Source: Perkinsus chesapeaki ATCC PRA-425
Taxonomy: Eukaryota > Protista > Perkinsozoa
Length of the DNA: 64,000 nt
Assembly: GCA_013115145.1 (NCBI GenBank)
Contig: JAAPAO010000037.1
Coordinates: forward strand, 50,009 to 114,008
Direction of reading: 5' to 3'
In this document: positions 1 to 64,000 of the stretch, piece by piece
Position numbering within the stretch: the first letter of the stretch is position 1
How the letters are laid out: the number at the start of each line of letters is the position of its first letter
Translations under genes and position numbers: made by a program
Notes under the pieces: model-generated
What the model was told of the DNA's origin: nothing
The model's database searches: none
Seen by the model: only the letters and a program-made list of their open reading frames with translations

Positions 1-966
1 TTACGATGATGGAGCATTTGCTAAATCTTTAGGTTTGGCGAAGGTCATGGTGCGAGCTTTCAGAGGTGTTTTTCGGTTCCTCGTAAGCCTCAAGCATCCT
101 CGGCCTCGCAGTGGTAGGATGGCTCTCGAAGAGTAGCTTAGTGGGTGTGTCAGCTACGAGGACAGGGCCGCTTACTTGTACGGTGACGGTCTGAAGAATT
201 GGGAAATTGGCCGAGTAGAGGGGGCATCGTATCTGCTCCGGCCGGCATCGTATGACCCACCTGTTATACCGGAGGCGATGCAACATTCTCTGAGGAGGCG
301 AGAGTGAGATACTACCGTGGCGCAGTAGTCGAATACGAACTTGCATTTTAGCATTGGGGACCCACCTGATGCCGATCAGCAGCCGCTCGAGGATGTGTTG
401 GAGATGCTGTGCAGCCCGCGAGCGAGGCGAACGCCTCGGAAGAGTGGAGGCAAGAATGATGGTGATATACTGGAAGATTTGTATTAGTCGTTGAAGTGCA
501 ACAGATACCATTGGGCGAACTCGGCTGGGTTTTAATAGGCTCCTCGAAGCTCTTTCGGAGGAGCCGGAAGAAATGGTGATGTGTGGAGTGCGAGGTGAGC
601 AGTTGATTATTCCATTACAAGTTACGCGGGTTTGTTGCCAGATTATTCTTCACCACAAAGCGGCACTACGGTCAAGCCGGAGCCTGGTCCAGGGACACTA
701 GTGGACACTACTAGCAAGGTGATGTGTGTTGTGAGTGGTGGAGCGGGGAACGCTGACTTGCTTAGGCACCGCCGAGGCTGAGCTTTTGGCTTTGTGAGTT
801 TCTGGCGGATAATGCAGGGTTGTCCCAGCTGATAGGATGCAAGGATAATCTAATGTTGCCTACCAAGCAGCAGATCCGACATTCCCGTAAATTACGACGC
901 TCCATCCTTTACCATAAAGTGAGGCAAGGTGGTGGCACAGCTGGTGAGTTGATGTCATCAACTTAG
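1..966 (+). CDS. Probable 3' portion of a spliced hypothetical gene, truncated by the window edge
   Basis: Short open segments (e.g. YEDRAAYLYGDGLKNWEIGRVEG, GFNRLLEALSEEPEEMVM) separated by GTGAG/GTAAG...AG intron-like stretches; no domain recognised; end approximate. Confidence 0.25.
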
Positions 967-1186
967 GCGTGCGATGATTTGGGTATATCGTCTCCCTTTG
1001 GTGATGGTGAGCCGATTTCAGAGAAGAGACTTCATGTACACGCTATTGATGTAGCCTCATCTAGATTTATCGATTTATCAACATGAACATTTAACTGCTG
1101 CTGTTCAGAGCTATTCCTATTGCATTTAACAAGGACTTGGGTTGATTCAACAGGGCAGCAGGATTTGATAGGGAGAGTCTGTCTGT

Positions 1187-3426
1187 ATGTCCGCTCCAGA
1201 TGAAACAGGCGTGATTCCTACCGAGGGGGACTTCCCTAATGAGGAGAAAGTGGATGAGGAGCCTTCTTTGATGGAACGACACGTTTTCGAATCTGTGATG
1301 CTGCCCGTGAGTACGAGCCTGGGAGTCTTTCAGTCGTAGGTTCTCAGCTGCGTTATAGAGAGATTTGCAGAGCATTCGGAGAAAGAGCGACAAGCGGTGG
1401 CACTAGCACCATACGAGGGATGCAGCAGGGCTGAACGGTTGCTTAGGTACGCGACAGGTTCACTAAGCTCTTCACAGAACTAACCCATCGAACAACGATG
1501 ATAGATTTACTCAACGTGAAGGACTCATCTGAGTTGAGGAGAGTAAGTAGTCGAAGCGGGGAATTGGGGTTTAGTCTCGTTCAGATGTTATTTTATCCTC
1601 TGGCGAAGGAAGACATGCCTCGATACTTGAAGGGCTTGTGCAAGGCTACTACCATCTTAGCCATGAACGATGCGGGGACAGCAGAGACGGACAAGATACG
1701 CCTTTACCTTGTGACATTGCTTTATTTGAAGCACATTCGAGTGCCAAGCATTGCTCAAGCAGTTGCTGAGTCTTATGAAGGGATGTTTTCGTTGGTACGA
1801 GATCGTAGGTCTGTTTGGCTGGAGTGGAGAGCGGTAGTAGGTAGAGCACTTTGAGGACCCCAACCCTTACGTGGCAGCCCAAGCAATGGACGTGTTCTTC
1901 AAAGTCGTGGCCACAAGCATAGACGGTGCTGAAGGGGAGACCATCTGGAACGAGGAAAAGTGTCCTGGAGTGCATCACGCTGTTTTGAAGAAGTGCTTTC
2001 TAAGTCCAACTTTTTGGTCGAGAGTCGCCCACCTTACCAGTGGGAAGGATTCGTAAGGATTTACTTCGATTATTTGTTCGATGGACTGCAAGGTATCCCT
2101 TCGAGAGACGATACATCGCCCGGTTGCTTGGTCTCTGCCTGCACTACTTGAGCACAGTCTGGGTTGATGAGAATCGACTGCCTGAGGGTGCTGAGGAACT
2201 AACCATTGGGAAGAAGCTCAACGCTTTATTGATTGAGCTTCAAGGTCGGCTCATAACGTCATGCTCGAGCATCACCGCCATTCAGAATCACATCCTGACA
2301 TCTATGAGGCCTTCTTCGAACGCGTATGTGAGTCCCTCCCGGTGGGGACGGACAATCGGATGCCAAGAGAAGTGCTGCAAGATCAGCTATTTGAGGAGGA
2401 TGATGTTGATTGGTGTAAAGGATCAGTTATTGAGACAATGCCCGAGTCGAAGCGTAACTCTGACAGAGCTGCTGAGATGAGAGCATTGGGGAATCACATG
2501 ACTAGAAATAAAAAGTACTAACAGAAGGCAGCATCTCTACAACTACCGCAATACGAGGAAGGTGGATCGAATTAGGTATGAGCATGCCCTATCCTGCTAT
2601 GCGTACTCCTTACAATGGCACAGTGAGGAGCCTTTAACGCACTGCAATATGGCAATGTGTCACTTAAAGCTGGGCAACTGGAAGGAGGCAGTTTCGGCTG
2701 CAGAGTCTGCGATAGTGGGTGCTTGTTTAGTTGCAGACGACAAAGATGTAACCCTAGGTAAGAGATGCGGGAATGATGAAAGCATGGTACAGGAAGGCCG
2801 AGGGGCTTTCGGCTATGCTAAAATTGGTCAGCAACGAGGAAGAGCGGGACATGATTCGGTATCGGGGCACTAGGGGATGCCGATAGTTTGCACTCGGGTA
2901 TTCAGGGCATCCCTTCGAGAGGCACTGGATAAGGCACGTGATTTGGGTTGCGATGCCGGCCTGCTCCAAAGGCTTCATTGTGATGTGACTCATTCATGAC
3001 AGCATTTCCGTCGCTTCTACTAAGAACGTCTAGTCTCGTTGTCATTGCCGTGGTGGGGACCTTGCCGTGGGGTCTTTAGGGTGAACTTGAGCAGCAGCTT
3101 TTCGGTTGTCATTGCTGTGTCCTCTTCCTTCACATATCCGGACTATCCAATGACAGAATTCCCAAAAACGGGAAGTGTTAACAGTTCTAGTGTGCCACGA
3201 CAACGTAGGTCATTGGATGCCGAGTGTGCGTTGAATAGCTTTGATAGGCATAAGTGCCACTGAATCTGATCCGATATTGCTCGACTCAAAGGTTACGGTG
3301 TCACGGAAACGTCAGCTCGACTCTGGGGATACTCTGAAGATGTGGCGGACTCGTGAAGACTTCGAGGCGTTTGTTAGTAATGAAGAATTGATTGTTATAG
3401 TATCAAATGGTGATGAGCTGCATTGA
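1187..3426 (+). CDS. Multi-exon TPR-containing protein with a helical N-terminal region
   Basis: ATG at 1187 (MSAPDETG...). Splicing across about 2516-2576 gives RALGNHMTRNKKYEHALSCYAYSLQWHSEEPLTHCNMAMCHLKLGNWKEAVSAAESAI followed by KAWYRKAEGL, i.e. consecutive TPR helices of the co-chaperone type. 3' end approximate. Confidence 0.55.
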
Positions 3427-3626
3427 TATGTAGGCTCTAGTATTGATGTATTCAAGGGATGGTTTATAACATTTATGCTAATGGAACATACAAGATCATG
3501 TTTTCATGTTGGAATGGATAAAGTTAATTGGCCCATCATGCACATTGTATCTAAGGTAGTAGTGGTGGTGGTGGCACTCATTCATCAGAGATTAATTTGT
3601 GTAATCAGGCCGCCTGCTCCCTCGAT

Positions 3627-5338
3627 ATGACGTGCTTTTCAACCGCCTATGGTTTTATGTGTTATAGAAGTTACTTCGTAAACACCAAGAATAGGCCACT
3701 ATCCACTACCTTAACGAGAGTATTTAGGTAGGAGTAATAGCGGGGTCGCCGCCGCCGCTTGTTTACACTACATTCTGGACCTGTCTCAGATCTGTTAGTT
3801 TGGTTGTCCTGGCATTAATAATCATGAACATCACCTTCAGTATATCAACGCTGAATCACATGCCTAATTTCAAGGAGACTGCCGAAATCATAACGGTACG
3901 TTCCATGAGAGGGAGTGAGTAGAGGATTATTCGACTTAGTTATCCACCGTCTACTGGGACTTCCTCGCGGCTTTCCCTTTGGAGCTTCTAATGGGTTTCA
4001 TTACCACCAAGCCGATTATCGAATTCTCAATGTAAAAAGGGCAGAGTGGCTGGCATGACCTCCTCAATCTCAGGCGCTACCGCCACAAGAGGGCTATAGC
4101 CAGACTGGTGCTTTTCTTGTTCCTTCTAGGCTGGCCGCTCGTATTAAGTTCTTTCAACTTGCATCATTGCCAGAATGTCGGGGAACGGTACTAGAAGCTG
4201 TCGGTTATGATTCGGTTGATGGTCCCTAATAGGTACCTTAGCCTCCTTGTTGGCTGCCGTCCCCTAGAGTTCCGCGCGACTCGATTTCCAGCTGTACCCT
4301 ACATGTTCTACTTCAACTTCGGTTGCATTGTCAGCCAGTTGCTGCTAGAATACACAGAGAGTCTTCCACGCGGTGAGGAGGATTCTGACCTACCAGTACT
4401 CGATCGGTTTTCCAGGGTCAGATGCTATTCGCCGGTCTTACCTGCCGAGATCGCAGAACCTCAGCGACCTCAGCGAGGTTTCAACCCCCTCCAATTTAGA
4501 CAGCGATGGCGGCCTTCCGCCACCTGTCACTTCCGGCACTTATCGCAAAGATAACTTCGTTCCATACTTGGTCGCTTTCGGACTGTTGATGCTGGTGGGA
4601 CACTCTGGATAGGCCAAGAGCACTGAATGCCGTTATTTTCAGGTGGAGTTGGTTTATCTGACACCTCTAGCCATGAATCCCCAAGTCACTTGGGAGTATC
4701 TTGACTGGAATGGTTATGTAAGGTTCCCAATGTAAGTGACATTCTCAGCATCATATTCGGCATCTGATCTATATAATGTTTCTAATACTCTCAGGAACTA
4801 CAAAGTCATTCTAGCGTGGGGTGTGCTGTCCCATTCCGTTCTCATATTCTCCATGATCTTTGTTGCCTTTGCAAAGAACACCACGGTGGTAACATCTATA
4901 CTTGAGCACACTATTCGATATTGCCCTATTGTCAGATATGTCACATCATCGACTTCTTGGAGCATTGTGGAGCTAATGTTCTTCTCTACCTTCTGGTCAA
5001 CTCCCTCATTATTCATGTACAAAACAACCCTTCGGTGCCCCTTTGGCCAACCAACCATGTCCATTCTTAGGGCATATTCCATAACCATTGGGTGGCTAGC
5101 GGTACAGAGGAGGATCAAGGTTAGTGCTGCTATGCCTCCTCAGTATGGATATTTCTGCTACCTCAGAGGCACCAGAGACGTCACCATACTCCAATTTCGC
5201 ATGGGAGATGATCGTCCTTATATTTGGAGCAGGTCAGCGAAGCTCCGCGAGCTGCTATGTGGAACAGTACATTGTCTTGTAGGCACAATCGGAGCGACAA
5301 GGTTCATTCATTATCTCGCACGGAGCGGGAGAAAGTAA
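3627..5338 (+). CDS. Multi-pass membrane protein, divergent bestrophin-like anion channel (tentative)
   Basis: Four segments match bestrophin motifs in the right order: FPLELLMGF (cf. IPISFVLGF), VPYMFYFNF (cf. VPWVWFANL), YLDWNGYVRFPMNYKVILAWGV (cf. YDWISIPLVYTQVVTVAV), GWLAVQRRI (cf. GWLKVAEQL). Matched by eye; boundaries approximate. Confidence 0.45.
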
Positions 5339-5737
5339 AGCATTTGCGGACGACGGCGCTGTTAATCGATCTTTCTTTCGTTGTTCCACACATGAGCATT
5401 ACAAAGATTTATAATACATAATGTTGTTGAAAGTGCATTATTGTGTTTTTATTATTGCTAATAACAACTCAACAGCACGTTAACAGTTGAGGTATTGTAA
5501 CTGGACAGCTCTCATTGTGCCGAAACAATCGTTTCGTAACAGTAGGAATATGAGAAACCTATTGGTAGAACATTATGGAGTTGATTATTGTAGATATTAT
5601 TATTAGTAAAGAAATGCAATGTCGCGAAGCGATAACCCTGCAACGTAACCATCGCTTTAAGTGTCGTTGTTGTTGTGAACGGTGGTATTGCCGGTAAAAC
5701 CATCGGCTGATGAGAAAGGAACGTCTTGTGGGTACAT

Positions 5738-6805
5738 CTAGTTACGATGCTCCATCATAGCGTTCTTTCCGATCTGAACAGCTGCCTGATTAAGCTTAGT
5801 CAACTGACGGCAAGGATGCATGAACTCGCTGATAGCGAAGGCGATGAGGAGATCCTAGAACATAACGCATACACACTGAAGATGGAGGAAGGGTTCAACT
5901 TACATGTCCGGGGTTGCCCTCGAGATCTGTGGTCTTAACGGTGACCTCATCAGCACCATCGTTCTGTTTGTATTCGACATCGAACATGCCATCAACCTTC
6001 CACTTGCGATCCCAGTTATCCCAGTTGCCTTTCTCGACACTAACATCGTAATCTTTACCGTCGATAGACTGACACACATAGCAATGATTACATACGATTC
6101 TCCAAGCAGCCTGGTTACTTACCAAGGTATAGGAAACGTTCTTAACCTTAGCGGTGGCATCCCAATCCTCATCATTGTCCTTGTTATCCTCTTCGTCAAC
6201 TTCAACCTCACACTTAGAGAGACCCTTCATTTGAAGGCCAACAGTGGCGAACTCTCGGCCGTCCTCATCAGAGAACTTGGCAGAACGCTTGATCTTCCAG
6301 CGCAGCTTAACCTTCAATTCGCTCTCATCGAAGTCGAACATCGAATCCTTCGAGTCGTCACTGCTGAGCAACGAGAATTACGCAACTGTTTGATCGTTGT
6401 TAATCGCCTTACCTCTTGGAATCATCTGATCCATCCCAATCCACATCCTTGGCGCAGACAACATTCTCCACACCAATCTCGCATTTGCCGAGAACCTATG
6501 AAGAAGCATAAGATGAAGAGAAGTTGCATTAAGTTGCCTTACATGTTCACGCTCCTTATTGATAAGGGAGAAGTTGGGGGTAGGATCACTCAAGTCGCTG
6601 TCCGACTTGATAACCAGCCAGTGCTCACCGTCTGTATTGTAGACTTCAAAGTTTCGAGAATCAGGACTAGCCTGGGACTTCTTTATCTGAGGTCAAGAGC
6701 GATGGTAAATGAGGGACCGCCGCAGCTTAGTATTACCTTGAAAGTGTGAGGCTTACCGACTTCAGGATCGTCAAGACCGGGAAGAGAGGAACAACAACCA
6801 CCCAT
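5738..6805 (-). CDS. Predicted N-myristoylated/palmitoylated acidic beta-rich protein, possibly tubby-C/LURP1-like fold
   Basis: Clean GTAAG...AG introns link MGGCCSSLPGLDDPEV...IKKSQASPDSRNFEVYNTDGEHWLVIK...KLRWKIKRSAKF...DLLIAFAISEFMHP...EHRN*. MGGCC is a dual-acylation N-terminus. Beta-strand pattern ending in a hydrophobic helix suggests the fold (inference). Confidence 0.55.
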
Positions 6806-7358
6806 GGATTATTAATAGAATAACAAAATATAACTGATGAACACTTTTCAACGCCAACACTAACGATTCCAGCAAGCAACCACCTATTCCCGAGATGGTG
6901 CTGATCAATCCGTGAACTATTACAGGAGGGCCTAGTGAGCCCATATGGTTCAACGTTGAAGCAGCGTTTCGAGAGGAAAATATGTCTAGAAAAAGTAAAG
7001 CTAAACAATACTAGTGCTAGAGGTGCTATTCGACACAACTGCTGTCCCCTCTAGTACTGTGTCATTTTATATAAGGCTTCCCCACAGAAGTCCCTCATAT
7101 CTAAAGCGGCCTATATCTCCTTGTATAGCAACTCTGATAGCCGAAATGTAGATTCCAAATACTGAAACGAAAATGGTCACACCAGTTGACGCCAACACAT
7201 AGCGATCAATTTTGTGGCGCAGTGACTAATTCCAATTAACCATTTTTCTCGTGCTTGTGAAGAATATCCTCCCATGTGGAATGTAATTGTAGACTTGTTT
7301 TGAAATAGTTGATCGGAGATTGGTGCTCATCAGGAGGTCTCTGTTGTTGTGTCGTGTT

Positions 7359-8147
7359 ATGTCTTCTTCACCTCCTCCCCCTCTTGGTCATATAGACCCG
7401 CTAATCGAGGATAGGCTACCAGCATCCATTTTACGGGAATACAATTTATGCCGGTAGTTATGGTATGAGCAGCTATTGCAGGTTATAGCTTTATTAGAAA
7501 CAACCTCATGAAGAATCTTCGATCGGTCGAGCTTGAGATAGCCGAAAAGGAATATCGGTACCTGGAGGAATCGGCCGATTATGGCAATTATGTCAAGGTT
7601 ATTATGTCATTGGGCTCCCCCTCCTTGTAATGCTTTCTATAGGGTTTTGACAGCCTTTTATCGTACCGTCTACCTTCACAAGGAGGGGGCCACGGCAGTC
7701 GGAAGCATCGGGCGGTTAAGAGCTCAGATAGACTGCTTTCTTTGAGGTGCCTTCTCAGTGCACAGGCACTGCGGAGTAATTGGTGTTGTTAGCTCTACCA
7801 GCGCCCCCTTGACATCCGAGCAGACATCGGCGGCCATTTCAGCCACTCCATCTCCACCGGGAACACCTGAGGGTAGAAAAGGTTTACTTAGCTATGTCAT
7901 TAGCGACCTGACTGTAGATGAGACCACGACGTCTGAATCAACTCATGCTGTTATAAAGAAATCACGAACACATAAAGGGCCGCATGCTAGGCATTCGACT
8001 GTTAGTGAGGTACTAGTTACCCATGGTGGAGAAATACCATTATGGTTGTAGGAATCGGGTGTATCGAGTGAAGCACAAACAACAGCCGCTGGCAGCCCGC
8101 CAATCGCTTCTAAAAAGAGTGGGAAATCGAGGAAAAGAAAGCGCTGA
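7359..8147 (+). CDS. EAF6: NuA4 histone acetyltransferase subunit Eaf6/MEAF6 homolog
   Basis: Spliced VELEIAEKEYRYLEESADYGNYVKGFDSLL...RAVKSSDRLLSLSSTS matches the Eaf6 core (LEKQIYAFEGSYLEE...YGNIIRGWD...ERLFSKSS); basic NLS-like C-terminus KKSGKSRKRKR*. Confidence 0.8.
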
Positions 8148-8707
8148 GGAATACCTCTTATTGTCAGTCTGTTCTGTTAGTACATGTTGTCCTATTGTCC
8201 TTTGAAAATAGCATCGTTACCATTTACCCATCCCCTCTCTATCTGTCTTGTTATAGCTATCGGGTCAATTCCATTGTCGTTACCTTTAGTTTACTGTATA
8301 ATCATATATTATCCTAGTAATACAACCATTGTTCACGTGTGGTCGTCGTTGAGTAATATTCACCCAGTAGCGTCCTCTACCGTCAATTTCCTGTATTTAC
8401 CGGCGAGCTGTTTCAAATGCCTTTCTCGAGTCATCAGCGTCTCATTATCGGTAAATAACTTACTCGAAACTTTACCTACTACAGGCCTTTAGGTGCAACG
8501 GAGGTTCAATAAAGTATACATTTTAGAGTCGTGGTGAGGTCGGGGATTGGCTTAATTAGGCCTTAATTACGCAATAGTACTCTGTGGGAAGGTTGTTATA
8601 TTTAGCTGCTATGGTTAAGCTGTTGTATTTCCTCAGTTCAACGTATCCTATTTATTTTTCCTTCCCTTCTATCATCCCATAAATAGGGAAAACCAGGGTC
8701 TAATCAA

Positions 8708-10875
8708 ATGTCGGATGGCTCGGGCTCTTCTGGTCTCCGCCGATCTCAAGGACAGGAGGGTGGAAGTGACGTGAAGGGCAAGGATACTATTAAGTTCAGA
8801 GAGCAGACGGACTCTAATGCCAAGGTTTTAAGGTCAGACCTCGAACCCGGGTCATCGTCTTTACCTCCTCCTCCTCATATCAACATGGCTTGTTACACAT
8901 TACTATCTTCTCCACTGTGTGTTAATGTATATAGTAGGTATGTTACTGACTTCCTGATGAATCATTCGGGCAAATGGATAGGGCTGGATAAGCTCAATCA
9001 CAATCCCAAGTTGGTTGGTTTTATTGGTAGTGATAGAATCACATGCCCGTATGCATCCCCCCTGACTGTCATCACAGGTCACCTCTTGGTCGGTCTCCCC
9101 GGAATACACCGCACCATGAATGTTAGGACGGCCGATGGTACGGAGAAGGTAGACTATTGTGTGTTGTTGTTGTGGTTATCACAGTGCTCGTGTAGGAGAT
9201 TGGGTACCTCGGTACTGAGTGGATAGCCCAGACGTTTAATATACGTGATTGGGGTGGTATACCTATGGTGCCAAGAGAGATTATTACTGTAACTAAGGAT
9301 GCAGCTGGGGAAGTACTTGTTAAATTGACGGCGAATTGGACTACTACTAGGACTGGATCAAAGCTCATAGTGGTAGGGTAACTAGCAGTATAGGTAGCGG
9401 TTATTATTGTTGTTGTATCTACAGGATCCAAATTCCTCATCACAGGATGCTTCTTCTAGACGCCAGCACGGGTACCATCAGTCATCAGGTTATGCGAGAG
9501 GGGGGAGAGGCGGGTATAAAGGGGGAGGAGGAGGATGGTGGAAGGGAGGTGGAGGAGGAACGTCAGCTTGGAAAGGAGGAGGTGGAGGCCGTCATAGCAG
9601 TGTAAGGGCAGCTCATCGGTCATTGAGGAATATGGTGGTGTTCAGTATAATTATGGTGGCTACTATAGTAATGGTAGCAGTAGTAGTAGACAGTATGATG
9701 ACCAATGGTGGGACCAAGCGGACAAGAGATCGACCTCGTCCTCATATCGGTATGGAGCGGGAAGTGATGTAAGGGGATATGAGATGGCCTCAGCGAAGTG
9801 AAGTTGTGATTAGGAGCAGAAGCATGAGAGTCCAGCCGTAGACTGGGATGATGATGATGCCCTTGTGAAGAAGGAGGTAGGGCACCACGGTGGCAGGTGG
9901 GATGGTATGGTAGGTTTCTCGTAGGGAGATATTTCCAATGGTGAAGGACGCCGGCATAGTCCTGAGCCGAAAAGGCAGCGTACATTGAGATCCCCAAGCC
10001 CTCGGAGGAGAACATCATCGAGATCAAGAGGAAAATCAAATGCAAGTAACGATGATAGAAGAAGTAGACGACGTAGTAGAGAACGGTCACCTGATGGAGT
10101 GGTGAAGAGGGGGAGGAGAAGGAGCAGCAGAAGGTCTAGTTCAGCGGGAAGAGCTAAGACTGAGGGTAGTGACATATCCCTTACATACCAAGTGCTCATC
10201 CTCTGGAGAGGCTTCATCGGTCTTGCATTGGGGCTAGATTTACCACATGTAGAGATGCTTATTACTTCAGATGATCACCGTGGACGTAGTAAGAGTGGAG
10301 CTGATCGGAGGGGATATCCTGGTCCACGATCACGGAGCAGCAGCGAGAGCTCTATCGAGCTTAGTGATGCTGAGAGTTGGCCAGAGGATCCAACTGATGA
10401 TAGGGAGAATAGGAATAACATCAGTGTTGATAGCAACGTTGAAGTGGCAGCACCATTGAAGCAAGCGAAGGTAGTATAGCAAATTCATAGAGTAGTGGAT
10501 ACAGAACTTATTCTGATATAACCGTACAGTCTGAAGCCATATATGAAGCAACATCTAAACTTGGTGTTTTTGACGGAAGAAACTCATCTTCGTAAAAGGA
10601 AGAGTGAATAGTGGAGGGATTTAAACGCAAAGTTCAAATGTTGAATAGGAGGGTAGTGGTTAGCCTATATAAGGTCAAAATGGTAGCTTGTAACGTATGA
10701 CATACAGGCCAACCTGATTGACCATGGCCAGGGGCATGAACCGGTTATAGTGCATGATTGTCAGGCAATAGCGGATGACTTACAGCTGTTTGAGCTGGGA
10801 TCCGAAAGGAAGCAAAGGGACATGAGGGATATGCTGAGGGAGATGATAAGGGACCTCTACCAGATGTCGGTTTAA
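8708..10875 (+). CDS. Hypothetical Gly/RGG-rich and Arg/Ser-rich (RS) protein, likely nuclear RNA-associated
   Basis: Globular-looking N-terminal exons, then RGGRGGYKGGGGGWWKGGGGGTSAWKGGGGGR, then RSPSPRRRTSSRSR...RRSRRRSRERSP; exons linked by GT-AG introns; 3' end approximate. Confidence 0.5.
9500..9592 (+). repeat. Coding low-complexity repeat, three (W/Y)KGGGGG units
   Basis: Visible GGA/GGT-rich tandem units translating to YKGGGGG-WWKGGGGG-TSAWKGGGGG. Confidence 0.7.
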
Positions 10876-10939
10876 CTTCCGGTCCGACATGCTCATTGAA
10901 TACTGTTGCGGCTCAGATATCGTCCGGAAAAGAGCTCCC

Positions 10940-12132
10940 ATGTCCACTCACGGTTATTCCGTAAATTCTCAGGCAGAGAGGATCTGCTCTATCTCCTCGT
11001 TGCAGAGCGGTATGTGGGCCGCCCCACGTAATAAGTGATATGACGCTATTCGTTGGTGTATGTCTGGCGGCACTTAGGTACCACGAGCGTCGTCGACGCA
11101 GAATTAAATATAGGCCGCGGGACGAGCATAAGGGAGTTAAGCAAGCAACTGAAAAACAACTGGTGTCCGGTAGTGTGTCACGATCTACTTCTAATACTCC
11201 AACGGCTTCACAAAGGAATGGCATGGTGAGGGCGTGCCCGGGGGGATTTGGGGGGAAATTGGTATGATTAGGATCGGGAGAGTAGTGGACCTGAAGCGAT
11301 GCCGCGCGGTGGTGTGACGCCAGTTGATGAAGGGGCGATTGCAGCGGCGTTACCAGTCGCATTGCCCTTGAACGTGCGTATCACTCCAGAGGTTATGAAG
11401 TACTTGACTAGGACACGGTCGTGGTTGCAGAAGGTAGGATAAAGTAGTACTTGTGTGGGGTATTGTTGTTTGTAGGCTGTAGAGAGTTTAGTCCCGAAGA
11501 TTGTACTATTTGATGAAGCCAGCGCTAATCCATTGGACATTCGGGTGCTCCATGTCCTTACCAATTGGTAGTAGTCTATGTCACTGGAGGGGCTGATAAG
11601 ACATATATCTTTCAGTTGCTTCATCAAGTTCCGTCCGGAGCGATCGCCGCATAAGATAATAGGGTGTCTGGCTGGATACGAGAGATGTATACCAACTAAC
11701 TTGCCACAAGGGAAGTCTGTAACCAGCATGAACATACCTAAGACGAATGCCTTGCTGTTAAAGACGGTGGTAAGCAACAACAGGCCTTGTGATGTTGGTG
11801 ACGGCTCACGCAGTTGCGAGATCCCTCTACTGGACAAACGAGCAAGGGCGAGGTAGCATTTCGTGCCGTTTCAAATGAGCCGGCCACGATAGGGGAGCTT
11901 GAGGCTGCGGCGAGTAATTGGCAGTCGATCAGTAATATACAGGGTGCGGGGGTTCGCAGGAGGATTGGGAATCTTTATTAGGCAGTACAGTTAATACTAA
12001 GGTCGAAGATATTCGGCGGTGTGAGCGAGCTCTAAAGCTTATCCATCAACGTCAGGCGCCACTCTCTAAGGAGTCTGTTCGTAGAATAGTATTAAATGGT
12101 GAGATGCTTACTGTCGATACCTTACCACCTAA
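10940..12132 (+). CDS. Plus3-domain-containing protein (RTF1-like domain)
   Basis: Spliced LTRTRSWLQK...LTNCCFIKFR...KTNALLLKTV...FRAVSNEPATIGEL parallels the Plus3 motifs VRLSRHKLERW...VTGCFVRIG...RTNKGLQLRH...LEFVSNQEFTESEF. Start and end approximate. Confidence 0.45.
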
Positions 12133-12479
12133 TGAGGGACGGCCTGCCTCATCGTCACATCGGCATCACCGTCCACCCCCTGCCTCGACTACTACTACTA
12201 CTGGTGACCCTGTCCTTCCTCTACAGTCCTCGTTTCGATAATAGCATGTACTATTACTTGTGATCTCTTACAATTGATATGCTCCCTCTGGTACTATTGC
12301 TTAGTGTGGCTGCTGCTGCTTCCAAGGCTCTTCCTATAAGTATAGTCTCATTGATGTTAGGGAGTTTACGTTTCCATTATATAACATTACTTCTGCTGAA
12401 CCATTTCCTATCTACCCTAATCCGCTAGTATTGAGTTCAAAGTGAAGCAGGAAGCATAAAGCAGAGTTTAAGTGACAGA

Positions 12480-15400
12480 ATGGTCCGCCATAAGTCTAAG
12501 GCTCAGCCACGACGTATCGATCGTAATAATGGGAAATAAGGCACATCGGTAGTACATGGACAGGTGTGGCACCGATAATGCTAGGTGAAGAGGACAGAGA
12601 GAAAGCCAAGGAGATGGAAACCCGGCTGCCATCAGAGCCTGCCAAACATATCAACGAGTGCGTTATGGTATGGCCGTTAATGGGGAGCCGGGGTTTTATG
12701 ATAGGTATTTAGTAGCTGAGGATATATCGGGCCAGATAGTTGCACTGAGGGCACTGGCAGAGGCAGCTCCGGCTGATGATGGGGTCTTTTGGGTAGGAGG
12801 GAACTGGACGCATCGCTCCGCTAGATGAGGTGGTATTTTGTTAGCTCCTTCATCGACAACTCACTGGTATGCCAACGCATCCTTGGAGAAAGCATTTGGC
12901 TCGGACATGTGAGAATATGAAGGCTACTGGAAAGGAAGGGATAATAAGGGAATGGGTAGTAGATGGGGAAGGGAAGGCTCTATGTGGATGGTGATTGGAT
13001 TTTAGTATGATGAAGACCTGGTTACAGAGGCGGTAGAGTTGAAGGTATTCCTAGACCAGAATAATACGCCTCCGATCCCCTCGAGGGCTATACAGTTTGT
13101 TCGACAGATAGAACTGGCTTTAGAGTAAGTTGTGGAGTGGCCCCAAGAAAGTAACTATGATTTTTCTAGGTACCCTTTCACTAAGAACCTCTATGATGAT
13201 CATATCGGAAAGGCGTCTATTGAATTAATGGTAGTAAAATAGGGCGGAGCGAAGCTGCAAAGTGGCATGGTGTTCAGGAGCTACTTATCGGTCGTTACGC
13301 AGCTAGGCTGGATAAGGAGGCCGCCGTCGGTCCATCTGGAGAGCAGTCTGATTGGTGCCTCACTACCTTCCGTACATATCTCCAGAGCCTCCTGGTGCTA
13401 TCGGCTAAATGCATTTCTACTACAACTCCTGGGGACTATCTAAACGCTGAAAACGTACTGATGGGGTTCGCCGTATGGATAGGTTACCGTGGTTGCAGGT
13501 ATGCCATCCATGCTTGGTTATAACCCTATCTACCCAAGCACCTCCGGATCTCACCACTCAAGCAGCTTTAGTGTTGGCACATGCGATGGGTAATATGATG
13601 GAGGTAGAGCAATACTGAAGGGGAATCTGGTAGATGGGAAAGATAGAGAAGCTCTATTGGATCACATCACAGCTGGCAAGGCTGGCGGGACTTCTCCTCT
13701 GAGCCTTATGGAAGGTACACAATGTAGCAATGCTCACAAACTGCCGGGGAGCTCCTCTTCAGGTGGTCTCACCATCCCGGCTCAGCAGGATATGCCATTG
13801 TCGGCCAGGTTAGCAGTCAGCAGAGGTCTCTTGGTAGCAGCCACAGGCGATGATGCTAGGCTGGAGTATACAGAGAAGTGTAATAGTACTTGGAGAAGGG
13901 GGATCCGGATGGAAATGGGTGGGCAGGTGTCGAATTCTATACAGCATTGCTATTGGATCGTCATGCTGCTTTGGACACTCCGACTCTATTGTATGGGCTA
14001 CAGTCGTTGATGGTGTTGGTAAGTAGAGGGGCGGAAGGCCCGTTAATGGAGACTCAAAGGATTAGAGACATGCTAGAGGTACTGGTATCTTGAGGTTGAC
14101 CGTGCAAGATACATATAATGTCAGGCTTGTGTCACTCATTGGGAGCATCCATCGAATCTCGTTCATCAATTATGCGAACAGCTGTTTGAGATCCTGTGCC
14201 GCAAGGCAGGGGCATCCGGTGAGACGAAGCTGAATATTGTGAAAGAGTCTGTGAAGGAGCTACCCTTCTGCCGTGCCAAATGCAAGGGACTATCATTCCT
14301 TTTGCCCTTGTCTGGGGATGATGCTATGGCCATAGCTTTGGATATGGTACCCGACTTACTTGACACAGTGTCACAAGAGGGCAGCTCATCAAGTGCAGCA
14401 AAGCAGTTGTTAGAGAAGGTTTGCTCTATGGTAAGTGGGAGGTAGCTATGGTGGTGGCAAAGGCTTACCTTTCCCTCCAAAGATCTACACTGGTACGGTA
14501 GCCTCGCCTGGGGATAAGAGCCATAATGGAGTGGGACAGTAGATCTATACAGGAGCTGGCATACCAGTGGCCGTTTGGTGAGCACGTGTTCTTCAGGCAC
14601 CTGGAATAGCGGAAAAGTTCGACCTGAAGGGCCGTCTGTTCAGCCCCATACTGGACTTGCTCAATCGTATACACCAAAGCGAGGGTAGCGATCTTAATCA
14701 GGGTCTAGCTGATACCCTAACTAATGTACTCTGCTCTTTAAACGCTTCGTACGTTGCGTCTTAGATACTGTCAAAGGCTCCCACGGAGCTATTGGTGTCC
14801 TTGTGGGATGCGGCGCTGAATAGTGTTGATGCAGGTAGATAGGAAACGTTACTGCTGCATAGTTGTGGTCTGTGGTTCAGGTGGAGACTACTCGATCCTG
14901 GCTCTTGCTGGGCTCTTCAGGAAGCTTGGGAGAGCGGAGTTCACTGAGGCTGGTTTGACGTTGGTAGAGCCTAAGGCTAAGAGGAGTCGTCATGGGCAGA
15001 GAAGCTCTGAGAAGCCTTCGCCAGATACGGTAGCCTGGCACAGCCTATGATACCTTTCACACAATACATTAGGCACCCAACTTCGGCAAGTACGGCAGCT
15101 TTCCTCTGGCTAGACTTGAAGGCTGGATGCTTTCTGCCGACTCGGCTATGGCAATATCCACTCTCAAGCTGTTATCTACAGTCAAGAGTCCAGCAACTAC
15201 CCCTCTTACTGCTGCGGAGGTCCGCCTCGTATATCCTCTATTCATCAGGGATGGTGAGTCATTGGTATCCAGAGGGCATGTCAGTGTGCTATAGGTCAGC
15301 AGCTAAAGCTGTCGGATCTCTCCCTGCGCCAAAGGGCCACATCCGCGCTGAAGGCCTTCCTTCAGCGATTGAGAGATACCTGGGATTTGAAGCAACCTAA

Positions 15401-18400
15401 GGAGGATGGTAGGCTGCCTACTGGTCAGGTGCCGATATGTCCAACCAGGTACCGAAGTAGCCTCTAAGAGGTTTGCTCCTTGGTTGAAGGCCCTATTTTT
15501 GGACTACCTTGTACCAGTCGCCACCAGACCAGGCTCCCCTTTGGAGATTGCCTATCCAGCTGCTGTTATTATCGAGCATGTCTACAAACTGTAGGGGCAG
15601 ACTGTTAATAACGGATGCTTCACCATTACCTTTTCAGGTTTGGAAGCCTCCCTGTCTCCCTTAACACAGGCAAGGCCTATTCTGGGTGCTCCATTGCCAA
15701 GGAGTTAGGCTTCTATGAACCCGAGGTTGGCAATAGGCTGTGCCGCTATGCTTGGAAGCTATTCCTTTACGTCAGGTTGTCCTGAGCCTCTTCCAAGCTC
15801 TTGGTGCCCCTTGGAGCAAGCAACGAGCAGCAGTAGTGCAAGCTCTGCAAGCAATACCATCTGATATCATACTTCAAGTTGGCCCTCAAATCGAACGAAG
15901 GATTGCGGAGCTGGCAAGAAAGAGCAAGCAGGTAACACAACTCACTACCCTCCGCTTTAGGCTACAGTGTTGCTTAGGTCGTAAGGGTGCGCTGGACAAG
16001 CGAGGCTGCTGCCCTGTCGGAGCTGTACAGTCAGTCTCTTAACGGCGACGATAGAGTAGCCTATGTAGAGACCATAATTGTGAAGGTTAGGGAGGAATTC
16101 GAGCAAAGCATTGGCAAGGTACATCATATCATATTGTTGTTGTAAGAGTTCGTGTTAGGGCCTTGATGCCCTTAGGGGTCTCCATCTCTACCTGGCCTGC
16201 CTAGCTGCAGCTTTGCCCTATGTCCGCGGTATACAGAAGGCTTCTGGTACATCTTTAGTGTCTGTTACTGCTATTGAGCTACTCCTATCAATATGTGTTA
16301 GTGTCCTGGGGGCAATCAGTGAAGGGGTGGATGATGTAAACTGCATTTACCTTCCCTCGAGTCCTTATGATGCTTCCTGCAGGTTCTGGTATCCTCTAAC
16401 TTACTAACAGCAGCTGGATTAGACCATGCAGCCTGTCGGCCCAAGACCAGCGTCGATTGTCGCGGTCATCTTATAGTGTCGGAGCCGGAGAGCTCTGAGT
16501 CTGACGAGTTGATGGATACATCAGGTTGGCTGCTCAGTGGCACGTCGCTCCGTTGAATGAAGCTCCTGCCTTTAGATGATGCTAGTATGGATATAGATGA
16601 TGGAGCATCAACTACAACCTCTTCTTGGACTACCATCAAGGAGAGCATCTCAGCACTAGAAGCCATTGTGGAGAACCTCCCTAGCATGGAGTCCATTGCC
16701 AGCCCTCGTCCAGGTAGGGCGCCCATTATCCGTTCAGCCACTTTGTGTTTAGATGAGCGTGGTGGTGTATCTCTGGTGACTCTGGCCAGTTCGTCAGCTG
16801 TTGAGGTGTGGGATAAAGTTGTTTCTATGCTACTGCTGTTCTTACTCTCGACAAAGCATCCAGGGTAATTCCTCCCTTCCATCCAGCCTATTTAATAATG
16901 GTGTTCCTTTTAGTGCCATCACTCGCCTCTACCAATGCCTGGCTGAGGTCACCCGAAGGCTTCTCCTTGCTGAAGACTCTGAGCTCCAGAGGCTACCTCA
17001 GAAGTGGCTAGATGACCTACACAGTCTCCTGACGGACCATGCTATCGTTCAGGAGGATTCCCAGGAACGCTCAAGGCTCCGAATGGTAGTTGGCGTGAGC
17101 AGCACCCGCTCATCGTTGAGTGTATGCTATCAGGTTCTGCCTCCAGCACTGCGCAGGTCCTTTGGCCTTGGCTTGTGCTTTGTCGGTATACTGGAAGGAT
17201 CAGCTAGCCATGTAAGGTTAGCTGGTGGTGGGTATGCCTCCTGCCAGATGCTGTTGGATACCATAGCAAGACTCGAAGGGTAGGCCCCCCCCGCCGCCGC
17301 CATTGTTCATGGTGTTCCCCCAAGGAGCGCCTTGTTCTTTCTGTTCAGTGTCTTTGATGGTCCATCAGCTGATGATGTGACGTCCTGTGTACATGCTCTC
17401 AACGTCCTTCGTGCAGTCGTTAGAGATGCTCATCTTGCTGGATATATTCCAGAAAGTGTAAGCGCCCACTGTCGATCGTACTTCAACAGGCAGCAGCAGC
17501 AGCTCCTATATAGGTTATGAACTCGGTCCTTCTATTAGCGGTGAAGACCCTCTCCCAGCGAGGGGAGGAGACATGGCCAATTCGCAGTGCAGGCACATTA
17601 CTATTTGTCCACGCTTCTCGACGAGTGAGATACCTTAGGCTGTAATTCATAGGGATCACCGTTTTCTCAGGTTCTCGGTAATGACTCAGAGCATACTGTA
17701 GCGAGCGGAGGCCGCAAGCATACCGGTCGAGCCACTACCTTCATGGAGCTATGCCGTAGACAGCCACAGCTTATAGACGCCATTACGTCTCTGCTAAGGG
17801 ACACTACTGACGACTCTACTGTGATGCCGGCCTTGCTCTTTGTCTGTAAGCTTAAGCTGGGCAATGAGGAGGCAGTCGCTCAACAACAGCATAAGGAGCT
17901 GCTGGACGCCATATGGGAGCTGGCGAGGTCGCCTATTTGGCACGTCCGAAAGCTGGCCAGTGTGGCTTTAGTGAATCTTGGTGCAGTGGAGAATGTCGCT
18001 GATGCTCTTTTACTGCAACCAAAGTCGGCAAATGAGATGCATGTGAAACTGGAATCGCTCAAGTTCCTTGTTAAAAGCGGGTGTGGTGACGAACTACGTG
18101 CTGAAGACCTGAGTAGTCTATTAGCCGCAACCTCAACATGTCCACCTTTAAATAGCATCGTTCTCGATATAGCCAGGCTATGTCATATCGAACTTTCGGC
18201 TGGTCCTTGTGATCCCGGCGACGGATTTTTGGGCATCCAGCGCTCGAAGGCCGCGGCAATGGTATCGAACGAAGTGGTGGAGAACTGCGAGCATCCCCAG
18301 GTCCTCGAGGCTCTCATAAAGTCGAGGCACGCTTCGGAAGGCCTCATTTCCAAGGCACTGTCTGTAGACATCCATAGCAGGCCGGAATACCGAGGTGCAG

Positions 18401-19168
18401 CTCTGGCAGCTCTTACAGTGGCCAGTGCTGACCTACTAACCGATGAAGTTGTAGAACGTCTGCATGCACTGTTGTATCCTAATGACGTCGATGGTGTGTT
18501 ATCACTGGCTAAAAGCAGTGCTACGTCCACTCACAGGAGGGAGTGGTTGGAACTCTGTTGCCAATCATCTCAACCAGCTGAGGTGAGAGTGGCTGCGGCG
18601 ACCTTAGTCCCTGATGATATAGCCTTGACGATGGTACAAGATGAATGCGAAGAGGTTCGATGTATCGTTTGTAAGAAGCTTGGAGGCCTTGCCCCTCTAC
18701 CGACACTATGTCGAAGGCCCACTAACCGCACACTTACAGTGCCTACTGCTTCCGAGGTTTCAGCGTTGATAGCGGATCGAGCAGCTCCTCGCTCATTCGA
18801 TAAAGAGGAGCCCAACACCTACCGAGAGGAGTTGCTCTCTACCCAATTGGCGTTCCCAATTGGCGTTCCAATTGGCCAAGGGTCACGCCTCTGTTTCCCA
18901 ACCCTCTAACGCCGCCGTTAAAGCTGCCCTCTGTGCGATGGTCGATGGCCTCAATGAGTTTGGCTGGAGTCTATGCTGTGATGAGTTTGTCTTTGAGTCT
19001 GCCTTTGCCCTGCTTGGCACGGCGGCCAATGGTACGTTCCCGGAGCTTTCTGGTCAGTTTGACAGGGATGAGGTCCCCCTATGTCTCCGAAGGCTATCCA
19101 GAGCAGGCAATAGGTTAGACCAGAGCCTCTTCCTGTGCCCCTCTTCAATGGTATACTGTCCAACGTAA
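12480..19168 (+). CDS. THADA: THADA/Trm732 HEAT-repeat tRNA 2'-O-methylation regulator (DUF2428), with a frameshift near the C-terminus in this sequence
   Basis: Ordered THADA motifs: SWTTIKESISAL, FLLSTKHPG, QRLPQKWLDDL, LRRSFGLGLCFVGIL (cf. TRRSAGIPF), VHALNVLRAVVRDAHL, SPIWHVRKLASVALV, FDKEEPNTYREE. As written the frame ends at 18909; it continues to about 19118-19168 if a 13-bp duplication is removed. Confidence 0.85.
18843..18868 (+). repeat. 13-bp perfect tandem duplication (CCAATTGGCGTTC x2)
   Basis: Read directly: 18843-18855 and 18856-18868 are identical and followed by CAATTGGCC; each unit contains the palindrome CCAATTGG. Confidence 0.9.
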
Positions 19169-19292
19169 TCTACCAACTATGTTTCCTTAACCATCCATCT
19201 TGCGTTGTCCTCACCAACTACAACAGCGCACAAACTTTAGCGCGCGCCCAAAAAATAGAGCACGGCGATCGGTACAGGTGCGCTTCGTCTGA

Positions 19293-20465
19293 ATGTCCTC
19301 CTCAACTCGGCAACATACAGTGAAAAAGAGTAACGGATACGGTAGCATTCAAGACGGGCTTATCCAGATCACGACTTAGGCACTCGAGAGTCTGGCGGTC
19401 GTAAGGAAGCATCGGCAGCACCTTTGAGCCGGATAAAGCCACCGCCTACCCTAGGTCGTGGGGGCGCATGTAATACACTTGACGGCTTTGGAAGGGACTA
19501 GAATTCGATTTGATAGCTACTACTATATCAACAGCTAAGGCACCGGCACCACGTCGGACGAGTACGGTCTCGACACCGCAGGCATTGGCCTTGGACACTG
19601 CTATACATGAGGCAGTGAAGGTAATGGTGTGAGGGTCGAGGGATGGGCAAGATTCAATGAGCAGATGAAGACTGATATGGTAGAGGTGAACTGCCAGGCA
19701 ATGATAAGAGCGGTTTGCAAATACGTGTATGGTGTTAAAGACGGTGCAGAGGTAGTAAAGGCAGGCACGAGTGAAGGGACTACAAGGCAGGTGAAGGCAG
19801 AGACCCTTGCTGAGGCTCTACGGTGCATCGAGACCTATCGGCTTAAAGACGTGGATGTTCCAAAGGTTCATCATACGGTTACGGTAATGGATTTAAGGGT
19901 GTCAGTGTCGAAGGCGGACCTGGTTCGGTAGGTACCCCAGACGTTGGAGTGTATCAGGAAAGAGGCAGCAAAGGAGGAGAAAATGGCAAAGGAGCAGTTG
20001 GATGGGCTCGTTCACGACGGGGAGCTGGACGCGAAGCTTGCTGATGCTAAGGCATCCAGAAAACGAAAATTGGTAACCGTGGAGTGTTATAGGTTGGGAA
20101 ACAAGCTGACGCTTAGGAGCAAGATGCCACTGCGGCCATCATCAATAAGAAGAGGAATCGAGCAGATCTTGAGACGTACCATAGTGGTCATGAATTGGTT
20201 AAGCATGTCCCTCAGATCCATAGCGACGGCGGAGGCTAATTTGGAGAGCATGCAGAAGAGGCGTACTGCCTTGGATGATGTTTTAGAATGGCGTAAAGAA
20301 CGGGTTGCTACAATACTAGAGGCTGCTAAAGAGCTGAAACAGGTAGTACGGGGGGTGGAAGGGCTGGAAGAGAAGGAGATCAGGCACGTCATTGATCAGG
20401 GCCCAAAGGAGGGTCGGTCAGGTGGTTCCGATGCTGTTATGGTAAATACCGCTGGTGATCATTAA
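19293..20465 (+). CDS. Hypothetical coiled-coil protein
   Basis: MSSSTRQHTVKK start, GT-AG introns, helical charged exons (ECIRKEAAKEEKMAKEQL; IATAEANLESMQKRRTALDDVLEWRKERV); stop at 20465. Confidence 0.45.
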
Positions 20466-20557
20466 TCAAACGATCGCTGTTTCCTATGCTGATGTTGTTG
20501 TATATAATGTTTGTGTTGTTAATAATATGCGTTTTCATTTCTCTGTATTGTTTCTCC

Positions 20558-22101
20558 ATGATAAGGGCGCTGTTGGCGGCTCTCTTAACGTTGCGAAGGA
20601 GCACGGCCGGTGATTGGTCAGCTGTGGAGATCACTAAGGAAGTAGAGGATATGGTAGTAGGTAGAGGTTGCTCACTTGACGGGGAGGTATCATGCTGGTG
20701 GGGATACCATAATGACAGTCTTAGAGGGCCTATCCAAGGTGATGGAGCTAAGACTTACGTGATCGTGCAGGTGCTGCCGAGCCGTAGCGGTCTCAGGTCT
20801 CCTTGCTGGCTCAATGGCAAGTATCAGCACTGAAGGGGAACTAGGGGAACTCACCGACGCCTTTGATCGTTTGGTGAACTGGACGGCTATTGCAGCAGAT
20901 ATACGCGAGGCTAGCCTCCAAGCAGTGTAATGCAGCAGCAGCACCAGCACCACCACGACCACGGCGCCGACGAGTCCTCCATTGATTCACATAGGCCGGT
21001 AATGCTTGCTGTATCGGCACTGCAGATGGCGGCTCATCATGGGATATGCCTTGGGAGCAAATCTGAGTTTCAGCGAGGGCACTGCCGTAGTATTATGTAA
21101 GGGATGTCACCCTTACATCGTAGATAGCTGAATGAGGTACAAGAAGGCAATACAGAAGCTGCTGCTAGCCCACTGGGAATGGGTCGCGGAGGGTATTCTG
21201 GCAGAAGGGAGGAGGGAGGCTGCTATACCATGGCCATCGATTTATCAGAGCCCATCTGTGTGGGTGCAGGGCCTACCTGAGGGAACACCATGGTTGGAGT
21301 GTGATCGTATAGGAGGCTTACCGCGGCAATTGGAGGAAAATTATGAAATGATATTACAGGAAGTATATTACCAAATTGAAGTGGTGCCACGGTGATGGTA
21401 TAGGTGAGCCGACTGGATGATGATGCTGGCTCTGATGAGTATGGATACCTTCATGCTTCTGGTCAATGGCACCAACTACAGCTCTTCCGCAATGGGTAGT
21501 AGCAGGTGGTGTACATGTAGCTAGCGACGGCGGTTATAGGGAGTACATGGATAGAGGATGCAGGCTGATGCCAGAGACGTGCCGTGTGTTGAAGGAGGCA
21601 CCTTTCCCAACTAGGCCAGATCTTATGGATTATTGGCCAGTGAGAAACAATGAGGAAGTAGTTCTAGCACCAACAACTAGTGATTCATCTTTTGCAGCGG
21701 CTATCATGGTTCAGGCTGTTATTCTCTTTGCGACTCCTGGAACCCACGTACCAGTCCATACGGGTGCGGCCAACACCCAGTTTAACGTTCACCTACCGTT
21801 GGTTGGACTTCAAGGGGTAGTGGTACTGAACGTGGTATAGCATCACAGTAGCTGTAGGCAAGTATAGCAGTGCATCCTGGAGGACGCAGGAATTGGACAC
21901 ATGCCACAGCAATGTGTTTCGATGATTCTTTCGCGCATGAGGTCTGGCATGAAGGTAGCAGCAGCAGCAGCCTAGTATAGCATATGGCCCTTAGGAGAAG
22001 CAGTGAGGGTAATACTAGTGGTACGAGTGATGCACCCAGCGGCAACTCGGCAGTTGCTCCGTCAAGTTTGGTCGGGTGTACATGATCCTAATGAGCTTTA
22101 A
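20558..22101 (+). CDS. Aspartyl/asparaginyl beta-hydroxylase-family 2OG-Fe(II) dioxygenase, secretory pathway
   Basis: Signal-like MIRALLAALLTLRRSTAG; AspH motifs LEENYEMILQE, PGTHVPVHTGAANTQFNVHLPL, FDDSFAHEVWHEG, RVILVVRVMHP; C-terminus HDPNEL*. Confidence 0.8.
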
Positions 22102-22224
22102 TGCAGTGTCATGTCTCCCGCCTTTAGGTTATGTATCGTGTTGGGGGTGTCAATATTATTCTCAGCTATTACTTTTTATGCTATTCTGGCCTGCTGCAGC
22201 CTCATGCCGACGACGACCCTCTAT

Positions 22225-23556
22225 GATTAGCACCCTTAGCATCATCATCATCATCCTTCTAACGATGGCCGTAGACGGTCTTCGCCTCTCTGACAGAGAC
22301 ATGTCCAGCGGCGGATCGGACATGTAACCAAGAACATGGACTGGTCGCTGCCATAATACTGGGCTGTCTCAGGGCCGTCCTCAGTGACCTTGTCAACACC
22401 CTTTCCAATAGTCGCCTTTCGCTAGATCAACATGCCGTAGTAGTAGGAGCAGCTCCTGCAGTGGCTGACTCTGGTACGATACTAACCACAGCGGAGGAGT
22501 TAGCCAAGGACGGGTAAGGGAACAACTGCTGCTGCATTCGGGGAGTTGAGAAGTAAGACTGGGTTTAGGAATAATATGGCGGCAAGGCTGAACTCGGTGG
22601 AGGAGACAATAAATAGGCAACTGCATGGGGTGCGGAAGGTAGAAGCTGGGCATTGGGATGAGGTGAGGGAAGGCTCAGATTGGGATAGAAGGAAGTGTTT
22701 GTGGTTCAGTTAAACAGAACACATTATAATATACATTCAACTAGAGTTCAGCAAGAGAACAACGAGAAGAGTCGACAGGCTTGTTTGGTGAGTGAAAAAC
22801 TGAATTGAGTCGGGGCTGATGCTGGAATGCTGCTGCTGTTAAGGTGGCTAATAACGAAGCTTCGGTGGAACTTAATAATTTGCTGAGGGATATGATATCG
22901 GGGGCTGAACAAATTAATGATGATGTGGTAGGGAGTAGTGCAGCAGCACTCGGAAGGAAAAGCATGTTGCTGTGTAATCAGGCTACTGCCAATAAAGTTA
23001 AAAGGCGAATGGAGATGGATATAGTAATGCTGTTGTCTCTTGGACGTACGATTGAAGATGATCCTGTTCCAGGCTAAATTCAACGACAGAATTAGCAGTC
23101 TCGATGCATGGTTGGTTAACATGGATAAATGGACTAAATTCGTATTGGATCAAACAGCTCATCGTAAGGCTATGATGCATTTGAGATAGGCAGCAGCCAC
23201 TGTCACTGTGGTGTAGTTGACCGTGCTCAAGCTAGATTGTTACGGTGGGGTGATGAGACAAAAGGGACACTGAATACGCATGAGGTGGGCAGTAGCAGCA
23301 GCAGTTACAGGACTATATAGTGGGGAGGATGGCTGCGTCTTAGGTTAGTATGGTCAAACTCGGTAGAGAGATTTTCAACCTGGAAACATCTATCCTATCT
23401 GTACAGGAGACACTCATGGCAGCAGCAGCCAGAGTTGGATGTGAGCCCGGTGCAGCTTTTAAGGGTCTGCATTCTTACTCTGTCAGATAAGCCGGTGATG
23501 CTTACCATACCCGAGGCTGGTGGAGGAAATGACTGGCTCTACACCCCCTTCACTTA
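22225..23556 (+). CDS. Hypothetical protein with a signal-peptide-like N-terminus and coiled-coil segments
   Basis: MISTLSIIIIILLTMAVDG; spliced exons such as MAARLNSVEETINRQLHGVRK and VANNEASVELNNLLRDMISGAEQ; may stop at 23077 or continue to about 23556. Confidence 0.3.
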
Positions 23557-23680
23557 GTCATCCGTTCATGCCATTGTTGTGGCCGTTGATTATTTACCAA
23601 CGGGATCTGAAACGCCAACGGCGCTGTGTTGGAATTAATAAAGGGGGAATGAGGAAGGGCTTCATCTTGCATTAGCAGTT

Positions 23681-25166
23681 ATGAATTCAGATCGTATTAG
23701 GCGTCGAGTGTCCGAAAGCCTATTGGCTAAGATAGAGGATCAGCTTACCAGACGGGCATCAGAGGGGAGCTATTGCCTGACTGATGACAAGGTCATCGAA
23801 GCGGTCAAAAGTGAGGCAGATGAGTCAGTTGTGAGCTGCACGAGTGAAAGCGCCGGCGAAATGCCGACAATGGATAACGCAGTGGCCGGCAGTGGTCGGT
23901 GGAAAAAGGATGAAGATATTGAAGAGGGCACGTTGAGTGTCGACGATGGAGGGAGACCCGAGAGAAGAAGGGTATCTGCAGAGGAGCCGCCCCGGTCTGA
24001 CAATGGGAAAGCCATCACGGGCAGCGGTGCCGTTGGGAGGTCTACCGGTAGCAGCTCTCCAGACACTGAGCTACCGTTGTTCACGAGGCGACCGTCCTTG
24101 CTGGCATTCGCGAGACAGGCATCAAAAGTTGCTAAGGAGTTCGAGAGGACTATGCAGGAGAGGAATAAGATGGCAGCAGCAGCAGCAGCACGAAAGGACA
24201 GTGGCCCAAAGGATAAAGCAAGTGCAATGGAGGAGAACGAGGAGGAACTCACTTCCCGAATTCAAAGTAGCCTTACTTTACTATTGAACTATCTATAAAA
24301 GCAATCTCAGAGGCTACACGGATAGGGTACGGTATTGGCAGGCTGAGTGAAATAGTGGACGGGTTGTGTGGCCCAAAGTCTGAGTTAGCACGCGCTTGGC
24401 GGACATGGGTGAGGTTTGAGTAGGTCGCCTTCATCTGCCTCTCATAACGCTACTTTACCAGTTATAAATTCACGCGGTGGTTCGAGGCTAAAGTCCGAGC
24501 TTGCCACCATATGCACTGTGCTCTTCAACTTGTTGTATGTAGGCTGATGACACTATAGCTTACCCATCTGATAGTGGTTCGGTGGTAGGTGAAAGCGGCA
24601 CTAGCTGGAGCGATTAGTCGACTCAGATGGGCGCCTGTCCGTGCCGACCCAGGAAACTGTATTACAACTACCTAACTCTATCCTCTTTTATCACCAACCA
24701 TCGGTAGATTCCCGCCACATTCCTCGACTTAACCATTTATTTTCGGCTATGTATGAGGCACAATTGATCCTCGGTGTTTCCCGTCTACATGCCTTACTAG
24801 ACAAGGCCCTACATCGCCGCTTAAGGGACGCCATGAAGGCCCTGTCAATATGGGTATGCTGAATTGGAAGCGCAGCTCTGTTCTAAGTTACGTTAGTACG
24901 GCTTCCGAGGCCACAGCCGCCAGGCGCGAGTATCTATCACTGCTGGAGCTGGATCACCGAACGTGAGCTCGGATACGAGGTCCACCGGTGGTCGCCGAGC
25001 AACCGACGTTGGTGTAGCCAATAGCCTACTCAATCGGGAGACTCTTCTGGTAAGTGTACGAACAACTACCAGATGACATCGTCTCTGCTCAGAGGCTGCA
25101 GGCATTGCTTAAAGAGAGGGAGAGTGAGCTGAGGCTCAAACTAGCACGGGAAGCTAATTCTCGTTA
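23681..25166 (+). CDS. Hypothetical protein with an acidic/disordered N-terminus, Trp-containing helical segments and a coiled-coil end
   Basis: Long first exon 23681-about 24265, then spliced exons (ELARAWRTW, FTRWFEAK, RLRDAMKALSIW) ending LKERESELRLKLAREANSR*. Confidence 0.45.
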
Positions 25167-25261
25167 GCATGTGAAGCATGTTGGAATCAAGCTTTCTAAC
25201 TACCTCTTGTTCGTGTTTGCTCCCCCCGGAAAGCCTCTCTAACCTCACGTAGCTACCTCTA

Positions 25262-28040
25262 ATGCCGCTGCCATCGCTAGGTCGGCGGATAGGTGTTCTC
25301 CAGCACCATCGGAGGCGAGTATCCTGTATTGGCCCCACCCAGCAGCATGGCTACCTAGCTGCTGCCATCAATTATCAAGGCACCTTCTTTCGCAGCTCTC
25401 AGGGCACACTGACCATGGGAAGGCGTGCTTGCAGTACCGTCACGGCAAACACGACATCCAAGCAAGAGCCCAGCAAAACGTCGTCTGATATGGAGGACAT
25501 TGCTGAGTTCCTAGCACTGGCTCGGGATGACCTAAACCTAGTAACTCACATGCCCCTCTTTTCCTTGAAGCACTTGAAATAGGTTGCCAAGGACTTGGCA
25601 GAGTCTAACACTATTGATAAGAAAACCCTACAGTGGATGCAAAAAGTAGCATTCAATGCTGGAGCCACTAGATCGTCTAGATTTGCTTTGATCAGTACCG
25701 AGTGAGCCACTTGTCGGACACGCCTGAAAAAGCCAATCAAGTCCTAAAATGGACGTTCATATGCTCAGCTGTGATATTCGGTCAACTAAGTGAGCTCCAA
25801 CTCATTATAACTAGCAGATACCCTTCATCGGCTTCGGAATCCTAGACAACTCTCTTATGCTTATTTTCGGTGAACAGATAGACAACTCCCTTTGCGTAGT
25901 CATGGGGTTCAGGCAAGCCCGATGACGTGAGGACCTACCTAGCAGTATTGTTTCCCTCTCAGTACTCTGGCAGCAGCAGCCCTTGGGAATGCCTTCTCGG
26001 ATTTAGCTGGTGTATTTGCTGGCTCGCACATAGAGCACCACGCTGAGCTGTACAGGGATCTTATCCTATTCCTTTCTGATTGCTCTCCTGCTGTTAGTCG
26101 TGGTATTAAGGTTCCTCAAGTGTCATTACAGACACAGCGTAGCCCAAGATTTAAAGTAGTCTTGCTGCAGCCCTTTTACTAGAAGTGTGTGTCTCCCAGA
26201 TGGCCAAGAGCTTCGGTCAGGCCGCAGGCTTATTCTTCGGCTGCCTGCTGGGCATGGCTCCCCTCCTGTGGCTTGATCCCCTCAAGGCTGAGCGCACTCG
26301 TTTGCAAAGTAGCTGATGCCGTTCATCATGGGTAGATATTGGTTGGTCTAGACAAACGTCGGGAGATCTTCGAAGAGACCATCGATGAGCTTTGTAAGAT
26401 CCTGGACGCCAAAAGTGGTGTGCTCATGCTTGTCGACAAAGAAAAGAATGAACTATTCAGCGAAACGGGCGGCTCTAAGGGAGTATTCAGGTCACGCAGT
26501 TCTCCATGTGCTTGGCAATTCAACTTGTGATCGGTAGATCTCCTATCGATCAAGATAATGCCGGTATCATGGGTTATGTTGCCGCCACTGGGCAGATGGT
26601 GAATATTGAAGATGTCTCTAAGACCGATTTCTACAACAAACGGAGGTATCCTTTCCCTTGCCTCGCTTAACTCTCTTTATTAAGCTAGACATGACGACTA
26701 CCACGGCCATGGCTTTGAGGCTGGCTCCATCATATGCATGCCTATCTTCGATTCGCTTCGAAACGTTGTTGGTAGGGTTGCTTCGGTCCCTCAGCTAATT
26801 GAATGCTGTAAGGCCAGGTGTGGTTGAACTTGCCAAGTCGCGGCATTCGGGGAGGACCTTCAGCGAGAAAGATGAAGATCTACTAGCTGCGATGTCATCT
26901 CATATAGCAACATATCTCCATGGCACTGATGGCCCTCAAGGCTTCAAAGCCGTAGGATGGACCACTGTGGAGGATAGGCACTTCTACTTGTAGGTGTTAC
27001 ATGCCTGCTCATCTAACATGTTGGTGAAGTCATCCAGGATACTTTTGTCACAGCAACAAAGAGAGGAAAGACTCTTTGCGGATGTCATGCACGAAGTTAA
27101 GAGGATAATGAAGGCTGGTCAGTAATGGGAAGATACTTGGTCTCGGAGCGCTTCTTCAGAGGCGGCAATGTTGATGCTCATGGATGACTCTTCGCCTGAC
27201 CAGCCACCCGTCTTGTATACCAAGTATTGTGAGGGCATCGACTTCAGCGAGACAACGCCCGTTGGTATGGTAGCACAGTTTCAGAGCCACTGTTACTTAT
27301 AACGCCACTAGGTGTTGGAATCATGGGGCATGTAGCCCAGACAGGTAAACCGTTCATCATTGACGATGTTACTGAGGCCGGTGATCTGTACGATCCTGAG
27401 CGACATGAGAACTACAAGGGCACTGGCAAGTCTGTTCGCTCCGTTATGTGCGTAAGTCGATATTGTACAGTTAGCGTAGATGTCCGATGCTCATGCTTTC
27501 AGGTCCCAATATTTGATACTAGACGAAGAGTTATAGGAGTTATTGAGGTTATCAACAAGAAGTCGCCGCGAGGCGAGGCTGACTTTTTCACAGGTGAGAG
27601 AGGCCACTTCACAGTCGCTGAATTATTCAGCCTATTTCAGAACGCGATAAGGATATTCTTGGTAACATTGCAAATCATGTAGCCTTAAATTTGGAGGGAA
27701 CTGGATCCAGTTTGAGGAAGGCATGCTGGCTCATGTGACTTTCTCTCCTCACCGCACGCAATAGGTTCTCCGAATGGTGCGAGAGCAGAGTAACACCACA
27801 GCGCAGATAGTTCGATCACCTTCATCTTTGCGACCGATAAATCTAAGCGATGAAGCTCATGCAGTCACAACGACTACCGTCCACCATGGAAACGTAAGCG
27901 CTGACAGGAAAGAGTCTGATGTGGTGGGTTGGTGTACGCTGCTGCCTAGGAGGCATCTATCGTCTGTAGGCGGGATCAAGAGCGGACATTCAGCAGGGCA
28001 AAGGTGTTTAGTAATTTTGCCGAAGACTGACAATATTTGA
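25262..28040 (+). CDS. TMEM65-domain membrane protein fused to two C-terminal GAF domains, predicted mitochondrial
   Basis: Arg/Ser/Thr-rich, acid-free N-terminus (…TMGRRACST). TMEM65 domain NQVLKWTFICSAIPFIGFGILDNSLMLIFGEQIDNSLCVVMGFSTLAAAALGNAFSDLAG...KSFGQAAGLFFGCLLGMAPLLW. GAF1: ELCKILDAKSGVLMLVD...GIMGYVAATGQMVNIEDV...ICMPIFD...FSEKDEDLL. GAF2: GIMGHVAQTGKPFIIDDV...SVMCVPIFD...VIGVIEVINK. 3' end approximate. Confidence 0.85.
25913..25962 (+). other. Non-canonical GC-AG intron (50 nt)
   Basis: Removing GCAAG...CTCAG joins TTC AG|T ACT CTG to give the conserved TMEM65 G-x-S-T-x-AAAALGN motif. Confidence 0.7.
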
Positions 28041-28213
28041 CACCCACTCGAGAGTCATATTTGTGACTTCATGGTAGATATAACTTTTTATAATGTGATT
28101 GTTTTCGTATTTCTGCAAGCTCTTTGATTTGTCAATTATGGTACTGTGGATGATCACATGGCACGCTTTCAGCCATTATTTCCTATAAACCATTCGCAGT
28201 CTCTACCGAAAGC

Positions 28214-29071
28214 ATGCCTGCCTTACCGCAGCTCCCGGAGTAAAGTCCTCGTTCCTTTGCCGAGAGATGTTATGGTTTGGTACTTAGGGAGTCACCTCTA
28301 GTAGTGGCAGACTTGTACAGAGGGTATGAGGCTACATCTCCAATAGCGCCCGTTGTCACTTTGTTCTCTCGGTTGAAGAGCCCCAGAAAAGAATACGCCA
28401 AAGTAGGATGAGCTTCGCCATTTCGGGTAGACAAGCCAGAGAACAGGTTCTCATTTCACGAGTCAGACAATCGAACATGTACATTACCTACTGTGTGATC
28501 TTGATGCTGCTCTCTCTCATTACAATGGCATGCCTCACAAGGTGTATCCAATCACTGCAGACAGCAGCTCACATCATTCAGTCGATTTCAGACTGGAGTC
28601 CCCGTTCGTTCGAGAATCCAAAACGGAAATGTTTGGGCTCGGGTTTGTGGAAGTAAGCTGTGCTACCCAACCTCTGTCGCTTTCGATATGCTGTCTCAGT
28701 TACTTCTCACCAGCGCTATCGTTGGAGAGTGTGCAATAGACCTCTGGGCCCAAGGAGGTTGGATGTATTTTTTTAGTTTGTGGCATGTATTCGACTTTTG
28801 CTTGGCGGTGACTTCTGTTGCTTGTCTTGCTGCCGAGGCTGTTGTGGTACGCTCACTTCCTGAAAGGCCCGCAGCGATGCTGATTATGCTAAGGTAATGC
28901 CGAGTAACGTACTTTGTCCATCTTATTGTCCCTCTTATTAGATATGGAATGATGGTGGCTAGAGTAGTCAAGTTTGCCCATGACGCTTGCTCTGCGCAGA
29001 CCCGCGTTCGGGTGGCCCGAGATGCAGTGATTGATTTTTCTAAGTTGCCATCAGATGATGACAGTGCATGA
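28214..29071 (+). CDS. Stand-alone voltage-sensor-like (S1-S4) membrane protein without a pore domain
   Basis: S1 YITYCVILMLLSLITMACL; S2 LLLTSAIVGECAIDL; S3 WHVFDFCLAVTSVACL (W-x-x-FD); S4 MLIMLRYGMMVARVVKF; stop soon after (DDDSA*). Start approximate. Confidence 0.65.
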
Positions 29072-29161
29072 AGGCTTATGCCATTGTAGCTCTCCATGCT
29101 ATGAATGATGTGAAATGACCTTGTTGAGTTCGTTAGTAGATCCACGACGTAAGAATCAAAG

Positions 29162-31877
29162 ATGTTGCCATGGGTTCTCGCTTTCCTGTTGGCTCTGAGC
29201 GCTCGGAACATTTTTAGCAGCCAGTGTGATGGAGGCGATTGGATAAACTTCATGGAAGCTATCGAAGTCATTAGCTCACCAGGCCCTGGTAGCCTGAACA
29301 ACTTCTGTATCATGCTCCAAAATAATCGGTTGTCAGTGCCTGTAGGACAGTGGCTGACTGGTGCATTACTGGCAGCCGAGCCTCTTCTTAAAAGGCTTCT
29401 CAATGAGGTAGAGCCAATTTCTGATACACCCTGTTGGATATGTTGACGGTATAGGTTTACCTCAACAACCGGCCAGAAGGAGACCAGCCACTCATAACAG
29501 AATGCCCAAAAGGCTTCGGCAAGTTGTTCCTCCTCCAAAAGTACGGAGCTTCCAAGAGACATCCACCGCATCATATTTCCAGTATAGCGGAACAACTCAC
29601 GAGTCCTGATACAGTTCAACACACCCGAGGCATGGAAATTCTATCAGGCGAGCTCAGAGAAGCCTTTGGATTCAGTGCCGAGTTTGCAAAGGTAATTTCT
29701 CCGATTGTTCTTGTGACCGCGCGTTTCACCTTTCTAAGGTACATCTCTCAGAGACACTCCTCCGTCAGGCGTGGGAACTCCGCCGCGAGCCATTCCGGGA
29801 GCTCATCAACTTGCATTTGCAGCATCGTAACTCGCTTCCAGGCAACTTCAATCTCCTGAGCCGCGTATGCCCATTGTTCATGTTGAATCCACCGCCAGCG
29901 ACGCTTCTGTCGTCTCTAGAGCCCCTGGGTCTACCACTACATGAGTCTTCTACTTGCGAATTTGTGATTGGTCCACTAGACACGTGGCGGCTGCTTCCAG
30001 GTGATGTAAATCTCATGAAAGCACGGTTGAGCGAAGCGGTACACTTGCTGCAGGCCCGGCCTGACGTCATTGGAGTTTCTATGCGCTCCAAGTTGCTTGA
30101 CGAATATACTAACAGTGAACTACTAGCAGCACTGTTCGACCCAGATCCTCTTGACCAAATCCCATATGACTATCTACTATTGCAGCTTGGCCTGGCTTTG
30201 CGTGGTATTCCAGAAATACTGGCTGGCATACGAGATGGCGTGGTTGAGATTCCAGGCGTTCGCGATAAACGACAGCTTGTTCCATGCGGTTTTGACCTAG
30301 CATGTTCATCCGCTTTTCTTGGTAACTTCACTGGAGATTGGAGCACGGACGTTTGGCTCAGGCGTCTCGGCCAACCTGAAGAGTCATCTCCGTTGCTGGC
30401 AATAAGCCGTGGTATCTTCCGACACACTAATCTCGAATCGGTTGTGGACATTGTCCCACCGTACGAATTTGACATAAGACTGCCGGAAAAACTGGATGTC
30501 TTCATTGCCCCTGTTGACGTAGTCGTACCCTGCCGAGAGATGTTCGGCTGGTTGCTGGTCGATATGGTACAATCTCTGTCTTTGGCCCTCACTAGCTTTC
30601 GCCATGACCAACTACATCTCGTCCTTCCCGAGTTGATACATGTTTTTCATGACAGTCGATGGACAACTGATAAACCGCTGGACGATTGGCCACTCATCGA
30701 TGCTGTTCAAGAAGCATGTCGTATGACTGGTACCGAAGAACGAATACCTTTTGATGAGGTATTTGATGTGGATTACTTCACTCAGTCCACTGGAGTGCCA
30801 GTCGTGTCCTGGAATGTGTGGGGAGAAGAGTCCTTAGACTGGCTGATAATGCTCCGGGACCTACCCTTGCCTGGAGGGTATACTGAAGGGGTCGTTGAAA
30901 CAACTGGTCCTCACATACCTTGCCGAAATGCTACAGGAGTTAATCGGATAGCGATTCTATTCGGAAAGCCTGTCTTGGTGAAAAATACGTTATGTGTGGC
31001 ATCCACGACAAATGCCTCGTGGAATCCCTATGGATATCGCTCCGGGCTCGAGAGCATCCTCTCAAGCCACGATGGTAGGACTGTTAATATCGGTTTTTAT
31101 TTCTACTTCTGGTTGGGAGGAGAGCGAAGTCGCATGACTATGTCTAGTGCGAGGGTCTCCACCAGTATGGTCATGCCCAGTTTGTGGAGGAGCATACGAT
31201 TTAGTAGTGCAGTCTCGAGCACTGTTCGAAATGCCGTTTCCCGCAGGTCCAGCATTACAGCAGCTAGCTGCGTCCATCTATCCGGGTACTGAGTACGTGG
31301 CCGTACATTGGCGATGGAGGAACTCCTCAAAACTGTTGAGGTGGCCGAAAACTTCACAACGACTTATTCCTACTTGGACAAGCCCAGAAAAGGAAAGGTG
31401 AGTTCGTATACTTACTGATTCCCTACTGTGAGTTTTCTCAGGCAGTTCCACCTCGCCCAGCCTCAGTCTTTCGCTCGTTTGGTTTTCAATGCATTGCCTT
31501 CCTCTGTCCGTTGTTATCACAAGTTTTTTCTGATGACCAACATCCAGGAGAACTCATCACACGCTGTAGAATTCGAGGACGAGTTGCGTGCTATCCGGAA
31601 GGAACAGTGTCCATCTTCAAGCCCGAAGTTGCAAGTGACTGTGGGTAATGGTCTGGCTGCAAGACCCTTGCCAGGACTTCGTCACGCTGGACCACTTGTT
31701 CTCGAGATGGCGATTGCGGCCAGGGCCCAGCACTTTGTCGGGTTTGCGGACGGATGGATAGCGGGAACAGCTAGTGTCTTGACTCTTATCGTCACGCAGC
31801 TGCGCATTCATCACTACGATGGAGACTTTGATTCAACGACTTTCGCATTTGATGGCGGTAATGAGTATCTCACATGA
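29162..31877 (+). CDS. GDP-fucose protein O-fucosyltransferase-family (O-FucT, GT-B) glycosyltransferase with a long N-terminal region
   Basis: Signal-like MLPWVLAFLLALSA; C-terminal O-FucT motifs YVAVHWR, KFFLMTN, EMAIAARAQHFVGF, SVLTLIVTQLR; introns spliced in consistent phase. Confidence 0.65.
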
Positions 31878-32134
31878 AAATCACATCAAAACATTTTCTT
31901 ATGCACGACCTTCTCGAGTTTCAAGCCCCTCAAGCTCAAACCAAAGTTCGTTACTATCGATTAACATTTCGATATGAGATTTCTTTGAGCAACATATGAC
32001 GGTTTGCTACTTTTCGGGGAGAGAAGGGAACGGTAGACTCTACTTTAAGGCTGCTAAGAGAGGGGCTACCAGTGTATATCAGAAGATTTCTTGCTGGAGA
32101 GCTCGATAAAAGCTGAAAGCCTTCGTTTAAGAAC

Positions 32135-32351
32135 GCGAGCTTTGAAGCCGCTGTCAAACTTCTTAAGGTGACCAACTATCTTATTCCACCTGCTTTTATG
32201 TCCTCAGTATCGAAACCTATGCTGCATGCCCTATGTCTGTGTCTATGAGGATTTCTGTGCCACCCAGAACAACTGCGCACATTGTAAAGCCACTATAGTC
32301 CTTCGACCCAAATTATGCTACTATGACCATCCAGTCATCGAATCGCCTTAG
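32135..32351 (+). CDS. 3' exons of a possible small Cys-rich protein
   Basis: GT-AG intron joins ...AAVKLLK to YRNLCCMPYVCVYEDFCATQNNCAHCKATIVLRPKLCYYDHPVIESP*; 5' end not resolved. Confidence 0.25.
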
Positions 32352-32781
32352 CATTTCTTTAAAGCAGCATAAATAGCTATCTCTTCGGGAGAGGGGGGCA
32401 GAGGGCAGCAGTGCCGCGCAGCAGTATAAAACAGTTGTTGGATTCACAGTCGCGAGCCGGGTGTGTCGAAACGCAACTAGATAATGAGAGATTTAAAAGC
32501 TGGATTATAACTCCAAAACCTATAATAGTATACAACCTGCAGTGCCGCGAGTTAAGGTTTATAGTATGAACTTTATACATGACGATTTTAAGAGGCCTTT
32601 CGCACTTTGCGTTCCTTTGGAAGAAGGTTCACGCGGAAAGTGTGCGCGGCACTGGGCGCGCTGTGTGCATTGCATCGTACTTGCGCCCTCCCCACGTTAT
32701 ACCAGCTTACTCTATGCACAACACACGCAGTAATAAATATGCACCTTTATCAAAAGTAACACGCAATTGAAACTGAACAGA

Positions 32782-35700
32782 TCACATTGGGTGGGCTGGA
32801 GGTAACCCGCTGGTCTTGGCATGAAGGAAAGGACTTCCTCGCTCGTCGCACTCGACAATCGGAGTGGTGGCAATGCCGCTTGCATTTGTGGCGGGCAGCT
32901 TGTCAAACTTATAGTCTTGCAAGTTGGGTTGAGCACTCCATATCTTTGATAGCTGTCGCTTGGACCACCGCGTGTCCACATTCTGAAGAACCTCCAACTC
33001 ACAGTAATCAATCTGACTGATCCATACCTGAGTGGCCTTCTCCGCGGGTCGGAAGTAGTCTTCAGGAACAGGTTCGAGATATAGCTCACCGACGTCCATA
33101 CCTTGAAAGCTCATTGCGCGCGCCAAGATGCTTCAGGTTCTACCTTCAAACCATGGGTGCTGCATAACCTCTTCAACAGAAGGGCGGAGCTCTGGGTTTG
33201 GATTCAGTAGTTTCTTGATCAAATCCTGGGACGACGCAGATAAATCGAAGTAAGATGAATGATCAGTTCACCTGCGCCTCGGGGCTGAGTCCTGACAGCC
33301 TCTCATCATTGGCTGCATCAGCTCCACCAAAGTGTACAATTCTGAGCAGAACTGCTGGTTTGATGAAATATTTGCACTTGGCTCTCACTTTTCCTCCATA
33401 TCCTTCTCGGCCGTCGCATCAGCCCATTGTGGAGGTCTTCCCGTCAAGAGTTGGTACATAACAACGCCATAAGCCCACATGTCGGATGCTACACTGGGAT
33501 ATTGTCCACGAAGTAACTCAGGAGCCATATAAACCTAACGGGAAGTGTCGAAGCTATGGACGTGCTTGCCTACTTACAGTGGTTCCCTCCATCTTAGTTG
33601 GATCCAAATCTCCCTCATCGAAGTGATTATCATTATTGGCCCCAGGATCGGCGTTGGAACTGAAGAACAGACTACGTTCCATGACCGTCTGGAGAGCAGC
33701 TCACCCTTCATATTTCCAGTCACCGCTTCGGAGCTCTTGCACCGCGTGACGACTCTTCTCTACCTCTTCTTCGGCGCGAACAGTATAGGGTCTCGCTCCG
33801 CCGAAATCCGTCAGCTTGATATGCCTGGTCGAGGTGATGACTATATTCTCTGGCTTTAAATCAACGTAACTGAATGGCAGTAATTATACGACCAGTTTAG
33901 GGAGGCAACCTACACAAAGCCCTGCTGGTGCACGCTGTCAAGCGCCGCCAGCACTTCACCTAGTGCCCTCTTGGCCTCACTCTCTGGGAGGCCCGATGGG
34001 TGATCCTGTAGGTAGTCGAACCTGACGACAGGCGCTGGGGAAGGTATAGACAGAAGGCAGGCTACATGTCGCCATTAGCAGCATATTCGAGGACGAGGTA
34101 GCATTCTTTATGGTACATAAACGCCGATACCAACCGAGTGATGCCTGACTTCAAACTGGCCACCGACACGCTAACTGAATCTACCTGGATGAGGCATAAG
34201 GCGCAATATGGCTATCTCCCGGGATATGTTCTGACTGTATTTAGCTAGAATGTCGGGGTGTATTATCTGATCACAACGCCAATGACCGCAAAAGTTCATC
34301 TATTCAATGTCTACCTTAACGGCATACTCCGGCCACTCGGAACGAGGTTTGCCTTTCTGCGTCACCAAGTACAACATAACAGTTGAGAATGCCCCCTTCC
34401 TGAAAATGCACTATATAGGCGACGACGCCAGAGTCGAGACTCGCACCCTATTTCTTTGGCTCTAACCATCTGGTAGAACTTGAGGTTAGTCAGTATTGTC
34501 GGGCTTGGGGCTGTCAGGGCTTCCTCCCACACCTGACAGGAGTATGATAGGATGTGATTTACACTGTGTTTTGCATACCTTCTCTTTCTCTGGCCCCTTG
34601 TGGGGAGCACAGTTCTCACGGAAGTGATGGATGACAGTTAAAGGATCTGGGGGAACTGCATGCATGAGCCGGAAGAGTGCCAAAATGTTACCACTATTGT
34701 CTTCGAGAACATCGTCATTTTTAGGGGGTGCTCGGGCCTTGGGCTCTTCTGGTCCCCAAGGCGCCACTCCCGTGACGGTGACAGGAGGCTGTACACCTGT
34801 ACCGCGGATGCGACCAATCGAAGACATCTCAGCAAGACTCGGAGGTTTCGGTACTGCAGGAGGTACGGGAACTAGTGAAAACCAATCAGAAAAAAGAGGG
34901 ATCATAACGGCAAACCTCGTTTAGGGTGGAGCTTCGCCTCTATGCGCCGCCGCGTCTGAGCCTCCTCTTCGCTCTTGCGCTTTGCCGCACGAGCCTCGCT
35001 GACCGTGGATTCGGCCGCTTTCTCAAAGGCAGTCGAGTTCGCCTTCTCCAGCTCACCAAGCACATTTGCGATCATCTTGTTAACCTGAGAGTCAAATATG
35101 AATATTGTGGCGCGTGACGGGTATCAATACTGTTGGATTCCAATGCATGTGGCCTCCATTAAACAGTAGGGGGACCATCATGTACACCCAATCATCAGTG
35201 ATTGCAAGATCCTGGCTGAAGTGGTTATCCTTCCACAATGACAATACTGCTTCGGCCAGTTGGCTGTTCGGACTCTGATAAAGGGGTGAGATAGCTCTTG
35301 GAGCAGCTTGTGAGGTGGTTCCCACCTTTACACGATTCTCAACGACGGAGCGAAGCTTTTTGTCAACCTTTCGGAAGTTCTCCACACTAACTCCTTGGAG
35401 CAAGCGGGCAATCTCAGCGAGGATGAGAAGCTCCTTGGCACTGTTCCCCTGAAGCCAGAGAAGATTCCTACGCTACGAGCGGCTGGAAGGACGTACCCGT
35501 GCCGGTGGCGGCAATGCCGTGATGACCCCATCCATAATTTGCGGGAACAAATCAGGTCGCTGGTCCAAGTATAGCACAACACATTGTGTGAGCTCTCGGT
35601 GATACCTACGATGAAGCGTACGTCATTTTCTATCCTGAGGCCTACCCTTTGAGAAGAGGAGTCTGTCTGTCCCATGACGCGAACCCATTTGGCATGTGAA

Positions 35701-36548
35701 GGGGCAGTATGACGTTGTAAAGCAGGCCGAGGTGGGCCGAGTTCAACGGTGTTTTAAAACCGGCTATAATCTACAGAAAGAGCTTATAGGGCGAAGTCGA
35801 AGTTGACCTACCCTAGCTAAAAGCGACACTAATGGTTTGATATCTGCATTCTTCTGAGGACACTGAACAAAGGCGATGAGCTCCTCTCCGACACGTAGTC
35901 GCAACTCTGGTCGGAGACTGGGGCATCTGCAGTGACATGGAGCGAACGAATCGTTCAAGTAGGCTTATTACTTCTCATAGAAGCGGTGAAGTAGAGACTC
36001 GACGAACCAAGAATCACCTCCATGTGCCGGGACAGGATTGGCCTGCAAAAAGCGTGTGAATGTTGGCCAACCACCAACATGTAGTGTTCATCCTACCTTC
36101 TTGGTCTCCGAATCTATAGTCCCGACGAGCAAGGATTCTCTGAATTCAGTACTCTCTGCTCCGCTGCACCTCCTCACCAGTGCTATCAGGATTTCACTGT
36201 CCAAATAGGGGGCGAATGTATTATAATCGAATTCGGGAAGGTCTATGGTGGCCACCACTGCCGCCCTGCAGTTTTGGGTCGGCACGAGTTCTAGGTATCT
36301 TGAGGGCTCTGGCGACGAGAGCAAGAGCTGGATGAGATTCCGCAGACTTCTGAAGAAGAGAACAAGTTCGATCCCTGGCGAGGACAACTTTATACGCACT
36401 TGTAGAAGTCCCCGTCAAAAGGCTCATCTCTGATCTCTCCGGACATTACAAAAGCATAGAGGTCTTTGGCTGCGGCAGGAGAGGACATGCCGGCCTCCAC
36501 CAGGGAGGCTGCCCGACAGGTAGACTCGGTAGGTGATGTTGATGACAT
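32782..36548 (-). CDS. Ser/Thr protein kinase, PDK1/AGC-like, with a long N-terminal extension
   Basis: GEGAFSTV (Gly loop), EYAVK, YLVLEYAANGD, VHQQGFVYVDLKPEN, LTDFGG, EGTTVYMAPE, DMWAYGVVMYQLLTGRPP, QDLIKKLLNPNPELRP...HPWFEGMDVGELY. Start approximate; the N-terminal exons could be a separate gene. Confidence 0.85.
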
Positions 36549-36651
36549 TAAGAAAAGAAATAATACTAAAGCTGAATTGAGGACTACACTGAACACCAAA
36601 CACAGGGAATCAACAACAGCAGCAGCGGCAATGGAGCATGCATGGGGCACT

Positions 36652-39600
36652 CTAGGGGGACGTCACTGGAAGTCCGGTCATCAGCTCAGCTGATTGCTTG
36701 TGGATGTCTCGCATACGATGAAGAATCTACAACATGACTTTTGGAACTTGCAAGCTCTTTGGTGAGACCTTATTAGTTTCACTCAAAGCCTTCTTTGTCG
36801 TATCAAGCTTCATTTGAAGTGTTCTTATCTCTTCTTGCTTCCTCGCGCTTGTCGTAGCGTTATCTGATCACCTACTGCCATGTGAGGGCATTAAGCCTGG
36901 TCACCTTGCTGGCATCCCTCCAGCTCGTGCTGAAGAGCCTCCGAGGTGCGCCTGGTCTCGGCAAGAACAGTGCTCATAGTTGACAGCTTCGCCTCGGCCA
37001 CCTGCATCAGAGGGCTGCAAACCGGCACCTAATTCGCTGCCCACCTCTTTCTCTCGTTCTAGCCGGGAGGCTTTCCTCTGCTCCGACTCGGCCTTCTCGA
37101 GGGATTCTTTCACTTTAGCTTCCAGCACTATCATATCTTCCTTCATGGAGTTAATTCTGAGGGGCTCTTAGGTGAAGCAATCTCCACGACTAGGGCTACG
37201 AGTATAGGCCATGGCCGCTGTAGACTACTTTCAGTCAACATTTTCAGGACCTTATTAGCCATTATCAAGTCAACTTTTGCACTGCAGCGGTTGTGTAGAA
37301 GATATGCTTACTTGTCATGAGCCACCTTTAGTTCCTTGTCTTTGGAGTCGCACCTCTGCTCGGCTAATGTAAGCTTCGACTCGATCGCGCGAAGGCTGCT
37401 CTCCATTTCGGATGTTCGAGTGAGAAGATGCTGAGGCCATCATTGCTCCTAACGAGCCAGTGGTGCTCCTACCAGCCTTTCAGCGGCAAAGGTCTCCTTC
37501 GCCTGCTCCAGTTCTCGACGAACAACGTCACGCTTCGATCTCTCAGCCGAAAGAGTGTTCTCAAATTCCGTCTCGCGTCGCTTCTTGCTTGCCTCCAACT
37601 CCTCCACGGTGACTTTCTAAATAAAAGCACAATCACCAGCGCCCTTCTGTATGACACTACCAAAGCCTGTATTTGACGGTGACCGTCCTCGATAGCGGCC
37701 TCCTTGTCCAGAAGAGATTGCTTGTCACGGCTCAGCTCAGCCTTCAGATGGGCCAACTCATCACCAAGCCGTCTCCTCGTATCCGCCAACTGAGGCAGCC
37801 ATCTCCCCCTCCCCCCAGCTGCATTGCCACTACTACCTCCGATGTTTTCTCCATAAGCTGCTGATGCTTATCGGCCAACTCTCTGTCCAGTTGTTCCCTC
37901 TACATAGGCATATTTTCCCCCATTATCCCCACCTACCGCATGCTGATGATTCTGTTTCTCTGTCTCAGCTGTCCGTAGCCCCTTTCGAGCCTGCTCTACC
38001 TCCTGTAGCAGTTCCTCATAACTGAGCCTCTTATATTATAATATACAGTGCTTTCACTATTACCGTGTCTTCCACCCGACAGCCTCCTTCTGAACCTCCA
38101 CAGTGCGGCACTTGGCCGCCTCAAGGTCATTCTCATATCGCGTCGAAGCCTCTGCCAACTGAAGCAGCCGATATGAATCACCACAGTATGACCCCATCAA
38201 CCTTACCCGCTTATCTGTTAGAGCAACCTGCCTACTCAGCTGCTCAGCATGGTTTTCACCCCTGATGAACCATTCCCTCTCTCAGTCTTATGTATAGCGG
38301 TACATCTCATGGACCCTTTTGTCCCTATCCGAAACCGCCCGCCTAAGAGCCTCTAACTCCTCCTGCAAATGTGACACCTGTTGGAAAAAGGAAGAGGTCG
38401 GTGGTTCCACGGAGACAGTGGTGGCAGCAGCACCTCGGCGTGATGAGACTCCTCAGCACGTATCATTTGCTCTTGTGCAACACATGACACGCATTTGCAA
38501 CCATTCGCCAAAGCAGAGGTCGGCGAAATATCTGATAACAGTATGAGTAAGGAGACGTCTCTATTTAATATAGCCCCTTTTCCCACAGTCCGTCTACCGG
38601 CCCCTATAGTCCCATTGTAAAGTTTGTCCGGTTTTTGCCACTAGCGAACACTACTACTGGAACTCAGTAGGTCTTCCTCTGTGAACCGTTGTGAGCTTTA
38701 GTGATATTGATGATATCTAAGAATACTAAATCACGTGTAAAGGTATATACTCCGAGCCAAAAAGCAATAAAGGACCCTGCGAGCTTATCCGGCTCCCTGC
38801 TGCTATCGTAAACGACCCTCCCGTTACCCCTTACTACCACCGCCTCCCGACTGCCTAGTTCGCCAGGGACTGCCATCATCGCCCCGCATATTAGATCTTT
38901 TACTAGGTGACATATCTGCTAGCACCCCACTGATGGCTGCCGGTAAGGACAAGGCCATGTTCTTTGTTGTGAAGGATGAGCTCATAGTAGATCGTTGGCA
39001 GGTAGCGAGGCATGCACCTTCAAATGGGAAACGTCCATTTAGCGCTCCCCCTATGGTTAAACCAGTGCAACATGTCCCCTAGTATTACTGGACATTCTCT
39101 CATTCCTCTGCAGTACTTTCCCTATCGCTTGCTGTATCGCAGAGGGGATAGCTAAAGCCAATAGTAGAACTGAAGAGGCCTTCATACCCGCCACTACAGT
39201 TGCCAGTGAGCTGAACGCTGGTTATCGTGTGACATCCAGAGTGCTCAAGTGCCACAGCCAGGACTTCTCCACCACTCGAGCCAAGAGAGTTGTGGGACAG
39301 ATTGAGATGCCGAAGGCTGGAGGACATGCAATGGCTTTGGGATAGCTAGAGGTGTCAGCTACCTTCGAGAGTGAGTTAGCAAGGTCGAGGCAATGGCCTG
39401 AGCACCAGCCGGAGGGATTTGGCATTCCTGCATCGACAGTGTGCTCAAATCCTGCGCCACGCTCAGTGATGACAATAGACTTTCAAAGCCTGCTACGAAC
39501 ATGATGAGAGCTCATAGCCGGCAGCACTACAGTGTCCTGATGCCTCCCCAAGAGGGTTCCAATCAAGGATAAGCTCCTTTACATGCCGTAACGCTGGGCT

Positions 39601-39988
39601 ACTTCTGATGGCGTTACTAAGGTCTATAAGCCCCTCCGATTGAATGTTATTGCCGGCTAGGTTAACAGAGTGAATCAGGACCTATAGCCAACGACAGGGC
39701 TCTACCATTTCATACCGACTTTTTCTCGAATCTTAGTGATATTACCTGGTTATCTTCTACCCTCCTCAGGGCTTCGCATAGAGCCTTGCAGCCCTTCGTG
39801 CCGATGTAGCGATCAGAGAGATCAAGGGCTATCGAAGGTATACTGCCATCGCTAGGAGTTCCCGCTGATGACACTAACTCTTCTACATGCCGCTTCACCT
39901 GACTTTCAAGCATTACGTACTTGGAACCGGAGCTGAACGGGGACAGATTGCACAATGTTGGTATCTTTGCCTCAAATGCCGACAGCAT
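36652..39988 (-). CDS. RNI-like leucine-rich-repeat protein with a long C-terminal coiled coil (LRRC45-like architecture)
   Basis: LRR units LDLSDRYIGTKGCKALCEAL, LPGNNIQSEGL, LILDWNPLG, LRHLNLSHNSLGSSGGEVLAVAL; later heptad exons (LAHLKAELSRDKQSLL, VLEAKVKESLEKAE); ends ...TGLPVTSP*. Confidence 0.65.
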
Positions 39989-40112
39989 GTAGCTACTGAT
40001 ACCCACCAAACTGTTAAAACTCAATACAAACTAGTCGGTATTGAAACTTCTAATTCGGTATCACAAATCACATTTTGACATAAAATAAAACCGATTACAG
40101 GCCGCCGTCGGC

Positions 40113-42400
40113 TACATGGGTCGCTGACCAGGCTGTTTGATACTGCGTGTGATGAGGCCTTGCGGGACGCTGGCCACCCTCCTGGAGGTAGCAGTCGCGG
40201 CGTCCACCTCAGTGTCGCTGTCGGAAGAGGAGTCACTACTGTCACTGCTGTTAGGAGTGGATCCCTTGGAAGGCCCCAGCAGGGAGAAGCCGAGAGATAC
40301 AGCTTTCTTGCCAGAGCGGCGGCGCTCTAAAACCGCGGCGCGTGGCGCAGGTTCAATCCGGAGGCTCGACAGCGTTACCTTTTTCTTGCATATCTTCCTT
40401 GACTTTAGCCAAGTGAGCCATCAATGGGTTATAATATCTGGTACACATTTCTCCCAGGGCCTACCACATCGACACTTACTTCTTTTTAACGTTGGGATCT
40501 AATGAAGAACTGAGCCATGGTAGTAGGATGATAAATAAAATGATACCAGCCTACAGGAGGAGCAGCTATGTATGCAGTCGAACACAGCAAACCTTACCTT
40601 TTTCCACTTTCTATCGACTATACCAGTAATTAGGACCGGTCCTAGTAGTTGCCCCGCCAGACTAGCCAACCAGGCTCTCTTGGCAGGGTGGGGCATGTAG
40701 AGCTCAGCTACGTTTAAGGTACCTATTACAAAGTGCTATATACAGGAAAGACCTAGATCGATACTACTACCAGCTTGGGAGTAGGCAAAGAACATCTGTG
40801 CCATTATGCCTACAATACCGTTGGTCATAAGAGGCCTTCGACCCGACTTAACCACAAGATATGACATCAACAGCACCGGCACTGTATGCACCTTGCCAAG
40901 ACAACCTTTACCCTCGGTGGGGAGGGGGCACCTCCGCGTACCCAATGGTCCATCATGGCAAATTGGACTTTGGTCAGCTTAACCCCTCTAAGGCCCATCT
41001 TCTGCCTCATCATCTCCGTCAATCCTCGGGCTCCAGCAGTGCGGAATGCCATACAGACACCAAAGCTGTTAGACAACAGAAATGGATCCTGAAAACGGAG
41101 AAAGAGGAGCTCGCATCGTCAAGATGCACGAAGATACCCATTGCTCCTGCTTGAGTAGGATTCGGGAGACGATGAGGACCCAGTTCCAAGAGGTGTAGGC
41201 TTGGAGGTTCTTCCTCAGGAACTTGTTATTAATAACCTCACTGCTACCTGAGTAGATATCGTTGAAAACGATGACACCTGGAAGGCAGACCTGTCAAGGC
41301 TAGGTATATAGCACAGCCTAGAGCGATGTTGAAGCGATCGCCAGGGACGAGCTGGAAGGGAACTGCAGCAACGATCTTGGAGGAGGCCGACCGACTGGGG
41401 TCCATTTGAGAATGGGATATCTCTGCCTGTTTAGCAATGGTGCAACACAAAGCCCTGAGTTATTCAAGGAGGTTACAGGACCAATGACTAGGTATGAGCT
41501 GCTATGATACACTAGCTGTGACCAGTGCGGTCAGCAGTAACAGCAGCACTGAGTACTACCACAAGTGTCGCATGAAGGTATAAACCATAAAAACATCAAT
41601 GACTGTTGGGGGTCGTCAAGATATATCGCTGGAGTCGGCCCACAGCAATACCAATGGACCAGCATCTCCGTTCCACATACGTATTAAATCCGCATCCGAG
41701 TCAAGAAGATCCAAGACTGTCCTGTTCTCCACAACAAAAGCAGCTATGGGCTTGTCAACGCCCATGGACTCTACCAAGGCATGTCGGATACACCATCGCC
41801 AGATTAGGTCAACGCCTGGGATGCAAAACAGAGGTACTCTAGCTTTCATCGACCGAGCATCATCAGCGTCGTTCATTTCCACAGTAATGTCGTTAACAAG
41901 GTGATCGCCAATAACCACGGTAACATCACCGCCAACGAAACCGAGCTCTCCAAGGCCTGTCTCGGGAGCGAGATCTCCCAGATCTGAAACTCAAGGTAGT
42001 GAATGAAGCTAACGGTCGAGGTTGACCTACATTGCATCCCCATGACAGGTGTAGCGAGCATTAGACTTTCTGCTTTGATGCTGTCAGATGAAATGATATC
42101 CCTTAGGGTCGATGAAGCTGGATCTAGATGAAGCACAATATCCGAAGAAAGGATATAAACCTACACACACATCGGAGACATCGGTGCTAAGCGAAGGCTC
42201 ACAGTGAGAAGTTCTGGTCCACTTCGACCACGAACTGACGGTTTTCCATCCTGGCGACACTGTGACTCAGATACAACCTAATGAAGCTGGTGTGATAGCG
42301 CGAGTCTCGTTGGTAAATGTACCTCACTGGACTGTGCACCCGCTAGACTGAAGCACCCTGCGATAAGCAGTAGCAGCGCGCGCGATGTTAGAGACAGCAA
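40113..42400 (-). CDS. Hypothetical protein, possibly tandem ubiquitin-like folds, with a Ser/Asp-rich tail
   Basis: Spliced exons LTVYILSSDIVLHLDPASSTLRDII, DLAPETGLGELGFVGGDVTVVIG (UBL-like), RQKMGLRGVKLTKVQFAM; tail SSDSSDSSSDSDTE...QRPM*. Start approximate. Confidence 0.35.
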
Positions 42401-42764
42401 ATTGGCTATTACAAAAATGACCTAGAATTCATATAGAGATTTATTAGTCGCTTTAACATCCAGCAGCACGACAAGCTGGGCGGAAATACCTCCCAGACCG
42501 ATAAATTCAATTTTCTGTGTATTGAAGCACTCAACTGAGCACCTATGATAACCTAGAATTAATAAATAAGGGAAATAACCTCCAGGTTGTTGGAAGGGGG
42601 TCAAATTGGAAACGCAAAACAGAGCACTCGACGGCTGGGAGAGAACGCCGTGGTATGTGACCTCTACAGTAGGTCGGCGGCAACATTAAAAAATTAAAAG
42701 AACGCTTAAGAGTTTTACCACTACCGGTGATAAATAATACCATTATGTCGGTGTTCAAGGTATC

Positions 42765-44054
42765 TCATAGCTTCATCGGGACTGATCCAGAGGGCCAGAA
42801 TGTATGATCTGCCCATAGCGTGGTCAGAAAGCTGCCCAATGTACCGAGGTTGACAAGCATTGCCACGAAGTTAACCGCTCTTTCCTTATCATGGTCACTA
42901 AGCCGTTGAGAACACTGTAGGAGGTAATACACAGTGACGTACATCGATCCACCACATAGGCCGACCATTGACATAGATACAACTTGCATTACTATGGGCA
43001 TATAGTGGCCACTAATACTCGTTAACATCCATACGAGAAATAACGCAGCCTGTAGTAAGGTAGCTATGGTCACAACTAGTTTCATTGCAGTTTGAACGGC
43101 AGATTCCTTGGCTATCCAGCGAACAACTGGCAGTGTCAGCGACCGTGATAGGAGTACACCTATTTGATAGGTGGTGCAGAGCTCCTCGTACCAGTTTCCA
43201 GGGGCCCCAGAGCTCGTAGAAGCCTCTCTCGCAAATTTACCTTGAATAGTGTACTCAAGCCAGTAAACTAAACCCAAGGCCAGACCATCGCGGCTAAGGA
43301 CTCTCACTACAGAGGAGAAAGGAAGGGTGTGCTTGACCAATAGAGTCTGAGAGATGAGACCGGTTTTGGGGTAAACATTGTCGTTCTCAGACTCGTCACG
43401 TTTCAGGACCTCGTAACACAATGCAAATGCAGGTTGAACCGCCGCTATCAACAGGAAAAAGTCTTGATTCGACCAGTTGATCGGATGGGCTCTCAGGGCC
43501 AGGTACGACACCGAGCCGACAACTCCGGCCCATCCAGTGCCGCTTGACCAATCACCGATGAAGGACGGGTCGAACTTCTTGATGTAACAGAGAGTGAAGT
43601 TCTCACCAAGAATCTGGGTCAGCCCGGTGACCAGAACTCCAACAACGCAGATCACGAAGTTCGGAGCGAAAGCGATCATGAGGACGCCGAGGGTTCGCAC
43701 GACGGTGGTGGCCCAGAACCGCAAAGCAAAAGATATTTCCAACTCGGATATGACTGCGGAAATAGGGGTGGCGAATACGCCTAGAGCAACTGATGCACTT
43801 CCGATAACCTGAAACCTGAACCTGAGGCGCGTGACGGTTGAATGATATGCATTTCAAAAACGAGTGTGAAAGGCTGGGAGTTGGGGTTCCGGCGGGATTT
43901 AGGATCTTACACCGAAATTTTTGGCTGCGTTGAAATCTTCGGCAAGGCTTTTTGAAGCGCTTATTACTGCCACAAACGATGCATTATTTAATAAGCCCAT
44001 GACGACGAAACATAATGCATCCAATCGGACGCGTTTAGGATGATTTCCCAACAT
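42765..44054 (-). CDS. CLN3: CLN3/battenin (Btn1) family lysosomal/vacuolar transporter
   Basis: Exon 1 MGLLNNASFVAVISASK (cf. LGLCNNFSYVVMLSAA); one intron 43809-43910; DWSSGTGWAG, YQIGVLLSRS, VGLCGGSMYV, KERAVN motifs. Confidence 0.9.
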
Positions 44055-44160
44055 TAATGATTCGACTGATTGAATCAAAATACGCTTTGGCGAGCGCGGA
44101 GTAAGATAGTCTCGCGCACGCCCAGCGGAGGATTATTATTCTGTTCGACTTGCCAGCAAA

Positions 44161-47100
44161 ATGAGCACTGATGTAATGGTACCGTTGACGACATCATCAA
44201 AGCTGCCTAAGCGCAACTCACAGGGAAAGAGTAAGCTGAGGAATGACGGCTGTATTGCAGCACTCTTTCAGATTTTTACTCTCCTTTGGTTGAGTTACCG
44301 AGCAGTAACAGCAAGAGCTTCTTTGATGAAGCTAAGATACGCGACAGTGATATTGATGAGCTACGGAAGTAGGTGGAACCTGGTGAAATACGATCAGACC
44401 AGCCGGTCGGAACATTAGTTAGAATTGAAGAAATAGGTTTTTATAAAGTTTAGCAGATCTAAGGCGTTCCAATGCCCGGCCTCGACTTACTCGTATTTTT
44501 GAACTGTTAGCTCTCAGCCAGTATTTGATACCGAAGAATTTTCAGGCGATTCCATCGGTTCTCAAGGGACGTGAATATCGGCAGGCATTTGGGGGAGATG
44601 CAGCGTGCCAACCTTCTATTCTTGGATGATTTCATACGCATGCTTGACACTTATCACGCAGTCCACGACCCCACCAAGTAACGGGCACCGGAAACGCCGC
44701 CGCACACAATGCCGCATAAGGTAGATACGAACGCTTTTTCCATGCGTTCGATCGGAACAAGGACGGCGTTTTGGACTTTGACGAGTTCCTGATGGGAGTG
44801 TGTGGAGCAGACCCAAGCACAGTCCACATCCTCAACAGCTTCACAGGGTACCTTACAATATTGTCCCACTCAAGAAAATGTTCCAAAAGATACGAACGAG
44901 GTCGATACATATTCGACTTCTATGATACAAACAGAAGCAACACGCTTGAGTTCACCGAGTTCGCCCGATTGGTAGCGGACTGCGCGTCGATGAAAAGCAA
45001 CGATCCAACAAACGAGAAGGTATCATGTTCTGGATAACTCTTATAGTTGGTATCCTGAGGTCCGAAGTGCCGCCATTAATAAGGCCAAGGAACTGGGAAT
45101 GCTCGGGGATGCAGGGAGCCTGTTGCACTTCGTAATGGTTGCATCAATACGCCTTCACCAAGGGTTGAATGTCAGACTTGTGTGAAGTTCAAGCGATTTT
45201 ACGAGTGCATGCAGAGCGAGAAGCTCCGAGGCACCAGTCGACTATTTAGGTATAGAAGGTCTTCTAGGTCTTCCGCGGGAGTGAGACTGCGACAGGTTCA
45301 ATAATTCTCTTGTCCGTCCCAAACATGGTGAACACCTTTCCAAAGCTGAAGTCACAATGGAAACTCCGATGGTATTCCCGACCACCGTTAGCTCTGTCCT
45401 AACCCTCGCTCTGCTAGACAGTGCGATCTCGCCCAACCAGCCCGCAGACGGGCCTCACCGTGACCGAGAACGACGTATCACCGCTTCAAGAGGAAGTCTT
45501 CACTGCGCGTAGAAGTCCCCTGGATCTAGGCGGTGAGTGGCTGGCCGAATCATCCCTGTTTGCAACGCCCTTTGGTAGAAATCGAGCATGATGACTCCGC
45601 CGTGAACTTCCTCCATGACGCATCTGTCCAAGTGGTGTGTAATTCCATCGCTCGATCTCCTCTCAGCCAGCGGCTTCTTGCCGCTGGCGTCGACATCCGG
45701 TCCTTCGTTACGTCAGCCCCAGGTTGGAAGTCTGGGGGTGATCCAAGGAGTCATGGGTCGTGTCAGGGGGCGAGGGGTTTGGGGAAGAGGAAAAGTTAGT
45801 CAGCAGCCTGCCACCTCCGGACCGTGCGCCATCTATCAGGAAGTACATAGAGACCCAAAGAAGTGACCGATATAACACGGGGAGCTTATCACGCGCTTGC
45901 CTCGCAGGTGAGCAATCTCTGCTGAACCTAATGTGGCCGACATTCGATGCGGCTTCCGTGAGTGACGATCAGTTGAAGCAAGGCCGAACAATCGCGAAGA
46001 AATTCCTTCAAAAATGCCTCTACGAGGTGTCGCCTGAATGGTGAGCACCAGCGACACAGTGACCTTAATTGATCAATTCGCTTAAGGTACGTAACGTATG
46101 TTGATGAGGCTCAGCGAGACGGCCGACGAGGAATGGGTGCGCTCTCCCAGTTCTCGTCTATAGACGAGCTAGCTCTTATCCTACGTACCGCCTCGCGTTT
46201 CTTGCTTTCAGATGGTCAGTCTCATGTCCCCTTCCATGTGCATCCATCGCAATCTCAGGCACTTTCCGCAGCTCCCTGATCGACAACATTTCCGCGCCGG
46301 CCAAAATCTATGGTGGACTTAATGGTCAACTACTCGATCTTCTAAGTCTCTTTAGAAGCTTTTTGCCGCCTGATTCTCTTACCGGAGACATACAGTATAC
46401 AAACTGCGTATTTCTCGGTGCGACGCCCCCATGTGAACCCTGTTCATTTGTTTCTGTCCCAGGGGACTACATCGGGCCAGGGTGGTGCAACTTGGATACA
46501 CTAGCTCTTGTGCTTAGTCTCAAGACTCTCTACCCAGGTCAGACAGCCTTCGATCCAGCTCTCCACGAAGCTAGGAAAATTATCAGGTTCCATCACGTTG
46601 TTGCGAGGCAAGCACGAAGCTGACATGTCTGATCGGCACTTTCTGGCTGAGTGCGAAGAACGCCTCGGTATAGAAGATGGCCAGCGAATTTGGAAGTTGG
46701 CGAACCGTGAGTGTTACTATCCGTCTGTGCAAGCTAGGCCAGCGTAGTTGGTCTTCAGAGTGCTTTGAGTGCTTACCCTTGGCGGCCGTTATCGAGGGAA
46801 GGATACTGTGTGTGCACGGATCGGTGCCATCTTCGTTGACGCTTTTAGAGGTATTTCTATCAAGGCCATATAAGCGTATTACTACTATCAGCCACTCAAG
46901 AAACTAAAGCGGCCATTGCGGGCGTCCCAGGCTTGTGGTCAGTCCACAGCGCGGATGTCAGCCAAGCTTGTTTCTGAGATGTAGCCTGGACGAGCAAGTT
47001 GCACTCTCTTCTTGATGTTCCCTCCTCAGTTTGAGCCCTTCAGCGAGCGGTGCTCACGAAGACACACCGCCGGCGAATACCAAGTCTCTGATGAAGAACG

Positions 47101-47924
47101 GTCGTCTTGCTCTAGTTGTTCGAGCCCGCGGGGAGATCCCCCAGAGTGGAGTCGGATCCTCTTGGGGTATTTAGTTACCACATTCCACTCGAACTAACTG
47201 CTACTCCAGGTGGCCGTCTCTTGACAGTGATGTCGTGCCTGAACTACTGTGATCGTGTAGTTAATGATGCGGCAATTCTCCATCTAATCATTGATGAGTC
47301 CGGCCTCTTGCGTATTCACCCTAGAATCGTTACTGCTTGCCGGTATGCGAGCTGCCGAGGGTTCATTAGTGCGGCATTCGATTTCCAGGCCCCGTCTCCT
47401 AAAGTTGATCCTTGGCCAAGGAAAAGGGCATGCCGAGACAACCCTTCCGCGGTGGCCGCAGGTGAGGCTTTCAGTTTCAGCATTCGCGCTTAAACGCTGC
47501 GTCAGACTGCGCGAGGTGTCGAATCCCCGAGGGTCCTTCGAGCAGCTAGCAAGAGCGTTGAGGATCTCATTCGTGATTCCATAAAAGCCCGTCCTTGGAC
47601 AGGTATGTATCATTCTTGAACGTGTATTGGACCGCTTCCTGTTGATAGGTGCTTCGATCAATCTAGGAAGTTCAGACATCACCCCTGAGATCGGAGGCAT
47701 CGCTCGATCGATTGCAATGCGTCCAGAGTATATCCCCTGTGAACGACCCTCGACTACTTTCCTATTTCAGATATTTGCAGCGTCAACAAGCAACCTATCT
47801 ACAGCGTAGAGCGTCACTGCCATCGAAAACATCCACTGCTGCAACGCCATCCGACATTGCCAATACAGTTTCAGAGACTACGCTCACTGCGTCGAACTCT
47901 CATGCCGTTAATTCAGTTCATTAA
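44161..47924 (+). CDS. EF-hand-containing PPP-family pseudophosphatase (PPP8/EFPP-like, PPKL-type catalytic domain)
   Basis: EF-hands FDRNKDGVLDFDEF and YDTNRSNTLEFTEF; phosphatase-fold segments KIYGGLNGQ, GDIQY..VFLGDYIGPG, LLRGKHE, ECEERLGIEDG, LCVHGS, LTVMSCLNYC. Both ends approximate. Confidence 0.8.
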
Positions 47925-48128
47925 CGTTTCAAGCAGCTGCTTTGTGTCTACATTTCGACCGAACTCCGTCCGGGTCAAAATGCGTTTTACTTTAGCGCTC
48001 GCCCCAGCGATCGATATCTTGTCAACGCACCTACGTTCCCTTTTTCCTGTGTGCTGAAACTTAATCACTCTCTAACGCGCCATTTACAATATCCCGTCTG
48101 CAGGCTCAGTGGTTTTCCTCACTTCTTG

Positions 48129-49241
<1,113 letters not shown>

Positions 49242-49399
49242 TTGGAGGCCTTGAAGGAAGGTCTCGCATCGGATTGCGTCGTGGCATGTCAACATTGAGT
49301 TTTTATTTTGCGTTCATTGGGCATGCATCCGCCCTTCGCGCTGTAAATGAATAGGTCAACGCTCTGTTGGTGAGTGTCTCTTCTAGTGAGTAAAGACAC

Positions 49400-52300
49400 C
49401 TGCTGTTGGTCCTATTCTCTTTGTTCCGTAGTAGGAAGTGTATTTACATGTGATATTGTTGAGTTGTCAGTTCACGACCCTATTTCTAACTCCACTTGCA
49501 AGCTTGCTGCCGCAATAGAAAAGTCTCTGAACACATATTGGAGAATAGGCCCGCTCAAATGAGGTTGGTGACCTCTGCAGATAGCAGGCATGCTACATGA
49601 CCTAGCCTGGTCTGCATTGCAAACCCACGTCGAACAGTTGGCTGACAGCTCGACGTGTTACTCGAGCGAGCTAAGACTCAATAGAGCCTGGCGAAGTAGC
49701 TCTAGGAAGGCTGCGATGGCGAACTGCGTTTTTTATAGTATCTATCAGGAGTTCTCTCCCAGAGAACTCGTACGGGATGTGATGTCTTGTACCGAGCGGG
49801 ACACCTTCCAAAACGCTGGTGACTCGATCTACTTGATACGTTCGTCATGTTCCTCTACATTCGTAACAAGTTTCAAGCTACGGAGTTTGAAGCGGTTCTC
49901 TATTGATTATCAAGGCCTTATTCGTGCCATGGAGATGGATGGAGCGAGCAATATGTGAATCGAGCAACGCTCATTCACCGGCGCGAATAGGCATTGTTAA
50001 GAAGACAGCTTGATTGGTGTAGAAGGCTGAGAATTTTGGACACTCCCTTGACGGTGGCTCAGTTAAATGTGGAATGTCAGTATAGACAAGCTCGCCGAAA
50101 GTCTGGCATTCGACTGATATCTCATTGTTATATCCCTGCCTCAGAAGGATATGCTAAGACTGTATTCGTGCATAATGCCATAGTGCCTTGGATTGATAGC
50201 GCGTCGGTATGCATGCTGCTTGTGCGCATGCTATCACGGTATATTCAAAACAATATCGTCCAAGTTCTGGAAAATGTAGAGTAGAGAGTCTCTACTGGGG
50301 ACATTGCCTGTCTATCGCCTTGGATCAACTTGAAATTTGCAACATCTCTCTGTACGTTCAGGCTGCTCGTTTGAACAATCGCTAGCAGCGCGGGTTTCGA
50401 GGGAATACAGAAGACCACACCAGGCCCCTTTATGATATGGTACCAAATCGTCTGGTCCAAATGTATTATCAGTCTGAGCTAACCATCAAACGCAAGCATG
50501 GTAATGTAAGACCGGGACATGCTCACTCCTAGCCACGTCTCATGAATAAGAAGTCTCCATCTTACGCCGCTCGATCATCGAAAAACTGTCCTGATTTTCC
50601 ATGGTGTATATCCACTCGCGTCTCCCCATCGGGTGCAATGCGAATATCGACGTTGTAGGAGCAGGCTGTTCCACCAGACTTATCCAGTCTTAGATCGCGT
50701 CCTTCAGATGTTGCTGAGTCTTCGGTAGGGCTAGCATGAGGTGGTGAAGGAAGACACTGAACAACCGCTTGGACTGGAGTTCAGGCGTCTTGGCCCAAGT
50801 TACTTGCAATATCACTTCCTGCGATCTCTGAGATTGCTTAACTTCTGCAGCACCCTGCAGTAGCAATAAAACTTCAGCTGTGAAGATTTCTTCAAAGCAT
50901 AACGCCAATTGATACACTTTCGAAGACTCTCTGGCTCCGAGGTCGACGACGAGTCTATTATTGTTTATTCCACCAAGTTCATCAAGTAGCTGCGCGAGGC
51001 TCTTCGTTCCGGTTTTTTCGCAAAGTTCTCGGGAACGAAATCTGTAAGATCTCGTCCAGCCGCTTGCAGGGTTGTACCTGAGCGAGTAATTGAAGGCCAT
51101 TTGAGACAGACCACTACAAAGCCAGGTGCACGAAAGACATCCCACGCTGAGTCTTAGGGCACCTCAACAAACTGCCTCGAAAAAGTGCACCGTGCATCTG
51201 AACAATGCGTAACAGTCAACCTGGCTACGCAAAGCTAAGACGGGACGACTCGAACACTAGAGGTATTACGAGTCGCAAGGATTACGCTAAGTATGGTTGA
51301 AAATACTGGCACGTCTGAGTTAGTGCAGTTCAGATGGAGGGATACCGCTTTCTCTTCTTGTACTCGCTTACTGTTAATTACTAGCCGTAAGGATCACCTG
51401 AGATAGGAGTTCAAGTCCTAAGACTAACCCGAGGTACTGTCAAATTAATACCTTCACGTAGTTCTTCTAACGACAGTAGCTCTGTTATATTGGGCATCAA
51501 ACCTGACAGCCACGAACTTTCGTCTTACAGTGGGGAAGGCCCTGAGTTTCAGCGCAAGTCCGTCTGTGTTCACCTACTTGTGGCATCTCCGGCGTCACCA
51601 TTTTTAAGGTACTGAAGAAGAGACTGCATTGACTCTCACTCAAGTAGACATCACTTCTGCAACCGCAGCTCCATTGAACTCTTCGAGGTACGAAGTGAGA
51701 TTTGCCAAGGAGGAATACAGTTGAGCAGTTCGGTGATCTTGGGTTGTTACTTTGATTAATATCTCGTTTGATAGAACAGATGTGACAACCACATCTGCAA
51801 GAACCTTTCAAGAAAACTGTGTTGGATGACGACAATCGGGCAAGATTAGCGCGACTGTTTTCCACGTGATGGGGGAGAGGTATGGACTACTGTGACTACA
51901 TATTTAGACGCACCAGGTTGCTGATCGACATCGGTTAACACTTCTGAGGAGATCGAGTAGTGTGCGGGTAACTGAGGGCAGAGATCTACCTCTCAGCAAC
52001 TCTCCAGTTGTCCTTGAATTAGCAACAGACAGTTGTCCCACTGCTAACGGTAGCAGTACGTTGGGCTCTGACACAGTACGTCACGGTATCTTGGCTACCA
52101 GTATCGGACTCCCAGTGACGTCCACTACGAGCGTTGCGAAGTTGAAGTGCTGCTATGCGGTTTATATTTACCGATATTTCTCAGACTTCACGGCTCACTA
52201 GCCTGATTAACGCTAGAAGGTTTTCAGTGGCATCTCACCTCTATAGAGCTCGTAGCACTGGACAAAGGAAGTGTCGGCCGTTTGGGTCTCCGCATCCGTG

Positions 52301-55300
52301 GCATCACCGCTCATCGACCATTGGACCTCAAGAGGTCGCTGGTTGTATTTCATTCGCTTTAAGTGGAATTGGAGGTCCAAACTCTTACATCGGAAATGAT
52401 TGCAGAAGAGCCAGACGTATGGCCAACAGGCCGCTGTTTGAACCTGTACTCAAGCACATAATAACCAAATGTCAATTGAGTCCCTTACAGTAAACGGAGA
52501 TCTTTTTCCACATTCAAGAGGCCGATCGTGATCTTTGAGATTTGGTTGTACCGCTTGGCTCGCCGAGTTGCTACAATCAGCCAGATAAGATGGTTGGTGC
52601 AGCACGGTTGTCTTACCGATTGAATCAGCTAAGTTATTCATAAAACTAGGCAAGTCGAAGCCTTCATCTGCCGAGCATTCTTGTTCGTCTCCTTGTAAGC
52701 TTTGTTTGAGTAAGTTGACTTGTGTATTGTAGTACCTGCAGAATACACTCGAGAATGGATGAAGTCTGGAAATCTTTTCAAGTTTAAATATCTGAGCGAA
52801 TTAAGCTGAAGGCTCCTGGTTCAATACACTCGGATGTCCTCTGACATATAAGCCTTTTCTACTTGCATAAATATCCTCTAGCCTTATGTAGGCCTCTTTT
52901 CTCATCGATCGATTCGGAGAGGCGATGAGCTTCTCTCTGTTGTTGACCTAGCCGTCCGCGCCATCCCTCTGTTGCTCCATTAAGCCGAGCTCGCACATTG
53001 GACAGACTGGCAGCATGACGTAAACTATGCTTACAGTGAAACCACTACTTGTCGCTGAGATGAGTTCTGGGATCATTTCTTCCTGCCTTGTTGGTGACTG
53101 CCTTCAGGGAACCGACGCAAATCGTCGATACACTCAGCTTGATGAGGGTCATCAAGGAAGAAGGTGCATCCAAGGCGCTTCGCCTAAACCGGGAAATTCC
53201 CGGCGGGAATTGCTACTCGAGTCGGAGTCAATGACTCGTAACATAAGAGAACCGTAGAGACTATCGCTGAGACAGCATGCTTGGAGTGATACAGACCTCA
53301 AATCTCGGTTCGAGGTCATAACTATGATTCAGGCCACAAAATCATGAGTCATGGAGTTTCTACATATCCCGACTCGGGATTCCGGAGCACTGTTCCCTAT
53401 ATGGGCTCAAAGCCATGGAGAACGATGCTCGATGGCTGTCGTCCACTGAAGCAGATTTAGGACACGATGCCACCAGAAGTATACGTGGGATGAAGCAAGC
53501 CTCTACAACTCGGTAATAGAGCGAGGGGTATCCAAATAGATCACCAAACTCAGATCGGAGAGGTGGAGCCGGAAGACTTACTCGAGCGTATGATGGAGCC
53601 ACTGGAGAACCGATCTTTCTCGCGTTACATCGCTTTCCACATCTTCGTGTAATCGGTCTCCCACAGTGCAGCTACTGAGCTCGTCGACGCAGTGGTCGAT
53701 CCTAGGAGTAGCTTCCAGGTATTTCGGTGCAGGCTTCGCCTACTTGCTGGTCACGTAGCGTTGGTATGCTGTTCCGCCTATTTGTGCTGTCCCGACTGAG
53801 ATGAAAGAAGGAACCGAGCTAGAAGCCATACTCGATAGCATACAGTCCCTGTCGGTATTCCGAAGGCTATAAGGCAAGGCCCTGAGGATGACCGTCAGCT
53901 GGTTGAGATGCTGATCAACGTCAGCCGAGGTCGGGGACGAGGCACCTGTTGTGTAATGAAAGAAAGAGATACGAATCTGTACTAATCTTGCACAGATTGC
54001 CAAATCTCCACCTAACTCACATAGTTGCTTTCCGCTGTGTTTCGGTTGTGCTGCACCCATCCGCGGGCAAGGTGAACCACGCGCTCTCGTCCTGGCATGA
54101 TCAATACTCCTCCTTCGGACGTAGGCTTGCAACGCTTTCAGCTGGGCTTGGAGGTGGACTTTCTGGGCCGCTACCTTCTCCCTTTGCACCTTCGGTTAGA
54201 ATAACCTTCTTTTGACCAACGGACCCTAGCTTCCCATATATCTCACGCTCCATGGCGACTTGCATCTTTAACCCATAGCAGTAAAAGTTTATCGCTCCTC
54301 ACTTGAATAAATTCCTCCTCCTTCAAGCTCGCTTCTGTATCTCTTATTGTCCTCTCGACCTGTTTTGACTTTGAAAGTATGAGTGTCGCGAGCTGAGGGC
54401 AGAACACGAATGACGAAGGCGCACAGCTGCCGAAGCAAATTGCAGGCATATTCCTGTTAGGCACCGCCTGTGCCGAACCGCTGTATTTGTGTAAGTTTTT
54501 ATTCAACTATCACAAATGGCTTCGTTAAACCATCCCTTCTATGTGCAGCTTCCGACTCGGAAGGGTTTAATACATGATCTGCGCTCAACGAGGAGGGTCT
54601 TGCTCATCTCACCTGCGATCGGTTAGTTCTGCTCGGCCTATCTGATGCCGTAAATGTTCCCATGTGACACCGAGAGTGCTATAACGAACCATGTACCGCT
54701 CGAACTCCGCAGCCTAACCCACTAGGAGGTAACAAAAGAACTCAACTGCTTTGAAAGTGTACTTAGCGAGGGCAAATGATGCATAGAAACACTCTTATAA
54801 GCATTAGAAGCAGTGGAGATTTCCCATTGGACTTGGAGTACATCTCGAATACTTGACAAATGATGGCTGCCTGTGAAGTAGTAGTGTGATAATCGATACT
54901 TCTTCCCAACGCATCCCGCGAATATCCGACGAGTAACGTGGAGGGTCCATATTCGAGCAAAAAAGAGATGACGAGCGATAGTTGAAGGATATGTGGAATG
55001 ATCCGATTTGAAAATATCTCGAAAGCCTGAATACCTCCAAAACATTATTCGGCAAATCCGACATACCTGTAGCAGTAATCAGCAACTGAGCCTCAGTTTA
55101 TGTTTGGTGTAGTACAAACATTTGACTTTGGTTATGGGCTGTCAGAAATACGTGCGATACAGCATCACAAGACTCGCTCCTGAAGCCTACCTATCTTAAT
55201 GTATATCCTAATCCCACTATTCTCGAGTAGGAACTCGAAACTTCTAGTCGAGTGAAGGGCTTCGGAGACAATCGCCAATGAGATTATTTGAGGACTTCGT

Positions 55301-55950
55301 TGAGCTACCACTGGTAACCGAAGGGCCTTAAAATTTCGTATACCACACAATACCTACCTATACTGAGAATCGTCGTAGCGGATGGTCTCGAAGATTCTGT
55401 TCACCTTATGGTATCTCGTATACGTATGTGGAGCCGTGGCAACTAATCACCTTCAGAAATCTGTTCACATTATGTCAGTACGCGAAAGGCCTATAAAGGT
55501 GATCAGAACATCCGTGAAACGTATGAAAGATGGGTCACCAATCATGCGTGATAAAGAAAAAGGATCGAACAACTAGGATGAGAGCTGTGGCGATAATTTG
55601 TCGCCACATTTAGACAAAAGCCTTTAGTGGATTGGAAATCGCTCTATATGAGTCGCTGGCGCAACGCGGAGGAGCTTCCTTCAAGGAAGCCCTGTCCTCA
55701 AATAAGGATCCTTTCACGGTACGGCGGCTACCTTAGCCAGTAACAGGCCTCTTCCTCGTCATCTAAGCTTGTTGCCTAGCCTCGTAATTCAAAGCTACTA
55801 AAGAGGGCGAACTCTTCAAGTACGATATGGCGAGCTAGCCGAGGAGTTGGGAATTGTCGCTGATTCGCCTTCTTCTCGCTCCAATCATCTCGTTGTTTTG
55901 CATTTGAGAGCCACTTTCTAGCTGTTCGCAACCGTTCATCTCTCGTTAGC
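49400..55950 (-). CDS. One or more unassigned multi-exon hypothetical genes (coiled-coil and Cys-rich segments)
   Basis: Minus-strand GT-AG intron pattern; coiled-coil exons (QVERTIRDTEASLKEEEF, VQREKVAAQKVHLQAQLKALQ) and Cys-rich segments near 51600-51800; gene number and boundaries unresolved. Confidence 0.3.
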
Positions 55951-56174
55951 CGAGTAATTCTGGGGAATCGCAAAAAAGGTGGGCAAGTAAAATTGGGGGT
56001 TTACCGTAAACCGTTTACGCGATGCATGAGCAGACTTGAGCCATTTTGGCCATGCGACGTTATCTGAGCATTGGCGAGTTGGTACTGAATCCAGAGAGAA
56101 CGCAACAACTTCCATTCCGTTGAGCAGAGGTGAAATGTATTATTTGCAGCATGTTTGAGCGATGCGCTTCAAAT

Positions 56175-59100
56175 TCACTGGGCCATGATTTCGTCTTTCG
56201 GCTCGGCTGTACTCTGACACTGCTACATCAACCCATGACATCCCCATCCAGCTTACCTTGCTGATCGTAGGAGGCCCACCGGCCCCTTGCCTGCCAAGCG
56301 GCACAACCATGTTGGCCGCAATCCGCCTGAATATAAACAATAAGTCACGTCAACTATGAGAGGCTACCTGGACGGTGCGTTACCACCCGGCGTTGGCGGT
56401 ATCATCATTGGGTTACGAGCAAACGGTTGTGATCCACCGTGTCGCTTCTGTAATATCTGAGCCGTAAATGGCGAGACCGAAGAGGCTGTCGTCGTGGCCC
56501 ACATCCATGGCGTTTGTGAGATTGAGACACTGTGCAAGCAGCTTGTCGTATTTGGACTTGCTCTCTGATAGCGATTCTTGCAATTGATTAATTCTGGTGT
56601 CCTTCCGCTTCGCGGCTCGCTCTTTCTCCTAACAGGTCATGAAATCAGCAGCCGTCTCCGCAGCAGCTCATTTCTACATAGAGTTCCTTCTGGAGATCGG
56701 CGTTCTGGGCAATCTTTGCTTGATGCAAATCTGTTAGTTGACCAAGGTTCTTGTCCAGCTGAACCATCTTGTGTCTCATCATTGTCTCTTCCTCCTTGTG
56801 CTTTACAACACACCTTAATTGCCTTCTCCCCGACTTCCACCTACCCGCAGCATCTGCTGGCTGAGCTGCCCTTCCAGTTCTGTAACCCGCTGCTCTAACT
56901 CTTCCGTTTGCCGCGTAATCAAACCATTCACACTTCCAGCATCGCCATCATTGGAGCCTACCACGATCGATGTGACGCTAAATTCCTGCCCGAGAGATCC
57001 ACCTGCTTGCTCAAGGAGCTGCTCTAGCCGATCGATTCGCTGCGCCTGAGTTGACCACCTCTCCCAGAAATGCGAACCGGTTGTCCAAAAACCTGTAACA
57101 TTTTAGTGGTCTGCAACTCCTGCACCAACAGCCTCAGTGATGGTGTTTTATTCTCTAAGACAACAAGGCATTCCTCAAGGTAAGGTAAAGTCAAGCTACT
57201 TCCATCGGCACCCAATCCATTGCCTTCATTGCCAGCCGGTGACTGAAATCCACAACGTCCTGCTATGCGATAGTGCAACCAGTTACCCCTGCCGATGATC
57301 GTTCATCAGGTTTCCTCTCCTGCTGCAGCCGTAGGCTCTCCGCCACCTCCAGTCTCTCCCTCAAGACCGCCAATTCTCGCCGGAACTCGTCGCCTTCGCG
57401 CTGACCATTAAGTCTGTCACAATAACTGTCTCCTGTTGCCTTACAGCCAGATGGTTTTGAGCATCATTGGCTTCCTGTAACTGGTATTCCAGACTGGCCT
57501 TCGATTCCTGCGCCGTAGCAAACTCGGACCGTAGCTCTTCAAACTTCGCGGCTTGCTCGTCCAGCTCCTACCCGTATCGTAAGCCAGCGTGAGATGCACG
57601 CTTAACCTCTCGCAGGCCTCTATTTTCTAGCTCCTGGTCGGCCAGCTGGTCCTTCAATTCCTTTATACTAGTGTCATCGACTTTGACCACAACCGGCGCA
57701 TTCACTGCCACTACGATTGTCATTCCATCACCATTCTCTCAGCCCTGTCGTGGCTCACCTGGGGCCTTGGGGGAGGAGCTCTTCAGCGATTCCACGATAG
57801 GAGAAGCTTCCAGTGCGATGGTCTCCAGGCCTGCCAAATAGAGCTGCCAAAAAATAAAGCTACTTTATAGTGTACCGCTCCCAAATTCTATCCCAGCCTG
57901 CAAGCATCTCTCTTTCAGGTACTTGATGATCCTTTTGCAGCGACTCAGCGTCTCCCTGTGCTTCAACACCAGTCCTTGGCTCTTCTCCAGCATCATCGTC
58001 AGTTCCTCCACCGATCGCCGCTGGTTCACATGGCACACGTTCTTAATCGCCTTTGCTCGCTGTCCAAACCTAAGCCACTCAATGACACCCAACCAGGCGG
58101 AAAAACCTGCCTGAGGGTTGATAACGTCTCCATCACATTCGCCGGACTAGGGCTACAGGTGAGGATAATACACGTTTTAGAGTTGCCACCAAGGGACTCT
58201 TGAAGCACTCGGGTGAGCCGTGAATCCCGATACGGTATGTGCTTCCTGAAACACAGTCGTCACGGCATCAAACTAGTGGTGATGTATATCGGCAAGAGAA
58301 ATGTATATAGGTTTATGGGAATTGTGGAGATATAGAAAATATAAAGGTTGCAGTGGGGTAGTTCCTCATGCGGAATAAGTTATAATAAGTCATTCCTAAT
58401 GTACCCTGTACATGCGCGCGGGACGTAAAAATAGCAAGCTCAAACGGGTTTTTGCAATTCCTTAGAAAGTTCGAAAGATTCGTACAAAATTCAGGCCACC
58501 ACCTTCTGCGGCTCCTCACTAGGTGAAGTGAGGAAGTGTTGTTGCATACAATATACTTCAACTCCTGAGCTTACTTGTCACCATTAGTAGCCCCGGGGCT
58601 AGTAAGAGCATTGATAACATTTCCCAGGGCCGAGAGGGACCGGTTGATGTTACCAGCCTCGACCAGACGATTGCCGGTCGCACCTATAGAAGCACTAACG
58701 CAGCCACACGGAACCAGATACCTCACCAGTTTTTGAGACCTTTTCCGAGCCAGCCAAGTCTACCAATCGTAAAGAGCCTTCCTTAACAGACCTGATCCCT
58801 TCATGACCAGGCCGGCGCGCTCGTAGCTTACTCGTCGGAGCTGTTCTTGGCCGTCGCTGTCAGCATCAGAATGAGATGAGACCGCGACGAGTGCTCGTTC
58901 ATATTGGTCACGGCGGCCGTGCCTGGAATGGAATAGGCAGTTATCAGCCTTAAATGCCTACGGTTCGCATGGCCTTCTTTCAAGATTTCAAAGATCAATT
59001 CTTTATTATTTATGTATCTGATATGACCTTCTGACCGCCACTAACCCGACTCACCGTTCAGTAACACCGGCAATGAAGACCCCCTTCCTTGGATCCTCCT

Positions 59101-59882
59101 TAATCTTCAGATGATCCTTGGACAGGTCTGCGAACAACTCAGATATACTGTGCAGAGCCACCCACCCATAAGATCCCGAATTCTCTCGTTGTAGATCTCA
59201 ACCAAGCTAATCCTAATAGTGTACTCGATATCCTCCGGTGCCGTCTCCGCTTCCTCAAACAATGTATCAACCTGTCCAGCTGCCAATCAGCTACCCTCCA
59301 GCTCGGACCGACCAACCATGCGAGGTATCACGCCCATATCCCGGACACTGAAGAGGTCTGGGCCCTCCATGGTGTAGGTTTTACCGCTCGCCGTCTGGCC
59401 ATAGGCGAACACGGTACCATTGAAACCCTGAAGTAGTCGACTGAGAGATACCCGATACCATGGAAATGCGCACTTGCATGACTCCTCGGATGATTGGCTT
59501 AGCAGCATATTCGTAAACTTCGCTCTGTGAGCTGTCGGGGCTGAACACTCTGTCAAACGTGAAGGTCCCTCCCTCGGTCTCGACCGATCTGAGACGGCGG
59601 CGGCCTCTGCATCTAGGCGGCAGCGGGCCGTACCGGTCGATGCTGACACATGACGGACTAAGGAAGCGCGTGCAGCTCTGGCCGCCACCAGTGATCTGTA
59701 TCTCCTGCCGATTCAATGGGCGAAACCTGAGCACGAGGGTGAGACAGCGGGTCGGAGGGCAAGGCTGCAGACCTGCAGCAGACTTTAACATTGATTGCCT
59801 CCTCGGGCGCGGTGCCTGGTCCAGAGCCCATAGAGTCCGCAAGGTCATCTTCTATAGACGCTATTGAGAGATCCATGGTCAT
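56175..59882 (-). CDS. Kinesin-1 (kinesin heavy chain)-like motor
   Basis: [19 protein letters not shown]-loop [70 protein letters not shown]; coiled stalk; tail [10 protein letters not shown]. Confidence 0.92.
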
Positions 59883-60073
59883 TAGAGACCAACGCAGACA
59901 ACGGGAAATGTACACTAATGCCAACTTGCCGACATTAACAAAAGCAACAACAACAACAACAAGGAGGAGGAGCTCCGCACAGGGAGGAGCAACATAAGGT
60001 GACAAACATAAGCAGATAAGAAGAATTCTTATAACAAGTCAAATGTGGACGAGGACGGCATAGTATCCATCAA

Positions 60074-61695
60074 CTAGTCGAAAAATTGGGCAGCGCCTCC
60101 ATCCAGCACCATAATGGGGTCGACGGCTTCACCCTGCACATCGTATACTTCCTTGCGTCCAACATACGACAGCACCTCACTTACCTCGACGCCTCTTCCC
60201 ACTACCCAGGTCCTGAAAACAATTCCTTCGCCGTCGGGATTGGTCCAGATCTCCGTCCTCAGACGGTCACCGGGGACAACGGGTTTGGTGAAGCGGCAAC
60301 GAAAACCTTGAAGGTGAATGCAGATTATAGACCAGCAGCCAATACGAAACCGACCGTACTTTTCAGTCTTTTTTCATCGCCATCCAAGCATGCTTTGATG
60401 ACGTGTCTAGCAGCGAATCCCAGTGTGCAGAGGCCGTGTAGGATAGGCTCATCAAAGCCGTAGGACTGACGGAGGTATCGTAGTGAAAAGTAAGGCCCGT
60501 CTCACCTTGGCCGTCTGAGGATCCACGTGCAGAGGGTTGTAGTCGCCGCTTAGTCTGTAGAGATCTGCCTGGATGCAGCCTGAGGAAAGCATTAGTGGAT
60601 TTGGTGAAGCTAAAAAATGTCCCGAGAACCTGATCGGGCAAATTCCGAGCCCTCGCTAACACTCCACAAATCCGAAATTAGATAACCAGAGGTAATGCAC
60701 CCATCTCTTACTGGCCTGATCCGAGACGGTATAATTAGGAGCTTGATCAGGAATGGTGACCTTCAGGGTGCTCGGGCTGCCAGCCGGGGACAAGTCGGAT
60801 TTGCCCAGGAAAAACAAGGAATTGGTAAGTCTCAGGACCCTACCAGACACCACTCTCGGCGCACTCAATATTTCCAAAACTATCTTACTCTTCGCCAGTC
60901 GACTCATCCATAATGAAGGTCTCCATCTCGGCTAGGAGCTACGAAGGCAAAGACAAGGTTATCTGGCAAGGGGAAGGCAGCCTACCCCGGCCTTCTTGGG
61001 TGTAAGGGCGGTGAATCTGCTCTTCATGCCCCATTTCTGTGATCCCACCACCGATGTTGGCAATGGAGCTTTCAATACCTCCATGCTGCGCTCGGCGTCT
61101 ATAATGACCTTGCCTGATGCAATATATATGTACTGGATATTTATACCTCTACCAATGAACGCATTATTACCTAGATACTTTACTACTACTCACTTCAAAT
61201 ACTACAATTAAAGTCCACAAAATTTTCAAGCTTCAATTCGATGTGTGATTTTTCACGGTGGAGAACTTATCAACTCCCAGCTCGGAATGGTCTCTATCAG
61301 AAACGATCGCCAGGGACCCCAAATGTATATTTTATTTCGGCTCTCATCTCGGAGTCTCCCGGATCTGCTCACCTTTGAAAATGTCAAGGTCCATGAGTAG
61401 CTGTGGCGGTGGGAAGGGTACCGTCTGAGCCGACTCATCTCCCTTAAAGGTGGCAGCTGACAAAAGCCATCAGCCACTACCAGTTTAACAGAACAAGCTC
61501 ACCAAATATGATTGTGGGAATGACAGCAAAGTCAGGATGCTTCTCGTAAACGTACTTCCTCTCAGTGGCCCCGATGCCAAGGGCGTAAAGTATCGCGTCC
61601 TTCTCTGTGTAGGAGATCGGAGTGGTAGGGAAAAATCCAGCCTCGACGAGATCCTGGGCGGACGCGAACTTTCTGGGCGAAGATTCGTGGCACAT
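60074..61695 (-). CDS. (R)-specific enoyl-CoA hydratase 2 (MaoC/hot-dog fold, MFE-2 hydratase-like), stand-alone
   Basis: [15 protein letters not shown]; hydratase-2 motif [15 protein letters not shown]...[16 protein letters not shown]; [19 protein letters not shown]; ends ...AQFFD*. Confidence 0.9.
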
Positions 61696-61982
61696 TGTTC
61701 AGGCAGACTCCAGCTCAAAAGTCTGCTCCAATGCATCAAGGATCGGATATCCGGCTGGCTATTAACAGCCGACACCTTCCCAACAGACACTTCAAGTGGT
61801 GCCCCACAGGTCGGTATAATGGAGGAATCGACAGTACTTTTATTTTTATCAACAACGCTCAAACAGGCACCTCCCCATGAAGATTCGTTACTAAACCAAA
61901 ACCCTCCCTGACTGAGCAAACTGTGATTGGTGAATGATGAAAAAGTAACAGCTCAAATTGATCCACATTCTTCTCAATGTCT

Positions 61983-63930
61983 TTAGGCGAATGTGGTCCA
62001 GTTGCTCTTAGATCCCTGCTGCCGCTGACACAATGACAACATCTCAATTACCGAGTACGTCCAAGAAACCTACCATCGGCCCTTCACCAAGTCGGTGAAC
62101 TGTAACCACCGGCGACGCCTGCTTTGCTGGAATACCCTTCCTGGGATCCACCGGCGAATGCGAAGCTGCTGTCGCTGAAAACCGATGCCTACACCTTCGC
62201 ACTACGACACCCTGATTACCTTGGGCCGCCGCAACGCCTCGGGAGGAATCCGGAATCTTAGGAGCGCTGCCTGTGGTGTCCTGCCACTGCTTCACGCTCA
62301 ACGAAGTGATCTCCTTTGAAACCTGCTCAAAGCTACATCTCCTACATCCCAGCCGGCTGCCCCTACCTCATGTCGCTGTTCCCAAGTCCTCAACCTCTCC
62401 GCTCTAACTGCGGCCTGGAATATAAAAATTTCAATAGGACAGTACGAAAATGAAAGATTCTCACCAGGTTGGCCCGCTCTTTCTCCAGAGCCCCGATCAA
62501 CATTGTTCGATCCTGCTCCGCCTGTCTTTGCCTTTCAAGCCACACTGCATTCTGCGACTGAAGGTCCTCCTGAAACACCCTCCCTGCCAGCCCAGTGATC
62601 CTTACCGAAGCACTACCTTCTGTCGGTTAACTCTGTCAAGTTGTCCCCTGAGATCTTGTATTTTAGCATCGGCGCTGCTGACTCTGTCCTTCTCAGACCG
62701 TACAGCGGCCACCACATCAGCTGCATCCATAGCAAGTGGCTCGCCTAAAACCAAGCTACCGCTCCTCCCCCAACTCCCCTCTAACATTACCTTCCTGAAT
62801 CGCCAACTGCCTCACATCGTTAATCTCCTTAATAGCCTCGTCAAGCTGCTTCTTTGTCGCCAACACTGCCGTCTGCTCACTTTCAAGCGCAGCGGTGACG
62901 TCCGTATACTAAACACAACTCTCCTGCCTCTCCACACCCTAGCCGTGCCGCCGCACCTTCTTGTCGAGATTTCTCTTCTTGCCGCGCAAGTCCTCCAAAC
63001 GGGCCCTGGCCTCGTTCAGCATCCGATCAACATCCTGCTTTCTGGCCAACTGCCTCGCAAGCTCTGCTCGCTGGTCTCGGAACTACCAAAAACTATCCAG
63101 TCACATAAGCCCACTGGGCCGACTACATCCTGTTCGAGCTCGGGGCTTGCAGCATCATCGTCATCGTAGGTCTTCACCGTATCCAGCCTCGGCTTCGATC
63201 CGAAACCTACCTCACCAAGCCTGGTAGATGCCTCCGGTGCCCCAGCCTTGTCACCTATATCATTAGAGCTACCATCCACTTTATAAGACCCAGCCAAGGA
63301 TGGCCTCTGATAGGCGCTAGACTGCTGATGCTGCTGCTGGCCCAATGCAGGTGAAGTCGCCGGCACCGCCTCTAAAAACAAGGTAATATACAAAGACCCC
63401 TATAACGACGATTCCCACCTTGTTCAGCTGATGCTTCCTCAGCTACAGGACTGGTTGCGCTTGGCTCATGACCCTGTGGCAGCGCCCCCGTGCTCATAGG
63501 ACGACCCAAGTTAGCCTCGGATGAAGGCATCGCAGGCGGTGTTGTTAAAATTGCCTTCAACGCTGGCGGGAGTTCTGGAAGCAAATGCCGTGAAAATTAG
63601 AGACACTTCTTCTGCCTACTATCGGGTATCTTATAGCCTTCACGAGCTCTCGAGATGAGATGCATCGCCACCAGAAACTCGCTGTATGACAGTTTGCCAT
63701 CTCGATCCTTGTCCGACAAATCCTAACCACCAGTCAGCAGTCTCACCTGCCCCGCCGCCGCCGCCGCCGGTCGTGCTATTACCCATATATGAGAGAGCTC
63801 CTTCTGATTCACGTGGCTCTTGGTCATGAAGTTCCTCGCTGCTAGACCACCAACGTAGCCGTCCTTAGCCAACGAGCGAAAGACATCGGTGTACTTCTGC
63901 AAGTGTTTGCCTACACATCGCACAAGGCTG

Positions 63931-63931
<1 letters not shown>
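61983..63931 (-). CDS. EPS15-like EH-domain endocytic adaptor, 5'-truncated
   Basis: EH domain KYTDVFRSLAKDGYVGGLAARNFMTKSHVNQKELSHIWDLSDKDRDGKLSYSEFLVAMHLI; coiled-coil exons; predicted end ...SKSNWTTFA*. Confidence 0.8.

Positions 63932-64000
<69 letters not shown>
63932..64000. repeat. Poly-G homopolymer (69 nt) at the window end, probable sequencing/assembly artefact
   Basis: Pure G run that interrupts an EH-domain exon and reaches the last base. Confidence 0.85.

What the first reader, a model, noticed from the sequence alone, without database searches (positions are those of the whole stretch)
25262..28040. Mitochondrial TMEM65 fused to tandem PDE-type GAF domains: candidate ligand-gated mitochondrial ion-exchange module
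Seen: one continuously spliceable gene with a presequence-like N-terminus, a complete TMEM65 domain, two GAF domains retaining NKFDE-like motifs (AK..FSEKDE; INK..FTERDK) and no PDE, cyclase or kinase domain before the next gene. Established: animal TMEM65 is a small inner-membrane protein linked to mitochondrial Na+/Ca2+ exchange and has no GAF; tandem GAFs of this type bind cGMP/cAMP (and Na+ inhibits some). Inference: direct coupling of cyclic-nucleotide or Na+ sensing to mitochondrial cation flux. I cannot confirm whether this architecture is already described. Best candidate for a new system in this window.
Basis: partly seen in the sequence, partly recalled or inferred. Interest (0 to 1): 0.75.

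Follow-up and report, generated by a model that had tools for sequence, protein, structure and literature searches.

The report
TMEM65 transporter fused to GAF sensors
A Perkinsus chesapeaki gene joins a TMEM65-type mitochondrial calcium-efflux membrane domain to two cyclic-nucleotide-type GAF sensor domains; the fusion is real and conserved in many marine protists but has never been studied, so it may be a built-in ligand switch on mitochondrial calcium export.

Summary
Window 25262-28040 (+) is one 17-exon gene of Perkinsus chesapeaki with 38-51 nt introns. RNA contigs carry a spliced leader joined 9 nt before the ATG. The gene encodes 681 aa (659 with an alternative 3' end): an acid-free basic N-terminus, a complete three-helix TMEM65 domain, and a PDE/CyaB-type GAF-A/GAF-B tandem. 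No catalytic domain follows.

The public annotation (KAF4676198.1, 1862 aa) is a chimera of three genes. The downstream voltage-sensor-like gene has its own conserved start at 28214.

The fusion is not a one-off. Single-ORF TMEM65+GAF+GAF proteins occur in three Perkinsus species, dinoflagellates (with an added C2 domain, some with PAS) and diplonemids (with an EF-hand). ESM Atlas clusters place it in diatoms and Apicomplexa.

All four residues needed for human TMEM65 activity are conserved. Both GAFs resemble ligand-binding GAFs more than non-binding ones, but a pocket threonine is replaced.

By the human topology the sensors would face the intermembrane space. Mitochondrial location, ligand identity and regulation of transport are inferred, not shown.

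No paper in the searched library mentions TMEM65 together with GAF. Verdict: a new variant of a known kind, of moderately high interest.

The parts
25251..25252 (+). AG acceptor for spliced-leader trans-splicing; the mRNA body starts at 25253, 9 nt before the ATG
   Evidence: three RNA contigs (one sample) start at 25251 with the loose end CCGTAGCCATTTTGGCTCA. Perkinsus uses a DinoSL-like leader (PMC3101222).
25262..28040 (+). Whole coding region of the TMEM65-GAF-GAF gene, 681 aa. Exons: 25262-25540, 25583-25645, 25696-25770, 25818-25912, 25963-26049, 26098-26155, 26200-26308, 26352-26490, 26538-26645, 26689-26771, 26818-26951, 26994-27117, 27160-27264, 27312-27451, 27503-27593, 27641-27720, 27765-28040.
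   Evidence: model; identical in the exons shared with P0001 and 89% identical to P. olseni P0002; introns 1 and 2 seen in RNA; the GC donors lie at conserved intron positions.
25262..25465 (+). Presequence-like N-terminus (aa 1-68): 9 K/R, no D/E, rich in S/T/G
   Evidence: P. marinus exon 1 differs in sequence but has the same composition. Long-N-terminus family members are also basic and acid-poor.
25696..26308 (+). TMEM65 domain over exons 3-7 (aa about 127-247). Three hydrophobic helices: about 130-153, 164-182 and 224-244. D149, D184, G187 and E195 correspond to human D132, D167, G170 and E178.
   Evidence: PF10507; hydropathy, loop charges; alignment with 240-aa mammalian TMEM65.
26309..26351 (+). 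43-nt GT-AG intron at the TMEM65/GAF junction. If it were retained, an in-frame stop would follow at 26314-26316.
   Evidence: The spliced reading ...KAERTRLQ|NKRREIFEE... is identical in P. olseni and P. marinus proteins. No RNA covers this intron.
26352..26951 (+). Linker helix plus GAF-A (aa 256-410); motif A371 K372 ... F380 ... D384 E385
   Evidence: Best PDB sequence matches are the ligand-binding GAFs CyaB2 GAF-B, PDE2A GAF-B and PDE5 GAF-A.
26994..27117 (+). Long helix connecting GAF-A to GAF-B (aa 411-451)
   Evidence: helices 199-214 and 220-242 of the model; collinear with the PDE5A GAF-A/GAF-B linker.
27160..27720 (+). GAF-B (aa 452-590); motif N551 K552 ... F562 ... D566 K567
27765..28040 (+). 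C-terminal tail with no recognised domain (aa 591-681). The first ~27 aa are conserved in Perkinsus and the rest diverges. Alternative ending: 27765-27893 plus 27950-28030.
28214..28239 (+). Start mini-exon (MPALPQLPE) of the NEXT gene, a voltage-sensor-like Ion_trans protein. It is followed by a 48-nt intron (28240-28287). This marks the end of the locus.
   Evidence: an ATG plus GTAAG donor is conserved in P. olseni L002; no such gene lies downstream in P. marinus L001; weak Ion_trans hit in the tail of P0001.

Best explanation
The gene encodes a nuclear-encoded, probably mitochondrial inner-membrane protein. Its three-helix TMEM65 core is the cation-transport part; animal TMEM65 mediates Na+-dependent Ca2+ efflux. 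Its C-terminus continues, through a conserved helix after TM3, into a PDE/CyaB-type GAF-A/GAF-B tandem.

Proposed mechanism:
- The tandem dimerises, as such tandems do in phosphodiesterases and cyanobacterial cyclases.
- This holds two small TMEM65 cores together.
- Binding of a small ligand, most likely cAMP or cGMP, changes the geometry passed through the GAF-A N-terminal helix to TM3.
- Ca2+ export is thereby tuned.

By homology with the human topology (N-terminus in the matrix, C-terminus outside), the sensors face the intermembrane space and so read cytosol-side signals. Relatives add C2, EF-hand or PAS modules at the same end.

Shown here: the gene structure, the domain architecture, conservation of the fusion and of the key TMEM65 residues, and the GAF fold type.

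Inferred: location, topology, ligand and regulation of transport.
For: One gene:
- Spliced leader 9 nt before ATG 25262; introns 1 and 2 seen in RNA.
- The junction is a 43-nt intron, and the GAF part has no start codon.
- At least 15 cluster representatives align in one HSP from TMEM65 to the end of GAF-B. Those scanned against Pfam carry PF10507 plus two GAFs.
- These include complete transcriptome ORFs and about 2.4-kb contigs assembled from public sequencing runs, of transcript length.

Transport core is intact:
[quoted passage not shown] They are conserved here and in the fused family members aligned.

Mitochondrial hints:
- The first 68 aa have no acidic residue and 9 K/R.
- The same composition appears in P. 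marinus despite sequence divergence, and in family members with long N-termini.
- Loop charges fit the human topology (PMC12830682).

Sensor:
- The tandem is collinear with PDE5A GAF-A+B (E 1e-19).
- AF2 gives pLDDT 86.6. The best structural matches are CyaB2, PDE5A, PDE2A and PDE6 tandems.
- Each GAF scores about 40 bits against ligand-binding GAFs and about 10-19 against their non-binding partners.
- The NK..F..DE motif is nearly invariant in GAF-A across the family.
- The linker after TM3 (D-x-x-K-A-E-K/R-L-K) is conserved.
- C2, EF-hand and PAS add-ons sit at the same terminus in relatives.
Against: - No RNA covers the TMEM65/GAF junction or the 3' end in this species.
- No targeting predictor could be run, and there is no localisation data for any verified family member.
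- In Perkinsus GAF-A the N of NKFDE is A371. In GAF-B the E is K567.
- The position that aligns with PDE2A T492 (T in PDE5 GAF-A and CyaB2 GAF-B) is A349 in GAF-A and V528 in GAF-B. The role of that Thr at the cyclic phosphate is from my own knowledge. The ligand or binding mode may therefore differ.
- In PDEs and cyclases the output domain lies C-terminal to the GAFs. Here it lies N-terminal, so the coupling route is unprecedented and untested.
- C2 domains are not usual in the intermembrane space.
Confidence: 0.5

Rival explanations
1. The GAF tandem is only a dimerisation or scaffold module with no physiological ligand. It would build the TMEM65 oligomer without switching it.
For: In PDE2A and PDE5 one GAF of each pair serves dimerisation rather than binding (my own knowledge). 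Perkinsus GAF-A lacks the N of NKFDE, and both GAFs lack the Thr seen at the PDE2A T492 position. The 3-TM core presumably needs oligomerisation: the glycine-zipper mutant of human TMEM65 fails to express (PMC12830682).
Against: Both GAFs resemble the ligand-binding members more than the non-binding ones. The pocket-lining segments (GIMGxVA, RHDNYxGTG, LCMPI, GVxEVINK) are the most conserved parts of the family. Relatives add further sensor domains at the same end.
Confidence: 0.25
2. The protein is not mitochondrial. It would sit in another membrane (for example the plasma membrane, ER or an acidic Ca2+ store) with its GAF, C2, EF-hand and PAS domains in the cytosol.
For: GAF, C2, PAS and EF-hand are typical cytosolic signalling domains. 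No localisation data exist for a verified member. TMEM65 was once reported at the cardiac sarcolemma (cited in PMC12830682).
Against: N-termini are basic and acid-free in Perkinsus species and in many relatives. Animal TMEM65 is firmly mitochondrial (PMC12830682). [quoted passage not shown]
Confidence: 0.15
3. The gene continues downstream into the Ion_trans/voltage-sensor-like region, as in the public 1862-aa model and in P. olseni P0068. This would make a still larger fusion.
For: Two database models join them. The two genes are adjacent in P. chesapeaki and P. olseni.
Against: The downstream gene has its own ATG mini-exon with a canonical 48-nt intron, conserved between the two species. P. 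marinus has no such gene within 7 kb downstream. The P0001 join needs a 553-nt intron, whereas the gene's other introns are 38-51 nt, and it skips an exon conserved in P. olseni and P. marinus. No relative carries Ion_trans.
Confidence: 0.04
4. TMEM65 and the GAF tandem are two cistrons of a polycistronic transcript, separated by spliced-leader trans-splicing.
For: Perkinsus trans-splices (PMC3101222). Retention of the junction intron would end the ORF right after the TMEM65 domain.
Against: The gap is 43 nt with GT-AG ends. The first in-frame Met after it lies inside GAF-A. Transcript-derived ORFs of other taxa encode both parts together.
Confidence: 0.02

Closest known systems
Animal TMEM65 (human, 240 aa)
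   Same: Same Pfam family. Three TM helices, a presequence-like N-terminus, and conserved D132, D167, G170 and E178.
   Different: The animal protein ends in a short poly-acidic tail with no further domain. Here about 430 aa follow TM3, including two GAF domains. In a tree of the TMEM65 domain, the stand-alone (animal and metagenomic) sequences separate from all fused ones (SH-aLRT 91).
GAF-A/GAF-B tandems of PDE2, PDE5, PDE6, PDE10, PDE11 and cyanobacterial CyaB1/CyaB2
   Same: Two GAF folds joined by a long helix, an NKFDE-type motif, and the best sequence and structure matches.
   Different: There is no phosphodiesterase or cyclase domain. The partner is a membrane transporter lying N-terminal, not C-terminal, to the tandem. 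The Thr aligned with PDE2A T492 is replaced by A or V.
MICU1/MICU2-MCU gating (my own knowledge)
   Same: The idea is the same: sensor domains on the intermembrane-space side control a mitochondrial Ca2+ pathway. Diplonemid relatives even carry an EF-hand at that end.
   Different: It is an analogy only, with no homology. MICU proteins are separate subunits regulating uptake. Here the sensor is fused to an efflux protein, and the ligand is probably a nucleotide.
Dinoflagellate and diplonemid TMEM65-GAF-GAF proteins (Prorocentrum cordatum, Effrenium voratum, Cladocopium goreaui, Diplonema papillatum)
   Same: Same family and same domain order, 31-43% identity over the whole TMEM65-to-GAF-B span among family members.
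   Different: They extend further, with C2 (some also with PAS) or an EF-hand. The Perkinsus tail has no recognisable domain.

Membership tests
TMEM65 (PF10507) | Match to the family profile above the curated cut-off | tested here: met
   93.3 bits against a cut-off of 25 in this genome's own protein P0001; three exons hit profile positions 4-33, 35-63 and 85-109.
TMEM65 (PF10507) | Three transmembrane helices | tested here: met
   hydrophobic segments at about 130-153, 164-182 and 224-244. Loop charges fit N-in/C-out.
TMEM65 (PF10507) | Residues required for activity in human TMEM65 (D132, D167, G170, E178; PMC12830682) | tested here: met
   D149, D184, G187 and E195. They are conserved in all the fused family members aligned.
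TMEM65 (PF10507) | Mitochondrial inner-membrane location | not testable with these tools
   Only compositional evidence for a presequence is available.
TMEM65 (PF10507) | Na+-dependent Ca2+ efflux activity | not testable with these tools
   Needs flux assays.
cNMP-binding GAF tandem (PDE/CyaB type) | Two GAF folds in tandem joined by a long helix | tested here: met
   (AF2, pLDDT 86.6); top matches 1YKD, 3LFV, 1MC0 and PDE6; collinear with PDE5A.
cNMP-binding GAF tandem (PDE/CyaB type) | NKFDE motif (conserved in most characterised cNMP-binding GAFs; PMC4411481) | tested here: inconclusive
   GAF-A reads A-K-F-D-E, where the family consensus is N-K-F-D-E. GAF-B reads N-K-F-D-K.
cNMP-binding GAF tandem (PDE/CyaB type) | Pocket residues as in liganded structures | tested here: inconclusive
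   The equivalents of PDE2A I458, Y481 and E512 are kept in both GAFs, and that of D485 in GAF-A (E519 in GAF-B). The T488 equivalent is H345 in GAF-A and T524 in GAF-B. The T492 equivalent is A349 and V528. The contact list itself is from my own knowledge.
cNMP-binding GAF tandem (PDE/CyaB type) | Binding of cAMP or cGMP | not testable with these tools
   Needs ITC or radioligand binding.
GAF-regulated phosphodiesterase or cyclase | A catalytic PDEase_I or guanylate-cyclase domain in the same protein | tested here: not met
   no such domain. The gene ends at 28030 or 28040, and the next gene starts at 28214.

The most novel reading that the evidence does not exclude
TMEM65-GAF proteins are direct cyclic-nucleotide-gated mitochondrial Ca2+ exporters, with sensors facing the intermembrane space. 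They would form a hard-wired cNMP-to-Ca2+ link across alveolates (Perkinsus, dinoflagellates, possibly Apicomplexa), diatoms and diplonemids. Their existence would be independent, Rosetta-stone-type support that TMEM65 itself is the regulated transporter.
Probability: 0.25. Interest if true: 0.85.

Novelty: new variant of a known kind. Interest (0 to 1): 0.6.

Why it matters
TMEM65 was proposed only in 2023-2025 as the mitochondrial Na+/Ca2+ exchanger or its key component, and how it is regulated is unknown. A natural, ancient fusion to ligand-sensing GAF domains, with C2, EF-hand or PAS modules in relatives, argues that its C-terminal side is a regulatory input. It also gives a tractable system for studying that control.

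In alveolate parasites, cGMP/cAMP and Ca2+ signalling are tightly linked, but the molecular links are incompletely known. A nucleotide-binding domain on a mitochondrial Ca2+ exporter would be one such link.

On the practical side, the public P. chesapeaki, P. olseni and P. marinus gene models for this locus are chimeric or truncated and can now be corrected.

Tried and rejected
- **First splice model for exons 2 and 3** (25583-25694 and 25733-25770): replaced after re-reading the X6 RNA contig and the P. olseni protein P0051.
- **RNA evidence:** the only RNA runs holding the locus are 5'-end spliced-leader 454 contigs covering 25251-25719. A species-labelled run (X9) laid nothing. The junction and the 3' end therefore stay without RNA support.
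- **Profile search with the family alignment**: swamped by bacterial GAF proteins, with only 8000 candidates scored. It undercounts the family.
- **Region search with a dinoflagellate TMEM65 domain**: found dinoflagellates but not the apicomplexan members reported by the ESM Atlas.
- **Toxoplasma TGGT1_270800:** I could not fetch this sequence, so its membership is unverified.
- **ESM Atlas search by shape**: gave only generic GAF proteins.
- **Neighbouring ORFs** (28699-29622 minus strand, 29811-31289, 23681-24295): no Pfam family.
- **Literature:** searches for TMEM65 together with 'GAF' or 'GAF domain' found nothing. TMEM65 with Toxoplasma gave only unrelated papers.
- **Full spliced protein:** it has no reference id, so it was analysed only inside scripts. 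Tools received exon pieces or P0001:517-899 and P0001:556-905. The first is identical to the window's protein; the second is too, up to residue 899.
Full report
**What is there**

The region is eukaryotic, with many very short introns. I read the three forward frames and built a 17-exon model on the + strand from ATG 25262 to the stop at 28038-28040. The 16 introns are 38-51 nt long; 14 are GT-AG and 2 are GC-AG (donors at 25913 and 27721). Both GC donors lie at intron positions where P. marinus has ordinary GT donors. The product is 681 aa. A further possible intron (27894-27949) would give 659 aa and a stop at 28030.

**Organism and public models**

A phmmer search with a GAF-B piece returned P0001, which is identical to my model in all shared exons. 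P0001 is KAF4676198.1, 'Transmembrane protein 65 [Perkinsus chesapeaki]'. That 1862-aa model is a chimera:
- Its residues 1-342 map to the gene upstream.
- It reads intron 5 through.
- It skips exon 27765-28040 and runs on into the gene downstream.

The P. olseni (P0002, 499 aa) and P. marinus (P0043, 497 aa) models are 89-90% identical to mine. They support my splice choices and end shortly after GAF-B. Both start at an internal Met (M157 of my first model). The missing upstream exons are present in the P. marinus locus.

**RNA evidence**

Only three contigs from one 454 metatranscriptome sample hold the locus. The sample was made by RT-PCR, apparently with a spliced-leader primer. The contigs show three things:
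- They start at 25251 with the loose end CCGTAGCCATTTTGGCTCA. This matches the dinoflagellate-type leader. Perkinsus uses near-identical leaders (PMC3101222), so an AG acceptor at 25251-25252 lies 9 nt before the ATG.
- They confirm intron 1 (25541-25582).
- One contig joins 25645 to 25696, allowing for one homopolymer slip. Together with the conserved YRV(S/T)(H/S)LSDTPEKAN in P. olseni, this made me correct exons 2 and 3.

No RNA covers the TMEM65/GAF junction or the 3' end.

**Domains**

- TMEM65: three exons hit PF10507 at profile positions 4-33, 35-63 and 85-109. P0001 scores 93 bits against a cut-off of 25.
- GAF: two domains, with GAF E 4e-31 and GAF_2 E 1e-32.
- Hydropathy gives three helices. 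The loop charges (+ on the N-terminal side and in loop 2, - in loop 1) fit an N-in/C-out topology.
- Mammalian 240-aa TMEM65 sequences were fetched here and checked to carry D132, G140, E144, D167, G170, E178 and Q195. Against these, the four residues required for human TMEM65 activity (PMC12830682) are conserved as D149, D184, G187 and E195. They are conserved in the fused relatives aligned with them.

**Is it one gene?**

The junction is a 43-nt GT-AG intron. The reading ...PLLWLDPLKAERTRLQ|NKRREIFEE... is the same in all three Perkinsus species. The first Met after the junction lies inside GAF-A. More than 15 cluster representatives align to my protein in one HSP, from the start of TMEM65 to the end of GAF-B, at 31-43% identity. 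Those scanned against Pfam carry PF10507 plus two GAFs. Several are complete ORFs from transcriptome assemblies. Dinoflagellate members recur on about 2.4-kb contigs assembled from sequencing runs. The fusion is therefore real and expressed as one mRNA in other taxa.

**Where does the gene end?**

The downstream gene is voltage-sensor-like, with a weak Ion_trans hit. It has its own start: ATG 28214, a mini-exon MPALPQLPE, a GTAAAG donor, a 48-nt intron, then ESPLVV.... The same arrangement (MHPSPQLPE | GTAAGG...) is present in P. olseni, although the flanking DNA does not align. P. marinus has no such gene within 7 kb downstream. So no catalytic or channel domain belongs to this gene.

**Distribution of the family**

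| Lineage | Evidence | Extra domains |
|---|---|---|
| Perkinsus chesapeaki, P. olseni, P. marinus | | none |
| Dinoflagellates: Prorocentrum cordatum, Effrenium voratum, Cladocopium goreaui | | C2, some with PAS |
| Diplonema papillatum and transcriptome relatives | | EF-hand |
| Diatoms (Bacillariophyta) | ESM Atlas clusters 'GAF/GAF/Transmembrane protein 65', | not examined |
| Apicomplexa | one ESM Atlas cluster, | not examined |

In a tree of the TMEM65 domain, the stand-alone animal and metagenomic sequences fall on one side of a branch (SH-aLRT 91) and all fused sequences on the other. A single origin is not excluded (the domain is short and the stand-alone sample is biased).

**The GAF tandem**

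- It aligns collinearly with PDE5A GAF-A+GAF-B (E 1e-19), and also with CyaB2 and PDE2A.
- An AF2 model of TM3 plus the tandem (P0001:517-899, identical to the window's protein) has pLDDT 86.6. TM3 is followed by a three-residue break and then the long GAF-A N-terminal helix.
- Foldseek's best matches are the CyaB2, PDE5A, PDE2A and PDE6 tandems.
- Taken singly, each Perkinsus GAF scores about 40 bits against ligand-binding GAFs (PDE5 GAF-A, PDE2A GAF-B, CyaB2 GAF-B). Against their non-binding partners the scores are about 10-19 bits.
- The NKFDE motif, typical of cNMP-binding GAFs (PMC4411481), is nearly invariant in GAF-A across the family. In Perkinsus it reads A-K-F-D-E in GAF-A and N-K-F-D-K in GAF-B.
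- Caveat: the position aligned with PDE2A T492 is Thr in PDE5 GAF-A and CyaB2 GAF-B in the printed alignments. Here it is A349 in GAF-A and V528 in GAF-B. That this Thr contacts the cyclic phosphate is my own recollection. The ligand remains open.

**Location and topology (inferred)**

- The first 68 residues have 9 K/R and no D/E.
- P. marinus exon 1 has diverged in sequence but keeps that composition.
- Most relatives with long N-termini look like presequences.
- Human TMEM65 has its N-terminal part in the matrix. Its C-terminal tag is accessible to protease on mitoplasts (PMC12830682). By homology the GAFs, and the C2, EF-hand or PAS modules of relatives, would therefore lie in the intermembrane space.
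- A lead I could not verify: Toxoplasma TGGT1_270800, a 'GAF domain-containing protein' with chromerid homologues, is in the mitochondrial proteome and the LOPIT mitochondrial-membrane fraction (PMC7877769).

**Novelty**

The sequences are public under automatic names. No paper in the searchable library contains both TMEM65 and GAF. The TMEM65 literature describes conservation only in animals, kinetoplastids and green algae (PMC12830682). I class the finding as a new variant of a known kind: a TMEM65 transporter with a built-in sensor, with the output domain N-terminal to the GAF tandem. That is the reverse of the arrangement in PDEs and cyclases.

Read laying was given 4501 letters.

Noticed in passing
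window 23681-31874: The public P. chesapeaki protein KAF4676198.1 (P0001, 1862 aa) merges three neighbouring + strand genes: an upstream gene of unknown function, the TMEM65-GAF gene, and a downstream gene with a voltage-sensor-like Ion_trans region and a long region without any Pfam match.
   Followed up: yes
window 28214-29100: The downstream gene starts with a 9-codon mini-exon and encodes four hydrophobic segments resembling S1-S4 of a voltage sensor (weak PF00520 hit, E 4e-5). It is adjacent to the TMEM65-GAF gene in P. olseni too, but not in P. marinus.
   Followed up: partly
window 25913 and 27721: Two GC-AG introns lie in a gene whose other 14 introns are GT-AG. P. marinus has GT at both positions.
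   Followed up: yes
L001 6500-7024 (P. marinus) and P0002/P0043: The P. marinus and P. olseni database models of this gene start at an internal Met inside TM1. The missing N-terminal exons, including a presequence-like exon 1, are present upstream in the P. marinus locus.
   Followed up: partly
window 28696-29622, minus strand: A 308-aa ORF runs antisense to the exons of the downstream + strand gene. It has no Pfam match and is probably a chance antisense ORF.
   Followed up: partly
window 26309-26351: If the junction intron were retained, translation would stop six codons later and give a stand-alone TMEM65 of about 257 aa. I did not test whether such an isoform exists.
   Followed up: no
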